From Trichosphaerium sp. ATCC 40318 (lineage: Eukaryota; Protista; Tubulinea), in assembly GCA_038496445.1 (NCBI GenBank), contig JALMLS010000056.1, positions 62,001 through 126,000 of the forward strand: a stretch of DNA of 64,000 bases, in the 5' to 3' direction. Below are positions 1 to 64,000 of this stretch, one piece after another; positions within the stretch are counted from its first letter, which is position 1; each line of letters opens with the position of its first letter. The position numbers and the translations under genes were made by a program. The notes under the pieces were generated by a model. That model was given only the letters and a program-made list of their open reading frames with translations, had not been told where the DNA came from and did not search any database.

Positions 1-929
1 AAAGTACTCTTGGGATTCTAAAGAGGCTGCTGGCTTCTTTCGCTTCCGGGAAGGTCTGCTACTTGATGAGCTTTTGCCGTTTAGCTCAGGAAGAATTTTA
101 TCATCATGAGACCTCGGTAATGCCATGAATGTCCTTTGTGTACGTTCCTTTGGTGTGTAACTTATCATACTAACATAATTCGGCTTTTCAAACTCCTTTT
201 TGGCGGTGAATTTAAAATTATTATGATCGAATAGCTTTTGGAAGAAAAAAAGTGTTTTTGTCTTCGTCTTTGCTATCTGTTTGATTTCTGTTTTTGCCTT
301 TTTAAGGGCAGTATAATGATAAACAAAGCACTTGCAATGGAGTTTTGATGTGTAGTCGCTATCAACGAGATTTGAACAAAATAATTCTTCGGGTTTGCTT
401 TTTCGCTTCATGCTTTTCTGTACTACTTGCTGTAAAGCTGATTTTTGGCCGTTTTCATTAACACGCTTTGTTTGACGAAATAACCGTAGTAAATCATTGC
501 CTCTACACAAAGTAATTAAGTTTACATGAATTATTTTAAGTCACATGTCAAAAAAAAATTTGCACGTGCTCACCTAAAGAACCACTCCAATTTTACCCAT
601 TTCTTCTTGGATTGCTCATAAAGAGATATTATCCTTGCAATAGGGTACGGTTGCGTAGTATTATCACTTAACAAAACACAGTCGTAAACGTGATAAGTTT
701 CATCCTGTAAAGTAAAAAGTCAGCCGTTAAATTAAATAAAAAATGATCCAGCCACAAAAAAATAATGACGTGGGTTTTTTTGCTATTGTGGGACAGGAAG
801 TTGTTGCAAAAAAAAAAAAATTTGTACCTTGTACTTGCAAGCCTCATAAAATATGCGAGTGCCAATTTGCTTTACAGCCTTCCCAATCCACGTTGTGGGT
901 GAGCTACGTTGTGGTCGCGTGTTAGTCAT
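1..929 (-). CDS. N-terminal BAH-domain protein (ORC1-like N-terminus); 3' part runs off the window
   Basis: Manual splicing (2 introns) gives MTNTRPQRSSPTTWIGKAVKQIGTRIFYEACKYK/DETYHVYDCVLLSDNTTQPYPIARIISLYEQSKKKWVKLEWFFR/GNDLL...EELFCSNLVDSDYTSKLHCKCFVY...FFFQKLFD, matching the BAH pattern; frame stays open to position 1. Confidence 0.75.
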
Positions 930-1682
930 CCATTAATAAGATGGCGCTAAAAAAAGTATTAATAATTGGACTTGACGCTTGAGATGAAAAAATTGACGTT
1001 AGATCATTAAATAAGGTGTACTAAATGCGGAGCAGGTGATCGGCATCAAAGAGCTGTTAGCGCAATGTCACCACTCTCAAAAGGGCTTAAATTGCAATAA
1101 AACGGTATGAGGCGCATTTTTGCCCTTATAAGAATCTTTGGGTACAGATGAGCACTTACCGACTGGAGACAAGCCCGCTGCTGCTAGGGCAGTAAATTGA
1201 CGCTTTCCCTGACGTCAGCTGATGAGTTGAGGGTGTGATGGACCTGTTTAATAGATCAGAGGCGAGGTGAAGGTGGTAAAAAAGCGGCTAATCCATTAAA
1301 GCGCTGCGGTAGCATTGGTACCGTTTTAAACTGCCCAAGTGAAGCGATCTCGTGGGTCAACTGTTAACAGCTAATAAAGGACAATAGCTCCTTTGTAATT
1401 GTGCACCAGGTTGCGATAGAACAGCCTCAAGCGCTTGTACGGGGATTTGTTCTTTAGTAAAATTCGGTCCGTCCAAGTTCAATTCAAGGTGCCGTTTACT
1501 TTTGATACTTAACAATGCATTTACTTGCGTAACGGTTGTGCGCTACATACTGGGCGGTTTTCAACCGTAATAAGGGCTTTTCAATTAAGGAGACTACGCT
1601 GAACGCGAAATCGTCACAAAGTGAGAAAAACTTCGCGTCTCGCGCGTCTGACAGTGCTCTAACTCAAAAATTCGTAGATAAA

Positions 1683-4600
1683 ATGCATAAACCTTCACAT
1701 ACAAGAGCAGAATCGCAACAAACCAAACCTACGTATGCAGAGTTAAAAGATGAAGTGCGTACAGCTTTAAATTGCTTTATAGATAGATAGATAGAAAATG
1801 GAAAGTAAGACGAACTAACTTATTTTGCAAAAGGAGTTGTCTAGTAGGCACTCTCTGGGTAGACTATTGGTTAAAAGTACGAAATTATCCTTTTTATGAC
1901 GCTATTGCGCCTAAATGGGTGCTCCTCTTGCTACACCCGCGTCAGCAACGCGTTGACACTATGCATAGGAAAAATTGGCCCTGTCACAGGCGAATTGGTA
2001 AAAGCAGATTCTTTTTTGGATGCCATCAACGAAGTTCACGCCGCTACGCACGAGGGCTCTGATGATACTGTGGATTTGCCTCAACCACTTGAACCTTCAG
2101 AGCACATTACCAGGATGATGGAGAACCTTGATAATATGGCAGGAGGCGTGAGGTTGTCTGTATCGATTGATGTACGGGCTGGTGGGGAGGATTATAGTAA
2201 TATGGTGGTGCGTAAGGTTGGCAAAGTATTCGAAGAGTGCTTGGTATTTGAAACGCAAGAGGAGGCTCAAGTTCCCGGCTCCATGAAATCGGTGTCTGCT
2301 TTAGATTCGCCTAAACGTAGAGCTACAATTGACGATCAGTTGGATGAACTAATTATCGGTGAATTCGATGTACGTGCCAGATTGGAGAATTGTTGTACTT
2401 GTTTATATTTATTTCTTGTAGGAAGAGTTCTCTTTGATAGAACCACTAGCAGAGGGTAAAACTGGGTCTCAGATATACGCTGTATGAAAAAAAAGCTAAC
2501 CATGAACAAAATCATTGTTTTACTCTTCTGTAGGCTAGAAAAAGGAGGGGTGATCGTGTTGTGTGCGTTAAAGGCATACCAATCATAAACAGTGCGCGGT
2601 TTTTTATTATTTTTATTATCCAAATTGGTTATTTTCTGACGTTGTTGTTACCAGACAATGATGTTAATTGTTCTGAAAATATTTTGAATGAAATAAAAGC
2701 TCTAAAAGATGTTGCTTATTGTGAAAATTCTGCAACATACTATGGTTGTTTCGCAAAAGGCACTAAAGCAATATGTGTGCGTAGTTTTTTTTTTCTTTTT
2801 CGAATTTCCTCGTGACCTGTGTGTTCTTATTACGCTTAGATTGCGATGGAACTATGTGATATTGGATCTCTCGCTGAGATACGTGGTGTTAAAGGTGTTT
2901 GTTTTAATGAAGAAGAAATGATATTGATTCTACGTGAAGTATTACGCGTAAGTTTGTTTGCCACAAAAAAAAGAAAAAAATAAGAAAAATTCCACTCAGC
3001 AACACCGTTTATTATTAACCTTGTTTATAGTTCCTTGACTATGTCCATTCACATCATATTATCTATTTGAATTTACAAGGAGGTAATGTAATGGTAAAGA
3101 GCGATGGTTCTCTGCGTATAAGTACGAGTCTTTCTTTTTTTTTTCATTTTTGAAATAAAATCGTCTTTTTGTTCTTCTTTTCTATTCCTTTGGTAAACTA
3201 ATTATTTTGTGGTATAGTTGATTTTGGTGAGTGTCATTTTATTGAAGATTCTAAACCAAAAGATGTTGCTGGATCTCCACATTGGTGCGTCTTGGAAAAT
3301 ATCATTTCAATCTTCTTATTATTTTGCGCTAGGATGGCGCCTGAAGTAGCTGGAAATTATAGAGAACAAATAGAATATTCATGTAAAGCAGATATATGGA
3401 GTTTAGGCATTTTAGCTTTAGGTATTTTGTTTTTATTTAAATTCGTTCACATTCCTAAATTAACGCCCATACAGAGCTCTGTAGTGAGTCAGGTCAACCA
3501 CCTTTATCTCATTTAAAAGGTCTCCAAGTATTGAGACATATAGTAGATGAAGATCCACCTTGTTTATCAGGAGACTGGTATGTACAACCGACCATCAAAT
3601 AGTACAAATGTTTAATTATTTCTCCCAACAGGTCACAAGGATTTTACGCCCTAGTGTCATCCTGTCTTGACAAAAATCCTAAAAGACGTCCTACAGCTAA
3701 AACGCTCTTAAATGTACGAGAAATAATCAAGTGGTGTTTGAGAAACTTATTTTTCTTCTTTTCATTAGCTACCTTTTGTAAAGAGTTCTCCTTTGAAGTC
3801 ATTAATCGGGTTCATATCGAACTTATCTTTGAATAAGAAGCTTTTTAAAAAAGCTAAAAAGAATACGCCTGCAACATACACCAAGCCAACCATGTCGTTC
3901 TTCTCAGGTACGCAATTTTTGGACAGGAATAGAAAAGTTACGCCTTGGTTTTCTGTGAAAACTACTTATTTCCAACGTTTTTATCATGAGTTCTTATTCT
4001 TTGCAATGCAGGTCCAGGTTCTAGTTCTTTTGAAGCACGTACATCTTCTAATACTAGAAGAGCACAATCTGGGAGGTTTAGAAAGGTACTAGGGAAAAGG
4101 AGAACGTATAATGGCGATAAAGGCAAACGAGATGTCAGAAAAAGTGACAATAGAAGGTACGGCTTATTCATACAATTTATAACTTGTATTCATCTCACGT
4201 AGAGTCACATTACATGCACTTGGTAATGCCCTGCGTTCAACGTCAAGGAAACGACTTGACTTTAAGTCAGCTACAGTTTCACCAGATAGTACACCATTGT
4301 CTGGTAGAAGTAGATCTGTACGGACAGTAAATTTGACTTATTATCTTTTTCGCAAACCAGCTGCACCAAAACCATTTCAAAAAGAGCCTTATCATAGTCT
4401 TCATGAGCGTATGGTAGTAGTCTTAATCTTCCCGCAGTGCATTACTGAAACAAACAAAACAACAACTCAGAAAAATGAAAATCGGTCGCGCTTTTTTCTT
4501 ACTTCTTTTTGCTGTATTATACTATTGCTCATGCTTTGGTCTTAGGATGAACCTTCAATATCATTTAACCTATCTCAGAGGTTAATACAAAGTGATAGTA

Positions 4601-5253
4601 GTGCTTCAACACAGAGACACGCAAAGAAAAGTAAAAAACAACAAAGAAGAAGTAAGAGATCAGTACGTAAGCAAAAGAAAAGAAGACAGATAGCTATAAA
4701 GAAATCAAATGCAAGTGGAAGATCGCACTCATTCGGTGGACCATTCTCAGGGGATGATATGAAAATAACAGGAACACCAATGCCGCCACTCGCTATTAAG
4801 TCAGCAACATCACCTGTGATTAAGCGAAGGCGTTCACCTATGCTTGCGCTTGATTGGGATGGATTTTCCTTTCGTAAACCTAAACTTCAACCAATGCTAT
4901 CTGATCTTTATGATATGCGTGATAAGCTGCCTGATGCAAAGGCATTAAGATATTACGTTGGTTTGAAGCGTTTTAATAGAGGAGACTTTCATCAGGGTGT
5001 TTTTTTCCCTGATCATTTTTCTAAGTTTGGTTTAAGCGATTGTGTATGTATTATGACTTATCATGCTAATAAGAGAAAATGGAAGGTAAAGTGTACTGGT
5101 AGGTATATAAAGATTGCTGGAGAGAGGAATATGACTACTCTTTTTAAAGGTGATATTAGAACTCTTTCTGATGGTGATGTTATATTTTTTGGAAAAGGAG
5201 AAGCACTTAAACTTCTATTTCATCAGAAACCTCCAATACGTAAAAAACGTTGA
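1683..5253 (+). CDS. STE20-family kinase-like protein (probable pseudokinase) with C-terminal FHA-like domain
   Basis: Spliced motifs VCVK, NEIKAL, IAMELCDIGSL, IIYLNLQGGN (HRD site), DFG, GSPHWMAPEV, KADIWSLGI, CLDKNPKRRPTA; last exon ends LSDGDVIFFG...LLF (FHA-like). Start codon uncertain. Confidence 0.8.
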
Positions 5254-5566
5254 GCAGAAAAAAAATACAAACCTCTTCACCTCCAATACTTCTACTACCA
5301 CTATTTACACATTTTTTTTAAAGTATGTATGCACTTGTAATAGCTCCATTCAAAAAAAACCACAATAAATAAACAATTTAATCTTTACGTTGCCTACATT
5401 TTACGCTGTGCAAAAAACCAAATAGTACGTCATGACCAGGCTGCGGTTATCTCAAAGGAGTGAAGAGAATTTTGAATATTAAGAAGTGTAACTTTATTGG
5501 GAGCTCATTCGAAAGACTTTGTTTGTAATGTTTATTTGCTCTTTTTTTTTTTTTTTTTTTGGCAAT

Positions 5567-6165
5567 TCAAAAATCTAACCAACCTTCTGGAATGACGACT
5601 AATTGACCAAAATCATTCCAAATCTTGAGATCTCCTTTAATTTCACCTTTAACAAAACACAACTGTTGTTTCAATTGACCATAGAAGTTCCACTCTGTGC
5701 TCTCTCCTTCTCTTTCACCATTAACAAAGTGTTCAAGTTTTTCTAATTGTCCATTCCCATGCCATTTCTTACATTCTCCTTCAAGTTTACCATTAACATA
5801 GCGACAGTGTTTTAGTAAAAGCCCATTTTTATCATGCCACTTGTTCTCTCCATGGCGCTGACCATGTCTAAAATACTGCTGAATACGAATGATGTATTCT
5901 CCACAAACAGCTTTGTCCATCCATTTGCCATGTTTATTTAAATCACTATCAAACTTAGTGGTAGTTGCCGAGTGCTTTGCCAACAAGGCCCACTTTGTAT
6001 AAATTTCATCGTCCAACTCCATGATATCAAGCTGAATCTCAATGGGAAGAAGAAATAAGTGGTGAGCTTCAGAAACACTGGGCTGGTGTTGTGTAAGCGA
6101 AAAGTGCACAGTGCGAACTTGCAGGAACTACAGCATAGTACCTTAGACAGTTGTTTTTTTGCCAT
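5567..6165 (-). CDS. F-box-like + MORN-variant (MORN2/YwqK-type) repeat protein
   Basis: One intron (6083-6141) joins MAKKQLSK to PSVSEAHHLFLLPIEIQLDIM (F-box-like), followed by repeats such as GECKKWHGNGQL and GESTEWNFYGQL. Confidence 0.75.
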
Positions 6166-7125
6166 ACGTAAAGAGAATATAACTGATTTGACGTTGCTGT
6201 CAAGCTTATTACTAGAAAAAATTCCATGCCACGTGTATGATAAATTTTATAAGTTTATTGTGTCACACAACGAAAGCAAGCTTTCTTACCAACAATACTA
6301 CAGATGTGCCAGAGTTTGAGGCTCTTTTATTAAACAGTGTCTAGTGATTAAACCAACTTTCACGTTTACAAAGTATCGTTTTTTGAAGAAATCACGTGAT
6401 TGTAAGAAAGATGCAAAACTTTAATCAATTTTTATAATGTACATCCTTCTATCTGAGGGTGTTGTTTGTCTAAGCTTTCTTGATGTGGCTTACATAATGT
6501 TGTTTCTTGTCTTTCACTCGTCCCTTCTATAGTCGTAGGTTATACCTAGGGACTCAAAAGCTTCTTTTGTAAGTGAACATGTTGCACATGTAATTTGTTT
6601 AAGAGATGTAATTTACTTGAAACAAGCGTTTGTACCATGCACCACATACTTTTTGCAAGTTCTGTATGCTCACAATGGCGTTCGTTTGTGTTCTACACAT
6701 TCAAAGCCTATAGCATCAAGCAAAAAAATGCAAAATGGTTTGAACTTTCCCTTATTTTTCTTAGCCGGATATAGCCGTCCCAAAAACTTAAACAGCTATA
6801 AGTGTTAATACGCTTTTGCCGTGTCGTTATAAGATGCGATAGTACTTTCAGGTGAGCCGTCTAGGTAGCTATAATTTGCAGTTGAACAAATCACTTTGCG
6901 TCTTCATCGTACTCCTTTTTCGTGAGATGGTTGTTCTAAGCTGGTATTGAGTTATTAAAGCCATATCAGCTGTTGACGGTTGCCACTATGCAAGTACTTT
7001 ACATACCGATCGTACATAATTGTGTGCCAACTTGGTGTTCTTAGATATGCAGTCTAAGGGTTGGCTATCATCTAATGTTCGCGTTAACACTGTTGACTTT
7101 AAAAATCGCATCTCATTCACAGTAG

Positions 7126-8517
7126 ATGTTCAGACCTTTCGCCCGTAGTACACAAATATACCAGGTTACGCGCTCTGATGCTTCCATACACGCACGGAAG
7201 TGGCGTTTCGAGGTGAAGGGGAAAAAAAGCGTTAAGGGTATACCACGTGCCGTGGCCAGCGTGGTAGTACGCGACCGCCCAGGTAGGCTTGTTATAAATA
7301 ATAGGATGAATTAAAGATCTGTAGCGTTTTTTTCGACCACGTGCTTCGCCCGCGCACCCCACGCACTTGTTAGAACAGCTTGGCCAGATGGGACACCCAA
7401 GTCACAACTATACACGCTGGATGGAGTAAACGATGGAGATTGCAAGCACTACCACGAGAATGGTAATCTGCGTTCTACTTTAACGTACAAGAATGGAGCA
7501 AAGGTTGGAGAATATGTACACTATTTTCCTGATGAAAAAAAGGAGGTAGTTTGTAACTACGCCAACGGTACGAGGAACTTTTATACCCAAAGAAAGAGAA
7601 GATACAAATGTTCGTTTAGGACGGAAAGCAGGAGAGTATACGCAATATCACCCAAACGGACAGATGTCTGTGTATTGTGTATATGTAAACGGGAGAATAG
7701 AAGGCCTGCATAAGCAATGGTACTAGCCCTTGTAGAAATGTTTGCATAATCTGAGCTTGTTTTAGGAACTCTGGCGGCATGATATTGGCACTTACCTTGT
7801 TTAAGCACGGTTTAAAGGAAGGAGAATCCACTGAATATCATAACAATGGGCAACTCAAGCAACAGACATTCTACAAGAACGATCTGAAGGAGGGTGAATC
7901 AAAGAAATGGTGCAACAGTAGTTTCGCTAATTTTGGTTCTCGCTTTATTTTTTATTGTCACCACATGTTTATCACGTGATTTTTCTAAATTAAGACGTTC
8001 TTTCATTAGGTATCCCAATGGACAGCTCAAAAGTATTCATTTCTTTAGAGAAGGTAAAGAAGAAGGAGAAGAAAAGTCATGGCATTCTAATGGTCAATTG
8101 CGTCATCAAGGACAAAATAAAGATGGAAGAGATGAAGGAGAGTTTAAAAGTTGGTTTTCAAATGGTTCTTTACGTGTTGTAAGGAACTTCAAGGATGGTA
8201 AAGAGCATGGCGACGAGATTGAGTACTACAAAAATGGACAAATTAAAAAGAAAAATACAAACAATCTCGGTAAGGAAGTAGGAGAAACACTTGAATATTA
8301 TGACGATGGAGTATTGAAGAGCAAAATAAACCTTGTAGACGGTTTAAGAGAAGGTCAATTTGAGACTTTTCATCCTAATGGTAAGATTAAATCTAAAGGT
8401 GTCTACTTGGATGGTAGATTAGATGGAGATTACAGAACATGGGACGATAAGGGTATCACAACTTTATCTCGCATTTACCGAAGAGGAGAAATTCGCGAAA
8501 CAAAGAAACAACTCTAG
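7126..8517 (+). CDS. Long MORN-variant (MORN2) repeat protein with possible mitochondrial presequence
   Basis: 4 introns; more than a dozen G-x3-(Y/W)-x2-NG-x-L repeats; Arg-rich N-terminus MFRPFARSTQ. Confidence 0.8.
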
Positions 8518-8925
8518 AACAACTCAAATTGCAACCACGTTCTTCAAACCTTAGTAAAGATCAACACACATGTTCGGTATTTATAGTATGACGTCATAAA
8601 TAAATAAATAAAAACGTACTAGTGCAGAAGTTCTTACCAACATCAGAATTTCAAAAAAAAAATTCTTATCTCAAAGATTGGTTTATCAAGAGTTCGAACT
8701 CACATTAAGATAAATGTTCTTAATCAATTCAGGAGAGTAAGAAATAGTAGTAGGAAAGGAAATAGTAAAAACAAACTCGAGATATTATTCGACCAACCCT
8801 GGATTATTATTAGGTTTTTTTTTTTTTACAATTACAATAATTTGGTTTTTATGTACACAGGTCATCCAAAAGGGAGGCTCGTCAAAAAGTTAGTTTCGTC
8901 TGAGAATATTTTTTTTTCTTCTTCT

Positions 8926-10020
8926 TCAGACACGTCGTTGATATGGTTGGTGTCGTCGATTTCGTTTTGTGGTCTTGCGTTTTGCTTTACGGCATATTAA
9001 AGGTGATGACGCTTTAGATTGCCATTGCTCAATTAGAGCAGCTACAAGAACTTTGTAGATGAAGATGAACTGTCCGACTGTTTGAACCATCGCCCAACTT
9101 CTTTGTTCTCTGAGCTTCTTTATGATATCTGGAACGTTTACGACGCGATTGATCGAGTTTACAAAACAAGAAGGAAGTTCCTTTGTAGGTTTAGATAAAT
9201 CGACTGTTTCTTCCTTTGTAGTTGTTTTATCTTCCTCGCTTCTTGTGTACTTCGCTAGCTTGCTTATAGCGATAGCAGAGCTAATAAAAGTGCCAGCTCT
9301 GCCGACACCCGCGGAGCAGTGTGTAATAACGGGTCCGTTTAGCTTATTTAGTTTTGCGGCTTCTCTGTATAGTTTTGTGAGGTTGTAGAGCGAAACGATC
9401 GAATGCGCGTCAGACGGCGTTCCAAAATCAGGCCAACCCATAAATTGTAGTTGTATTACTTGTCGCGTTTCGTCGGTTACGCTGTGAGTTAGTGTGAAGT
9501 TTCGTGTGATTACTTCTTTTGAGACTGATTGGCTAAGTAACGTAATTTGAATGTCTCCCCATACGCACGTCATCCCCAAGCGATTTGGCCAATACATGTC
9601 GCCCTTTTTATAGCCGTTTTCAAAAAGTTTTAAAAGTGTCACTATAACGCCTGAACGCTGTTCCCATACCATTTGCCAAAAGTCATTAAATGTTGAAGGT
9701 AAAGGGCACTGTGTTGCGATCCATTCGTGCTCGTTCGTTTCTTTTTCTGCGTCGCCGCAGTAACTAGCGTTTATGTAATTGTTTGTTCTTGTTCGCCACG
9801 TTTGATTTAATTTCACTCTACTTCCTTCGTTTGGTAATATATTAGAATAGCGGTTCTTGTTATGGTTCGCTGGAGCTGAAGCAGTTGGATACGTTTGTTT
9901 TATAGCTGTATAACTTGTTGGTTTATCCTTTGTTTCTTCTAGATCGTTGTATTGACTTTCTAGCTCTTCTATGTTCAAGTGCTGCGTGAATTGGAGCATT
10001 TTGTTTTTATGTAATTTCAT
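8926..10020 (-). CDS. Classical (tyrosine-specific) protein tyrosine phosphatase, intronless
   Basis: KNRYSNI, YINAS, IATQCP, DFWQMVWEQ, WPDFG, HCSAGVGRAG and MVQT motifs all intact. Confidence 0.95.
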   Translation of the reverse strand: MKLHKNKMLQFTQHLNIEELESQYNDLEETKDKPTSYTAIKQTYPTASAPANHNKNRYSNILPNEGSRVKLNQTWRTRTNNYINASYCGDAEKETNEHEWIATQCPLPSTFNDFWQMVWEQRSGVIVTLLKLFENGYKKGDMYWPNRLGMTCVWGDIQITLLSQSVSKEVITRNFTLTHSVTDETRQVIQLQFMGWPDFGTPSDAHSIVSLYNLTKLYREAAKLNKLNGPVITHCSAGVGRAGTFISSAIAISKLAKYTRSEEDKTTTKEETVDLSKPTKELPSCFVNSINRVVNVPDIIKKLREQRSWAMVQTVGQFIFIYKVLVAALIEQWQSKASSPLICRKAKRKTTKRNRRHQPYQRRV

Positions 10021-10683
10021 TACAATAAAATGTACGTAAATAGTAATAGTACAATAAGTTTAGGTGACGTTGCGTTATGTATTGTGTTGAACGGTAAAAA
10101 TGAAATGTGGGCTTTCAGCGAAGTTCTGAACTAGTTAAGGGGGAACGAGATGTGAATGGGTGAAGTTCCGTGCTTTGAACAAACTCTGAAAATGAAGTTT
10201 TTTTCTCAAGAATACTACACCTCGTTCAATTATTGCGGCACTTATTTAACGAAGTACATGACATATTTAGTCGTCATCACGCGATTATCCTAGCGCAGAT
10301 CGTAAACGAATAACCTTTCACAGGCATTAATTGTCAAATATCACGTGAATAAGATGAATACTACTTACAACCGTAGAAACAAGAGATTTGTCGAGTATTT
10401 GTACGGCCGTGACGCACAGTGTCGCAAAAACTGTTTTAGCGAAGAATATCCGACGGGTAAAATCGTTATTTCGTTTGTTGGTAACGAGAGGTAGCGCCAA
10501 CAAATGAAATGACACAGTTTTTTGATGAAGTCCGCAAATTGCGGGTTAGCTGCACGTGACACCACTTATCACGAAAGGCCTCTATTACGCTATATAATGT
10601 CATACATCAGTATAATAACCATGACATACAGACTATGTTTGGATTGAGACCGCAAACAGTGAAAAGAATTTCTTGGATGGTTT

Positions 10684-11581
10684 TTATTTATCATCATAAA
10701 ATTCTTCTTCTTTACCAACCTACATGCATTATTAATAACTATTGTATTTATTTGTAAAATATCCGTACCTCTTTGATTTTAGCGACATTCATGGTTGCAA
10801 AGGATTTGCCTAACAGGCGAATACTGTTGAGTTTGGTAACTTCTCCTCCGTTTTGATTGTCTTCAATAAAAACCTAGCGAAATGTCATAAAAGATAGTCT
10901 TTGTTTCTTTGTTGTTGTACCGATAGCATGGTGAGTTTTTGAAATTTCACTGTTCTAACTTGTAGAGGAGGTGTGTCTTCTTTCAAATCATCTGGGCTGA
11001 GCGTAAATGACTGCGTTGGAGGGTCGCTTTCAGCTTCATCGAATCTGTGTTTCAAAAAAATTTAGCGAAAAAAACACGTATTGTTCGTTGCTTTCGGTCA
11101 TTTGCGGAGGGAAAACGCTTGTTTGCGACAAAATATTTGTAGAGCAATGAGGTAAAAATGGCAATGTAGGAATACGTTATAGAGTGAACATAGAATGCGT
11201 ACCCCATGTTTAGCTTATTGCAGAACAATTTTACAGTCTTAGGACCAGTGCCATCAGATGGTCCTGTAATTTTGATGGCAGCGAGCCTACAAGGGTTGCG
11301 AAGCGGGATATTGATCAACAACTGCTCGTCTGTGTCGCTTTGAATGTATTTATCCTTGGATAGTTTAATAACGCAAGGGCTTGTATTTGGCGTACTTTGT
11401 TGAGGTCAACTTTGTCGTCGCCTTCTAGATTATAGTTTGTGAGTATATTACCAATTGGGAACTCGTCGACGTGATTTAGGCACTCAACGTCCAAACCGCT
11501 AATTGCTTCTCTCAAATCAACCTACGTGCTTGTTATTCTTATGCCTATAACGTTAAACAGTACAAATTTCGCCATGGCCAT
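10684..11581 (-). CDS. PITH-domain protein
   Basis: Spliced: VECLN...IQSDTDEQLLINIP...GPKTVKLFCN...FDEAESDPPTQ...VKFQKL...VFIEDNQNGGEVT...IRLLG. Confidence 0.85.
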
Positions 11582-11867
11582 TGTGTTGTATACTCTTGTA
11601 GTCGTTTTGTTTGTTTGGTGTTCACTTAACCGACTTAGACTGTCTTACTACTTGATTTGATTAAAACAGACGATATCTGCCTTTCCTCATACTTTCTTTC
11701 CGTCTCTTTACAATTAAATTGTGTTTAGCAGGTACCATACGCTTTTTCAGCTCCACATGTGCTCACAGCCAATAGATACACGTGGACTATACAACACAGC
11801 TCTGTGGTTGAGTAGCAAACGTCAAATTTATTATTGAATTATTTTTTAGAACATTCTGATTGCAGAC

Positions 11868-14416
11868 ATGGATAAACGTCCTAAAATTATAACGGATCGT
11901 TTAGAAGGTATGAGCGAAACAAAACAACCATACTATGATCAAAGATCGTTAACTAACCACAAATAAATTTATTAGTAGCTCTGCTAGACATTCCAAGCGA
12001 ATTACTCCATGTTATTCTATCATTAGCGTCTGTAAAACAATTAAAATACAGACGGTTGTGTAAAACCTTTAAACGCGTCGTTGATAAGCATACAACAACA
12101 ATAACTATTCGAAACAACCACCAGAAATTTGCGTCTTGTGTAACAACGACATTTCCAAGGTTCGTTTTTAGACCAAAAAAAAATTTGAGATCTTTTTTGA
12201 GCTTCTTTCCTTCTTGGTCTCTCCTGTACTTTCTGTACATGCCCCTTTACTTACAATATATTATAGGTTGACATCGGTGATACTAGAGACTGTTGCTGAT
12301 GAGCCTGAGCAAAGTCAAGGGAGAATTAAAATGAGAGAAGCGCATGGCATTTTCACATTTTTCAAGAAGCATGTCAACACTTTAACTTGTTTATACGTAG
12401 TACAACGTGATAAATTTCTACGAGATGTTGGTCAAGTTGGTATAATTTTATTTATTTATTTCAAATATTCATCAAAAAAATTCAGAACACGTGACAAAGA
12501 ACAGGCACTTACCTTTTTTTTTGTGTAGGCTTTGCTAGTTGGCATTCGAGAATTGGTGTTTTATCAAACCTCAGATGTCTTTCTCTTACTGATGTTATTG
12601 TAAACCAAGGCCTAACAGCATCACTAATACGATGTCTACCAAAACTAGATTCTCTCCGCGCTACATTTGATTATGCTCTCACGAGAGATGATGTGTTTAT
12701 GTTTACAAAACTAAAAGTAAGGGAATTTTTTTTATCACTTTTTTACATGGCTTATTTATTGGGTATAGGAACTTGAATACAAACAAATGGTGCCTGTTCA
12801 TTCGTCGGAGTTGGATTATTCTGTGTTAAACATGCTTACAAACTTGACGGGACTGACAGTTAAAGTTGCTTGGGTTGGCAATCTAAGAGAAGAATTTTCA
12901 ACAAATCAAACTGTTCCTCTTCTACTTACAAACCTAAGAGAACTTGCATTCCCAGTTTTACCATCTCAGCTACATAGATTGACTAAATTAACATCATTAC
13001 AGACATTAATGCTTGTTGTCTATGATGTAGAACATAAGTTTAAGGAATTCGATTCCTTCTTGACTGTTTTCACTAAACTAAATTGCTTCAGTGTCTATAG
13101 AGGTATTTATCAAAAGCTAGTTAGTTTTGTACAATTGGACTCCGTAATTAACTTGATTTTTTGAAGGAGAACTGCATTGTAATCCACGATGCATGTTGTA
13201 CAAAGTAGGCACGTGCAAAAAGGTTTTCGGCTTTGATTAGTAAGAAAAACCTCCGCTGACTTGTTTAGATCACTACTGGTATTCCCCTGCACGAAAACCA
13301 CAAATGAAACTAGATAAAACGTTTGCTATTCCTGCTAATTTACCTCTATCAAGTTTGGATCCATTTCAGCTCAAGGTACATAAAACCAAAACTTGGCCAA
13401 AACAAAAAAAAATTGTACTTACTGTTTACGAAGTGCCTTTGGATTCACAGAGATGATTTTACGTTTGAAACAGCTATAAGATACCACTGTAATACCGGAC
13501 CAGTAGATCTTAGTATATTATCGTCTATGGAAAGTCTTCGAAGACTTTACTTGGACGCAGTAGGAAGAGGAATATCTAACTTAAGCTATTCTAACTTAAG
13601 TTGCCTTACACAATTAACGGACCTTCAATACTTTTCTCCAAAAGGATATGATTTCCACGACATCTTACATTTAACGAATCTTCGGACTCTGGGTACGTCT
13701 TATATCAAGTATGGTAGTTTTTTTAATGTAAAGGTCTAGATGTTGTCAAAGAGGCACCTGAGCAGTACAGGATGCCTTTTAATTTTTTTTCGAGTTTGAC
13801 AAGGTTAACTGATTTGACACGTTTATCTTTTGACTCTTATGTGTACGTTGATTATTCAAACGGTGACACAACATTTTTCTTCTTTTTTTCTTTCTGATGA
13901 ATTTGCTTTTTGGTTTTCTTCCTCACTCAATGGATTTGGTCGTATTTATTATGCTTTAGACATGGGTTCTGTGATGAAAATATCAATGGGCTATTGAAAC
14001 TTACCCAAATCATGCACTTATCGCTTCGTGTACGCACAAACTTTAACAAGAGTTAAATACCAAACTAAGTAAAACCTGCAGGGAACTAAAATTAACAATG
14101 CCAATATCGCATCGATAGCTGATCATTTAACTAATATACACACGCTTGATATAAGCTCTATAGAGCATATAACAAATGATGGAATAATCCAGTACGCAAA
14201 CTGTCACTTCACAACGACAAGTTTTGTTAAGCCAATATTCACTAACCAAAATTTAGCCTCACACGACTTACTTGCCTTTTGCAACTCTCTTACACTGAGT
14301 ATTTTGATAACCGCCTTGATGCGCCGAAAGTACTCAAAGAGAGTAACCCCCAACTTCAAATCATAGTAGACAGACCTAATGTTAAGACTTATCAACCTGC
14401 ACCTTGGGACAATTAG
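11868..14416 (+). CDS. F-box and leucine-rich repeat protein
   Basis: LLDIPSELLHVILS...RRLCKTFKR (F-box) followed by many LxxLTxLxxL repeats over about 12 exons. Confidence 0.8.
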
Positions 14417-15422
14417 AAAAATGAGGACATTAATTTAAAAAGGTGAACAGTTTTACGATTGGCGATGTGTTCAGCCGCAAAATACGTCTAGAATATGATT
14501 AACAAACTCTCGTGAAGGCATAACGTGTAACATTTTGTTGAAAAAAAATCAACGCGTTGAAATACAAGCAAACTGAAAATGTTTATTTCTCTTTGTGCCA
14601 ATGCCACCTCCCGAAAATATACTTGTACTTTAATACAACCAATAGTCTCAGTATCTAGTACCTTCATTAAACAAACTAGAATGGTTATCCAATCATTCTA
14701 TAGTGGTTCATCAAAGTACACAATAGAACTGCAAGAGATACAATTTCCAGTACCATTATTAAGGCTTGTTAGTTTACTTGCATTATTGTTCTTTTTAAGA
14801 ACAAGTAATGACACTGTTTCATCTAAGTACTGTTAATCATACCTTTGCTTAGTCCTTCCAACGAGAAGGTGTTGCATGCCGGTCACATGCAATCATATAA
14901 GGGCTTATTCTTCCTCTTTTTACAACATAGTTGCGTTTCTTGCTGTACACACTGTCAATGTTATTGTGTCTTATATTGATTGTTCCTAAATCTGAACGAA
15001 CTGTTAATGATGTGCTTCTTGTAGATTTACATGCTTTTGTTTTAAAGGGAATTTGACTTTGTTTTGATGAGAGTGGCATTCTTTTAAATAGTTAGCTTCC
15101 TTTGTATTTATGTATATTTTTCTTCCTCCTTTGACGTATCCCGAGGTTTGACTTTCAAGTACGGAAGAGTAGAACAACGAAGCAGGAGAAGGTGCTATGA
15201 GAAAATTAAGGAGAAAAACTGAAAGAAAAGAACTTGGTGGACTTGCAATAAATGGAACATTGAGATGCTGTTTACTTTTCGAATGCTAATACAGTGTACT
15301 GCTAACGTTAAGAGTGATTTTTGTAGGTTTGGTTTTTGATTGTCATGCAATTAAATTATGGGCTGGCGGATTAACTGGAGAATACGCCACTACCAAAGAA
15401 ACAAAGACACTTTGTTCATTTC

Positions 15423-16801
15423 CTAAACATGCTCTGACCAAGGAAAGGATTTATCACTATTGTCCGTGTGTGCCCAATAATATCCACTCAATTCTCCAGT
15501 ATCTTTGTAATAACCTTTGTATAATAGGAGCCCTTCTGAGTTCCAAAACTCATCTGACTTTTCGCCAGTAAGTTGTCTTAAAAACTTGATCTGACCATTT
15601 TTATACCACTTCTTTTGAAAGTCCTCTGTATAATGCTTTGCGATTTGTCCATCTTCATACCATTCTTTTATAAGGTTAGTATCATATTCGCGTTTAATTT
15701 TCCCATCTTTATACCATTCCTTAAGCATGTGTCCTTTTCTGTAATCTCTTATTTGACCAAGTTCAAAATAATTTTCAATCTCAACAGCATTGCCAAGATT
15801 ATAAATCACCCTTTTCTTGATTTGGCCACTCCCCTCATACATACATCTCCATTCGCCTTCCTTCAAACCTTTGCGCATTTTACCCTCCACACTTAAAGTA
15901 CCACTTGCATACCACTCAGAGTATGGACCATCTTTGATACCATCTTTGTAGAACTGTCGAACCTTTATACCATTATTGCAACTCTTGCGTGCGTTCTCAA
16001 TAGTGAATTCCATTTGGCCGTCAAATTCACCATGTTTGTATGTCATTAGCCGCCAATGTCCGTTTTGGTGGTACTCAGTGTGTGGCCCATGAAGCCTTCC
16101 TTGATTATCATAATATTTTTTTTGAAAATAAAACTGTGGAGTATTGAACCGAGTTCGTCTCCATCCCTTCCAATGTCCAATTTGTTTTAATTCCACTGAA
16201 TAATGTGTCATAATTGCTGCTTTTCTTGAGAGAACATGCCTAAACATAATTAGAAACAGCAACAAAATGCAATCAAGTACCACTTGGAGAAGGTTGTACG
16301 TTCCATCTCGCAGATATACTGTTGTATTTCAGGTGGTAATGACAACAACAAGGAAGTGTCATAGTCTAGAATAGCTGTATATTTATCTTTTAAGATGGCA
16401 GCAGCCTCTCGTCTTAAGTTTGCTAGGTATGACACCCAAGTTTTTCCTTTTGTCTTTAAGCTAGGACGGGATGCGCCAACACCTTTCTTTAGTGGTGCAC
16501 TTATTACTACGCTATCAGAAGGTGCGTCGTGAGGTTGGGGTATAAAAGTGAACTGCTCCTCTTTAAGCTGTTTAGGTTTGAAAGTAAATGATGGTTCAGC
16601 AGCTTGAGTTGGCGCTTGTGGTTTGGCTGAGAATACAAAAAGCGGTTGATCTGCTTCGGCTTTTGCATTTGATAAAGCAATACTGGGTTTGAAAATAAAT
16701 GCGCTACCTTGAGTGGTATAAATACGAAGGAGAATAGAGAAGTAGAAACTTTAAAGAATACCTTTGCTATTACTATCACTGGGCTTTGTAGAAGTTTGCA
16801 T
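15423..16801 (-). CDS. F-box-like + MORN2-repeat protein with N-terminal FxF-motif low-complexity region; paralog of 5567-6165
   Basis: Two introns join MQTSTKPSDSNSKG/SAFIFKP...LLLSLPPEIQQYICEMERTTFSKW/HVLSRK to the MORN2 repeats of ORF 15423-16283. Confidence 0.75.
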
Positions 16802-17228
16802 GCAAGAAATGGTGCTTAGGTGAGAAGAGAAGTGTTTTGTTTGTCAGAAGAATTGAGAAGAATAAGCACTGTGACGAAAAAAAAAATTCAGGTGAATTCG
16901 AAGAAAGCTGTCTGTGTAGCACAAAAATACTTGACTCAATTTTGAAGAATTGACAATACTAAATCTCGAAGACTAACAATACGTAGTACACTTGTACCAC
17001 TAAACTAGTATTACTGCGGTTTGTACAGGACTTTAAGAGGTAATTGTCTTTTTTTTTTATAGTTCCGCTTATACAGTTAATTTACGGGTGTACAAACCGT
17101 ATGAGAGGAGGCTCTTGTACAGTGATATCAGTAGTGCACATGCTGAACCGTTTTAGAATTGTTTCAGCTTATGCGAGAATATGTTTTATTTCATAAAGGG
17201 CACGTTGTTGAACAAACACATACATTTT

Positions 17229-18246
17229 TTAAGCGATTGTGTATTTTTTTGTAACGTCAGATTTGTTTTCCATGCCAAGTCTTACACAATGTTCTTGCTC
17301 CTTTGATTTAATCATACCACCAATGATAGATCCAATAACTAATGAACTTGTTTCAAAAGCTTGTTTAACATCTTCATCCTTTACTACACGCAAAGCAATA
17401 CGTAATTCCTGGACCTGGAATAGAATTACATCAGCAAGGTTGTTTTTTTTTTGTTTCGAAGGTTACCTGTACAGCGTTTTTTTCAAATTCTGAACGAAGC
17501 GCTGATGATAATCCAAAGAGTGCAGCAGCACCAATACTAATAAGACCAGTATCTGGAGACATACATTCCTCACCAGCAGCACCTGTAGGAAAATAATTAA
17601 TCGACAATAGCTTTTCTCATCTTTTTCTTAGATGTCGCTCAAATACACTTGAAACTTGGTTGAAACATACCGTAAAAAAAAAAGTACCTGTAATGAATGT
17701 ATATGTGGAGCCTTCCTTGTCTGCAATGATAGGTAATAGCTCTTTTGCGAGCAGAAAGTGTGATCCACAAGTGCTGTGCATGACTTTATTGAACTCTTCA
17801 TAAGATTGCTTCGTTGTGGCGCCTACACGAGGGAGAAACTAAGCAAAACCAAATATCGTATTTTTAAAGAAGAAAAAAAATATGAAAAAGCTTACCTCCT
17901 TGCCACCATGCGCCTATTGAAGAAACAACGTGATCGAGACTTCCCCATTTGCTTATAATCTCCTTGTGTACAACGGTTGCACCTTTTCCAGTACTCTCAC
18001 CTACATCAGCGGCAATAGTGAGGAGATTCTCCGCGTTTTCTGATGCATAATTTTCAACCCATTTTTTCAAGGACTCTTCACGTCTACTTGAGATGGCAAC
18101 TTTTGCTCCAGCTTTTAATAAAGTCTATGATTACGTTTTAATGGAATTTGCTTTAAAAACGAGAATACCCTTGCAATACCGCATCCAACGTTTCCAGTAG
18201 CACCTGCTACGTATATTACTTTACCTTTGATTACAAAGAGAGCCAT
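17229..18246 (-). CDS. Short-chain dehydrogenase/reductase (atypical)
   Basis: GKVIYVAGATGNVGCGIAR Rossmann motif, ADV, GSLDHVVSSIG; 4 introns. Confidence 0.85.
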
Positions 18247-18504
18247 TGTTGTTGATTAAGAAGAGTTATTTGATTAAATGTATAATCCCCTCCAGAAAAC
18301 TCATTTTTTTTCGCAGTTTCTTTTTATGCGATTTCCGTAGTTTCTCCATTTGTTTGTATTTTGATAACCTAAAACAAAAAGAATATACAGAAAAAAAATA
18401 ACTAAGGAAAATAAAAGTCGTAATCACGGGAATATAATTTTTTTTATTCCGCAATCGGATTTTTTTTTTTTCACTCAATGAGTGAGGCAAGAGTTTTAGT
18501 CTTA

Positions 18505-21500
18505 TTAGTCAAGTGATGAGCTTGCTCTAAAGAATGTATTAGATATGTTATTATCATACTAGTACAAAAAATTGGCGCGTATTGAAGTTCGGAGGTATCC
18601 AAGAATTCCCCGTTCTCTTTTGTTGGACAAATGAAAAAAAAAAATTACCTTGCTTTTAAAGCAGTAACATAACCATCTTCGAACAATCTACTCGCTGTAG
18701 CTTCAACTGAATTATTGTTGTCTTGTAACGCCATTTTGAGAAAGGGGGCATCGTACTATTTGATAAAAAATGTAAGTTAAAAAAAAGAAACTGAGACTTT
18801 TTTAACGTACTTGTGGTAAAATGGCTTGTAGTTGACTAACCAACTCATCTGTATTATCTTGCAGCATAGCGTTACCAGATATCATACTTGTCATATCAGT
18901 ACTATGGTGGTCAGTCATATCATCATGATCAAAATGAGGATCATTGTCAGCATTGTTTATGTTATAATCCGCAGTGCTCGTAGGAACATCCTTAGGGTAA
19001 GTCTCGTCGTCTGATGCATTTGGACCAATTGTAACTGTAGGGTTATCAGGATAAGAAGTATCCTTCATTTCAGTACTACTATAATGAAGTATAAGGGAAT
19101 GATGCAACTACAACGTGGAAAAGATGACTGTACTTACGTATCAGACTGCGCATCGATTTCAGCAACCCTTTCGTTAACTTGCTCATCAGTAGGATCATCA
19201 TTAGGAGCTCCATGATTACGCCAATCTGGTCCTGGATCGTCATTAGCAGCCGTAGTACGCCAGTCTGGTTCTGAAAGCAACCAAGTTAAGAAAGAATGTT
19301 CGGTTCAAGTTTTTTTTCTGTTTCATTTGGTATTACTGCATACCTGTATTGTAGCCACTGGTTGGATCGTATTGTTGATTATGACGATTTACTTCATTTG
19401 GCATAGAGAATTTAAGCTTGTCATACTTTCCTTCAAGCTCTGCGTAATCACGTTCCATTGCTTTAATCTTTTGCTCCAAGTCTTTGATTTTGACTTTAGA
19501 CTTGTGTAGTTCTGCAATAAGCGCAGAATCAGTGCTAAGTCCAGAGAGCATCTCCTATAGATTATGTAAAATATATGGTGTTGCATAAAAAATAAAGGCT
19601 CTTCATGTAGAAGACAGCACAAGAATAGGCAAAAAAAAAAGGAAAAAAAAAAAGAAAAAAAAAAGGAAAGAAAAAGAGACTTGGCTTTGGTTTTCCAAGA
19701 CTTACGGTAACCAATTTAAGCGCTTCTTTAGCTGTAGGCAAACCCTTCTCTTCGAAAACATCACCACTCCTACATAGTGCGTAAATAATAATGACAAACA
19801 AAGAAGAAATCCTTCTAAGAGCAACATACTCAATCTTTGCTTCAAAGTAATCTCGTAAGAAGAAAAAGTCGCTGATTTGACCTTGCATGAAGTCTCTCAT
19901 TTTCTGAGACTCAGACATTAACTGTACTATAAATAAAGCAATCTTATAAACAGCATCTCCTTTATGTGTTTCACCTTGAACAATAGCTAAAAGAGCAAAT
20001 AGTCAGCACCAACAAAAAAAAACCCAAGCATCAAAACGTTACCTAATAGACCCTTATTTCTTACACTATGATGATGGTATGTATTAATTGGAGGCGCTGT
20101 ATCAAAAGGACACATAAGCCAGAATATACGTTGATCTAATCAGGGTGAGTGGAGAAAAAAGAGCACGAACAATTAGATGTACTTTTTTTTGAAAGAAAAA
20201 AAAAGTTATCAGTGAGTTGTTGTTATCATACCTTGTAAAGAGTCTTCAATGGCAAGAACATGTCGTGTGACATACATCAAACCAGGGAGCATATGAAGTT
20301 GGAACTTTCTGAAAAATGATAATATTATACTTACAAACCACTTTGATCGTTCCTTGCATTCCCTTTGTGGTAATTGTGAGTCGCAACACATTAACAATAA
20401 AAAGTATCCTTAGGATGATGCCTAGGCATGTGTCGTACCAAGAAGAGTGACATACTATCATTGCTGCGCCTTTAGTATTATAATCCATCTCAATCATAGA
20501 GTTAAAAAATGTCTTATCGAATATCCTTTCAATTTGATGTTTTGACAACTCAATAAGTTCGTCTTTCTCCGTAACAAGAGAAGTTGGAGGTAATACACCA
20601 CCTTCTTTCCAGCTCTCTGTTTTTAAATTTCTAACACATCCATAAGTTACGGAATTAAACACGGAGGAGAGGCATCCTTAAATAAGAGGGTATGTCGAGT
20701 TAGATGTACCTGTAACAAAGTGCCATTGTGTCTATGAATTCTCGAAGATCTGGTAGATTCATGTCATCCATGACTGCTGCTCTTGAACCAGGTCTGTTCA
20801 TGAACCAGTCGATATAAGTCTTAATGAGATGTACTTTAATAACCAAGAACTTTCTTTGTTTCCAACCAATTTTAGCAAATTCACCAATAACTCTAAAGTA
20901 TTGCTTGAAACTTTGCCAGAAAGGTCTTGATGCCTAATAGCGAGTTAATTCCATATTAACAAAGAATAATACTTCGTACATCAAGAAGACTCCATACAGC
21001 CATTATGACTCTACAAGTGGCTGCATTATAACGCCGTGTAGGCTCTATTTTTTAATTAGCAAATATTTTGATTGTTTAAGACATTTATCACTTACGTATT
21101 GTACCAGCAGCTGTGTGCATACGTATCTCACTCTCTTCTAATATAAACTCGTCCTCGTAAGGTGAAAGTGCTCTCAATATACCAGATACAAATGTCTGGA
21201 AATGTATACGAACACGCTCATGTGGACAATTCAACAACATCAGCTGCGAAGTATTTGTTAGACATTTTTGCGCTAGTTTATAGCATGGTGTTCCCGTACC
21301 TTCAATAAACCATATCTCTGTATGTATTCTGCAAACCATACCATTGCTGGAACATTCTTTGAGTATAATCTAATTAGTACTGGAACCCAAGAACCCAAGA
21401 ATTCATTCTCTTGCGCATTAGACATTGTTTCAATCCATAGCCTTGTTGCCATTTTAAGTGTCACCAGACCAACTGAACCAACATGTACACAGTCTATTTC

Positions 21501-24500
21501 TTCTTGCATCAGTGCTTCAATATTCTGTGGATACTCTTCATTAACCTCCGGTTCAAGACATTGCAAGAAATGAAGGAAAAAATCAAAGTATTGTCCCGAG
21601 AAGAACTGTCTATCTCGAAGGAACTCTGCATTCTCTCTCCAAATACGCTACAAAGGAAAAAGAAATAAACAACAACACAATGATTCAAGATGTGTTTTGA
21701 AAAGAACTTGAAGCTTACCTCTACAACAGGGAACGGTGCATCATTTATACGCTTAATATTATCAGCACCCATGCACTTTTCTTCTTCCCATTTTTTTATG
21801 TCATCAAGGAGAAGTGCATCAACAAATGGAGGTTGACTGACATCAATACCACTACTATCATATTTAATATCAGTAGGATCAGGTTCTGTCTTAACAACAC
21901 GATCATAGAAAAGCATGTAAGCATTTCTTTCACGCAATTTTTGTTTCTTGACATTTTGTCTTGTTACTGGATCCCATGATGTAGCTACTTGGTATCCTTT
22001 GTAATTGTGTTATTAAAAAATGTAGTGTTATGTCAAAGGCAAATGGACATCGTACCACCGTATGCGACCTCAGGGATATTGTTTGGATTAAAATGACGAA
22101 CTGTGTGATCGTTAAATTCTAACCAATTATCATTGTCTCTTTGTTTAATGTAGCTAATATAATGGCCTGATGTAGCTGAACCTGAGTGAACCAATACACC
22201 AACAAGTTCATATTTATAATAACTCTCTGCACGCTTTACAACCTTCAAAAAAAAAGTAGGAATAAGAAAAGAGCCGAAAAAACACGTGAGTGCGGTATTC
22301 CGTTTCGACTAGAGAATACTATTTGATCTTAATATAATACATACCTTGCCGTCCTTGTCTTTATGCTCTTTTAGAGCCCAAGGTGACATGTCTAAAGTTT
22401 GTGGAAACGTAAATTTATCATTTAGTTTCTTCAATTGATTGAGACCGTACTGGTTCGTATCATCGAACTCAGCAGTAAATCTCTATAGTAGGTGTGAGAG
22501 AATGTCTTATATAGTAAAGTGGTTTGTGCTATTAGGTACCTTTAAGTGGAATATCAAAGTATTTGATAAAGTTTTCATAGAGAGTGATTTTTTACAAGGT
22601 AATTTTCTGTTGTACTTTTCAAAGTACATGGCATTCTCTCCAATCATTTCTTCAGGCTTGAAGAATAAATCAAGAGCCTCCACTAGTGTTGGTTTGTTTT
22701 TTATATCTAAACGGAACAAGTATGAAGACGCTTCATTGCACTTTTCAAAAGGACGAGACTAAAGAAGAAATAAGTAAGAATAGAAACGGTATTTTCTGGT
22801 CTTCCTGCACCAGCAGGTTATGGTCCGTACCTCATCTGTACTTGTGTATTTGTATTCTGTAATGTTGGCGAACTGAAAATCAAACAAGTTTTGTTGTGGT
22901 GTATTACTTAGCCTTTCAATAACTTGGTCTGTAAATCTAGCAAAAAATTCGCCAACATCCTGTTGAACACGCGTATTTAGAGGTTCACCAGGGAGCATCT
23001 GAAACGATTTACAGAACCTATCTGTATCATAATATTTCTTCTCACTTTCCATAAAGTAAGAGAACATGCGTTGAAGTTCTGTCAACAAGTCGGTGCCTTT
23101 CTTGGGTTCTTCATATTTCGCGCACAAAATACCTAAAAGGGGAATAAACTTATGATAACAACAAGTTATCTACCACAGTACCTTTACGTATAGATGGTAT
23201 CATGTAAAATTGTTGAATGACAGAATTCATATAACAGGTTGCTCCAAGATTCTTCATCCCTAGAAAAGTAATTAAACAAAGAGAACACATATACTATTAT
23301 GGTTGTTTCGTACCAACATAACCTGTGTCAGACTTCACCTCAGCTCCAGGGTGATAAGCCCAAGAACTCAATCGCCTATATTTTACAAGGTGATGTGGAG
23401 CTAGACGTTCCACAACGCTGGCGTAATTCTTAGGGCACTCCTTACAGAGTTCTACAATTTTACTTTAATTCACAAGTACTAAGAAAAAAACTTACCAATT
23501 AATAACTGGAAAGCTGCATGGCGAGTTTCTTCAGTTTGTGCTTTAGCATGAATACTGCGACCATTTTCGTCTGTTATCGCAAATAATGTGTTATTGTACA
23601 ACTCATGAATAAGCCCTAAACCGTCTTTGTTTCCTCCAACAACCTCTTTTACATCCTAACACGACATCAAAAATCTGAAGCTTAAACCACTTTTGTCTTA
23701 CCGGAAATATGCGAACAAGTACAGTAGCAATGCGCAAGCTACCACAAAGTACGTGATCAACTTCAGTTGACGAGTGTTTCTCCTTGATTGGACATGTCTT
23801 TATTGTCTCAATACAGTCCGTCAATACTTGTCTGAGAATAGCTGGAGGTTTGTTCCTATAATTATTAATAAGTTAGGTATCACAAAAACTCATCCGTACC
23901 TTTTCACAGTATCAAGAAGCAACTTCGCTAGGACGTAATAGTACACTTCAGCAGCTGTAGAATTTTCTGGCTTATTATCCAATAGTACAGTTGCGAAGAA
24001 ACCCAAATCTTAGTAAAAAATGAGCAGTTAGTATTAATTTAAACAAATTTTCTACAAACCTTGTGACGATTGAGGACGTTGCTTATCAAGAAGCCAATGA
24101 ATTTTCATGATTCCTTGTGCTACGCTTTCACGTTGCTCCTTTGGTGCACGTAAAAGGGCCAGTATTGTTGTCTTGAAGCCATCAGCCTTTATTACTTGTT
24201 GAAGTACTTCAGGGAACCCAACTGGTGCTTGACTAAGCACTCCAATTGCGTATCTCATCAAGTTCGCTATTTCAAAATATTAGGTTTCCAAACTCGAAGA
24301 GTGAAATCGAACCTGCGCTGTTCAAGCGTAATGAAAGCTCAATAGCCGCTGTACAAGACTTGACAAGAGTTCGTACAATAGTACCTAATATATTGTAAGA
24401 AAAGTAACTAGTATTTATGTTTTTACCTGATAGCAATGGCACATCTTTATTTTCAAGGATATTCTCCAAATGTTTGCCAAAAGGAGTTGGTGGCATGCTG

Positions 24501-27500
24501 CGGTGAAGTAAAGCAATTAAAAAGTTGAGTACTTTAAGAAGCAATGTCAAAATCTCAACATCTCTCTCTGAGAGATTATCAATCTTAGAAAAAACCCCAA
24601 GTTAGTAAAATTCAAACTGGATAATAAAGTGGTGGTACCTTATTTGCAATGTCAATAGTTAGCATAGAAAACAGTTGTAGACCTTTCTTTGCCAAAAAAT
24701 TTGAAACCCATTTACCACGTGCTTCAACGTCATTTTGGTCATCAACAGGGAATAACTACGGTCGTCAGGAAAAATTGAGAGACATGGGTTTTTGGTATGA
24801 TGAAACAACTGGAGGCGTACCAATTGATCTATTATTTGCATAACATATAATCTACCGAAAACATTTGCCTCAGGGAATATATCATTCAATGATAATCCGT
24901 TATCCTTGTCCCCAAGGTTTGATATATTTTTAATCTGATTATGGATTGCAGTTGATGTTGGTATGTGGCACAGTAAATCCCAAACCTTTGTCTTAATGCG
25001 TTTCTCCTTAACTTGCAAAGCAGTAAAAAGACGATTGAAGAGCAATGGTTGAGATGCAATAATATGACTAGGTCTTTCATTCTTTGGAATAGGATTCTCT
25101 TGCGCTGTGTTGAACCCTTGTTTCCCATTTACGTTTATACCCATTCTCATGGCTTCTGTACGAAGGCTCTGTTGTTGCCGTGGATCAAGCATACGACTAA
25201 TAGCTGCATTGAGATCCCAATGATTTTTACGTAAAGCAAACATTGCAAAATCTAAAACCTGCTTCAGATATCATAACAACTGAATCTAACGTACCTTCGG
25301 TGCCTTTTGGTAGGCATACAATAGACATGAGTTGCTCTACCTTCCCTTCAGCATCAGCTGGTGGTCTTTTTGCCAATTCTTCTTGCTTGTTCGATCTGGG
25401 GCGCAACATAGTGAGAGCATCGCCAAACTGTGGACATCCAGTGGTTAGCAGTGTTGAGTGTTAGGTAAACAAAATTTCACAACTTACGTCTTCTTTGAGG
25501 GTCACCATTATAGTAGAATCACTTGTAATACCTAACGCCTCTACAGCTAAATCATCATCCTTGAGAAGCCTCAGTTGAGGTAACATGTAAAAGTTCATAT
25601 TGCTAGGATCAATTTCATCCTTCACTACAAGCCTAGTGTACACTTCCTTTCGAAGGCTACCAAGAGTGTAGTTTGGATAGCAATAAATAGAAATCTACAC
25701 CATATGAGTTTTAAACTTGATGAAACTAATGTAACATACTGTGTTATCTGCTCCAACATCTGGCTGTGTTTTTAAGCTATCCACTTGAGTAAAAAAATTA
25801 GAGGAGATTTTGCACGGTATTCATATGTACGTATTTCTTGGCCAACCTCAACATTCAAGATAACATCATAAGGTCTTGTACTACGTGTATGACCTTCTAT
25901 ATTATCTCCTTCGCAATGTTGTATAAATCTACTAATTAGAGACAAACAACGATCAACGATAAGTGGGGTACTCTCGGGACCATCCATATGAGCCTGGGAT
26001 ATAAAGTTAATTGTTACTGCGCATAACTAAAGAAATAAATACCAAAATAGACGTGATAAACAGCTGTCGTATTTTCGATAATCCCATTGATTCACTTAGA
26101 CTTGGAGATATAACTGCATGAAGCTTACATAACAGCAACATCGATGCTTCAATCACTTGCTCATTTCTATAAAAAAAGGTAAGATTGGTTAATATCCACT
26201 ATATAAAACGCACGTGCTACATGTAACAAAACGCCACAAAGAACCAATTCCTTCCTAAACAAAAGAGTAAGCATTGAAACATGAATTATGGACATACCAA
26301 CTCAAGGTCTGTCATACTAAATCCAGATATCTTTTCCTAAAATACAAGTATCAGTGATTATACACCAAGCTCTTTACGTACGCTAATCTTTCTACGTTCG
26401 AGATTTCCTAGCCTCAAATTCGCGTGAACAAAGTACGCAGACCACGCTTCAAAACCTTCAATATCCGCATTGGTTGGGGCCATTTCGAGCATTTTCGTGC
26501 GGAATAACTGAGTCATGGCATCACTGAGCTCATATGAGTTCTGTTTAGATAGTTGCAAAAACCAGCGCTGGGCCTTTTTCCGTGTAAGTACTTGGTACTG
26601 ACAAATTAAACCACCACGCACCTCTTGGCTTTCATCGCTTGTAATATGGTCTTGTACGAACAGTTCCCATACTTTGATTAACCATGGTGCAGGATCAATC
26701 GTTTCTTCAATAACTGGCATTCCAAGTGGACTATCAAGACCATAATAATCTACTTTTAAATTAGGGCTACAGTAAATTTATCGTACGCCAGTAGTAGCAC
26801 GCACGTTGAGCCTTTAAGTCGATCTTGGTGATCAACAAGGATAGAAATGATAAACGTTCTTGAATTTCCCAGTAGTATGGGCGGAATCCACCAAGTATAA
26901 GGTCTGTCGCTCTTCTCTAGGAAGAGAGGAATGTTATAAAAAAAATTATCAAATGGCTTCTTACTTTTTGGTCATCTTTGAGTTCTTTATACTTTGCACG
27001 TGACGATTTTTTGAAATCTTGTACTTCTTCAAATACTTTATCTATTAGTTTATGCTTTCTTTGCATATCCAAAATAATATCTCCTAAAACCCGTGTTAAC
27101 ACCGAAAGAAAAAAAAAAAGGCCTCACCTTGACATTTTGTAATATGTGTACGCATCATCATATCAGTTTCGTCCTCTTCAGGATAAGCCTCTAATTAAGT
27201 AAGAAACACCTCTTTGGTGCAATAACGAGACTTCTCACCTATTATTTGCCCCAAGAGTCTGTAGCATGCTGCAACACTCTTACGTTCACTAATTTTTTCA
27301 AGTGCAAAATCAGCCCATTCACGACTAAACCATGATTAACGAAAAGCATTATTATAAGTTGTACCAGTTATTGCGCATGCTTGGTAGCTTGATTACTGTT
27401 GATACTTTTTCAAGTGCTAGAAGCGACATTTCTAACGATTGCAAAGGTGTTTGAACTGCAAGGTCCCACAAGAATTTAAAGATTAAATTCTGATCATTAG

Positions 27501-29434
27501 TACAATTTTTAACGAGTTCTTCAAGGAAGTTCAATACTTCTATGGTTAAGTCCTTCATTTCAATCTTTTGAACTAATGCTAATATCACGCCTATAATTTC
27601 TGAAGAATATTTCTTAGATGCAGCTGCTAATACATTAAGCATTTCCAAGCTCAGAGCTTCGTATGCGGACTTAAATGGATAAGCATTTATAAAAGATATA
27701 ATATACTCACCATAGCACCCTTCCAAATAGAAATAATATGCTCCTTTGTAAGTACTTCGTATTTAGCACAATATTGTAGTATATCCTTGGAGTGCTTTAT
27801 TACTGTCATATTAGCTGAGGGTCCAAAAATGTACTCAATGATTTGAGTTTCAGTGATCCATTCGGCTAATTGGCTGAGAAAAAATTAGAATTGCAGATTA
27901 AGCACTCGTACTGGGCGGATATCCAGGTTGGCATATGCTTGAAATTATTTGTATATGGATGATGATAGCTCATAATTCTTTCACGCATGGAGAGACCCTA
28001 CAAGTGATTTAAAATGTTGACAGAAAAAAATTACGTAAATGGGATTACATCAAACACTTACTTCAATGACACTGGTTATGTATTGTACACCCCACATACG
28101 CAGTTTAAATATATCAGACTTTAGGGTTTTGAGCGCTATATGCAATCCAGCTGGATCCATTATTTTACCAGCTTCTTTTTCAGAAAGCGCCTGAATAAAG
28201 CATAAACATTCCGCTCAATTTTGAAGATATGCCAATAAAATTTTGCATTTGTTTTTTGTCGAATTTCACTCATTAGTTTTAAGTGAAGGGATAAAAAAAA
28301 GCAATCACTTGTCAACACAACGTACACGCTCAATGAAAGTCCTTGTTTTTTCTAATATTGCATCAATGTCTGATGGCTCATTATTCTTCAATTCTTCAAT
28401 TGTAATGTGGAGCAAACGCCCTGGTATTATTTTCATTATCTTTCTTGCGCATTCTTCTTTGTGTTCAGGCAACAAATTGTCACGTAACTACAAAAAGAAA
28501 CTAAGTACTTACCAAACAAGCAATTCAATAATAAACTACTCAATAGATACACGTACATTCTCTAAACCGCCTAGATATTGTACAAGAAGCGGTAAATTGC
28601 AATGTGGATCCTCCATTGCTGCAAATAACTGTTCAAAGCCATTGTATTTACCAAAATAGTTGATAATGCCTCCACAAACTTCATTTCTAGTCTACACAAA
28701 AACAGTGAGCCAAGATACTTTAAATGTTTTTGTTTTTGAATGTACCGCCATGGCGTAGTCTTCACTTGTTTCAGATAAATCATCATCTATTGGACCGCGA
28801 TTGCTGGGCCTATTAACGGTTGAAAGACGTTACACGTAATAAATAACACAAAAAAAAAGAGAAATTCGCTAATGTACCAATAGAATGATTGGCTTGAGTC
28901 AAATAACTCTTTAAACATTTCGGCAACCTCGTGGGATTGGTGCTTGCATAAACTTTGTACAAAATACGCTGCGTGTCGCAAAAGGGTTATGGCGGCAAGT
29001 ACATCAGCCTCATTGCAGTGATAAGTGCTTCTTAGCATTCTGTTAAGAGAAAGTAGTTGTTTGGTTGGTTATTACCTGCAATGTAGTACTCTTTTGACTG
29101 CACACGGTAACGCTGTCTTTACTAGGTAAGTGAAACGGTCGTCTGAATGTGGCCAACTCTGTTCCCTCCAAGCACTACACTCTCGATTAAACTCGTTAAG
29201 AGCGTCCGCGTCGAGCAAAGCTGAAATGGGTAAGCGTCACTTTGTACAGTTATAAACGAAAAACGACAAAACTGTCGTTACAAAGCGTTTTTGTATAACC
29301 AAAGAGTATTTACCATGTAAGCGATCATTCAAATGTTTGTAATGCTGTTTGTAGTCAACGTATTGCGATTGGTGGGTATGCTCATGGTGCGTGTCTGCAT
29401 CATCAACTGCTGTGGTACTGTCCGTGTCACTCAT
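18505..29434 (-). CDS. Large ubiquitin-specific protease (USP9/24/34-like) with internal UBA and C-terminal CUE-like domain
   Basis: Cys box [17 protein letters not shown] (about 23200-23260), QQDVGEFF, His box [30 protein letters not shown]; long helical N-terminus; many introns. 3' end approximate. Confidence 0.9.
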
Positions 29435-29911
29435 GTCTAAGAGGTCTAAACATAACAAATACAAGCAAAAAATAAAAGGTTAAAACGCCCAAGCTCCATA
29501 ATAAACGAAAGGGCATGTATAAGCACGAAAAACGCGATCAGGGCTGATCCAATCAAGATGGCACAATTAAGGCTACAATTCCTACGTACTGAATTATTTT
29601 CGCGTCAGAGTGAGCACATGGACTGACAAAGGTCTCAGCTTTGTTTATTAAAGATTCAACAGTGGTCTATTCACTGATTTTTGCGTAATGGTTAACTTTC
29701 GTTTCAACGGCGCTAACCACCTCAACAACATAAAGTATATGTTGCTACCTCCTCGATGTTCGTATTGGAACAATACGAAGAGTTTGCAACTTGGCACAAA
29801 ACGAATCAAAAGTCACTCATTGTACCCGTCTTGGTATACACGTACGGTGTACTAACAAACGTGAGTTGTTTTTATGGGGCACCTAAAAAAATGAAGAACA
29901 AATATATTGTA

Positions 29912-31525
29912 CTACTTTGCTTTTAGTTTTTTTGTTACATTCTCATCTTTGTTTTCATCGCCGACTTCACGCTTCCTCTTACGAGGAGCGAAAAAATCCT
30001 TTTTCTGTACTACACCTACAACACGCTTCTTTGGTTTCCAAGACACAAGCTTACTTGAGTTTGACTTACTCTTCCCAACTACCTGTTTCTCTTCGTTTCT
30101 GTTTTTTTTGGGCTTGCTGGTTCCAAAGTAATCATTTAAATCTCCTGATCCTGACTTTGTCAGAGTCCTTTTACTTTTCTTTCCACTAGGTGGTGTATCA
30201 CCGCTTTTCGGGCTAGGAGTATGTGCCTTTGGTGTAACTCTCTTTTTTGTTTTTGGTTGTGATGGTTTTTGTGAACTTTGACTTGCAAACATTGTAGCAA
30301 GGGTCGGTTGACATTGTGTTAAATAACGAGATGAAACCTTTGATACTTTAGGTTGACTATTAGGTTTTGGTTGCTCCTTCATTGTCAAGAATATAGGGAC
30401 ATGATCTGATCCAAAGATAGTTTTATCAATAGAAGCACCAAGGACTTGTGGCATTAGACTTTTGTAAATCAAAGTATAATCTATTCTGTAGCCTATAACA
30501 GTTATAGTGAGCGACAAAGTAATCTGGTAATGATAGATAACAATACCTTCATGTTTTGTTCTATCATTATTTGTCCTTGGATCAAACCAGCTATAAACAA
30601 CATCGTCAGGATAAAAGGAGCGAAATGCATCAACAAATCCACAATCAAAAAACTCTTGAAACTTTTTACGCTCTTCTGGTCTGAACCCATTTTTTGAATC
30701 CTAGCCACACATGCCATTAACAAAGTTGTACAAAACATGACTAAGCGCATTCAATTTACTGGTAAACGTACAACAGCCCTTGTAATATCTTTAGCTGTGT
30801 GTGCAGTGTTAAAGTCGCCCACAATGATGACAGGCTTTTTAGCTTCTAAAAACTTATCCACATGCGTTTGTAACCATGTATGAAAATCTGTTTTATAATC
30901 CAACCGACCAGGTCTTGCGGCATTCGGAAAATAACAATTAAACAATGCAAACGAAGTATGCTCTAAATAAGGAAATAAATTATTATTTTTCAAATTATCA
31001 AAAAGCAACACGTGCTGGGTGTAGTGGTGTCAAAATTATAGTTGTTTTGTATATTCTCATTACCTGTCATAATTACTCTGCCCTCATTATCAAATTTATC
31101 TTCTCCAAAAGTGTCTTTTGCTTCTAACGTTAAGCCTTTGAAAAGTTTATAAGTTTTCGCGCCAAAAATTCTTGTAACATACCTGTTCGTACGTACGTTA
31201 CTACGCCTGAGTAACCCTATAGTAGTGTTGTCAGTCTAATGGCGTTTTGCTAACGCTAGGTTTTGTAAATTGCCTTTCGTAACGTGCTAAAGCTCCAGAA
31301 TGATTCATATCCTTCAACGTGAAGCACGTCAGTTGGTATTTCTTTGTGAGTAGATACTTTGGTTTCCTTTGATAAATAAGCACGCCATACGCGTATTTAC
31401 CGTTGTCGTACTTGAAAACAGGCAATATCAACACCATACGTCTTAAAAAAAAGAGCTAATGAGCGCTCTGGTAATTTAGCTACAAGAGCACGAATACCAT
31501 TAACGTTCCAACATACAAGCTTCAT
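29912..31525 (-). CDS. ExoIII-family AP endonuclease (APE2-like) with basic C-terminal tail
   Basis: MKLVCWNVNGIR, FQETK, GYSGVVTY, EGRVI, NCYFPN, IVGDFNTAH, RIDY, GSDHVP. Confidence 0.9.
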
Positions 31526-31750
31526 TATTGGTTGTAGTTTTAAGAGTTAAGTCTTGTGCACCTACAAATCGCAAGGAACTCGAAGTTGTAAAAGCGTATG
31601 TAGTCCCAAAGAAGTAACTGTGGCAAGGCACGTGCTTAAAACAAAACTCAAAAAACCCAAATGTACACTCAGGAACTTCATTTGGCCATGGGTTTTATCA
31701 CGTGCAATGTACTTAGTATTTTATTTTGTTAGGTCTTGAATGATATCCAT

Positions 31751-33707
31751 TCAGTCAGCATGCTCCCGCAATCTACCCCGCCGCATAGCTATTACATTTT
31801 TTATCAAATCTTTCTCGTACAAGTACCTTTTGAAAGTCAAGGAAAAATGAAAAAGAAGTATAAAACCAAAAATGAGTGGATACAAAGCGAGTGTCTGTGC
31901 AATAAAGAGAACTCCGCCTATGCCCACGTGTGCGGCACATCCTCTGAAAATATCTTGGGTGCCTTTAGGACAAAACTGTTCTTCAGACAACCTGGTTAAA
32001 AAGAAGATAGCGATAAATCCTAGCACAGGAAATAGTTTTGGTACAATATTTTTAAGACCCATCTAAACAAAAGTCAAAAATAAACAGACAAAGCCGAGAT
32101 AAAGAATATTTGTTCTAACCTTGAAATGAAGCCGAAGATAATATAACCCTAAAACAATACGAAGCGCCATATTGACAATATTAGCAAGCACCAACCCTAT
32201 TGTTCCATATTGTGCTAGGAATGCACGTCCAATGGCAATGTAAACACCGGCTATTACGACTGTAAAACCATTTAATATATTGAGCGTAGAAGGAGGTGCT
32301 ATGCCGTGGAGTGTAGCTTCAGTGATACCTATAAGACTTGTCAGAAGAAGGAAAATTAACGATATTACCGTTGATGGCCATAAGAAGTACATAAAACGTA
32401 TACAGGCCAAGTACATCAGGAGCATCAGTATCAGCATATTTACCCGTATAAAGAATATATAACAGTAGGTATGCATAAGCAGGTCCAAAAGAAGCAAAGT
32501 AGCACCCTGCATGAATACGGTAAATGGAGTAATTTGCTTGTAAAGGTGTACCAAGATAAAACAAAAATCTAAATGTCATTCCAAAAAAATCAGTATATTG
32601 CTGTGTCTCTTCTTCTCTACGCGTTGAAAACTTTGAGAAAACATTGTTCGTTGCCTCTTCGATTGGTTTAAATATAAGCCGAGCTGCAAGCGATCCTAGA
32701 TTATCAACTACACTATAGCTACCCATACTACTTAGAGATCCGTCTATTTTTAATAAGACATTCGTTCCTTCTTGTAAAACTACTTTTTGTATCGCCTGCC
32801 ACTGAAAAGACAGAAATACAATGAAATCAGCTCCCCTAGAATTGCCTTAGGTTAAAAATTTTCCAGTAAAGAAGCATAAAAAAATTGAGTGGTTTTTTGA
32901 GCAACGTACGTTGGTAGTGAAGGTACTATAGGTTCAGTAACTTTAGTAACCACGTAGCTATAATATCCAATATTTATGACTACAGCGTATATCAGCTGAG
33001 CGTAAGCCCATGACATTAAACCGCACTTTTTTAAAGTTAGTTAGGTTGACAGGTTTTTTTGGACATTTTGAAATGTCACAATGTGTCAAAGTTATTGTAC
33101 CGAAAAAAACATCAATAAGATGTAAGTAGTGACACATTTTACAAATACAGCTACACCCTCTGTTTGCATTCTCACACGATAATCCATGCGTTTATGTACT
33201 AGAACGTATCCAGGTTCAGAAAGAATCTCTATGAATGATGCTAGACCCACAATCTGAATGGACAACGCGTAGTATTGTATCCCAAGCTCACTTTCAGATG
33301 CTGTCGACAAGAATAGGTATGTTACGATCAGAGAAGCTACAGCGCCCTGAATTATCGATAAAATTGCAATACCGAGCGATGTAGATACTGATTTGGCTGG
33401 TTGACCAGCTGTAGAATCACGTAGAGCTGTACGCCTTGTAGCTTCTCTAGAAAAGAAGGAAATAGCGTTGAGGAGCAATTGTAACTGTATATTGGCGACC
33501 TGAGGCCTTTAGAGAGAGTTCATTTTCTAACACGTACCCCAACGGTTTTGGTGTCTGTATTTCGCGTAACCAGTACATTCAGAACGAATGTGAGTATGCG
33601 AGATGAGAATTGCAGTGCTGTAGAATGTTTAGAGTTTGTAGGCTACAACAGCAAATACCAATTAAGTACCCAATGCCTGTTACCCCTTTCAAGACGGAGC
33701 TCGGCAT
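31751..33707 (-). CDS. RFT1: RFT1 lipid-linked oligosaccharide translocation protein
   Basis: FFSREATRR, EILSEP, FQWQAIQKVVLQEG, YSVVDNLGSLAARLIFKPIEE, MAINGITEA, GLVLANIVNMALRI. Confidence 0.92.
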
Positions 33708-33797
33708 AAGGGTTGTGTGTTACAAGTGACTCAGCAGTACAATTGTAAAAGCGCAATTCGAAAGTCAAAACCGTTTCAAACGTCAAAAGTAAAAAAA

Positions 33798-35782
33798 ATG
33801 TTCCTAGCTAAGCACGTGTCGCGTGCTACAGCAGTACGTCAACGCGCAAGCACCACAAAGCATACAACACATGTTCGCGCAGCAAGCACTAAGCGTACGT
33901 TAAAAATACCGTACTATTCACCAATGAGACCTACTCTGAGAACATAGCGTTTGTTGTGTTCACGTTGCAACATTCAGCTCACCCAACAATTTGTTTTGTT
34001 TGTACACGTTATAAACGCTATTCTCACGCCATTATTAGAGAGGTACAACTGGGAAGACCCGTTAAACCTCGAAAGTCTCCTGACCGAGGAAGAGATCATG
34101 ATACGAGATCAAGCGCATCAATACTGTCAAGAAAAGCTGATGCCACGCGTATTGGAAGGAAACAGACACGAGAAATTCCACCGTGATATTTTAAGCGAAA
34201 TGGGCGAATTGAACTTGCTTGGACCTACCATAGAGGTACGTAACGCCGATTTTACAAATTTGCCGTAACGTTCGGAAGTAAATTGTCGTAACTCCACACT
34301 ATAACTGCGTGATGCAATTCCCTTTGCTCAACATCCACAAAATCGCTAACCAATTGTTTTGTTTATTTGAATGACGCGTCATTTATCGAGTTTAGGGCTA
34401 TGGATGTGCTGGTGTTAATTACGTGTCCTATGGCCTAATTGCAAGAGAAGTGGAGCGTGTAGACAGCGGCTACAGGTACTACAACTTATTAGTTATTGTT
34501 TTAAAGATTGTTGTAAAGGTCTGCAATGAGCGTACAGTCCTCTCTGGTAATGTACCCAATATCTATCTACGGAACTGAAGAGCAAAAACAGAAGTATATA
34601 CCTCGCCTTGGTAAGTTTACATAATTTATGGTTTCTTCTCTAAATTACAAAAAGCTACTGGAGAGATTGTTGGATGTTTCGGTCTTACAGAACCTAACCA
34701 TGGTTCTGATCCTGGTTCAATGGCAACGCGCGCTAAGGATATGGGTGATCACTATTCTTTGAGTGGTGCGTTCAACAGCAAAAATAAAATATGCGAAATT
34801 GAATTAAGCTAAATTTTTTTGCAGGGTCGAAAACATGGATTACAAATTCTCCAATCGCAGATGTTTTTGTTGTTTGGGCTAAAGACGATGCAGGTGATAT
34901 TAGAGGCTTTATTTTAGAGGTAATTACAAGGCGTTCCATACCCCATGGTACAACTAACAACCTTTTTTTTTCAGAAAGGTATGAAGGGTTTAACAGCTCC
35001 TAAAATCGAGGGTAAATTCTCGTTACGTGCTTCTGATACTGGTATGATTATGATGGATGAAGTAAAAGTACCAAAAGAAAACATGATGCCTGGCGCAAAG
35101 GGGTTGTCGGTAAGCCCTTGGTTTTTTTTGCTAAGTGAATACTGTTAACACTTGATTTAGGGACCTTTTAATTGCTTGAACTCTGCTCGATTTGGTATAG
35201 CATGGGGCACTCTTGGCGCCGCAGAGTTTTGCCTCGCAGCAGCTAGACAGTACACTCTAGAGCGTCAGCAATTTAATAACCCTCTTGCTGCCAACCAGCT
35301 AATACAGTACAACTTGGCAGACATGTCAACTGAAATTACACTTGGTTTACACTCAGCATTACAAGTACGATATTCTTCATACCTCAAACGCGATTCTCAC
35401 AAGCAATAAGGTTGGTAGACTCAAGGATCAAGGCAAACATGTGCCTGAAATGACATCAATGATAAAACGAAACTCGTGTCAGAAGTCGCTAGATATTGCA
35501 CGAAAGGCTAGAGATATGCTTGGTGGTAATGGCATCAGGTATGTTGAACTAACTTATCCCGCTATTAGAGCTGTGAGCTAACGCCTGGTTGTAGTGATGA
35601 GTATCATATTATTAGGCATGTAATGAATCTAGAGTCAGTGAATACATACGAAGGAACGCACAACAGTACGTGAAAATGCTATTGTAAGATGAGGTTTTTG
35701 TTTACCCTTCTTGCTAGTTCATTCTCTCATTCTTGGCCGTGCTATCACTGGTATACAAGCGTTCACTAGAGATTTAAAATAG
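33798..35782 (+). CDS. GCDH: Glutaryl-CoA dehydrogenase, mitochondrial
   Basis: [75 protein letters not shown]; presequence-like N-terminus. Confidence 0.95.
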
Positions 35783-36102
35783 ATCACCAGTCTGTTGTAT
35801 TTAGTGAAAACGCTTATTGTAAAAAATGTTAAGTATAAATTTTGAGTATTCACCTCTACTGTTATTTCTTAGTGTCACGTCTCAGAACTGCTATTGGTGT
35901 TGTACAATTATCGTGGTGTTAGATTTATATTCTATTAGTTTTCTTTATTCATGTGAAATACTGTAAACGGGTTTGTTATTTCAGGGTTTTTTCTCTTTTG
36001 TTGAATTGATACTTAACTCATTTTTTATTAAAATACCACCAATGAACGCCTAAAGATAACCGGCGACAATGACTTCCTTCCATAGCAATAATAATAACCA
36101 AA

Positions 36103-37834
36103 ATGGACTTAGAAAACAAACAAATAATCGACAAAGGCTTGAACAGCCCAAAACCCAGCGAAATAGAAATGTCTTTAGATGAGGCGTTTCTGAACCAGCC
36201 TACTCTAAATATTGGCACTATTGGTACGAAATAAGCCTGGTTTACGGGCAAATAACTTATAACGTAGGTCATGTGGCTCATGGTAAATCTACGCTCGTGA
36301 AGCGCCTTTCTGGAGTAGCTACCCAAAAACATGGTCGTGAAAAGCGAAATAATGGCATGACCATTAAATTAGGCTACGCTAACTGCAAGATTTGGCAGTG
36401 TAGCAAATGCCCCAAACCAGAGTGTTTTGCTACCACTGGCTCCAAAGTAACTAAACTTAAGTGTAAAGTACCTGGATGCAAGACTTTAATGACGTACGGT
36501 CAACCTAGAGGCAATCAAACGCTAATCTTTTTGTTAACCAGGCTTGCGCGTCATGTCTCTTTTGTTGACTGCCCTGGGCATGAGTATTTGATGACCACCA
36601 TGTTAAATGGCGCTGCTGTAATGGACGCTGCGTTATTGATAATCTCGGCTAGAGATGGCCCACGACCACAAGTACGATAGCGCTGCCTTGGTCCATTACT
36701 TATTCTTGATAGACAAAAGAGCATTTGTCTGCTGTAGACTTGATGGGGTTGAAAAATGTAGTAGTATGTCAGAACAAAATAGATCTACTAGACAGTGAAG
36801 CAGATGCTAGACGCTCTTATCAAGACATCAAAAAATTTGTAGAGGTACATTGACATTGACATTTTGAATTTGAAGTAGGCGTTTATGTTTACCTCCCGTG
36901 CCCAAATTAATCCTCGTACCCTAGGGCTCTACTGCAAGTCAATCGCCTATATTACCTATATCCGCTCACTGGGGCTATAATACCGACGCTTTGGCTGCCT
37001 ACATTGTAGACAAGATCCCGAAACCAAACAGAGATACAAGCGCACCGCCACTAATGACTGTTGTCAGGTATAGCCTTACTCAACTTTTCCCAGGTTCCCT
37101 AACTTTCTTTGTTAAAGATCTTTTGACATAAATCGTCCAGGAACACCTATTTCTAAGATTAGAGGTGGTGTCGCCGGTGGATCTCTACAACAAGGAACAC
37201 TACAAGTTGGCCAAATCATAGAAATCCGACCTGGTCTTATATTTGGTAAGAAATGAACAATGACTCTGCCTTGCTTATAAATAAACGTAGGTAGTAGTGA
37301 TGGTAAAGGCGCTACTTATAGACCTTTACAAGCAGAAATAACATCTCTACTGTCTGAGACAACAAAACTGAAGTTCGCCGTTCCTGGTGGGCTTATCGGT
37401 GTTGGCCTTACCCTGGACCCTTCCCTAACTCGAGAGGATCGCTTACTTGGCCATAGTATTGGATTACCTGGTAAACTACCGCCAGTGTTTATAGAACTTG
37501 AAGTTTCATATTGCTTGCTACGGTACGCCTTAGTACTCACTTTACTATCGCTCACTTTGTTAGCCGTGTTGTTGGTGCTGATGATCCAACGAAACGAGTG
37601 GCAAAACTTCGCAAAGGTGAAGTAGTTACCTTAAACATAGGCAGCATGAGCACTCAGGCTACAATTGTTGCCCTTGAATTTGATCTGGCAAGAATAAAGC
37701 TTATGATGCCTTGCTGTTGTAATGTAGGCGATAGAATCTCCATATCTAGGAAGATTGAAGGCCGTGTAGCACGGTTGATTGGCTTTGCTATTGTATTGAA
37801 AGGCTCTAAGCACGCATCACTATACACCGAATAA
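36103..37834 (+). CDS. Translation initiation factor eIF2 gamma-like GTPase (divergent)
   Basis: [60 protein letters not shown]. Confidence 0.9.
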
Positions 37835-37916
37835 AACTACCTTTAGCTTTTTTAATGCGTTTAAGTTATCTTTTTCTGCTCGTCCTTAGTTGCGAGCATT
37901 CGTTCATTCTACAAAA

Positions 37917-39005
37917 ATGACTTCTAAGCATAACATCGTACCGACGGTAACTCTGTCACGAAGCAAAAAGCCCAGAAGTAACAAGAATGGTGAGGCAACT
38001 GCAGAACCGCTACAATTGAAGCGATTTGCGTCTGAACTGCTGGTACCAGCATTCCCAGTTGATCATTGCTACCCAACATTGTGCCATTCTACAAGTTTCT
38101 CTTCAGCCACTCCCGATCCTTCAGTTTCTGATACTGGAACAACAATAGCTCCACCATACGCACCTGCATTTTTTCCATCACACGAAACGTCAAGCCACTA
38201 CCAAAAAAGAAAACGCATGCAATCAAAGGGTAAGCGGAAGATAAACATCGAGTACGCCGTGAGCACGTAGTAAAGCCTCGTAACAATTTGCTGGAAGGTA
38301 CATTCGAGACAAACATAGAAGAGCTATATGCTTCAGTAAACGGAAAGCAGGTCTGTTAAAAAAGGTTAGACCTATGACGTTGTCATATCAACTAACTATA
38401 GATATTACAGGTGCATGATATTTCAGCGCTGACAGGTGGTGAAGCTATGATTGTTCTTGCCTCTCCTACTGGTTTCGTGTACACTTTCGCCACACAACAA
38501 CTACAAAGTTTGCTAGACAAAGAGGTACCAACTGGTTTGCTTCCAACACTCACACCTACATTAAGATGGCTGCTTCAATTACAAAAAGTCTAGAAGGATG
38601 CCCGTCACAGACAGGGTCTACAGTGAAACTTAACGACAAGGGTGTACCTGTACGAGAATGCTTCAAAACAAACATATATGAACACTTTATTAGATGGAAA
38701 GTTTGACTCCTGCATTTACTTACACGCGTACGGATAACCATGTAATTATACCTAATTCCTAGACTAGCCTTCAGCAATCCAGTACGCAAACATAAACGAA
38801 TACCTACAATCCAGATAGCGACTGTAGTAGACACTTTCTCTGAACACACTACAGATAATAGTTGTGGCAATTGTGATGAAGCACTAACTGCTCCAATGGT
38901 ATGCCGGACTACAACTGCTTTCGATAATTGTTGTAGGTTCCTGATATGTATGAGTCCAAAGTTCCTTTGTTGGGTTCTCTATTTCCACAATTGGATTCCA
39001 AATAG
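37917..39005 (+). CDS. SRF-type MADS-box transcription factor
   Basis: Spliced GKRKINIE/YIRDKHRRAICFSKRKAGLLKK/VHDISALTGGEAMIVLASPTGFVYTFAT. The 3' exons are uncertain (stop at 38593 or about 39005). Confidence 0.85.
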
Positions 39006-39310
39006 GATGGACTACTGATAAGTAATTCTGTTTTAACAATAACAATAAACTGTGACGTTGTAAGCAGGCTGCAAGTTACAAGACGAGCAAGCTCAGGATC
39101 GTAAGCTTTGGCTGTCCAGCTATCTTGCACGTGCATTACAGCTCTAGGTTCTACGGCGTAGTGGCATACATGAAATGCTTTAGCAGTATTTCCTGAGCGT
39201 GTATTGAAAATAGCAAAGGTCTTTTTTTTGATGTAGCAAGATTTTTTTACCGACAAAGTCAACCTGTATTCGTATTTTTCCTTTGTTCTTATTGTAAAAT
39301 ACTTACGACA

Positions 39311-42001
39311 ATGGCAGAGCAAAGAATACAAGTATGTCAGGTTAACGACTTGCAAAATGGAGAGTATGTGGTTTTATTGCTTGTAAAATACATTTTTCCG
39401 CTTACAATGTGTTATCAAGAATGCGAGAAGTCGATGTAGGAGACCTAGGAAAAGTTTTGTTGATCAAGGACAAGGACAAATTTTCCGCTGTGAGCACCAA
39501 ATGTACTCACTACAATGCTCCTCTAAAAAATGGCGTACGTATTTGGTTATTTGCACTTGATTCCCAACTTTTGTAGGCATACTTGAATGGACAGGTCCGT
39601 TGTCAATGGCACGGAGCTTGTTTCAACACCACCACTGGTGATATTGAAGATTACCCAGGTGGTGACTCGCTATCAACCTACAAGGTGCGTTTATACGCGT
39701 AATTCAACGTTAAAGAGCCAAAAAGTAATAAATGGCGTAGGTTGACGTCAGTGGTTCAAGTGTTTATGTTACAGCATCTGCTGAATCGTTGAAAGTAAAA
39801 AAACGCGGAAAGGCAACAGTACGAACGCAATGGCATCAAAGAAAATCAGCACTTTTCGGTTCTAAATACTTATAGTGCAAACACGACGCTGGCGATAAAA
39901 GGACTTTTGTTGTAGTAGGTGGAGGCCCAGCTGCTCTCACGTGCGCACAAACCTTGAGAGAAAACGGTTTCAAAGGTACCCGCTTTGTTACATCAAGTGA
40001 TTTCTCATTGTACAATAGGAAAGTTGCTCATGTTTTCCAAGGAAGAACACTTGCCATACGACAGACCAAAGCTCTCAAAGGTAAACTCAATTTGTTTATT
40101 TTTGAAAACGCGCTGCACTACTGCCACATAATAGCTTTAATATCACTATCTTTGATGTCAATATACTCAATGCAACTATACTAGGCCATGACTGTCACAC
40201 CCGAGAAAATTACTCTCCGTCCACAAGAGTTTTTTGACAAAAACGATATTGAGATTTCACTTGGTTCTGCGGTACTTACTTGCATTCACTTACCTTTGAC
40301 TAAATACGCTAATTAGGTAACCGAAGTTGATCCTGAAGCCAAAACAGTAACAGTTGGAGGTAAAAAGATCAGTTACGACGCTTGCACAATTGCTACAGGC
40401 GGAAGGTAAGCGAAATATCAAGTTGCTATTTATTTTACTTTTGGCTTAACTTGCTGGATTGAATTCGTTGTTAAGTTTACTTTAGAGCACAACCTTTGGC
40501 TTTTATCAAGGGCGCTAGTCTTGGAAACATCTTCACCCTTCGTAAGATCAGTGATGCACACAGTATCATTGGCGCTGTAGAGGGTAAAAACGTTGCCATT
40601 GTCGGTTCTTCCTTTATTGGTACACCTTTTTTGGAAAGTTAGTCCCTTCTCACTCCATTCAAGGTATGGAAGTTGCTGCATGTATCGCCAAACTCGCTGC
40701 TAAAGTCACAGTTATTGGTATGGAAAAAGTACCATTCGAGCGTGTATTGGGCAGCAAAGTTGGTGAAGCTCTCCAAAACGTATGTTATTTGTTTCTTTCT
40801 TGTGGTTGCTAAATTTAAAACAAATAGATCCATGTTGAGAAAGGTATCGAATTCAAGATGGGCGCTATTGTACAAGAGTTCAAAGAGACAGATGGTAAAG
40901 TATCATCCTTGGTGCTCAAGAGCGGCGAAGAACTTCCTTGTGATCTTGCTGTAATCGGAGCTGGTATCATTTGCAACACTGACTTGGTCACATCCGATAA
41001 AATCGAAAAGGCCAGAGACAGAAGTTTCATTGTTGATGCTGTACGCTTTATATTTTGTTTTTTTAGAGTGTTTAAATTTTTACCATTTATATTCTTTCTA
41101 ACAAGTATTCTAGGACTTGAAGCTTGCTGATGGTTTGTACTGTGCTGGTGATATTGCCAGATACCCTCTAAAGATGCTCGATGGACATCAAGTCCGTATT
41201 GAGCATTGGGGTATGGCTCAATTCCATGGTGCGTAGCATTTGAAAGTATAAAACCTGTTATTAATTATTTTGAAAAGGAAAAATCGCTGGATTAAATATG
41301 CTTGGCGGCAACAAAAAGGTTGATAATGTACCTTTCTTCTGGACTTCACAATTCGGTAAAAACATCCGCTACTGCGGTCATGCCCTCGACTACGATGATG
41401 TACGTATACTATCCATGGAATCTAGTACCTCTTTTGACATATATTAGGTTTTGATCGACTCTGAAGATAACCTAAAACCAGAAAAACCTACTGCTCTAAA
41501 ATTTGTTGCATACTACGTAAAGGGAGAAAAAGTCGTACGTGTCAAAGTATTCAACTCACAATGTAAACTAATAATCGCTTCTAGCTCGCCGTAGCAAGTC
41601 TTGGAAGAGACCCAATTGTATCTCACGCTGCAAACAGACTCTTGGCTGGTACTCATCCAACAACTACTGAAATCAAAGCAGCTATTGCAAAAGGATCCAC
41701 CGATTCCCTATTCAAGGCAAACTAACGGGTTGTTTAAGCCTTCACCTTGCTATACTTACTAATTACTTAGGTCGCAAAAGCAAAGCAATCCGGTGTAAGT
41801 ATGCTCGTCCCACTTATCATTGCACTACTAGCTGTGGTTGGTTTTTATATTTTTTCCACTCAATCTCAATAAAAATCTTAGCCAGTACTGTTCGCCTTTT
41901 TGTAAATCTTAGTTAGCTACACAAACAAAAAAACCTGTCAGTTGTTCTTAACACTTTATACTCAGGCTCCACCAGCTAAGAGGCAGAAGTTTGACAAGTA
42001 A
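39311..42001 (+). CDS. AIFM3-like Rieske [2Fe-2S] + FAD/NAD(P)H oxidoreductase with alternative C-termini
   Basis: CTHYNAPL...RCQWHGACF Rieske motif; VVVGGGPA, PYDRPKLSK, IATGG, IVGSSFIGMEVA, AGDIA, RIEHW, VPFFWT. Confidence 0.92.
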
Positions 42002-42820
42002 TATTGATCAATAACAAGCGATTATATTGTAGCTCACGAAAATAATTACATTCATTTTTGTCCAATCCTTTACGTTTTTGATGAACATGAAAGTTACGAG
42101 GTGTTAAACACCTTTAGCCAAATCAACCCAGAAAAAAACAAGAAAACCCCTACTAGCGCTGGTGTAAGGTACAAGTTACTTGTATTCTTCTGTCAAATGG
42201 TGATGGTAGCGATTGACATATAAGTCACAAGGAAATAATACAGTGAACAAACAAGAACAGCTTTTAAAAAGCTTCCATAAATATCTACATTAGAAGCAAA
42301 GTATAAGCGGTATTCAGTACTAGTACTTTCATCCTTCACCCTTATTGTTTTTCCTGTTTTGGAGGATATCATTTACAGGATTTTATGATTGTGTACGCAC
42401 ATTTAATGACATTTTATTGAATAGTCACCACTATGCAAGTACAAAAATAGGGCTTTAACTAGAACGCGTGTATAGTTAGCGTCGGCGGATACTAGGAGAC
42501 TTCTAATCAAGCAAGGTTGTACAAAGTGCGTATCTCTAAGTTTGCACTGTCGCATGTGTTTTTGGGCATTCAGAAGCGCGTTGTTGGAGTTTGGCAGCCA
42601 TTACTATTTTAGTCCAAAAGTGGCCTTAACAAAGCGTTAGTCCATTTTATTATCGGAAATAGGGCTAAGCGTACTAGAATGAGCGACACGCTCTGAAATC
42701 ATAGATTATATTAACGTGAAGGGTATTGGCTGGTACGCATTACCGAAACAAGCCCTTATAGGCTCTTCCTTACAAGTATAATAGCTAGGCGTTTAATTAG
42801 CATTATTCTGGTAGTAAAGT

Positions 42821-45800
42821 ATGTCGCAAAATGAAAAGCGTGCATTTGTTGCAAAAGAGGTACTATAATACTCTATACGTATCTAATGGTATTTGTTAGA
42901 TAGTAGACACTGAAAAAAATTATCTTCGCGATTTGAGGGCTATTATTGATCAATTCCTCAATCCTTTACGTAAAAAAGCCTGGTTCGATCCACAAGTCAT
43001 AAAATCAATTTTTTCAGAAACAGAGTCTATTGCGCTTCTATCAGGTACGAAACTACTACTGTTCACTAAAAACGCTTGAAATAACGCTTCAAAATTAGAA
43101 ACGTTTTTGGCGAAACTCAAAGATTGTTTGTCAAACTGGTCTCATGAAACGTCCCTCGTGGGCGCTCTGTTCCTTGAGATGGTAAGAATGGGTTTTAACA
43201 AAATGGCAAACGTCTTAACACCTCTCTTTAGTCCGAGTTTTTCAAGTCGTATACCTTCTATATCAACAACTACGAGAGCGCTTTTGCAACTCTGTACAAA
43301 AAACGTGCAACTCATGAAGAATTTGCAAAATGGTTAAAGGTATGCACGCGCGTTATTTTTTTCTGAACGTACTGTTCTTTTTACCTCCCTTATCATCCAC
43401 CAGGTACAACAAGACGAAAGTTATCACTTGACAATAGATGATTATTTGATAACACCTATACAACGTATACCTAGGTACGCTATAAACTACTCCAAGCATT
43501 ACCCTACGCAAAATGACACCAAACAAAAAAAAAGAGCATTTGTTGTGTTTTGTGTCTCCAAATCCTACTCTATCCAAATGAACTTGTTTAACAAAATTTA
43601 TAGGTACATTCTACTACTGAAACAAATGGTAAAGTATACAGACAAATCTCATCTTGTACGTTATCATACACATGAGCTTTTTCAAGTTTTCTTATAAATT
43701 ATTTTAAGGATTATGACAACCTTGTGGAAGCCTCTGAAAAAATGCAAACAATCGGAGAGTTTGTAAACCATGCGAAAGGTGAAGCAGAAAAAGCAAAGAG
43801 AACAGTATTTTTAGAAGAAACTATGGCAATGAAGGATAGTGCAGGCCGTAAACTCATATCTGAGTGTACGTCATTTTTAGTACCTTTTTTTTTCTTCTTT
43901 TTTTTTCTCGTTACTCACTTTTTAATTACAGATGTCGTGTACAATAAAGCAATTGAAGAAGCCCAAGATGTCAAAAAATTAAAATTTGTCATTTTTAATG
44001 ACTGTATTGCTGTTGGTAGATACAAGCACAAGAAAGGTAAACTTTTTATAAAAACGTATTCATTTTACTTAATTGCTTTTTTTGGCTTTGTGCTAATGTT
44101 GAAAATTTAGGTGATAAGAAGGAGAATTATGGTAAAGCTAAGCTTTACCCTTTCAATAAGCTGTCACTGCAAAATATTAAGGAGCTTGAAGGTAAAAAAC
44201 ATTTCGAATCCAAACGTTGGTTTCATGTTGCTTATTACTTCATTTTAGGTTACGGTTTCAAGCTATTTAAAGACGCCTATTATACAGAAAAAGAGGAAGG
44301 CAAAGATAATATTATAAAACAACTTAGACGTATTTTAATGCCACATTTAAATGGTAAACTTATCACCTTTGTGTGTTGAAGAACTAATTCTATTAGACGA
44401 TGTTGAGATTAATCTCTTGCACAAAATGCAGTCACCAAAAGGTCACAATACAACGTGCATGGTGTGTAATGGAAGCATTTATCTCATTCATATTAATTGT
44501 TTGTAGGCACGTTTTAAAGATAGACTGTGGTGCGGTTGTAGTAACGGTGAGGTATCTGTTTGGAATATAGAAGATTTCATTGAAGAAAAAGTATTCGAGA
44601 CTAACTCGAAAGCTATACGTGCTATGGTATCTGTACCTTCAAGTGGTACAATATGGACATCTGGTGATGATGGTACAATATATGAATGGAATGCTGAAAA
44701 ACGTACCACAAAGTCTAAATTCACAGAACATGAACATCGTGTACGTAACGGATGATCTAAATATGGCAAAAAAACTTTTTGTTTATTTGAACTTGTAGGT
44801 CAATGCAATGATTAACATTGAGATTAATGATAAAACAAATGATCATAAACCTATACATGCAGTGTGGTCAGGAGACGTTAGTGGCGTTATAAATATCTAT
44901 GACGTATGTTAAATCCTTTCTGTTTTTCTTTTCATAACTTTTTTTTTGCTTAGACAGAAAAAGAAAAGTTTGTTGCTTCTATTGATACAAAGCTTGAAAT
45001 GATATCAAAATTCTTGCTAGTAAAGGAAGGGAAAATATGGGTCTCAGGGCGAAGTCGTGTTGTAGTCATTGATATTTATAAAAGGGAGCAATTATCGTCA
45101 TTTAAAGCACATGGAGGTAAGTTTGTTTGCCTTGTCCTTAGAACCTTATCTTTACGTGCTTTGTAGGTGTCATTAATGACATGATAAGTGTGGGTGATGA
45201 AGTTTGGACATGTTGTGATTCTATACGAATCTGGGATGCCTCTGTAAGTATCAGATATGAACATTTTTCTATTAAGCTAACATGCACTCATTATAGAGTC
45301 GTAAACTTCAGAAGACATTAAGTTCTGACCACGGTTCAATAAAGAGCCTTTGCGAAGCTTATGGTAGGCATGTATGGGCAGGATGTAAAGATAGTACAAT
45401 AACACTATGGGACGCTGAAGTAAGCTTCATTATCATTGATAAACGTCATGCTAATTTCTTGTTAATAGAAAAACGAAAAAGTAGATGAGCTCACAAGCCA
45501 TGCCAAAACAGTGTCATGTATTGGTGACACAGGCAACGGTACTATATGTTCAGGAGGATCTGATAGTTGTATTATCTTCTGGGCTTATGAGAGCAAGTCA
45601 GCTGAGACGAGGTATTGCAAAAAACAAGTAACCTTCTTTACTTAACCTTGTTGCTAGAATTTTCGACTTTAAGTCAAAGAAAAGCCAAGTCACACTGTAA
45701 GTCATATATTTTTCTTATTATTTTGGTATATTCCTTTGGCTTACAATTACAAACAGTAAAGATAATGAGCTGTCACAACCAACTCTTATAATTTCTTCAC

Positions 45801-47122
45801 GACAACCTATGAATAAGTTGTTCAATCAAGACCGTAAGATACGACCAAGACTAACAGAAGATATTGTAAGAAGACCAGCAAGTATGCGGTATGTAAACAA
45901 ATGAGAAATAGAAAACAACTAGTTGTTGTCTAATTTTGGTTAGAAAGTCGAAAAAAGACAAAAAAGCAGCTCGAAGGTCTATCAGTCTTAGCCAGATTAC
46001 CCTTCCTGAAGCAATGAAGAATATGCAGGGTACTGGAACTAGTGACACGTTCCACATTGAAAACGTCAAGCGTACTGATCCAGAACCATTAGAAAGTATG
46101 CAATCCTCCTTTATTCTTTCTAGTTAGCTTTCTAACTGTTCTTTAGAACCTAAAAAGCGTCCACCGGCACCACCTGTACTTGCTAGAAACGAAAGAACAC
46201 TTATAGAGTTTCTGGAAGAACTCAAACATGCAGGTACATGTTTAGTACTTCAACAAGGTCAACAAATCGCTAACACTTGTATTTAAAGGCAAAACACCCT
46301 CTAAAATCAATAAGCCAAAACGTTCGCCTACACGTAATAGTGCGAATGTAACAATAAAGAGCCCACCAGGAAGTGTTAAATTTAAGAGCCCAAAGCGACA
46401 CTCTTACAAAGGTTCTTCTACTGTCAACAAAAGGCCAAAAAGAAAAGAATCAACACAGTCTTATAATACACTCTCTTCACCTCCAAAAGTTCCAAAGCCC
46501 CTATCACGTGAAGAAAAGCTATGTACGTATTTTAATCATCTTTTCTATAAAGTGTTTATCCATGTGATAAAAATATCTTTTCACACGTATTTTTAGTAAG
46601 GGCAAAACGTGTATCTCAATCACGATTACGAAATAATAGAGGAATTAGCTTACCGGCTTTGCCTACCCTTTTAAAACGTCCTGAGCAACAAGATAATCAA
46701 CCTAGTGAAATATCTCCTGCTTCTGTAGCCTCTCCACGACATGTAAAGACGTACGTTGGACTCCCTAAGCTCAACTCATTCAGCGATTTTATGCGGTTTT
46801 TTTGCAAGAAAAATTTCTTTGTCGCTCCATTTCTTCGTACTCAAGACACTTGACTTACTTGCTTGTTTTTTTTAGATACGTTAAATGCACAAAAGATTTT
46901 TCAGGTAAAAAATCAGGAGAGGTTGCTATGAAATGTGGTCAACGTGGATTAGTTCTTGAAGAAGAAAAGAACCGTTGGAAGCTAAAGGTTAGTTCTGAAA
47001 TGGGTTGGGTTAATAAGAGTAACTGTGGAGATACATATACAAAGTCTAAGTCTGGAAGAATTTCGTCTCCAGGGTCAAATCGAAGCTCTTCTAAAGAAAA
47101 GAAAAAGAGTAAGCCGAAATGA
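42821..47122 (+). CDS. RhoGEF with DH, PH, WD40-like propeller, Pro/basic linker and C-terminal SH3
   Basis: EIVDTEKNYLRDL, YLITPIQRIPRYILLL (DH); FVIFNDCIAV (PH); GCSNGEVSVWN, GCKDSTITLWD, SGGSDSCIIFW (WD40); KCTKDFSG...GEVAM...WKL...GWV (SH3). Confidence 0.88.
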
Positions 47123-47540
47123 TAAACTTGAAGTTTTTTCTTGCCGAAAATTGTCTTTGAAGCAAAACTAGAAAGAAAAAAAAAGTGAAAATTGTGTCTA
47201 ATAAAAATTACCATTATTGTACAATAACAGTAACCGCACTGTATATACGTTATATGCGATATAATTACGCCTAGCGTTGACATTTATCCGTTTATTGGAA
47301 AGTGATTGAAGTGAAATGTCGTTGAGTGGGTTTGGGAAAGAAAGAACGAAAAAACCTATACAGCTTGTTTAAATCATGATAATATACCTATCCACTTTAT
47401 TTGTTTCCTAGCTGTTTTAACAAAAACAGTACACAATATCGAACAAAATCTTCCAGAACCGCCAAAATTTGTCGTTATACTTTTTATCACGTGCTAAAAA
47501 CGCAAAAAACCATCAACCTATGCTGTCTTGTTTTTATTCT

Positions 47541-47936
47541 TTAATACTCTTCAAGCTCTTGATTTTGCCTTTTCTCGTTGCTCAAGAATGCTTTAAACTG
47601 TTCTACTTCATCTCTTGTAGCAGGACCCAAATGAGCTTTTCTCCCGTCACAAAATAAAAACTCGTATCCATCCTCAGAGTCACTCCCATCGTTATAATGC
47701 GCGTATTTAACATCCTGTATAGCAGTAAAATCTTGTTGTAATGGTTCGATATAAGGACCAAAGCAATACGAACAAACGCCAGGGCAGCCATCATTTCTAC
47801 CGTATATACCACGTTTACTTATACTCACGTCGTTGAAAAAAAGCCAGAAATCTACACTGCTATACGTCGTCGCTTTGGTTTGTACAACATCATCTGAGTG
47901 ATCTAGTTGTAGTACAGTTGAAGATGAGCAACCCAT
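47541..47936 (-). CDS. Small hypothetical protein with predicted N-myristoylation/palmitoylation (MGCSSS)
   Basis: Intronless 131-aa ORF with a canonical MGCxxS start and a C-x3-C-x2-C cluster. Confidence 0.6.
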   Translation of the reverse strand: MGCSSSTVLQLDHSDDVVQTKATTYSSVDFWLFFNDVSISKRGIYGRNDGCPGVCSYCFGPYIEPLQQDFTAIQDVKYAHYNDGSDSEDGYEFLFCDGRKAHLGPATRDEVEQFKAFLSNEKRQNQELEEY

Positions 47937-48621
47937 AATAACCTCGTTTCTAAATAGAATAAAAATTCCTTAAAAGAAAACACAAGTAGCACGTGAGTTT
48001 TATTTTGTTCTAATTCTCACTAAAAGTATTGAATACACTTATGGTGTAACAGATTAGTACTGTGTAGCCTTCGCGAGGCTATATTAAACCTTTCTATTGT
48101 GACTTTTGTAGCACAAACGGAAACGTTGTAAACTACGGTACTACTGGTCAGTATTGAAATGCTGTAATACATCATTGTTGGTATGATTGAGAATATATTT
48201 CAAACTGTTGTTTCTTTCCCCTAGTAAATAATCCTTTTTTGTCATGCCCAGTTTGTCCGAAAATCATTTTTCTGGCTTGAACCCCTCGCCGAAAAGTGGA
48301 AACACTCGCGGTGGAAGTTAGCGGCTTCTTTGCTCGGCGTAACGCCAAATACTCAAAATACTTTTAAATTGGTATCAGGCTAGCTATTTCCAACTCTGGC
48401 GTCTCTTGTTTGTTCCCAGTAAATACCTTTGACTACCTTTTATTATGCAGTTAGAAGTTGCTTGTCCTAGAGCAAAGTGATGTTAAGCAATATGTAAGGT
48501 GTTCCGTTCACTACTAAACAGCACAAGAAGAAGAAGTTATTTTACGATATACTGAACCAATACATGTACGGACAACTAGGTACGTTCTTTGAAAAGTAAA
48601 GTGACTACATAGAATTTTGTT

Positions 48622-50577
48622 TTATTGTACATTATTAAAGTCTTGCTGGCTATGATTATGCCAAACAGCACGCATTTCTAGCTCATACACGGGTAAGGCT
48701 TGTGCGTGTTTATATAAAAAATACTCCATCGAGTCCTGAGTTGTGTTGCTATTATATTCTGGAGTAGGATCCATATTTAACATTTTCTAAGAACATCAGC
48801 GCTCCTGCTTATGAAAAAAAACAAAGAACTTTTTTTGTCTTTGAAAAGCGAATTTTGGTTGAAGAGTGTGTTCTGTTGTATGCTTTGTACTCTCGTACCT
48901 TTTTTACAATGTGTGTTCTTCCTGTTAACACTTTAAACATTACTACCTTGGCCGTATCGCCTACTTTCAAAGGTGTTTTTCTTCCTCTTGTACAACAATA
49001 TTTTAAGCAATAATCAACGTATCGTGATACATAAATACCCTTTGTGTTGTTTCCAAATCGACCTTCGGGAATAATATAGTTAGTACGTATAAAAAAATAT
49101 CACGTGATCATTCGTAAAGTAGGTAAACTCAAAAGGCCCACAACAAACAGCTGCAACGATTTACGACAACTAGGCAAGTGAAACCCAAACCAAACAAAGA
49201 AGACAATGGCTTTTTTCAAACGGAAAAAAACGATTTAAAATAGCTTTTACCTGCTTCCGTTGATGTACTAGGATTAGAACGGTGGCCATAAGGAAGTAGG
49301 CCCTGTCTAATGGGGTTTTGTTAGTACAAGTTGGATACTATGCAGTTAATCTAGTACCTATAGATACCCTCCAAGTTCGAAGGATGTGTTCCATGAAACC
49401 CAACGGATTCTTTTGTTTGATCTTTTAACTTTTGCTTCATAGCCTCAAAAGAGGCACTACACGGTTCGTTTGAGCATTCTACTATAACATAGAGTATGGA
49501 TATTTACTACGTACGCTAGTTTTGGGTTTGAAACACGACGTGCACTCACAAGAAGGAAAGTAATAGGTCTTGGTTGTACAGGAGGGTTATAGATATCAAT
49601 TTGATTATTCGTGTGAGAAATAACTTTACTGTAAAGCTTCCTATACTCTCTAGAATCTGCTGGCACTACACAAAAAAAATTAGACGGAGATTTCTTGTGC
49701 ACGTGATTACCGTGACATAAGAACGAAGCTGTTGCTCGATACTTGGAATCCACTACAGCGTTAAAGTTAGAGAAAGAAAACCGTTATGATAACCAGAAAA
49801 AAAAAAGGTTAAAAAAACGCTTCATTGCGAACCTCGTTTTAGCTCTAGTATGTACGCTGATATTTTCTTTGTTGATCTGCGTGGTATATTTAATATGTTC
49901 ACCATACGAGCTTTGTCTAATTCAAGAAGATCCGCTCCACTAGAACAGAAAAGTAAGTTACGAAAAGCACGTGTGAAGTTTTTTTTAGCTTTGTTTGAAA
50001 ATAAAAAAATAAATGTAGTGTACGTTATATTGTGATCTTCCATGATGTAAGAAAGCTCCGGATCTATCATATGCATTGCATAAATAACTTGATCTACAGT
50101 CCAATCTTCAGGAGACTCCGCAGAAATTGTACCAATCCTCTGAAGCTTGTTTTTGACAATTCTGTACTCGTCAGCGTGTGTAACGAGTTTGTGTTTAGAT
50201 TGAAACCATGTCGCCATACATTCAGGCGTATCAGGTATTGTTAATTTACCTTCGCCTATAGGTGTATCTGATACCCATTCCCCAAGCCACTGCGCGCCAT
50301 CTGCAAATGTCCAAGCACCAACTCCATGTCGTTTATCATCCATAAAAGTGCCAAAATATGAAGTACCATTTGCGCACGTGAGAGTGCCCATACCATTCAT
50401 TTTATCGTCTTGGTACTCTCCACTATATTTCTTGCCATCAGGCCATATACATTCTCCTTTACCATGTCTTTTATAGCCTAGGCACTCACCAATGTATTTA
50501 ACACCATCAGGTGTAGTATACTCCACGTGTTTCTTTTTTTTACGACTTTTAGAGCCTACACCATTCTTATTACCCAT
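48622..50577 (-). CDS. MORN-repeat + SAM + PARP-family ADP-ribosyltransferase catalytic domain protein
   Basis: Manual splicing through 7 GT-AG introns keeps frame: MGNK..., MORN repeats, SAM (EDWTVDQV...SGADLLEL), DSREY...RRVSNPKL/AASFE...VGFHGT...G/RFGNNTKGIYVSRYVDYCLKY...VMFKVLTGR...MEYFLYKHAQALPVYELE, stop 48622-48624. Confidence 0.85.
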
Positions 50578-50768
50578 GTTATCCTAATGTTATTATAATG
50601 AGGTTATTTTGATCTGTTTTGAAGCAAGATGCACCTTCCTTAAAAAACGTAAGTCCGAGTTCAATAGAAATTCTTTATTTGGCCAATACGACGCGCGTTG
50701 AGTGGGTTTATAGCGCTACCACACCTTTAATTCACTAAACAAAGGTGCCATTGACGGTATATCGCTAT

Positions 50769-51653
50769 ATGGCGTACGAAAAAGATTCCAAGGAAGAAGA
50801 CGAGGAGCTGAAGGCTATATTTAAGAATACAAAGTCATCAGAAGCAGTTGGTTCTTGGAGGTTTTTAAAATGGGTTATTCCACATGCTCTTTGGAGTATG
50901 ACGTATAGGAGGTTTTATCACGAGTACCACTAATCCATATTTGAGCATGAGTACAAGATTGTTTATGTGTTCATTGTAGCTACGTTTATTGCGTTGGGAA
51001 ACAAGCGCCAGAAGCTAAAGTGACAACAATAGAATCTAAAGGAGAAACAGTTTATGACCTTTTATCTTTTTCTAAAGGCACGTGATTTTTTATTAACCTT
51101 CGAAACCTGTTAAGTTTTAAGTCCAGATAAACCATTAGTACTATCTTTTGGGAACTATACATGACCTCCGTGGGCAGCAACCTGCTCAAGGCTGCAAAAA
51201 ATAAAAGAAAATTGGCAAGATAAAGCTGATTTTTTAGTTGTTTATATTCTTGGTCAGTTGCATTGCAATGAATCCTTTTTCTTTGCTTCGCTAATATACT
51301 ACTACTTCCAGAGACTCACCCAAGTGATAATAAAAATGGTTGGATGATAAGTGGTAATGATGTATGCTTTCGTCAACCTACAACTATAGAGGAACGTTTA
51401 CAAATTGCACAGCAATTTTTAGACGACAACCCAACTTTTACCATCCCATTCGCAATTGATTTGATGGATAATAATGCCGCATCAAGTTTTGAAGCCTCAC
51501 CAGAACGGTACATTTCGTAGAGTTGACTGATTGATCTTACAAGTCGATAGTTTGTATATTTTGCAGAATGGTATCATCGCTTATAAAGGTGGTGAAGGTC
51601 CAGATGAATACAGACTTTCAGAGGTTGTAACTTGGCTCAAAAATAATACCTAA
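50769..51653 (+). CDS. Iodothyronine deiodinase-like selenoprotein (in-frame UGA = Sec at 51162-51164)
   Basis: Spliced: VGKQAPEAKV...KPLVLSFGNYT-U-PPW...DFLVVYILETHPSD...GW...RQPTTIEER...IDLMDNNA...ASPERLYILQNG...YKGGEGP...EVVTWL; homology continues on both sides of the TGA; SECIS downstream. Confidence 0.93.
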
Positions 51654-51658
51654 TAATG

Positions 51659-51744
51659 TTCATGTGTTGTACTGATGTGAAAGTGTAGTGACAAAAGCCT
51701 CACGTGGCAGTTTTGCACATGATAATAAAGTATAACGTAATGAA
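51659..51744 (+). promoter_or_regulatory. Type II SECIS element in the 3' UTR
   Basis: Helix I (TTCAT/ATGAA and TGTGTTGTACT/AGTATAACGTA), core GTGAA (51677)...TGAT (51720), helix II GTGTAGTGAC/GTTTTGCAC, unpaired AAAA, apical mini-stem GCC/GGC. Confidence 0.9.
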
Positions 51745-52146
51745 AATACCACACTGTTTATAAAGACCGCAACGTCGCTGTGACTATGTCAACGTAGTAG
51801 ATGAGGAGGAAGTTGAGCGAGAGCAAACTGGCAGACATGGCGAACGTTAAGTAATCAAACAAAACACAGAGATAAATCAAGTCGGATTGTTAAAACTGAT
51901 CATCGCACCAACTTTTATTTTTTTTTTTATACATTACAAGTTGATTCTCAAACAAAACAACATTCTGCGATGATTTTTTGAATGTTGCCAGCGCATGTGG
52001 GACACAGAGAATCACAATTGGATTTCGAAGTTCCATAACAAGGGGTTTAAAAAAAAATGTCCCTTCGAATCGCGTTCAGCCCAAAAAATTAGGCGAAGAG
52101 GTGAGGAGTGAAATTAAACTGATTGTAGACGATTTAATGTCTTGAT

Positions 52147-54721
52147 CTATTCATCCTTGTTCTTCTTTTTTCTTCGCTTTTTCTTGGCAGGTTCTTCACC
52201 ACTAGCTCTGCGTTTTCGCTTCTATAAATACAAGTAAGAAACACTGTACTGAATCGACAAAAGTTGATTTGTTTTTTGAAGATAAATGGCTCAGAAAATG
52301 GATGGCTTTCTCTTCATTGAAGAACTCGTATGACAACGAAGTGTTAACATCATAGCGCCGAAAAAAAGGAAGCGTTTGTATCGAGAAAATTTGCTTCAAA
52401 AAAAAATTGAAAGAAAGTAGAAAAGGATAAGAACATACCTTGTCTTTATCTTTTTTATCCTTTTTGTCCTTTTTATCTTTCTTGTCCTTCTTTTTCTTTG
52501 ACTTTTTGACTTTCTCTTCAGAAGAGGATGCGTCACCATTGGCGTCGACATCCATAGCATCTTCCTTAACATCATCCATAGCAACATCACGACGTTCGTT
52601 GTAGTCTGTTGTCTTGGCTGTTGTTTCAAAACCAGAAGACATTTTGTCCATCTTCATCGAAGAACGACCACCGCCAGAAACACTACAAAAGAGTTTAGAA
52701 CACTACCACAAAAAACAAAAAAAAAAGGAGGAAAAAACAGTATTTGTATCAACGACGCGTACCGATGAGAACGACCACCTTCCAAGGATTCTAGTCGCAT
52801 ACGAACTTCTTCTAATTTATCAGCACCGATTCTCTTTGTTTCTTCGTCACCAAGAGCATCAACACGAATGCAAAGTGATGTTTTGTTAGCCAATACACGG
52901 GCAATCTAGTAAAATCGTAAGAAAAAACCCAGTACACAAAAAAAAAAACCGCCTGAGCGAGTTCGTTCGTACCTTTCCTCTCAATTTGCCTGATGCCTTT
53001 GTGACATATGAAGCATGGTAGATAATACCGTATTTTGGTGTATCTTTTTTGGTTTTCAAAGCGCGGAAAAGAGCTTTTTCTGCGCCAAGCAATTGAACTG
53101 TTGAAGCAGGGTACTTAGCGAGTTGCATCAAACTACCGGCTTTTGCGATAAGTTTAGCACCAAGCATAGGTCCCAACATAACGGAGAGATTAGGTGCGAC
53201 AGCCTAGCAAAGTTCGGTAAGCAACCAAGAGCAAATACAGTGAAAAATGCGAAAAGGTTTTGCTTTTATATTGGCTAAGAAAATGGATGGCTTTCTCTTC
53301 ATTGAAGAACTCGTATGACAACGAAGTGTTTACATCATTGCGCGAAAAGGGTTTTTTATAAAGATAGAGTTATTTAGGGTACGTACATCCATTCTGTTGG
53401 TGAGGTATGTTGTAAGGTCCTCTCTGTAAGCTGAAATATCAATAACTTGATCACAAAGTTCTTTGATGTGTTTGATATCTTCTTTAGATACTTCTGTACC
53501 CATACTGTATACAGCAGCTCTTTGTAATTGTTCAATAATGTCATCATCCAGGAGAGATGTCAAATCAGTGCTCTCAACATTTTCGCGTATACCTACGCAA
53601 CAAATGTCAAAAAACATCAAAAACGAAAAACTTGTTGGCAAGAAGCCAAAAAAAAGAAAACACGATTTCTAGACGTACCGACTTTTTTTACTACTTTGGC
53701 GTAAGTGATATTTTCGCTGACAATCTTTGTCATTTCAGGGAAATGCCAACCATACCATTCCTTTACGCGCATAGCGTATGTGTTTACTTCTTTATCCAAA
53801 TCTTCCAAAAGAGCTAAAATACCAACAATGTTAGTGGTATTGATCGCGTTTAAAGCATTTTAAATACATTTAAAAAAAAACGCAAATAATTTTTTTCAAG
53901 AATCAGCAAGGATAGAGTGGTCAACACTGATCAATCGGCAAAGATTTCTGCATCATTCTCTTGAAGGACAAAAGGAATTTAAGGCCATTGAACGAATTTT
54001 TTTTTCTTCGTTCGTTGGTTTTTCCTAAAGTGAAATTTTTTTGTTTTGCGCTCGCAGACTCTTTGCCAAATTTCATGACACAAAAGAAGCGATACGTTTT
54101 TAAATGGTAAAATGTCACGTACAGATGGCTTGAACAATCATTACATCAACCTTGTCTGCACTGAACTTGAGCTGGTAGCGACCGAGGTTATGAGCGAGTC
54201 CCAGTCTGTTTTGGTGCAAGTCTACGCCACCATCTTGTCCTTCGAGCAAACCCTCGAGTTGTAGGCGAAGACAACGCATCAGCTCGTGGGTGGAGCTTGA
54301 ATGCATACATTTAATTCCAGTAGCCTCTTTAATCGACCCTCCGAGCTTAGCATCTGATACAATGAGTTTTTCTGACTTGTCTGCGTGATCTTTGAGAAAC
54401 TTTTTAAGACGTTTGCTGACAGAGCTTTCAAGTAGCGCTTTTGCTGTTTCGGTAGCATCAGGTATTGATTCGAACCGTTGGAACGCTGCAACATCAATTC
54501 TAGAAGATTTAGATTGTGGAAATAGTGACGAAAATATTATTTAAATGCGCTGTACGTACAAACGCTTTGCGCCACCGATGTCTACAAACTCGCTGATCAT
54601 GTCATCGGCTCTGTCCAAAATACCTTCATCCTTCAATCTGAACAAGGCGAGGCCCGCTACTATGGTTAGCAATGCGTTTGCCAAGTGCAAGGGTACCGGC
54701 TGTCTCTACGAGTACAAGCAT
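52147..54721 (-). CDS. NOP58: Nucleolar protein 58 (box C/D snoRNP core)
   Basis: [84 protein letters not shown]-repeat tail. Confidence 0.95.
52288..52359 (-). ncRNA. Intronic box C/D snoRNA (copy 1) in the last NOP58 intron
   Basis: Box C ATGATG, box D CTGA, terminal GGC/GCC stem; the guide GCCATCCATTTT next to box D is complementary to the conserved LSU rRNA sequence AAAAUGGAUGGC. Confidence 0.85.
53273..53343 (-). ncRNA. Intronic box C/D snoRNA (copy 2; box D altered to CTTA)
   Basis: 53-nt core (53278-53330) identical to 52293-52345; box C intact; lies inside intron 53204-53386. Confidence 0.7.
53895..53965 (-). ncRNA. Intronic box C/D snoRNA (third, unrelated sequence)
   Basis: TTCAAGAG/TTCTTGAA 8-bp terminal stem enclosing ATGATG...CTGA with internal D'/C'-like boxes, inside an unusually long (about 300 nt) NOP58 intron. 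Confidence 0.8.
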
Positions 54722-54779
54722 CTGTGGTTGTGGAACTGAGAAATGCAATGTAACGAAAATACTTGACTGAACAAGAAAT

Positions 54780-55390
54780 ATGGCGGATCAAGACGCTGAG
54801 CCATCCAGTGTCAAAAAAAACATAGGAGATGGCGAAATATTAGCTTTGGAATGGTGGGGACTTGGTTTAGTCGTAACATTCCAAATTTGACCCAGTTTAG
54901 GTGTCTTAGTGCGAGTGGAGCGTTATTTGCGCTGTCGTATGCGCCACTACTCTTTTGTGAGCACCTGGTAGATAAATGCCTTAGTTCTTCGCTAACCACC
55001 ATTAGTTTAAAGGCAGAGATGGCTTCAATACGTTATCCAAGAATTTGATGTGTACATTGGGCATGTATGGCATAATTTTAGCGGGTGCCAATGTTATGAT
55101 GGCAACAAAGAATTCAAAGTGCGTTGGATCATTCGCACAAGGCCTTGACATAATTAGGAAAACCACCAAACGCTCAATGCTGCTTGCAAATGCTATAGGT
55201 CATTTTGCTGTTGGTTCGCTCGCTTCCTTCTTTGTACAGACACCTCTAATGTGCGTACCCTTTCATACCATTTTTTTTTTGACACTTGAACAGAAATTAC
55301 GTGGCAGAATCACTACTTTCTTGTCACGCTGTAATCGGACCTGTAAATATAATGTTGTTTTTGGCAACATCTGATGAACAAAAACCTTGA
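54780..55390 (+). CDS. Small hypothetical multi-pass membrane protein
   Basis: Four in-frame introns give about 140 aa (MADQDAEPSS...LFLATSDEQKP) with 3-4 hydrophobic segments; head-to-head with NOP58. Confidence 0.55.
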
Positions 55391-55420
55391 TACAATAGAA
55401 AGTCGTCACGTTTATTTTAT

Positions 55421-56896
55421 TTACAATAGTTCGTGTCAAGAGAGTATCTACAATCGGCGGTACGCCTTCTCTATCGCTCTGCTTACGAGACCCAACTGCT
55501 CAAGGAACGCTTGGGTGTCTAACAAAAAGGTAAAAATGTTACCTTCTTTATAACTTTAGTACCGGACTGAGCCCCATAAGGATATGTGAGAAATGATGCC
55601 TTCGTTCCATTGTCATACTTAAATTCGATTTCAACTGAGTAGGGCTCTTTGAATGAGATTGATCCTGCACTTACAGATTTAACTCCATTGACTTGGGCAC
55701 ATAGTAAGCGGACATAGAGACAAAACAAAAACGTCGTACGAGTCATGCTTGCAAGACCTCGATAGCTTGAAAAATACAAAGTCAAAACGCCTTTGTGCTT
55801 TGCCACAATCAAGTTTCCGTCGCCATATGGCTCTCCTGATGGAGTACACTCCGCAAGTCGCATTCCCCTAAGTAGAGGATTAAGATTGCAGAAGTAATTG
55901 CAACGTACGTGGTGATAATTCTTTTCCCCTTAAATTTGTTCATTCTACATAAATGAGTAAACCACTGGGTAGTTAATCTTTGTTACCGTACTTGTAGGAC
56001 AGATGGAATCTCGTCTTGGTTATTTTTAACAAAGGCATGGCGCTTGCCCTTCTTACTCGCGATCGTGCTCGTGATGCAGCGCGGTGACGTGCATCTGTAT
56101 TATTGAACAACTCTTTAAAGGTAGCAATTGTGGTAGTGCGCCTTGGGGGTGGCTTTGGTGTGACAGGTTCTCCTAACTGGAAACACGACACCGAAGACGC
56201 TGCACTACACGAGCATTCTTCTTCCTCTCCGTCAACGGTTGGGCGCAGTCCAGGTGAGAGTAGAGGATAGTTTGCTCCTCGAGTAGTTGTTTCCTCGCGG
56301 ATGGGTAACTCCCGCGTTACATGAATAACGTTACGTTCCATAGTTTCAGACGCCATAGCTTCGTGGACTAGCTCTTGCTGCGACTGTTGCATAATTGACA
56401 GAAATTTGACAGGTTAAGTTAGTTTTTTTGTGTTAAAATCTTACTACCTCGTTCAAGGAGCGCTACACAATCATAAATGCTTTTCATTAGCGTAAAATTT
56501 TTTTGAAATGTTGATAAAACTATTTGTTTTGAAAGTTTGCTTCCTCGGTCCACCTTTTTCATAACGCTAAGAACCAAGAGAAATGGCTGACTATCAACCA
56601 AAGAACATTCCAAAGCCAGACGCACTCTCTGCCGCTGTGGAGAAAGGCTTATACAAACATTGGTCAAATACGACTGTTCACAGGCGTAAATGGGCTCTCG
56701 CATGGAGAGTAAGCGCTAATTTGCTTATTTAAATATTTACCTCATAACATCGTATTAGTTGGGTCCAGTATGGCTTTCTAAGACCGATGTACACCTCAAG
56801 GGTGGTAGAAAAGATGTTTACTTCTTTTTTGGTCTCATTGGCCTTACACTTGGCACTATCCCAATGATCTGTACCTGCTTCTCCGATATTAAACAT
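55421..56896 (-). CDS. Hypothetical spliced protein
   Basis: Consecutive same-strand ORFs (56419-56703, 55973-56392, 55519-55863) bounded by GT/AG sites; no family recognised. Confidence 0.5.
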
Positions 56897-57141
56897 GGTG
56901 ACAACAAATGGAACTAAACTAGTTCACTAGCTTGGCTTGGAGCTTGGAACGTAAACTCGCATAATTTTTGTATTCATTCTACAGGCATAAAAACATAAAT
57001 CTTACATTGTTAAAGCAGTTTGGTTCACTACAGACAACAACAAAAGAAACAATGACGCCCAAAACAACTTCAAAACGAATTTTTTTTTGTACAGCAGTTT
57101 AATGTTAAGCATTCGCCACATGAAATATCGTTCACCCATGT

Positions 57142-58979
57142 TTACGCAGAGCCCTTGTTAGCTCCTTTTACAGTGATGTACCCAATCTCACGCGATTGAA
57201 ACTTACCTATCTTGATTATTATTGCGCCTACGTCAGAAGGTTCACTCATGGTGCAGTCGTTAGGATTAATTTGAGCACTAGTTGAAAATTGTAGCCTTTT
57301 CTCAAACGTTGTGTTGACTTTTTCTGAGAGTCGCATATCACTGGGCATCGCCAGCGGAGGCAGTGTTCCCTCTATAACCAATGTTCTACCCTCCAAGTTT
57401 ACGCGAACTTGAGTGCCAGGAAGCGTGCGTAAAACGATTGTGTGGTGAGTATCTGTTTCACCTACGTAAGTCTCCACTGGTACGTTGAACAGAGGATGTT
57501 GCTTGATTTGTGACACAGCTCGTATATTATCGCTTGCTTGTTTGAGGATTATCGTTGGCTCTGGTTCTATGGATTGCGTATCTACTTTTGTAACCAGAAA
57601 TCTTCCAACTTGTTGTTGCCCTTCCTTTTTTTCTAAATTATCTTCTGATTTTCTTCTCAAAAGCGTATGTGGCTTTGCTATGCGCTCAGGTGCTCCTTCA
57701 AGAAACTTAAGTGATAGTAATTGGTCCGCTGACAACCTATTAAAACACGGTAAGGATGATGAGGACTGGTAAGAAGGTGAGCAGCATGGGATTGTGAAAT
57801 GGTTTTTTACCTGTCTTCTGGTTTCGGCGCTGTACAAGCTGCAATAAACTCTACAAACTCTTCAGACATACCCTTTCCATTTGCTTTTGGTAAAACTGGT
57901 AGTTCGCCCTTTTCGAATAAATTGAGAACACGCAAGAAAGGGGTCAAGAAATATGTACTTACCTTTTTAACATAATCAGCACCAAAGGCTAATTGAAGAG
58001 AAACCATCCCTACTGCCCAAATATCAGATGCAGCGTCATACTCAAAACTAGTTTCATTAGGGTCAACATTAGGAGGCCGCCAAATATCAAAATCAGCATT
58101 AAAGCCAGGCAATGCACTGTGGCTTAGTAGTACTAGATCAATGTGTTAGAAAAGTCACATTCATGACATGGCGGTGCTAACCTTGACCAGATTCAGTAAG
58201 AGCTATACTATCTAATCCAATGTCTGTAAGGATATAATCGCGCTGGTGAAGCTGATTTACTACGCCTGTGAGTGATCGTAGAATGACTTTTATGTATTGT
58301 TCGTCGAGTGATCGTTTGCCTAGCACCAAAGGCCGCAAAGATGTGAGGAATGGCTCGTATATTATCCACAGATTGAAGCTTAATGCTATTACTTGACGAC
58401 ACGTAAATTTACGCACTGTTGATCAGAATTTTCGGTTGTTTCCTCTACAATAATTTGACGCCAATGTAATATGTATCCAACATCATTGAATTGGCTCCAT
58501 TCTGACGCTTTCCACTACACGATGTGAGCTGGAAATTGTTGTTTGATGTTTACACCCAAAAATGTGTCAGTGGCTGTTTACCACAAAACTATACAATTCT
58601 TTGGTAAAACAGCGAACAAAGCGTTGTTTGGAGAATCAAGCGAAAAAAACCCATCAAACTAAGGAGAATAGGAAAATTGCTTTACGCTGCCTATTTTGCG
58701 TTCTCCTTCGCGTTTTTAATGCTATTCACATGGTGCTTTGCTTATGGCGTCGTATAGTACCTCTAACTCTTTACTAGAATCTGTTGGGCCCATAGACACT
58801 ACTTTAATAACGACAGGTTTCTCTTTGTTGTTGATAACACAAACGCCTCTCCAAAGATCAGCGCCCACGAGCTCTTGCTTCACGTAGGCAGCCAAATTCG
58901 ATGGGTAGTCACCCTTACTGCTGCCCTATGAAAGTTTAGGCACAATAGCCGTAAGACGGTTAACCTTTTGCTTTGCCAT
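57142..58979 (-). CDS. OSR1/SPAK(STE20)-like pseudokinase with C-terminal HSP20/alpha-crystallin-like domain
   Basis: YPSNLAAY...VVIK, LWIIYEP, LDEQYIKVILR, ILTDIGLDSI (HRD site), SDIWAVG, SEEFVEFIAAC...PEDR; C-terminal ETDTHHTIVLRTLPG-VRVNLEGRTLVIEG...FEKRLQF...GAIIIKIGK. Confidence 0.7.
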
Positions 58980-59417
58980 GTTTTATGCACGTAACACTGA
59001 TTGCTGAGTATTATAGTTGGTGTATAGTTGTCAATACGCCATGCTATTTGGTGTCTTGCACTTGAAAGTACGCGACTGACCGAAAATAGAGGTAATCTTA
59101 AACGCCATTTGGAGCTAAGCGTAGTGATAACATTGACGGTAGGGTTGATAACATTCAAGTTGCAAATAGCGTGTCAAATTTTATTTTGATACCAAAAGAG
59201 TGTAATAGCTGTGACAGCTCAATTGTCGTGTACAGTGAAACAATGTTGTAACGTCAAAAATTGTTATGTCTGTTTTTGTTGCAAAACGTACACGTAGTTA
59301 CACACGAGTAGTAAATTTCTCTTGAAGTCGTAGAACGTTAAAGTCTTACCGAATAGTTGACTTGCTGCGACATTTTGTTTTATTCTCCAACAAGTGATTC
59401 AGCATCTCCTCGCCAAG

Positions 59418-61636
59418 ATGGATATCGAAACGCACGTTCCATACTCCTCAGTCATGCACTAACAAAATTATAGGAGGACAATGAGGACTCGGCTCCAATC
59501 TATGAGCATCGTTGGGTTTTTCCTTACATTTATTTGCTTCGTTGTTGTATTTGGGGGTTCTGTTCTCGTAGGATGGCTCCTAGGTGCGCTTTTATTCTAA
59601 TTTTGAGTAAAATTAAACCGCCTTCACTACTGGCACTAACAGATTGTAGGACCGAAAGTTTTTTATTACTTTGAACCTCAACCCACTCTTTCTGACCTAT
59701 CCAAGGTGCGTACCAGTTTCAACGCGGAAAGTAGCGTAACACGTATCACTTATCGCTAGTTTTGCTAAAACCCTAACGCGTAACGTAGAATTTAACTGTA
59801 CCAATACGTAACTTGAGTAAACTTAATCAACAGCTCTTTATGAACGCTATTGCTAGTTACAAGGGTATGTCAAGATTCAGTTTATCATAAAAAAAAAGCA
59901 CCTTAATCTCCCAACAACGCGCATGAGTGAATACCCAGTACACAGGGCATAGCTTAAAAACAAATATAGAGAGCGTTTATTGATTCTACACAAACACTTC
60001 TCGGCGCCTTGCTTACTTTTTGATCCCAGGCACTACAACTCTTAGTATCAAAGTTCCATTTCTGGTCAGTATAGCTGTGAATGATGGCAAAGGCTGGAAG
60101 TATATACAACGCGATAGAAGACACTTGAGAACATTAAAATGCACAAAAGGCGAAACTTATTGTTCTTCTGTTCCTCTAGTACGTAATAGTTTACCCGGCA
60201 CTTTGGCCTGCCTTGGCTCATTTATTGTAGGTTCACGAACCGTTTATTGGATACAAAGACTACAATATCACTGTAGGAGTACCTATCGAAGGTGATGCTG
60301 AGTATAAATCCTTTATTTCAAGGTTACAACTTGAGGTACCTTAGAAATGAAGTTGTGAAACCGAAATACTAATTTTTTTTGTTTTCTAAAAGGTGTCTGT
60401 TATTGATCATCGCTTTACCCTATTTGAGTTGTGGTTCCGATTCACTTTCCTTATTCTCACATTTATTGTTGTTGTACTATTCGCATTCTTTATGCGTAAG
60501 TTCAAGTGGAGCGATTGGACGCTTGAACAAAGGTAACGTCTTTTTTTGTTTCTTTTTTTGTTTCTCCTAATGCTGTGAGTAGATGGGTTGCTATCTTACA
60601 ATGCGGTTTGTTGGGATTCAACAGTATGACAAAATCGTTGTGGAACTTTTTTTTTAATGAAGAATTTTAGATCCTTTCTTCCCTCTAGAGATTATTGTTT
60701 CTGGATGGCTTCCAGAGTTTATTGATCAAGTATTATTAATATCCTTCTTTGCTTTATTATTATATTGCTGGTTGGTTATGTTTGATGCCTTGTGGAAAGT
60801 GCGTAACAGCGAAACATTTAATTGAAATAAGTCTGATATTTAATTTTTTTATTAGGAAGCTTCCGATCTTACTTTCGTTCGATTCTATCTTCCTAAAGCC
60901 ATCCTTATTGTCCTTACATGGGCTCTTGGTCTTATCGTTTGGACTTGGACAGAATTACATCGTTTAGATGATGCTGGTGTCGAAGTAGATGATGTTCCAG
61001 GATTTATCGTACGTCATAAAAATTATAACAAAAGAGGTGTACAAATAATTTTCTTTTAGTTCTTCAGGATTGTATTTGCTGTTCTATTAATAATATACTC
61101 ATTATGGATGATATACACTGTTGTAAGAGCTTGCGCTAGCCAGAAGAAGATGCCATACTTGGGTTCACGCCTTAAATTTTTTGGCGTTTTTACGCTTATT
61201 GTTATCTTGATTACACTTGGTGGTGCTTTATTCGGATACTTGGGACCTGTAAAGAATAATGGTAACGTTTTTATTATAATCTTGCTTTAATGTACTTACT
61301 CTTTTGTTAGCTGCTGAATTCTTGTCCTTTTTGAGCTTGTTCAACCTTTACGTCTTTATTCTCTCGTTTGTATACCTTCCATCTAAGAGCGCTGCCTACG
61401 TTGGAAGTTCTGCTGTTCGTATGGTAAGATTGGATCAATCTGATGAAGATGAAGAAGATGGTCCACGTGATTACAAGAGAGCAACTGAGTTGCAATTTGA
61501 TAAGTCTGGTGTAAGTTAATTTTTTTTTGTCGTTTTGATATTTGGATGTTTTATTGATATCTTTTGCTTCTAGGAGTTCAAGATGGACGACGATGATGAC
61601 CAAGATGATGTTATTTCTCTTGATGATGATGTCTAA
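59418..61636 (+). CDS. TMEM181: TMEM181 (Wntless-like) multi-pass membrane protein
   Basis: RLQSMSIVGFFLTFICFVVVFGGSVLVGWLLGPKV, WTLEQRWV, RLKFFGVFT, NNAAEFLSFLSLFNLYVFILSFVYLPS, acidic tail. Confidence 0.85.
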
Positions 61637-61923
61637 ATTCAAACGTTAGATACCTAATAATTTGCGAACAAGACAAAGTATCTGGATTTTTCGAACAATA
61701 AACACTTGCAAATTTGACGAGTTCGTTTTTTTTTACGTGGGAAGTTAGACTTTTTTTATTTTTGTTTACTTCATTTATCAATATTTCTGTGCATCAAATT
61801 TATTTCATCTCAAATGCTATCTCGTTATGAATTCTTGTTTTTTTGGCATGCCCTCACGATAAAAGCACGTGATAATTGATACTCAAAAAAGGAGCCTCTG
61901 GCAATTCCACTTTAACGCCTCAG

Positions 61924-63679
61924 ATGTGTAACTCATGGGTGTTATGTTCTGTGATGTTTGTATTTGTTCTTGCCAAAGGCGCTAGCGAGAAGCATAGACG
62001 CTTCGCCTCTCTTGCAGATGAAGGTAGTTCAATCTAAGACTTTCTTTATACTTACCTTCTTTGAGTTCAAACTAGCATGGTATGCCTGTACTATGCAAAC
62101 TCTGACTATTACAGTAACTGGTGCAGTCCTAAACAAGGCTTGGGTAAACTTCCTGAATTATTTGTTTTGTTCTTTTTTGTTGTATCTATCTCATTGATAT
62201 ATTAGCTTGGTGGCAATCTGCAGTAGCTACAAGATACTTAATAGGTATATTTCAATCAACACTAAAACTGATAACTTACTTTTTTTTAGAGCACATGAGA
62301 TCGTCTAAAAATGACAAGTTCTATTTTATCTTAGACCAAGTTTTTCAAAGGCAGGGTTTCCTTATATAAAGCCACCACTAATGTTAATACATTAGTTCTT
62401 CTATGGAGAGAACTTGTATAGAGTGTATTGGTTAGAAAATGCTGTTTCATGTAGTACTTCGTGGCTAATACATGGAGTTAGGAGTTTGGAAAAATCTGAC
62501 ATCTTTCATTGAGTGTAATTGCAACTCTTCTCAATCTAAGGTAGGAGTCCACTTTATCCTTGATTTATAATTTACATTATCAGGGAGATGAATGTGGATA
62601 CCTTGATGATGAAGGTTGGTGGGGTATAACTTGGGTAGAGGCTTACAAGTATTCCCAAATGCTTGGCAAGCCAAATGATGCTTGGCTTCGAACTGCAAAG
62701 CAGATTTTTTGGCACATGGCGAGCCATTGGAATGAAGAGTGTGGTGGCGGCATTCCTTGGATGTACGATTAACACCATTTAGTAGTTATACATTAAAGTT
62801 AAACCTGTGTTAGGAAATGTGGCAATCTGAAGGCTTCTATTCAAAATGAGCTACTATTTAATTTAGCAATGCGTTTGTACTCTATTGATAAAGAAGGCAG
62901 TTATCTGAATATAGCCTTGAAGGTATGGTCTTGGCTTAAAAATTCTGGTTTGCAAAATGATGTTGGTTTGTTCAACAACAGTGAGTGTATAAGGTCGTTG
63001 TTTCTATATTCGATATTGATTATTTTAGATTTGGAAGTCGGCACTTGCGACAATTCACGGGCCACTGCAGAGTGGACGTATAACCAAGCTATTGTCTTGA
63101 GGCCTTTAGTGGATTTGAGTATTGCTTTTCCAGATCAGAGGGCCTATTTTCTTGGACAAGCAGAGCGTATAGCTGACTCTGTATTGAACGAAGAAAACGG
63201 CTTTTTTTGGAAAAACACCAAAAAGTGGAAATATATCTTGAAAGAGAAGGCTTGTTGGCACCAAGGTCCATCTTATACACTGTACTCCATTAATCATCTA
63301 TTTTTTAGGTGTAAGTCATTGTGATACAGATCAGCAAGTATTTAAGGTACCAGACAACAAAACAGTTCGAGATTCTCATTTTATTAAGGGAACTTTTGCT
63401 TTGAATCTAGCTTGGCTTTATCTTCATGTGAGGAGGCCAGAGTATAAAGTGTGGATTCATCATAATGCACGTGCAGCTTGGCAAACAAGGACACTATCTG
63501 AGAGGGAGAAAAATTGTAAGGGCATACTTAGAAGAGGTGTTGAAGTGTATTGTTCCCAGTACAACTTGCACACTTTCCCTTTGAGTTGGTTACCGGAAAG
63601 TCCGGCCCCAGGACCAGCCACACTGTATACTCATGTATCAGCTTTTGGGCTATTTACGGCTGCAAGCTTGATTGAATGA
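61924..63679 (+). CDS. Secreted glycoside hydrolase family 76 (alpha-1,6-mannanase/Dfg5-like)
   Basis: Signal peptide; WWQSA, YLDDEGWWG (catalytic DD), CGGGIPW, KASIQNELL, WTYNQA. Confidence 0.88.
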
Positions 63680-64000
63680 ACTTAAAATAAAGATGGAATT
63701 CGTGGCTATACAGTTGGTAAAATCGTTACACATTTGTTTTACACTTGCTTTCTTTTTCTTTTCGATGAATTCTAGCAATGGCTATCAGCCATAAAAACAA
63801 TACTCAACCAGAGGCAAGTGGGTTGCTTTTTACGTTTGTTGAAGTGGTAAGTGATCCTTTTGATGTACACGTTTTTTTTTGGCGGTTTTTTTTTTCAACG
63901 CTGGTAAGTTTTTCAGTAATTCTGGCCAGCCATGTCGATGACGTACATTGTATCATACGGCAACGTAACTAAAACATTCGAGAAGACGTTGTCAGCAGAA

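Follow-up and report, generated by a model that had tools for sequence, protein, structure and literature searches.

An expressed protist gene combining MORN repeats, a probable SAM domain and a PARP-type ADP-ribosyltransferase fold

Structure and expression of the gene

The window analysed was a stretch of 64,000 nucleotides from the protist Trichosphaerium sp. ATCC 40318, and the gene described here lies on its minus strand. The coding sequence ran from 50577 to 48622, and these are exactly the start and stop contained in the initial annotation (48622-50577). The exon model comprised eight exons encoding a 445-aa product, and the seven introns, each GT-AG and 45-188 nt long, left the reading frame open throughout the 445 residues (Table 1). 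The start codon was fixed by in-frame stops located closely 5' of it and by the lack of any ATG within the 5' UTR, and an AATAAA at 48626-48621 overlapped the stop codon. All seven introns were matched exactly by joints in contigs of public RNA/cDNA runs (X1, X2, X3 and X4), and the MORN, SAM and ART (ADP-ribosyltransferase) exons were present together on single contigs, including X1 record 1 (1245 nt) and X3 record 7 (2129 nt). The JGI/MMETSP transcript L001 (1409 nt) was 100% identical to the exons from 50623 to 48606 and contained both the 5' and 3' UTRs, and its ORF, P0171, agreed letter for letter with the spliced model. These results confirmed the initial proposal of one MORN-SAM-ART gene joined by GT-AG splicing, and the quoted motifs FHGT, GRFG..KGIYVSRYVDYCLKY, VMFKVLTG and MEYFLY were all found in the product.

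The initial annotation had also described a 251-aa ORF carrying MORN and SAM. These domains are encoded there, but the ORF is not a single uninterrupted coding piece, as intron 1 interrupts the SAM domain; being in frame and free of stops, this intron gave the raw ORF its unbroken look. Exon 4 continued to ...RRVSNPKLA, with an RNA-confirmed donor GTACGT at 49514 and acceptor at 49457. A GTGAGT donor after ...ITFLL, combined with the acceptor TATAG, was unused, and the frame breaks there. The related strain X2 showed five exonic differences, all of them synonymous and two within ART exons; the gene is expressed and under purifying selection. No paralogs were found within the 64-kb window. We regard the architecture and expression of the MORN-SAM-ART gene as very nearly certain. 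Isoforms retaining intron 5 or intron 7 truncate the ART, and they weigh against a full-length enzyme reading.

Table 1. Features of the MORN-SAM-ART gene in window coordinates
Feature	Position	Strand	Content and basis
Transcription unit	50623-48606	-	mRNA ~1.4 kb; 5' end ~50623, poly(A) site ~48606; L001 alignment
Residues 1-17	50577-50527	-	MGNKNGVGSKSRKKKKH; Gly2 and small residue 6, then polybasic patch; read from sequence
Four 23-residue MORN repeats	50496-50221	-	Begin at residues 28, 51, 74, 97; Pfam, regex period
Probable SAM domain	50130-49718	-	Residues ~150-232, exons 1-3; five-helix bundle directly before ART
Exon 1	50577-50024	-	ATG, MGNKNG and basic patch, four MORN repeats, helical linker, first half of SAM
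Intron 1	50023-49940	-	84 nt, in frame, stop-free, inside SAM; joint 49939/50024 in X1, X3, X4
Exon 2	49939-49833	-	Second half of SAM; model and RNA
Exon 3	49752-49711	-	End of SAM helix 5 and linker; model and RNA
Exon 4	49665-49515	-	ART N-terminal helical part and first strand, ...ITFLLVSARRVSNPKLA; joints 49665/49711, 49456/49515
Exon 5	49456-49358	-	FHGT motif; H306 codon 49395-49393
Intron 5	49357-49307	-	Retained in isoform P0172 (319 aa); stop shortly past FHGT exon
Exon 6	49306-49251	-	ART family-specific loop GLLPYGHRSNPSTSTEA
Exon 7	49062-48899	-	GRFG..KGIYVSRYVDYCLKY; Y347 49033-49031, Y354 49012-49010; then VMFKVLTG
Intron 7	48898-48787	-	Retained in isoform P0001 and X1 contig; 420-aa product ending before E412
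Exon 8	48786-48622	-	MEYFLY catalytic-Glu strand, E412 48726-48724; last strands; stop; joint 48786/48899 in X2, X3, X4

Domains of the encoded protein

A glycine at position 2 followed by a small residue at position 6 fits the PROSITE-type N-myristoylation pattern. The Met-Gly start, permissive residue 6 and nearby basic cluster of the present protein matched, at the level of the motif, a Src/MARCKS-type anchor, and from this motif an N-myristoylated, polybasic membrane anchor is predicted. The MORN repeats were detected by Pfam (E 1.1e-17) as a tandem 23-residue YxGxW...GxG pattern. In the AF2 model they formed a beta-hairpin array with pLDDT >90, which superposed on the MORN1 crystal structures 6t68, 6t69 and 6t4d with an rmsd of 1.0-1.5 A (Foldseek). 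Membrane binding by these repeats is doubtful, because TbMORN1 bound neither membranes nor vesicles (PMC7725318).

The region directly adjoining the ART probably forms a SAM domain, based on the ESM Atlas predicted structure and on PDB sequence matches. Residues ~150-232 were predicted to form a five-helix fold (161-171, 173-181, 186-190, 194-201 and 208 onward), and the ESM Atlas model compared with SAM models of Scm, SCMH1 and PHC proteins, including PHC3, at TM 0.78-0.84 over 71-80 residues. The best phmmer matches in the PDB, the SAM domains of Scm (1pk1, E 0.014) and PHC3 (E 0.065), were sub-significant, and the Pfam matches SAM_PNT (E 0.046; 14.2 bits vs a cut-off of 24) and SAM_2 (E 0.17) were sub-threshold. 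The segment reached a pLDDT of only 53-66 in the AF2 model; modelled in isolation by single-sequence AF2 without an alignment, it was poor (pLDDT 60), and its best Foldseek matches were SAM domains at a non-significant E of at least 0.5. Thus, in sequence and in structure, Scm/polyhomeotic SAM domains were the best matches, with all sequence scores below significance. The HMM check suggested initially turned out positive for PARP and MORN, whereas SAM stayed below the Pfam threshold.

The C-terminal part showed the ART fold of the PARP catalytic domain, as had been expected initially. Pfam PF00644 (PARP catalytic; cut-off 26.7 bits) was matched at 41.2 bits by the full-length protein and at 43.5 bits by residues 233-445. 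DUF3715 (PF12509; cut-off 28.5 bits) was passed marginally by the full-length protein, at 28.8 bits, and at 30.5 bits by the domain. When single exons were submitted to Pfam, only MORN and a weak DUF3715 match were returned, the pieces being too short; exon 8 alone matched the C-termini of relatives with E down to 5e-8. The top Foldseek match was TASOR 6tl1, the AFDB matches included TASOR-b, TASOR-like, TEX15 and DUF3715 proteins, and the tankyrase-2 SAM-PARP filament chain 8aly_A aligned across 283 columns.

The H-Y-E triad claimed initially was verified as H306 (in H-G-T), Y347 and E412, and the second tyrosine, Y354, was retained as well. From this intact H-Y-Y-E we infer that the protein is probably an active NAD+-dependent ADP-ribosyltransferase; the motif does not tell mono- from poly-ADP-ribosylation, and H-Y-E alone does not imply the latter. 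The strict mono-ARTs PARP12, PARP10, PARP14 and PARP15 carry H-Y-I or H-Y-L, whereas the catalytic Glu is kept here. In the alignment of the family profile (see below) with PARP12, the four catalytic columns paired with HGT, GSY, the second Tyr and, for the Glu column, the non-Glu residue of H-Y-I.

A protist ART family and its relation to TASOR and tankyrase

The ART belongs to a family with 164 representatives at E<=1e-3, distributed in Euglenozoa and Amoebozoa. The single ART sequence retrieved nothing relevant from the PDB by phmmer, and the family profile was needed; it scored 61 bits against TASOR 6tl1 (7e-16), 40 bits against PARP12 (2e-9) and 29 bits against tankyrase (3e-6). DUF3715 was matched by 30 of 80 family members at E<=1e-3. 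Judged from these sequence comparisons, the ART sits on a long branch within a protist family that is related specifically to the DUF3715/TASOR pseudo-PARP, and it does not belong to the tankyrase clade. The term "tankyrase-like", used initially, therefore holds for the repeats-SAM-ART order but not for the catalytic domain.

Family ARTs showed 30-46% identity to the present domain, the same H-Y-Y-E and a shared loop, GLLRxGHPLNPS..TDxGxFG. The H-Y-Y-E was present in 56 of the 61 aligned members, and the Glu in all 61. Most members carried chromatin/DNA-type modules (SAP, FHA, WWE), and the architectures in diplonemids, kinetoplastids and euglenids included ANK-SAP-ART, ANK-WWE-SAP-ART and FHA-SAP-ART; the ANK repeats were initially a lead from a phmmer probe with a consensus repeat and were then confirmed by Pfam. 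The N-termini fused to family ARTs comprised ANK, kelch, FG-GAP, Sel1, SPRY and kinases, and a Mastigamoeba member had the order kinase-MORN-ART. The nearest relative, with weak support, was the protein P0032 of the amoebozoan Thecamoeba. The combination of MORN plus SAM was found in none of the ~165 family representatives, and the only member hinting at a similar design was P0046, with Sel1 repeats, a weak SAM and an ART. Compared by BLASTP, the SAM region studied here and the candidate SAM of P0046 showed no similarity, which leaves a shared ancestry of both SAM-ART fusions unsupported. In the word-based homolog search, the SAM-ART part matched itself only and the N-terminal ORF matched unrelated MORN proteins only, while the family-profile search yielded no further MORN-SAM-ART protein. 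Consistent with the initial remark that no description of the architecture was known, it was not found in the protein databases or literature searched.

Among the 61 aligned domain sequences of the family, only one was more divergent than the present ART, whose branch length in the family tree was 1.7 compared with a median of 0.46. It kept 28 of 37 highly conserved columns (family median 97%). The His of the YDSHSS motif (His405), invariant in the other 60 of the 61 sequences, was replaced by Asn, and eight further conserved positions were also replaced. Given this long branch and the nine lost conserved columns, the activity or the substrate may have shifted or decayed.

Among solved structures, the family profile agreed best with the DUF3715 (RDTS) domain of TASOR/TEX15 (6tl1; PMC7532188, PMC10578480), and its alignment with TASOR paired GVY[VL]SRY, the PL..G....V.FK..G segment and DPTP...H.S. 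TASOR has L-Y-Q, no HGT and a lost NAD+ site, and TEX15 has L-Y-S (PMC7955679 Table 1); the protist family, unlike TASOR, keeps the H-G-T, the Tyr of G-x-Y-V-S, the second Tyr and the catalytic Glu. TASOR is nuclear and carries SPOC and DomI after DUF3715, whereas the present protein has MORN and SAM before the ART and nothing after it.

Tankyrases 1 and 2 are ANK-SAM-PARP proteins (PMC9712121, PMC4980433, PMC9688111), in which SAM polymerisation is the activation switch; the PARP-PARP head contacts behind activation have been described as conserved across tankyrases (PMC9712121). Within the PARP family, a SAM next to the catalytic domain has been regarded as unique to tankyrases, and reports of tankyrases are confined to animals and some choanoflagellates (PMC9688111). 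The present protein differs in that its host is a protist outside this range, its repeats are MORN and not ankyrin (Pfam detected no Ank), its probable SAM is nearest to Scm/PHC and not to the tankyrase SAM, its N-terminal acylation-type motif is absent from tankyrase, and its catalytic domain, by the profile scores, represents another PARP lineage. On these sequence comparisons, the shared order is a parallel that arose by convergence, through independent domain shuffling, and not by homology.

Proposed mechanism and alternative explanations

In the mechanism that we propose, and which we hold to be probable overall, a single 445-aa protein carries, in order, the myristoylation-type motif and polybasic patch, four MORN repeats, the probable SAM and the ART. 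The acyl/basic N-terminus, perhaps together with the MORN array, may bring the protein to a membrane or cortical structure, with MORN binding partners or dimerising; we hold this step to be possible, at slightly less than an even chance. SAM self-association could then raise the local ART concentration and lead to auto- or substrate modification, as tankyrase and the SAM polymers of Scm/Ph, which the present domain resembles most, would suggest; this step is speculative and rather unlikely. A further-reaching reading is that the tankyrase design was rebuilt independently on another PARP lineage, as an acyl-anchored, MORN-targeted ART with a SAM self-assembly switch at a membrane or cortical site, and that the ART family is a still-active sister of the TASOR/TEX15 pseudo-PARP. 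This further-reaching reading is unlikely. If SAM and ART were joined a second time, independently and on another PARP lineage, the case would allow a test of whether activation by polymerisation is a general solution for non-DNA-dependent ARTs. The ART family is widespread in Euglenozoa and Amoebozoa with H-Y-Y-E kept, is the closest sequence relative of the dead TASOR/TEX15 domain and provides candidate active relatives for tracing the origin of the HUSH/piRNA 'RDTS' domain; an active sister family, if true, would show the enzymatic ancestor of a HUSH silencing domain.

The protein could instead be a pseudo-enzyme or scaffold in which the ART serves as a binding module, as in TASOR, TEX15 and PARP13, and MORN-SAM forms a scaffold with a non-catalytic head. 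The inactive TASOR pseudo-PARP is the closest solved relative by profile, the branch is long, 9 of 37 conserved positions including His405 are lost, and some transcriptome isoforms lack the catalytic Glu strand. However, H306-G-T, Y347, Y354 and E412 are kept where TASOR has L-Y-Q (PMC7955679 Table 1), the X2 differences are all synonymous even within the ART exons, and the lost positions are not known NAD+ contacts; we consider a non-catalytic head unlikely. An adjacent joining of two genes, or of untranscribed ART exons, on paper would account for the mechanical ORF list ending at 49822. Junction-carrying contigs from three independent studies and a full-length transcript with both UTRs make such an artefact practically negligible, and the RNA junction check that had been set beforehand refuted the separate-gene reading, since single contigs joined MORN-encoding to ART-encoding exons.

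Two further explanations retain catalysis. SARM1 is an ARM-SAM-TIR protein, and by the same logic MORN might sense a trigger and SAM oligomerisation might switch the ART on, so that a target is modified or depleted by an NAD+-consuming conflict or immune effector. MORN is fused elsewhere to TIR, caspase-like peptidase, R-S-E ART and AAA domains, and the ART family sits on many sensor-like N-termini (listed above), but those MORN-effector fusions come from unrelated, mostly metagenomic proteins. Rapid diversification was not seen, the variation being all synonymous and the window holding no paralogs, and an effector role appears improbable. A true tankyrase ortholog whose ankyrins were swapped for MORN repeats is highly improbable, as the profile favours TASOR (61 bits) and PARP12 (40) over tankyrase (29), PARP12 and PARP10 superpose equally well, the SAM resembles Scm/PHC and tankyrases are reported only in animals and some choanoflagellates (PMC9688111).

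As a protist gene, the locus is unremarkable and well supported; what is new is its full architecture and family placement. The sequence was already contained in the MMETSP/JGI data, where P0171 is unnamed and is flagged for MORN and PARP.

Gene structure and transcripts

In the window, a stretch of eukaryotic DNA with ~37% G+C, a 251-aa ORF was found on the minus strand (50577-49822) in the mechanical ORF list, and PARP-like motif pieces lay downstream in the other two frames. The splice model of the focal gene comprised eight exons, open throughout for 445 aa, with seven introns of 45-188 nt, all GT-AG. The raw ORF, initially read as a MORN+SAM protein, does hold the MORN repeats but is interrupted by an in-frame 84-nt intron. 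An obvious GTGAGT donor after ...ITFLL was rejected because the model using it broke the frame. The 5' UTR contained no ATG and in-frame stops lay just upstream; thus the MGN start was sound. Exon 8 alone matched the C-termini of ART (PARP-type ADP-ribosyltransferase) relatives, which independently supported the spliced end.

Exons of the focal gene (window coordinates)
Exon	Position	Strand	Basis
1	50577-50024	-	splice model + RNA joints
2	49939-49833	-	splice model + RNA joints
3	49752-49711	-	splice model + RNA joints
4	49665-49515	-	splice model + RNA joints
5	49456-49358	-	splice model + RNA joints
6	49306-49251	-	splice model + RNA joints
7	49062-48899	-	splice model + RNA joints
8	48786-48622	-	splice model + RNA joints

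Ten public RNA/cDNA runs were listed for the window, six of which contained 0.31-0.47 of its sampled words, and four runs were aligned. All seven predicted joints were found in contigs of these four runs exactly where predicted, and every one was bounded by CT..AC in plus-strand orientation (GT..AG on the minus strand). Exon 1 and the ART exons were spanned by single contigs (X1 record 1, 1245 nt; X3 record 7, 2129 nt). These results confirmed that splicing joins the MORN+SAM ORF to the ART exons, as the initial annotation had claimed. A template-switch-oligo tail on one X4 contig made it probable that the X3-X6 libraries were full-length cDNA. The transcript ORF P0171 (445 aa; same 90% cluster as the MMETSP ORF P0001) matched the spliced model letter for letter, and the JGI transcript copy L001 was 100% identical to the window exons from 50623 to 48606. 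An AATAAA overlapped the stop codon.

P0001 was identical to the focal protein through exon 7, kept intron 7 (48787-48898, minus strand) and ended before the catalytic Glu. P0172 (319 aa; P0001's 90% cluster) kept intron 5 (49307-49357, minus strand) and ended after the FHGT exon. If translated, such isoforms would be MORN-SAM proteins whose ART is cut short; they may be regulatory or simply unspliced RNA. An X1 contig retaining intron 7 had the greatest depth among that run's contigs on the window. The related strain (X2) differed from the window at six positions, one intronic and five exonic; all five exonic differences were synonymous, a small count but the pattern expected if the MORN and ART exons are under purifying selection. 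An X1 contig had an extra base at 50533, in an A8 run (a type prone to slippage) within the KKKK-patch codons. The MMETSP ORFs, taken to share their 2015 data set with X1, lacked this base, which was therefore probably a homopolymer assembly error.

Domains of the encoded protein

A single mRNA was shown to encode a single protein that combines a basic, acylation-type N-terminus, four MORN repeats, a SAM-type domain and an ART whose NAD+-site residues are intact. Three MORN stretches were significant in Pfam (1e-17); the four repeats, of 23 residues each, start at residues 28, 51, 74 and 97. An AF2 model whose input alignment combined MORN pieces with ART relatives reached pLDDT >90 in the MORN array (residues 16-113) and the ART domain (269-440), and only 53-66 for residues 135-232, a region without relatives for alignment. 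By Foldseek, the MORN part superposed on MORN1 crystal structures at ~1 A.

For residues ~150-232, Pfam gave sub-threshold signals only (SAM_PNT 0.046, SAM_2 0.17). In a phmmer search against PDB, six of the seven matches listed were SAM domains, with Scm (1pk1, E 0.014) and PHC3 (0.065) at the top. The ESM Atlas contains the focal protein, and a structural search with residues 150-229 returned SAM-bearing families exclusively (Scm, SCMH1, SCML, PHC3 and SAM-only proteins; TM 0.78-0.84 by query). The predicted helices followed the five-helix SAM pattern. Single-sequence AF2 gave a poor model of this segment, with non-significant Foldseek matches to Scm, PHC3 and Ph SAM. The segment, which directly precedes the conserved ART start, is probably a SAM domain.

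The complete ART fold proposed initially was borne out: the Pfam PARP catalytic domain scored 41.2 bits (cut-off 26.7), and Foldseek with the ART part returned the TASOR pseudo-PARP 6tl1, then PARP4, PARP10, PARP1 and tankyrase. The H-Y-E triad is likewise present as H306, Y347 and E412, with a second Tyr (Y354). DUF3715, the TASOR pseudo-PARP model, passed marginally (28.8 vs 28.5). When the ART part was searched exhaustively with HMMER, 164 cluster representatives reached E<=1e-3, 88 of them 1e-10 or better; hits aligning over most of the domain shared at most 46% identity with the focal protein. A 61-sequence alignment revealed the motifs FHGT, GLLRxGHPLNPSxxTDxGxFG, GVYVSRYxDYTLKYS, MFxxLPG and PTxGYDSHSSPxxLEWYLFDExQxCPxY. 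Of the 61 sequences, 56 kept H-Y-Y-E and none lacked the Glu. The family profile matched TASOR pseudo-PARP best in PDB (61 bits, 7e-16), followed by PARP12 (40 bits), ZAP/PARP13, PARP14, PARP15 and PARP10 (31-37) and tankyrases (29), and its AFDB cluster matches include TASOR-b, TASOR-like, TEX15 and DUF3715 proteins. In a maximum-likelihood tree, the focal ART formed a long branch (1.7 vs median 0.46), pairing weakly (92/88) with a Thecamoeba protein. It kept 28 of 37 highly conserved columns (family median 97%), and the YDSHSS His, invariant in the other 60 sequences, was Asn. The protein is a PARP superfamily member in a protist family nearest DUF3715.

Domain combination, relation to known systems and proposed mechanism

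The family's N-terminal partners were very diverse (ANK-SAP, ANK-WWE-SAP, FHA-SAP, SPRY, kelch, FG-GAP, cadherin-like, PAN, EF-hand, SH3, kinases, Sel1/TPR, fn3). Named sources were diplonemids (Diplonema, Sulcionema, Artemidia), a kinetoplastid (Neobodo), a euglenid (Petalomonas), Amoebozoa (Mastigamoeba, Thecamoeba) and one dinoflagellate transcriptome. Only one other member had MORN repeats (P0137, a Mastigamoeba kinase-MORN-ART), and only one other had a SAM signal ahead of the ART, a weak one. This was P0046 (792 aa, Logan contig; SAM_1 E 0.017, ANKS3 SAM E 0.04), with Sel1/TPR repeats and a same-family ART; direct comparison detected no similarity between its putative SAM and the focal one, and it is a second possible repeat-SAM-ART design, apparently of independent origin. 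The MORN-SAM-ART combination was not seen elsewhere: no second such protein emerged from protein-database sequence, profile or AFDB structure searches, and none was found in the literature searched, in agreement with the initial remark that no description of this architecture was known. The protein itself pre-exists as an unnamed MMETSP/JGI ORF with MORN and PARP already flagged. AFDB L8H9V5 (363 aa, annotated PARP-catalytic-domain-containing) aligned structurally to model residues 119-427, covering the SAM-like region plus the ART, and may be another SAM-ART protein. Five mostly metagenomic proteins (P0187, P0188, P0199, P0200, P0203) had MORN fused to TIR, caspase-like peptidase, R-S-E type ART (PF01129) or AAA ATPase, indicating that MORN arrays recur ahead of effector-type enzymes.

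The proposed tankyrase analogy held in part. A probable SAM domain directly precedes the ART, as the SAM does in tankyrase, and the tankyrase-2 SAM-PARP filament chain 8aly_A aligned with the focal protein over 283 columns (Foldseek); however, the focal protein is not a tankyrase, because it lacks ankyrin repeats and its catalytic lineage is different, nearer TASOR. Neither is it a TASOR-type pseudo-PARP, since its catalytic residues are intact and the SPOC/DomI context is absent. TASOR (L-Y-Q) and TEX15 (L-Y-S) lack the NAD+ residues (PMC7955679, PMC7532188, PMC10578480), unlike most of the focal family. Convergent non-animal 'tankyrase-like' proteins have been reported with ankyrin repeats and WGR, PARP1-type (bioRxiv 10.64898/2026.07.25.740670), but these lack the SAM.

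Judging from its residues, the focal protein is more probably than otherwise an active ADP-ribosyltransferase, mono or poly. Among enzymes with H-Y-E, PARP3 and PARP4 for example form mono-ADP-ribose, so the residues are compatible with either product. The N-terminus, by its motif, may tether the protein to a membrane. For the MORN array, a role in protein interaction or dimerisation is a safer reading than membrane binding, since TbMORN1 did not bind membranes in reported work (PMC7725318). SAM self-association might concentrate or activate the ART, a rather doubtful proposal drawn from analogy with tankyrase (PMC4980433, PMC9712121) and likeness to the Scm/Ph SAMs, which polymerise. The PARP-PARP head contacts that bring about activation were described as conserved among tankyrases (PMC9712121), so transferring that mechanism is speculative.

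Neighbouring genes

A plus-strand GT..AG joint from 50648 to 50745 (intron 50649-50744) was found in a cDNA contig that runs on without a break into the MORN gene's exon 1; thus the head-to-head plus-strand neighbour (ORF from 50745) apparently has a further 5' exon upstream, which overlaps the MORN gene's 5' end in antisense. In another contig, a template-switch-oligo tail at 50666 marked a second, downstream start of this neighbour. Elsewhere in the window, two ORFs, at 7894-8517 (plus) and 15423-16283 (minus), contained variant MORN repeats of the MORN_2 type (4.5e-24 and, weakly, 5e-05), and a 364-aa ORF at 8926-10020 (minus) was a classical protein tyrosine phosphatase (1e-63).

Follow-up and report, generated by a model that had tools for sequence, protein, structure and literature searches.

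Deiodinase-like selenoproteins have been described in several lineages besides the vertebrates. Lobanov et al. reported one from the amoeba Dictyostelium discoideum in 2007, together with its type II SECIS (PMC2375036), and in marine bacteria of the Sargasso Sea both selenocysteine (Sec) and cysteine forms of deiodinase-like proteins exist, for which a redox role has been suggested (PMC1088965). The SECIS element itself has the core consensus UGAN/KGAW, in which the preceding base is not fixed (PMC3753652). GUGA_AA is the form of most SECIS elements in Chlamydomonas and Ostreococcus and of 12 of 21 in a sponge (PMC3473315). The present study concerns a locus in a 64-kb stretch of DNA, referred to here as the window (G000:C35:62001-126000, with all positions counted from its first letter), which belongs to an assembly of 70.3 Mb in 642 contigs and is eukaryotic in character, with 37.8% G+C and short spliced introns. 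Our data indicate that this locus is a deiodinase-family (PF00837) selenoprotein gene in which UGA codon 97 is read as Sec and a type II SECIS lies in the 3'UTR, and we put the probability of this reading at a little above 0.9. It adds one member to a known kind of gene, of which many are present in the genome.

The five-exon nuclear gene at 50769-51653 of the plus strand encodes a thyroid-hormone-deiodinase family enzyme of 225 residues; the gene structure is observed except at intron 3, which is predicted. The coding sequence is 678 nt long, Sec is residue 97, and introns 1 to 4 measure 56, 49, 59 and 43 nt. A word search of proteins found two ORFs of MMETSP Transcript_30093, g.33615 and g.33616, whose sequences fit the exons without a mismatch, with the break between them at the TGA. 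The first of these (P0002 = g.33615, 96 aa) runs from the ATG to ...SFGNYT and ends exactly at the TGA; the second (P0001 = g.33616, 88 aa) opens at the next Met downstream (MISGND...) and reaches ...WLKNNT at the TAA. As both ORFs lie on one transcript, the gene is expressed, the TGA is present in the mRNA and is not an error of genome sequencing, and the ORF caller has split one gene in two, as an earlier note on this DNA had expected of gene callers.

Exon 1 (50769-50923) starts at the ATG at 50769, which has an in-frame stop 11 codons upstream, and holds 51 codons and 2 bases that are identical to residues 1-51 of P0002. Intron 1 (50924-50979, GT-AG) gives the junction ...FYH-D-YVY... present in P0002, and exon 2 (50980-51077) corresponds to its residues 53-84. 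Intron 2 (51078-51126) is GC-AG and thus has a non-canonical donor, yet it is the sole junction that yields ...SFSK-D-KPLV... of P0002; the homologous donor in the paralogs on contigs C3, C1 and C54 is GT. An alternative model with GT-AG introns throughout (donor 50912, intron 51082-51121) stays in frame and is wrong at two junctions according to P0002 and P0001; it was replaced by the donor at 50924 and the GC-AG intron that the transcript ORFs support. Exon 3 (51127-51252) carries the active site, with P0002 residues 86-96 before the TGA. Intron 3 (51253-51311, GT-AG) lies outside the coverage of the transcript ORFs, so that continuity of the frame across it is a prediction, based on the split codon GAG, which supplies the Glu of the motif E-x-H-P-S-D, on the collinear Pfam pieces and on the exon plan of the paralogs. 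Exon 4 (51312-51507) contains residues 1-54 of P0001, intron 4 (51508-51550, GT-AG) gives the junction ...SPE-R-LYIL... present in P0001, and exon 5 (51551-51653) contains residues 56-88 and ends in the TAA at 51651-51653.

On the other side of the ATG, a divergent neighbour on the minus strand (49825-50577) starts about 190 nt upstream, and its first long exon has MORN repeats (PF02493, E 1.5e-16). Elsewhere in the window there are three open frames with MORN_2 repeats, at 5570-6109 (minus), 7894-8514 (plus) and 15426-16283 (minus), and a 364-residue open frame at 8929-10020 (minus) with a classical protein-tyrosine phosphatase domain (PF00102, E 1.3e-63).

For the homology searches the spliced model was used exon by exon together with the two transcript ORFs. 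The matches to PF00837 (T4_deiodinase) are collinear, covering profile positions 58-113, 115-142, 146-203 and 205-236, which bears out the family that the earlier note had proposed from the letters. P0001 scored 71.6 bits, exon 4 (profile 146-203) 30.9 bits and exon 5 (profile 205-236) 33 bits, against a cut-off of 27 bits. Residues 38-96 of P0002 align to profile 58-113, and the part of exon 3 after the TGA aligns to 115-142. Since the N-terminal half ends at 113 and the next piece starts at 115, the TGA at 51162-51164 is column 114, the Sec column of the family, in the setting PLVLSFGNYT-TGA-PPW where it had been placed earlier. The active-site motif F-G-x-x-T-U-P-P-[FW] is present as SFGNYT-U-PPW. 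In a search of the PDB exon 5 matched mouse Dio3 (4TR3) with an E-value of 3.3e-7 and Dio2 (9H48) was also matched. Exon 4 alone gave no deiodinase match in the PDB, and it took a profile of the exon 4 pieces of the paralogs to align this part to both Dio3 (4TR3) and Dio2 (9H48). P0002 found nothing useful in the PDB.

Besides this gene the genome holds at least 11 further PF00837 loci in addition to decayed copies, and most of the loci have one TGA across the same profile region. At least nine paralogs keep the TGA in the Sec column (on contigs C3, C1, C54, C16, C21, C44, C26 and C4). Four paralogs were counted as sharing both the five-exon layout and the motif SFG[NS]YT-TGA-PPW; the copies on C3, C1 and C54 (69k) have both, and the C54 226k copy is represented by exons 4-5 and the SECIS alone. 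More distant paralogs read GSYT-TGA-PPF/L and GSHT-TGA-PPM. The SFG[NS]YT-U-PPW subfamily has thus spread by duplication in this genome, with members on C35 (the present locus), C3, C1 and C54 and with decayed copies. On C54 there are four SECIS copies (69.9k, 92.8k, 164.7k and 226.3k). At 92.8k and 164.7k the exons are reduced to fragments of exons 4 and 5, and at 226k exons 1-3 are not recognisable. A near-identical SECIS of 89.1 bits lies at C7:261313-261399, with no deiodinase exons within 1.5 kb.

Comparison with the nearest paralog, that on C3, gave a pN of 0.286 and a pS of 0.76 after the TGA, and a pN of 0.287 and a pS of 0.70 before it. Equally low pN on both sides of the TGA with saturated synonymous sites shows that purifying selection continues past the codon. 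This bears directly on the possibility that the UGA is a true stop, in which case a 96-residue N-terminal fragment would be the only product and the downstream exons would be an untranslated remainder. The ORF caller did handle the UGA in this way, and the Rfam models, as described below, do not recognise the SECIS. Against this, nonsynonymous divergence does not rise beyond the codon, the best Pfam and PDB matches sit in the downstream exons, the fragment would be without half of the thioredoxin fold, and a conserved, covarying SECIS exists together with the Sec machinery in the genome. A true stop is therefore very unlikely, and reading of the codon as Sec is retained.

A further possibility is ongoing decay: the locus, though transcribed, would be an incipient pseudogene in a family that has over-expanded. 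Decayed relatives do exist (C54:92.8k, C54:164.7k, C54:226k without exons 1-3, and the orphan SECIS on C7), and in the present copy intron 2 has a GC donor, NKN is inserted into HPSD-GW, a relay Ser is replaced by Asn and the SECIS scores lower than any other in the subfamily. However, all five exons are open, the transcript uses the splice junctions, and the SECIS core, its AAAA and its helices are intact; in addition, a pN of 0.29 with saturated synonymous sites relative to the nearest paralog reflects long-term constraint. Decay is thus improbable.

The type II SECIS occupies 51659-51744 of the plus strand and was characterised by its fold, by an alignment of the paralogs with a consensus fold, by a covariance model and by counts of covariation. 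The stem-loop starts at the 6th base after the TAA, and both this spacing and the GUGA core are as originally reported, as are the outer limits of the whole locus, 50769 and 51744. The 5' arm of helix I (51664-51673) is followed by an internal loop and by the core GUGA at 51677-51680 (5' G-UGA-A, 51677-51681). On the 3' side of the GUGA there is helix II of about 10 pairs, then an unpaired AAAA at 51693-51696, 12 nt after the UGA, and a mini-stem GCC/GGC at 51697-51709, in which all 4 modelled pairs change on both sides across the copies. The 3' GA lies at 51721-51722 (U-GA-U, 51720-51723). The core fits UGAN ... KGAW with tandem G.A pairs, and the distance of the A's falls in the range of 9-13 nt after the core. 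Within the 3' internal loop and helix I the sequence reads AAUAAA (51724-51729), a possible poly(A) signal that occurs at the matching place in the SECIS elements of the paralogs. If it is a poly(A) signal, the mRNA would end only a few bases past the SECIS.

The fold shows no extra stability over shuffled sequences (z -0.71), and the curated Rfam SECIS models gave no match at E<=10 on 51400-52000, which we attribute to the largely animal sequences behind those models. As the fold is not unusually stable and Rfam is silent, the case for the SECIS rests on comparison. The same element stands in the 3'UTR of the C3 and C1 copies and of two copies on C54, and its 3' side reads CACAUGA without change in five paralogs. 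The consensus fold of five elements has 24 pairs, 10 of which change on both sides. With seven elements, and on an alignment that was fitted to the model and includes several copies that are close kin, 82% of the cells are paired as compared to 35-54% in slid controls, compensatory changes occur at 14 of the 24 pairs, and the observed value was never attained in 500 shuffles. A pattern-based SECIS scan was only suggestive, because scores of 14 occur on antisense strands too.

A covariance model built from five SECIS elements of the subfamily matched the present element once in the 64-kb window, with 63.1 bits. The other match in the window (46506-46584, 16.6 bits) is without a UGA core and was set aside as noise. 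Genome-wide, the model recovered all copies of the subfamily, this copy having the lowest score (63 bits, against 78-90 for the rest). At lower score it also recovered AUGA elements on the correct strand 3' of divergent deiodinase-like genes on C4 and C44. Two further SECIS-like matches were observed on minus strands, one at G000:C48:165443-165522 (27.4 bits, with a GUGA core) and one at G000:C132:148489-148567 (26.1 bits); simple ORF lists identified no selenoprotein frame upstream of either. The core is GUGA in the C35, C1, C54 and C48 copies and AUGA in the C3, C4 and C44 copies. The GUGA is a habit of the lineage and no aberration. The earlier note was right that the core is GUGA and went too far in calling it non-canonical, since GUGA_AA is typical of the SECIS elements in the green algae and the sponge cited above.

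The presence of Sec machinery in the organism, which had been presumed, is borne out by the genome. Infernal found a tRNA-Sec with a UCA anticodon at G000:C5:742868-742954 (minus strand), scoring 61.7 bits against a cut-off of 47 bits; its acceptor stem measures 9 bp, its variable arm is long and its anticodon loop reads CUUCAAA. The gene is directly followed by CCA and nine T's, and there are two non-standard pairs in the acceptor stem. ARAGORN called no tRNA in the window and did not call the tRNA-Sec locus on C5. Exons of SepSecS lie on C99 (best 79.5 bits), and domain IV of eEFSec lies on C36 (79 bits) and was matched in none of 14 control genomes. Exon pieces resembling selD (SPS2) on C102 score 25-37 bits, which is weak and below the whole-protein cut-off, and a search for the SelD active-site motif at this locus found nothing. 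One locus of the KTI12 family on C9 could be KTI12 or PSTK, the two not being distinguishable there. Sec insertion would then proceed by the standard eukaryotic route: the SECIS, about 410 nt downstream of the UGA in the mRNA, would recruit a SECIS-binding protein and eEFSec carrying Sec-tRNA(UCA), and UGA codon 97 would be decoded as Sec.

In some protists UGA is reassigned to a standard amino acid. If UGA were read as Trp or Cys throughout this genome, there would be no selenoprotein at the locus. However, UGA also serves as an ordinary stop, because the paralogs on C3, C1 and C54 terminate in TGA exactly where the family ends, and three paralogs ending in this way exclude a general reassignment. 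Furthermore, in-frame TGA is found solely on the Sec column, and tRNA-Sec (UCA), SepSecS and eEFSec are present, so that the probability of reassignment is negligible and decoding as Sec stands. Missing machinery, a TGA that is spliced out or misread, and orthologs ending at this codon had been named in the earlier note as grounds for abandoning the selenoprotein; instead, the genome encodes Sec machinery, the transcript and no fewer than nine paralogs contain the TGA, and the sequence that follows it is under purifying selection.

The residues around the active site were compared with Dio3, in a numbering anchored on His202 and Trp207 and with roles of the residues taken from PMC11592359. Of the proton relay, Thr169, Tyr197 and Glu200 are kept, and so are the catalytic Sec170 (the UGA), His202, which serves both in the relay and in substrate contact, Trp207, which stacks on His202, and Glu259. 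Ser167, another relay residue, is Asn here and Ser in the C1 and C54 copies, and the relay residue His219 is Pro. Asp211, which forms a halogen bond to the substrate, is Gly. Arg275, the clamp on the substrate carboxylate (Lys in Dio2), is Glu, and this position reads G-E-G-P in all members of the subfamily. Both recycling cysteines are replaced, the proximal Cys168 by Tyr and the distal Cys239 by Ile. A Cys in the motif D-[VI]-C-[FY], four residues before the position of His219, is conserved in the subfamily and is the one residue within the protein that might act as a resolving thiol. The deiodinase insertion motif E-x-H-P-S-D-G-W is present as ETHPSD-NKN-GW, aligned to HPSDGW of Dio3. The three-residue NKN insert between HPSD and GW occurs in this copy alone, the motif being otherwise invariant, and together with the Asn in place of the relay Ser it could alter the activity of this copy. 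An N-terminal transmembrane anchor is absent by hydropathy, the best 19-residue Kyte-Doolittle mean being 0.57, in exon 1; there is only an amphipathic Trp-rich segment. The enzyme is apparently soluble, with a thioredoxin fold.

The positions by which Dio3 grips the thyronine carry other residues here, which makes a thyroid hormone an improbable substrate. A different substrate had been argued for from the lack of a Cys two residues before Sec. The Cys is indeed absent, and alone it says little about the substrate, for vertebrate Dio2 also lacks it and has Ala in its place (PMC11592359). The idea of a different substrate remains plausible on other grounds, namely the replacements Arg275→Glu, His219→Pro, Asp211→Gly and Cys239→Ile and the lack of an anchor. 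The kept core of Thr-Sec, Tyr, Glu and His-Pro-Ser-Asp...Gly-Trp makes it most likely that a selenolate would attack a small substrate at a halogen (or at a peroxide oxygen). External thiols would then reduce the Se-X or Se-OH intermediate so formed; neither recycling cysteine of Dio1/3 is present.

Whether such an enzyme acts on halogens or on peroxides is a matter of function and leaves its identity as a selenoprotein untouched. It is possible, though on balance doubtful, that it is a peroxiredoxin-like thiol/selenol peroxidase or oxidoreductase and no dehalogenase. Deiodinases share a peroxiredoxin-like fold and mechanism, the residues in contact with thyronine are changed here, and a redox role has been suggested for bacterial deiodinase-like proteins, which occur where thyroid hormones are absent (PMC1088965, PMC11592359). 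On the other hand, the deiodinase-specific insertion E-x-H-P-S-D...G-W is retained and peroxiredoxins are without this motif, and the known positions of resolving cysteines hold no Cys. As a more speculative proposal, drawn from the residue pattern, the SFG[NS]YT-U-PPW subfamily might constitute a distinct, duplicated clade of soluble deiodinase-fold selenoenzymes with no recycling cysteines and with the charge at Arg275 reversed by a change to Glu, serving as reductive dehalogenases of non-thyronine organohalogens. Its substrates may be iodotyrosines or bromophenols from prey or seawater, with no part in the processing of hormones.

The recoding mechanism and the GUGA core are both known already, and the interest of the locus, which is modest, lies in the expansion of the family and in the pattern of residues. 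Public transcript data hold the gene as two unrelated short ORFs, an annotation that is corrected here. The gene is one more verified member of a deiodinase-like family that has expanded markedly in this protist, an organism rich in selenoproteins and, judging by the MMETSP source, marine. A kept catalytic core with lost thyronine contacts, lost recycling cysteines and no anchor gives a testable reason to expect a substrate other than a thyroid hormone, and this bears on the old question of what role deiodinases had before thyroid signalling.

Set beside the known systems, the locus is in part familiar and in part different. By its description (PMC2375036) the Dictyostelium discoideum gene is likewise a PF00837 gene of an amoeba protist in which thyroid hormones are not known; its product has an active-site Sec, and its type II SECIS contains unpaired A's. 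In Dictyostelium, however, it is a single gene in a selenoproteome of five members, whereas at least 11 loci and decayed copies are found here, and in its SECIS the core is preceded by UGUA and the mini-stem is very long, in contrast to the GUGA or AUGA core and the mini-stem of 3-4 bp in this genome. With the vertebrate Dio1-3 the protein shares the thioredoxin-type catalytic domain, Thr-Sec-Pro-Pro, the residues Tyr197, Glu200, His202, Trp207 and Glu259 and the C-terminal G-x-G-P...W-L motif, and the proximal Cys is absent as in Dio2. It differs from them in having no hydrophobic anchor where they have a single N-terminal transmembrane one, Trp in place of Phe three residues after Sec, and three additional residues between HPSD and GW. 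The bacterial deiodinase-like proteins belong to the same Pfam family, exist in Sec and Cys forms and have a presumed non-thyroid role in redox or dehalogenation (PMC1088965); their SECIS lies inside the coding region just after the UGA, whereas this gene has introns and a eukaryotic SECIS in the 3'UTR. Finally, the GUGA_AA elements of Chlamydomonas, Ostreococcus and Amphimedon (PMC3473315) share with the present one the G before the UGA/GA quartet, the A's of the apical bulge and the type II architecture, but this genome mixes GUGA and AUGA cores within one gene family.
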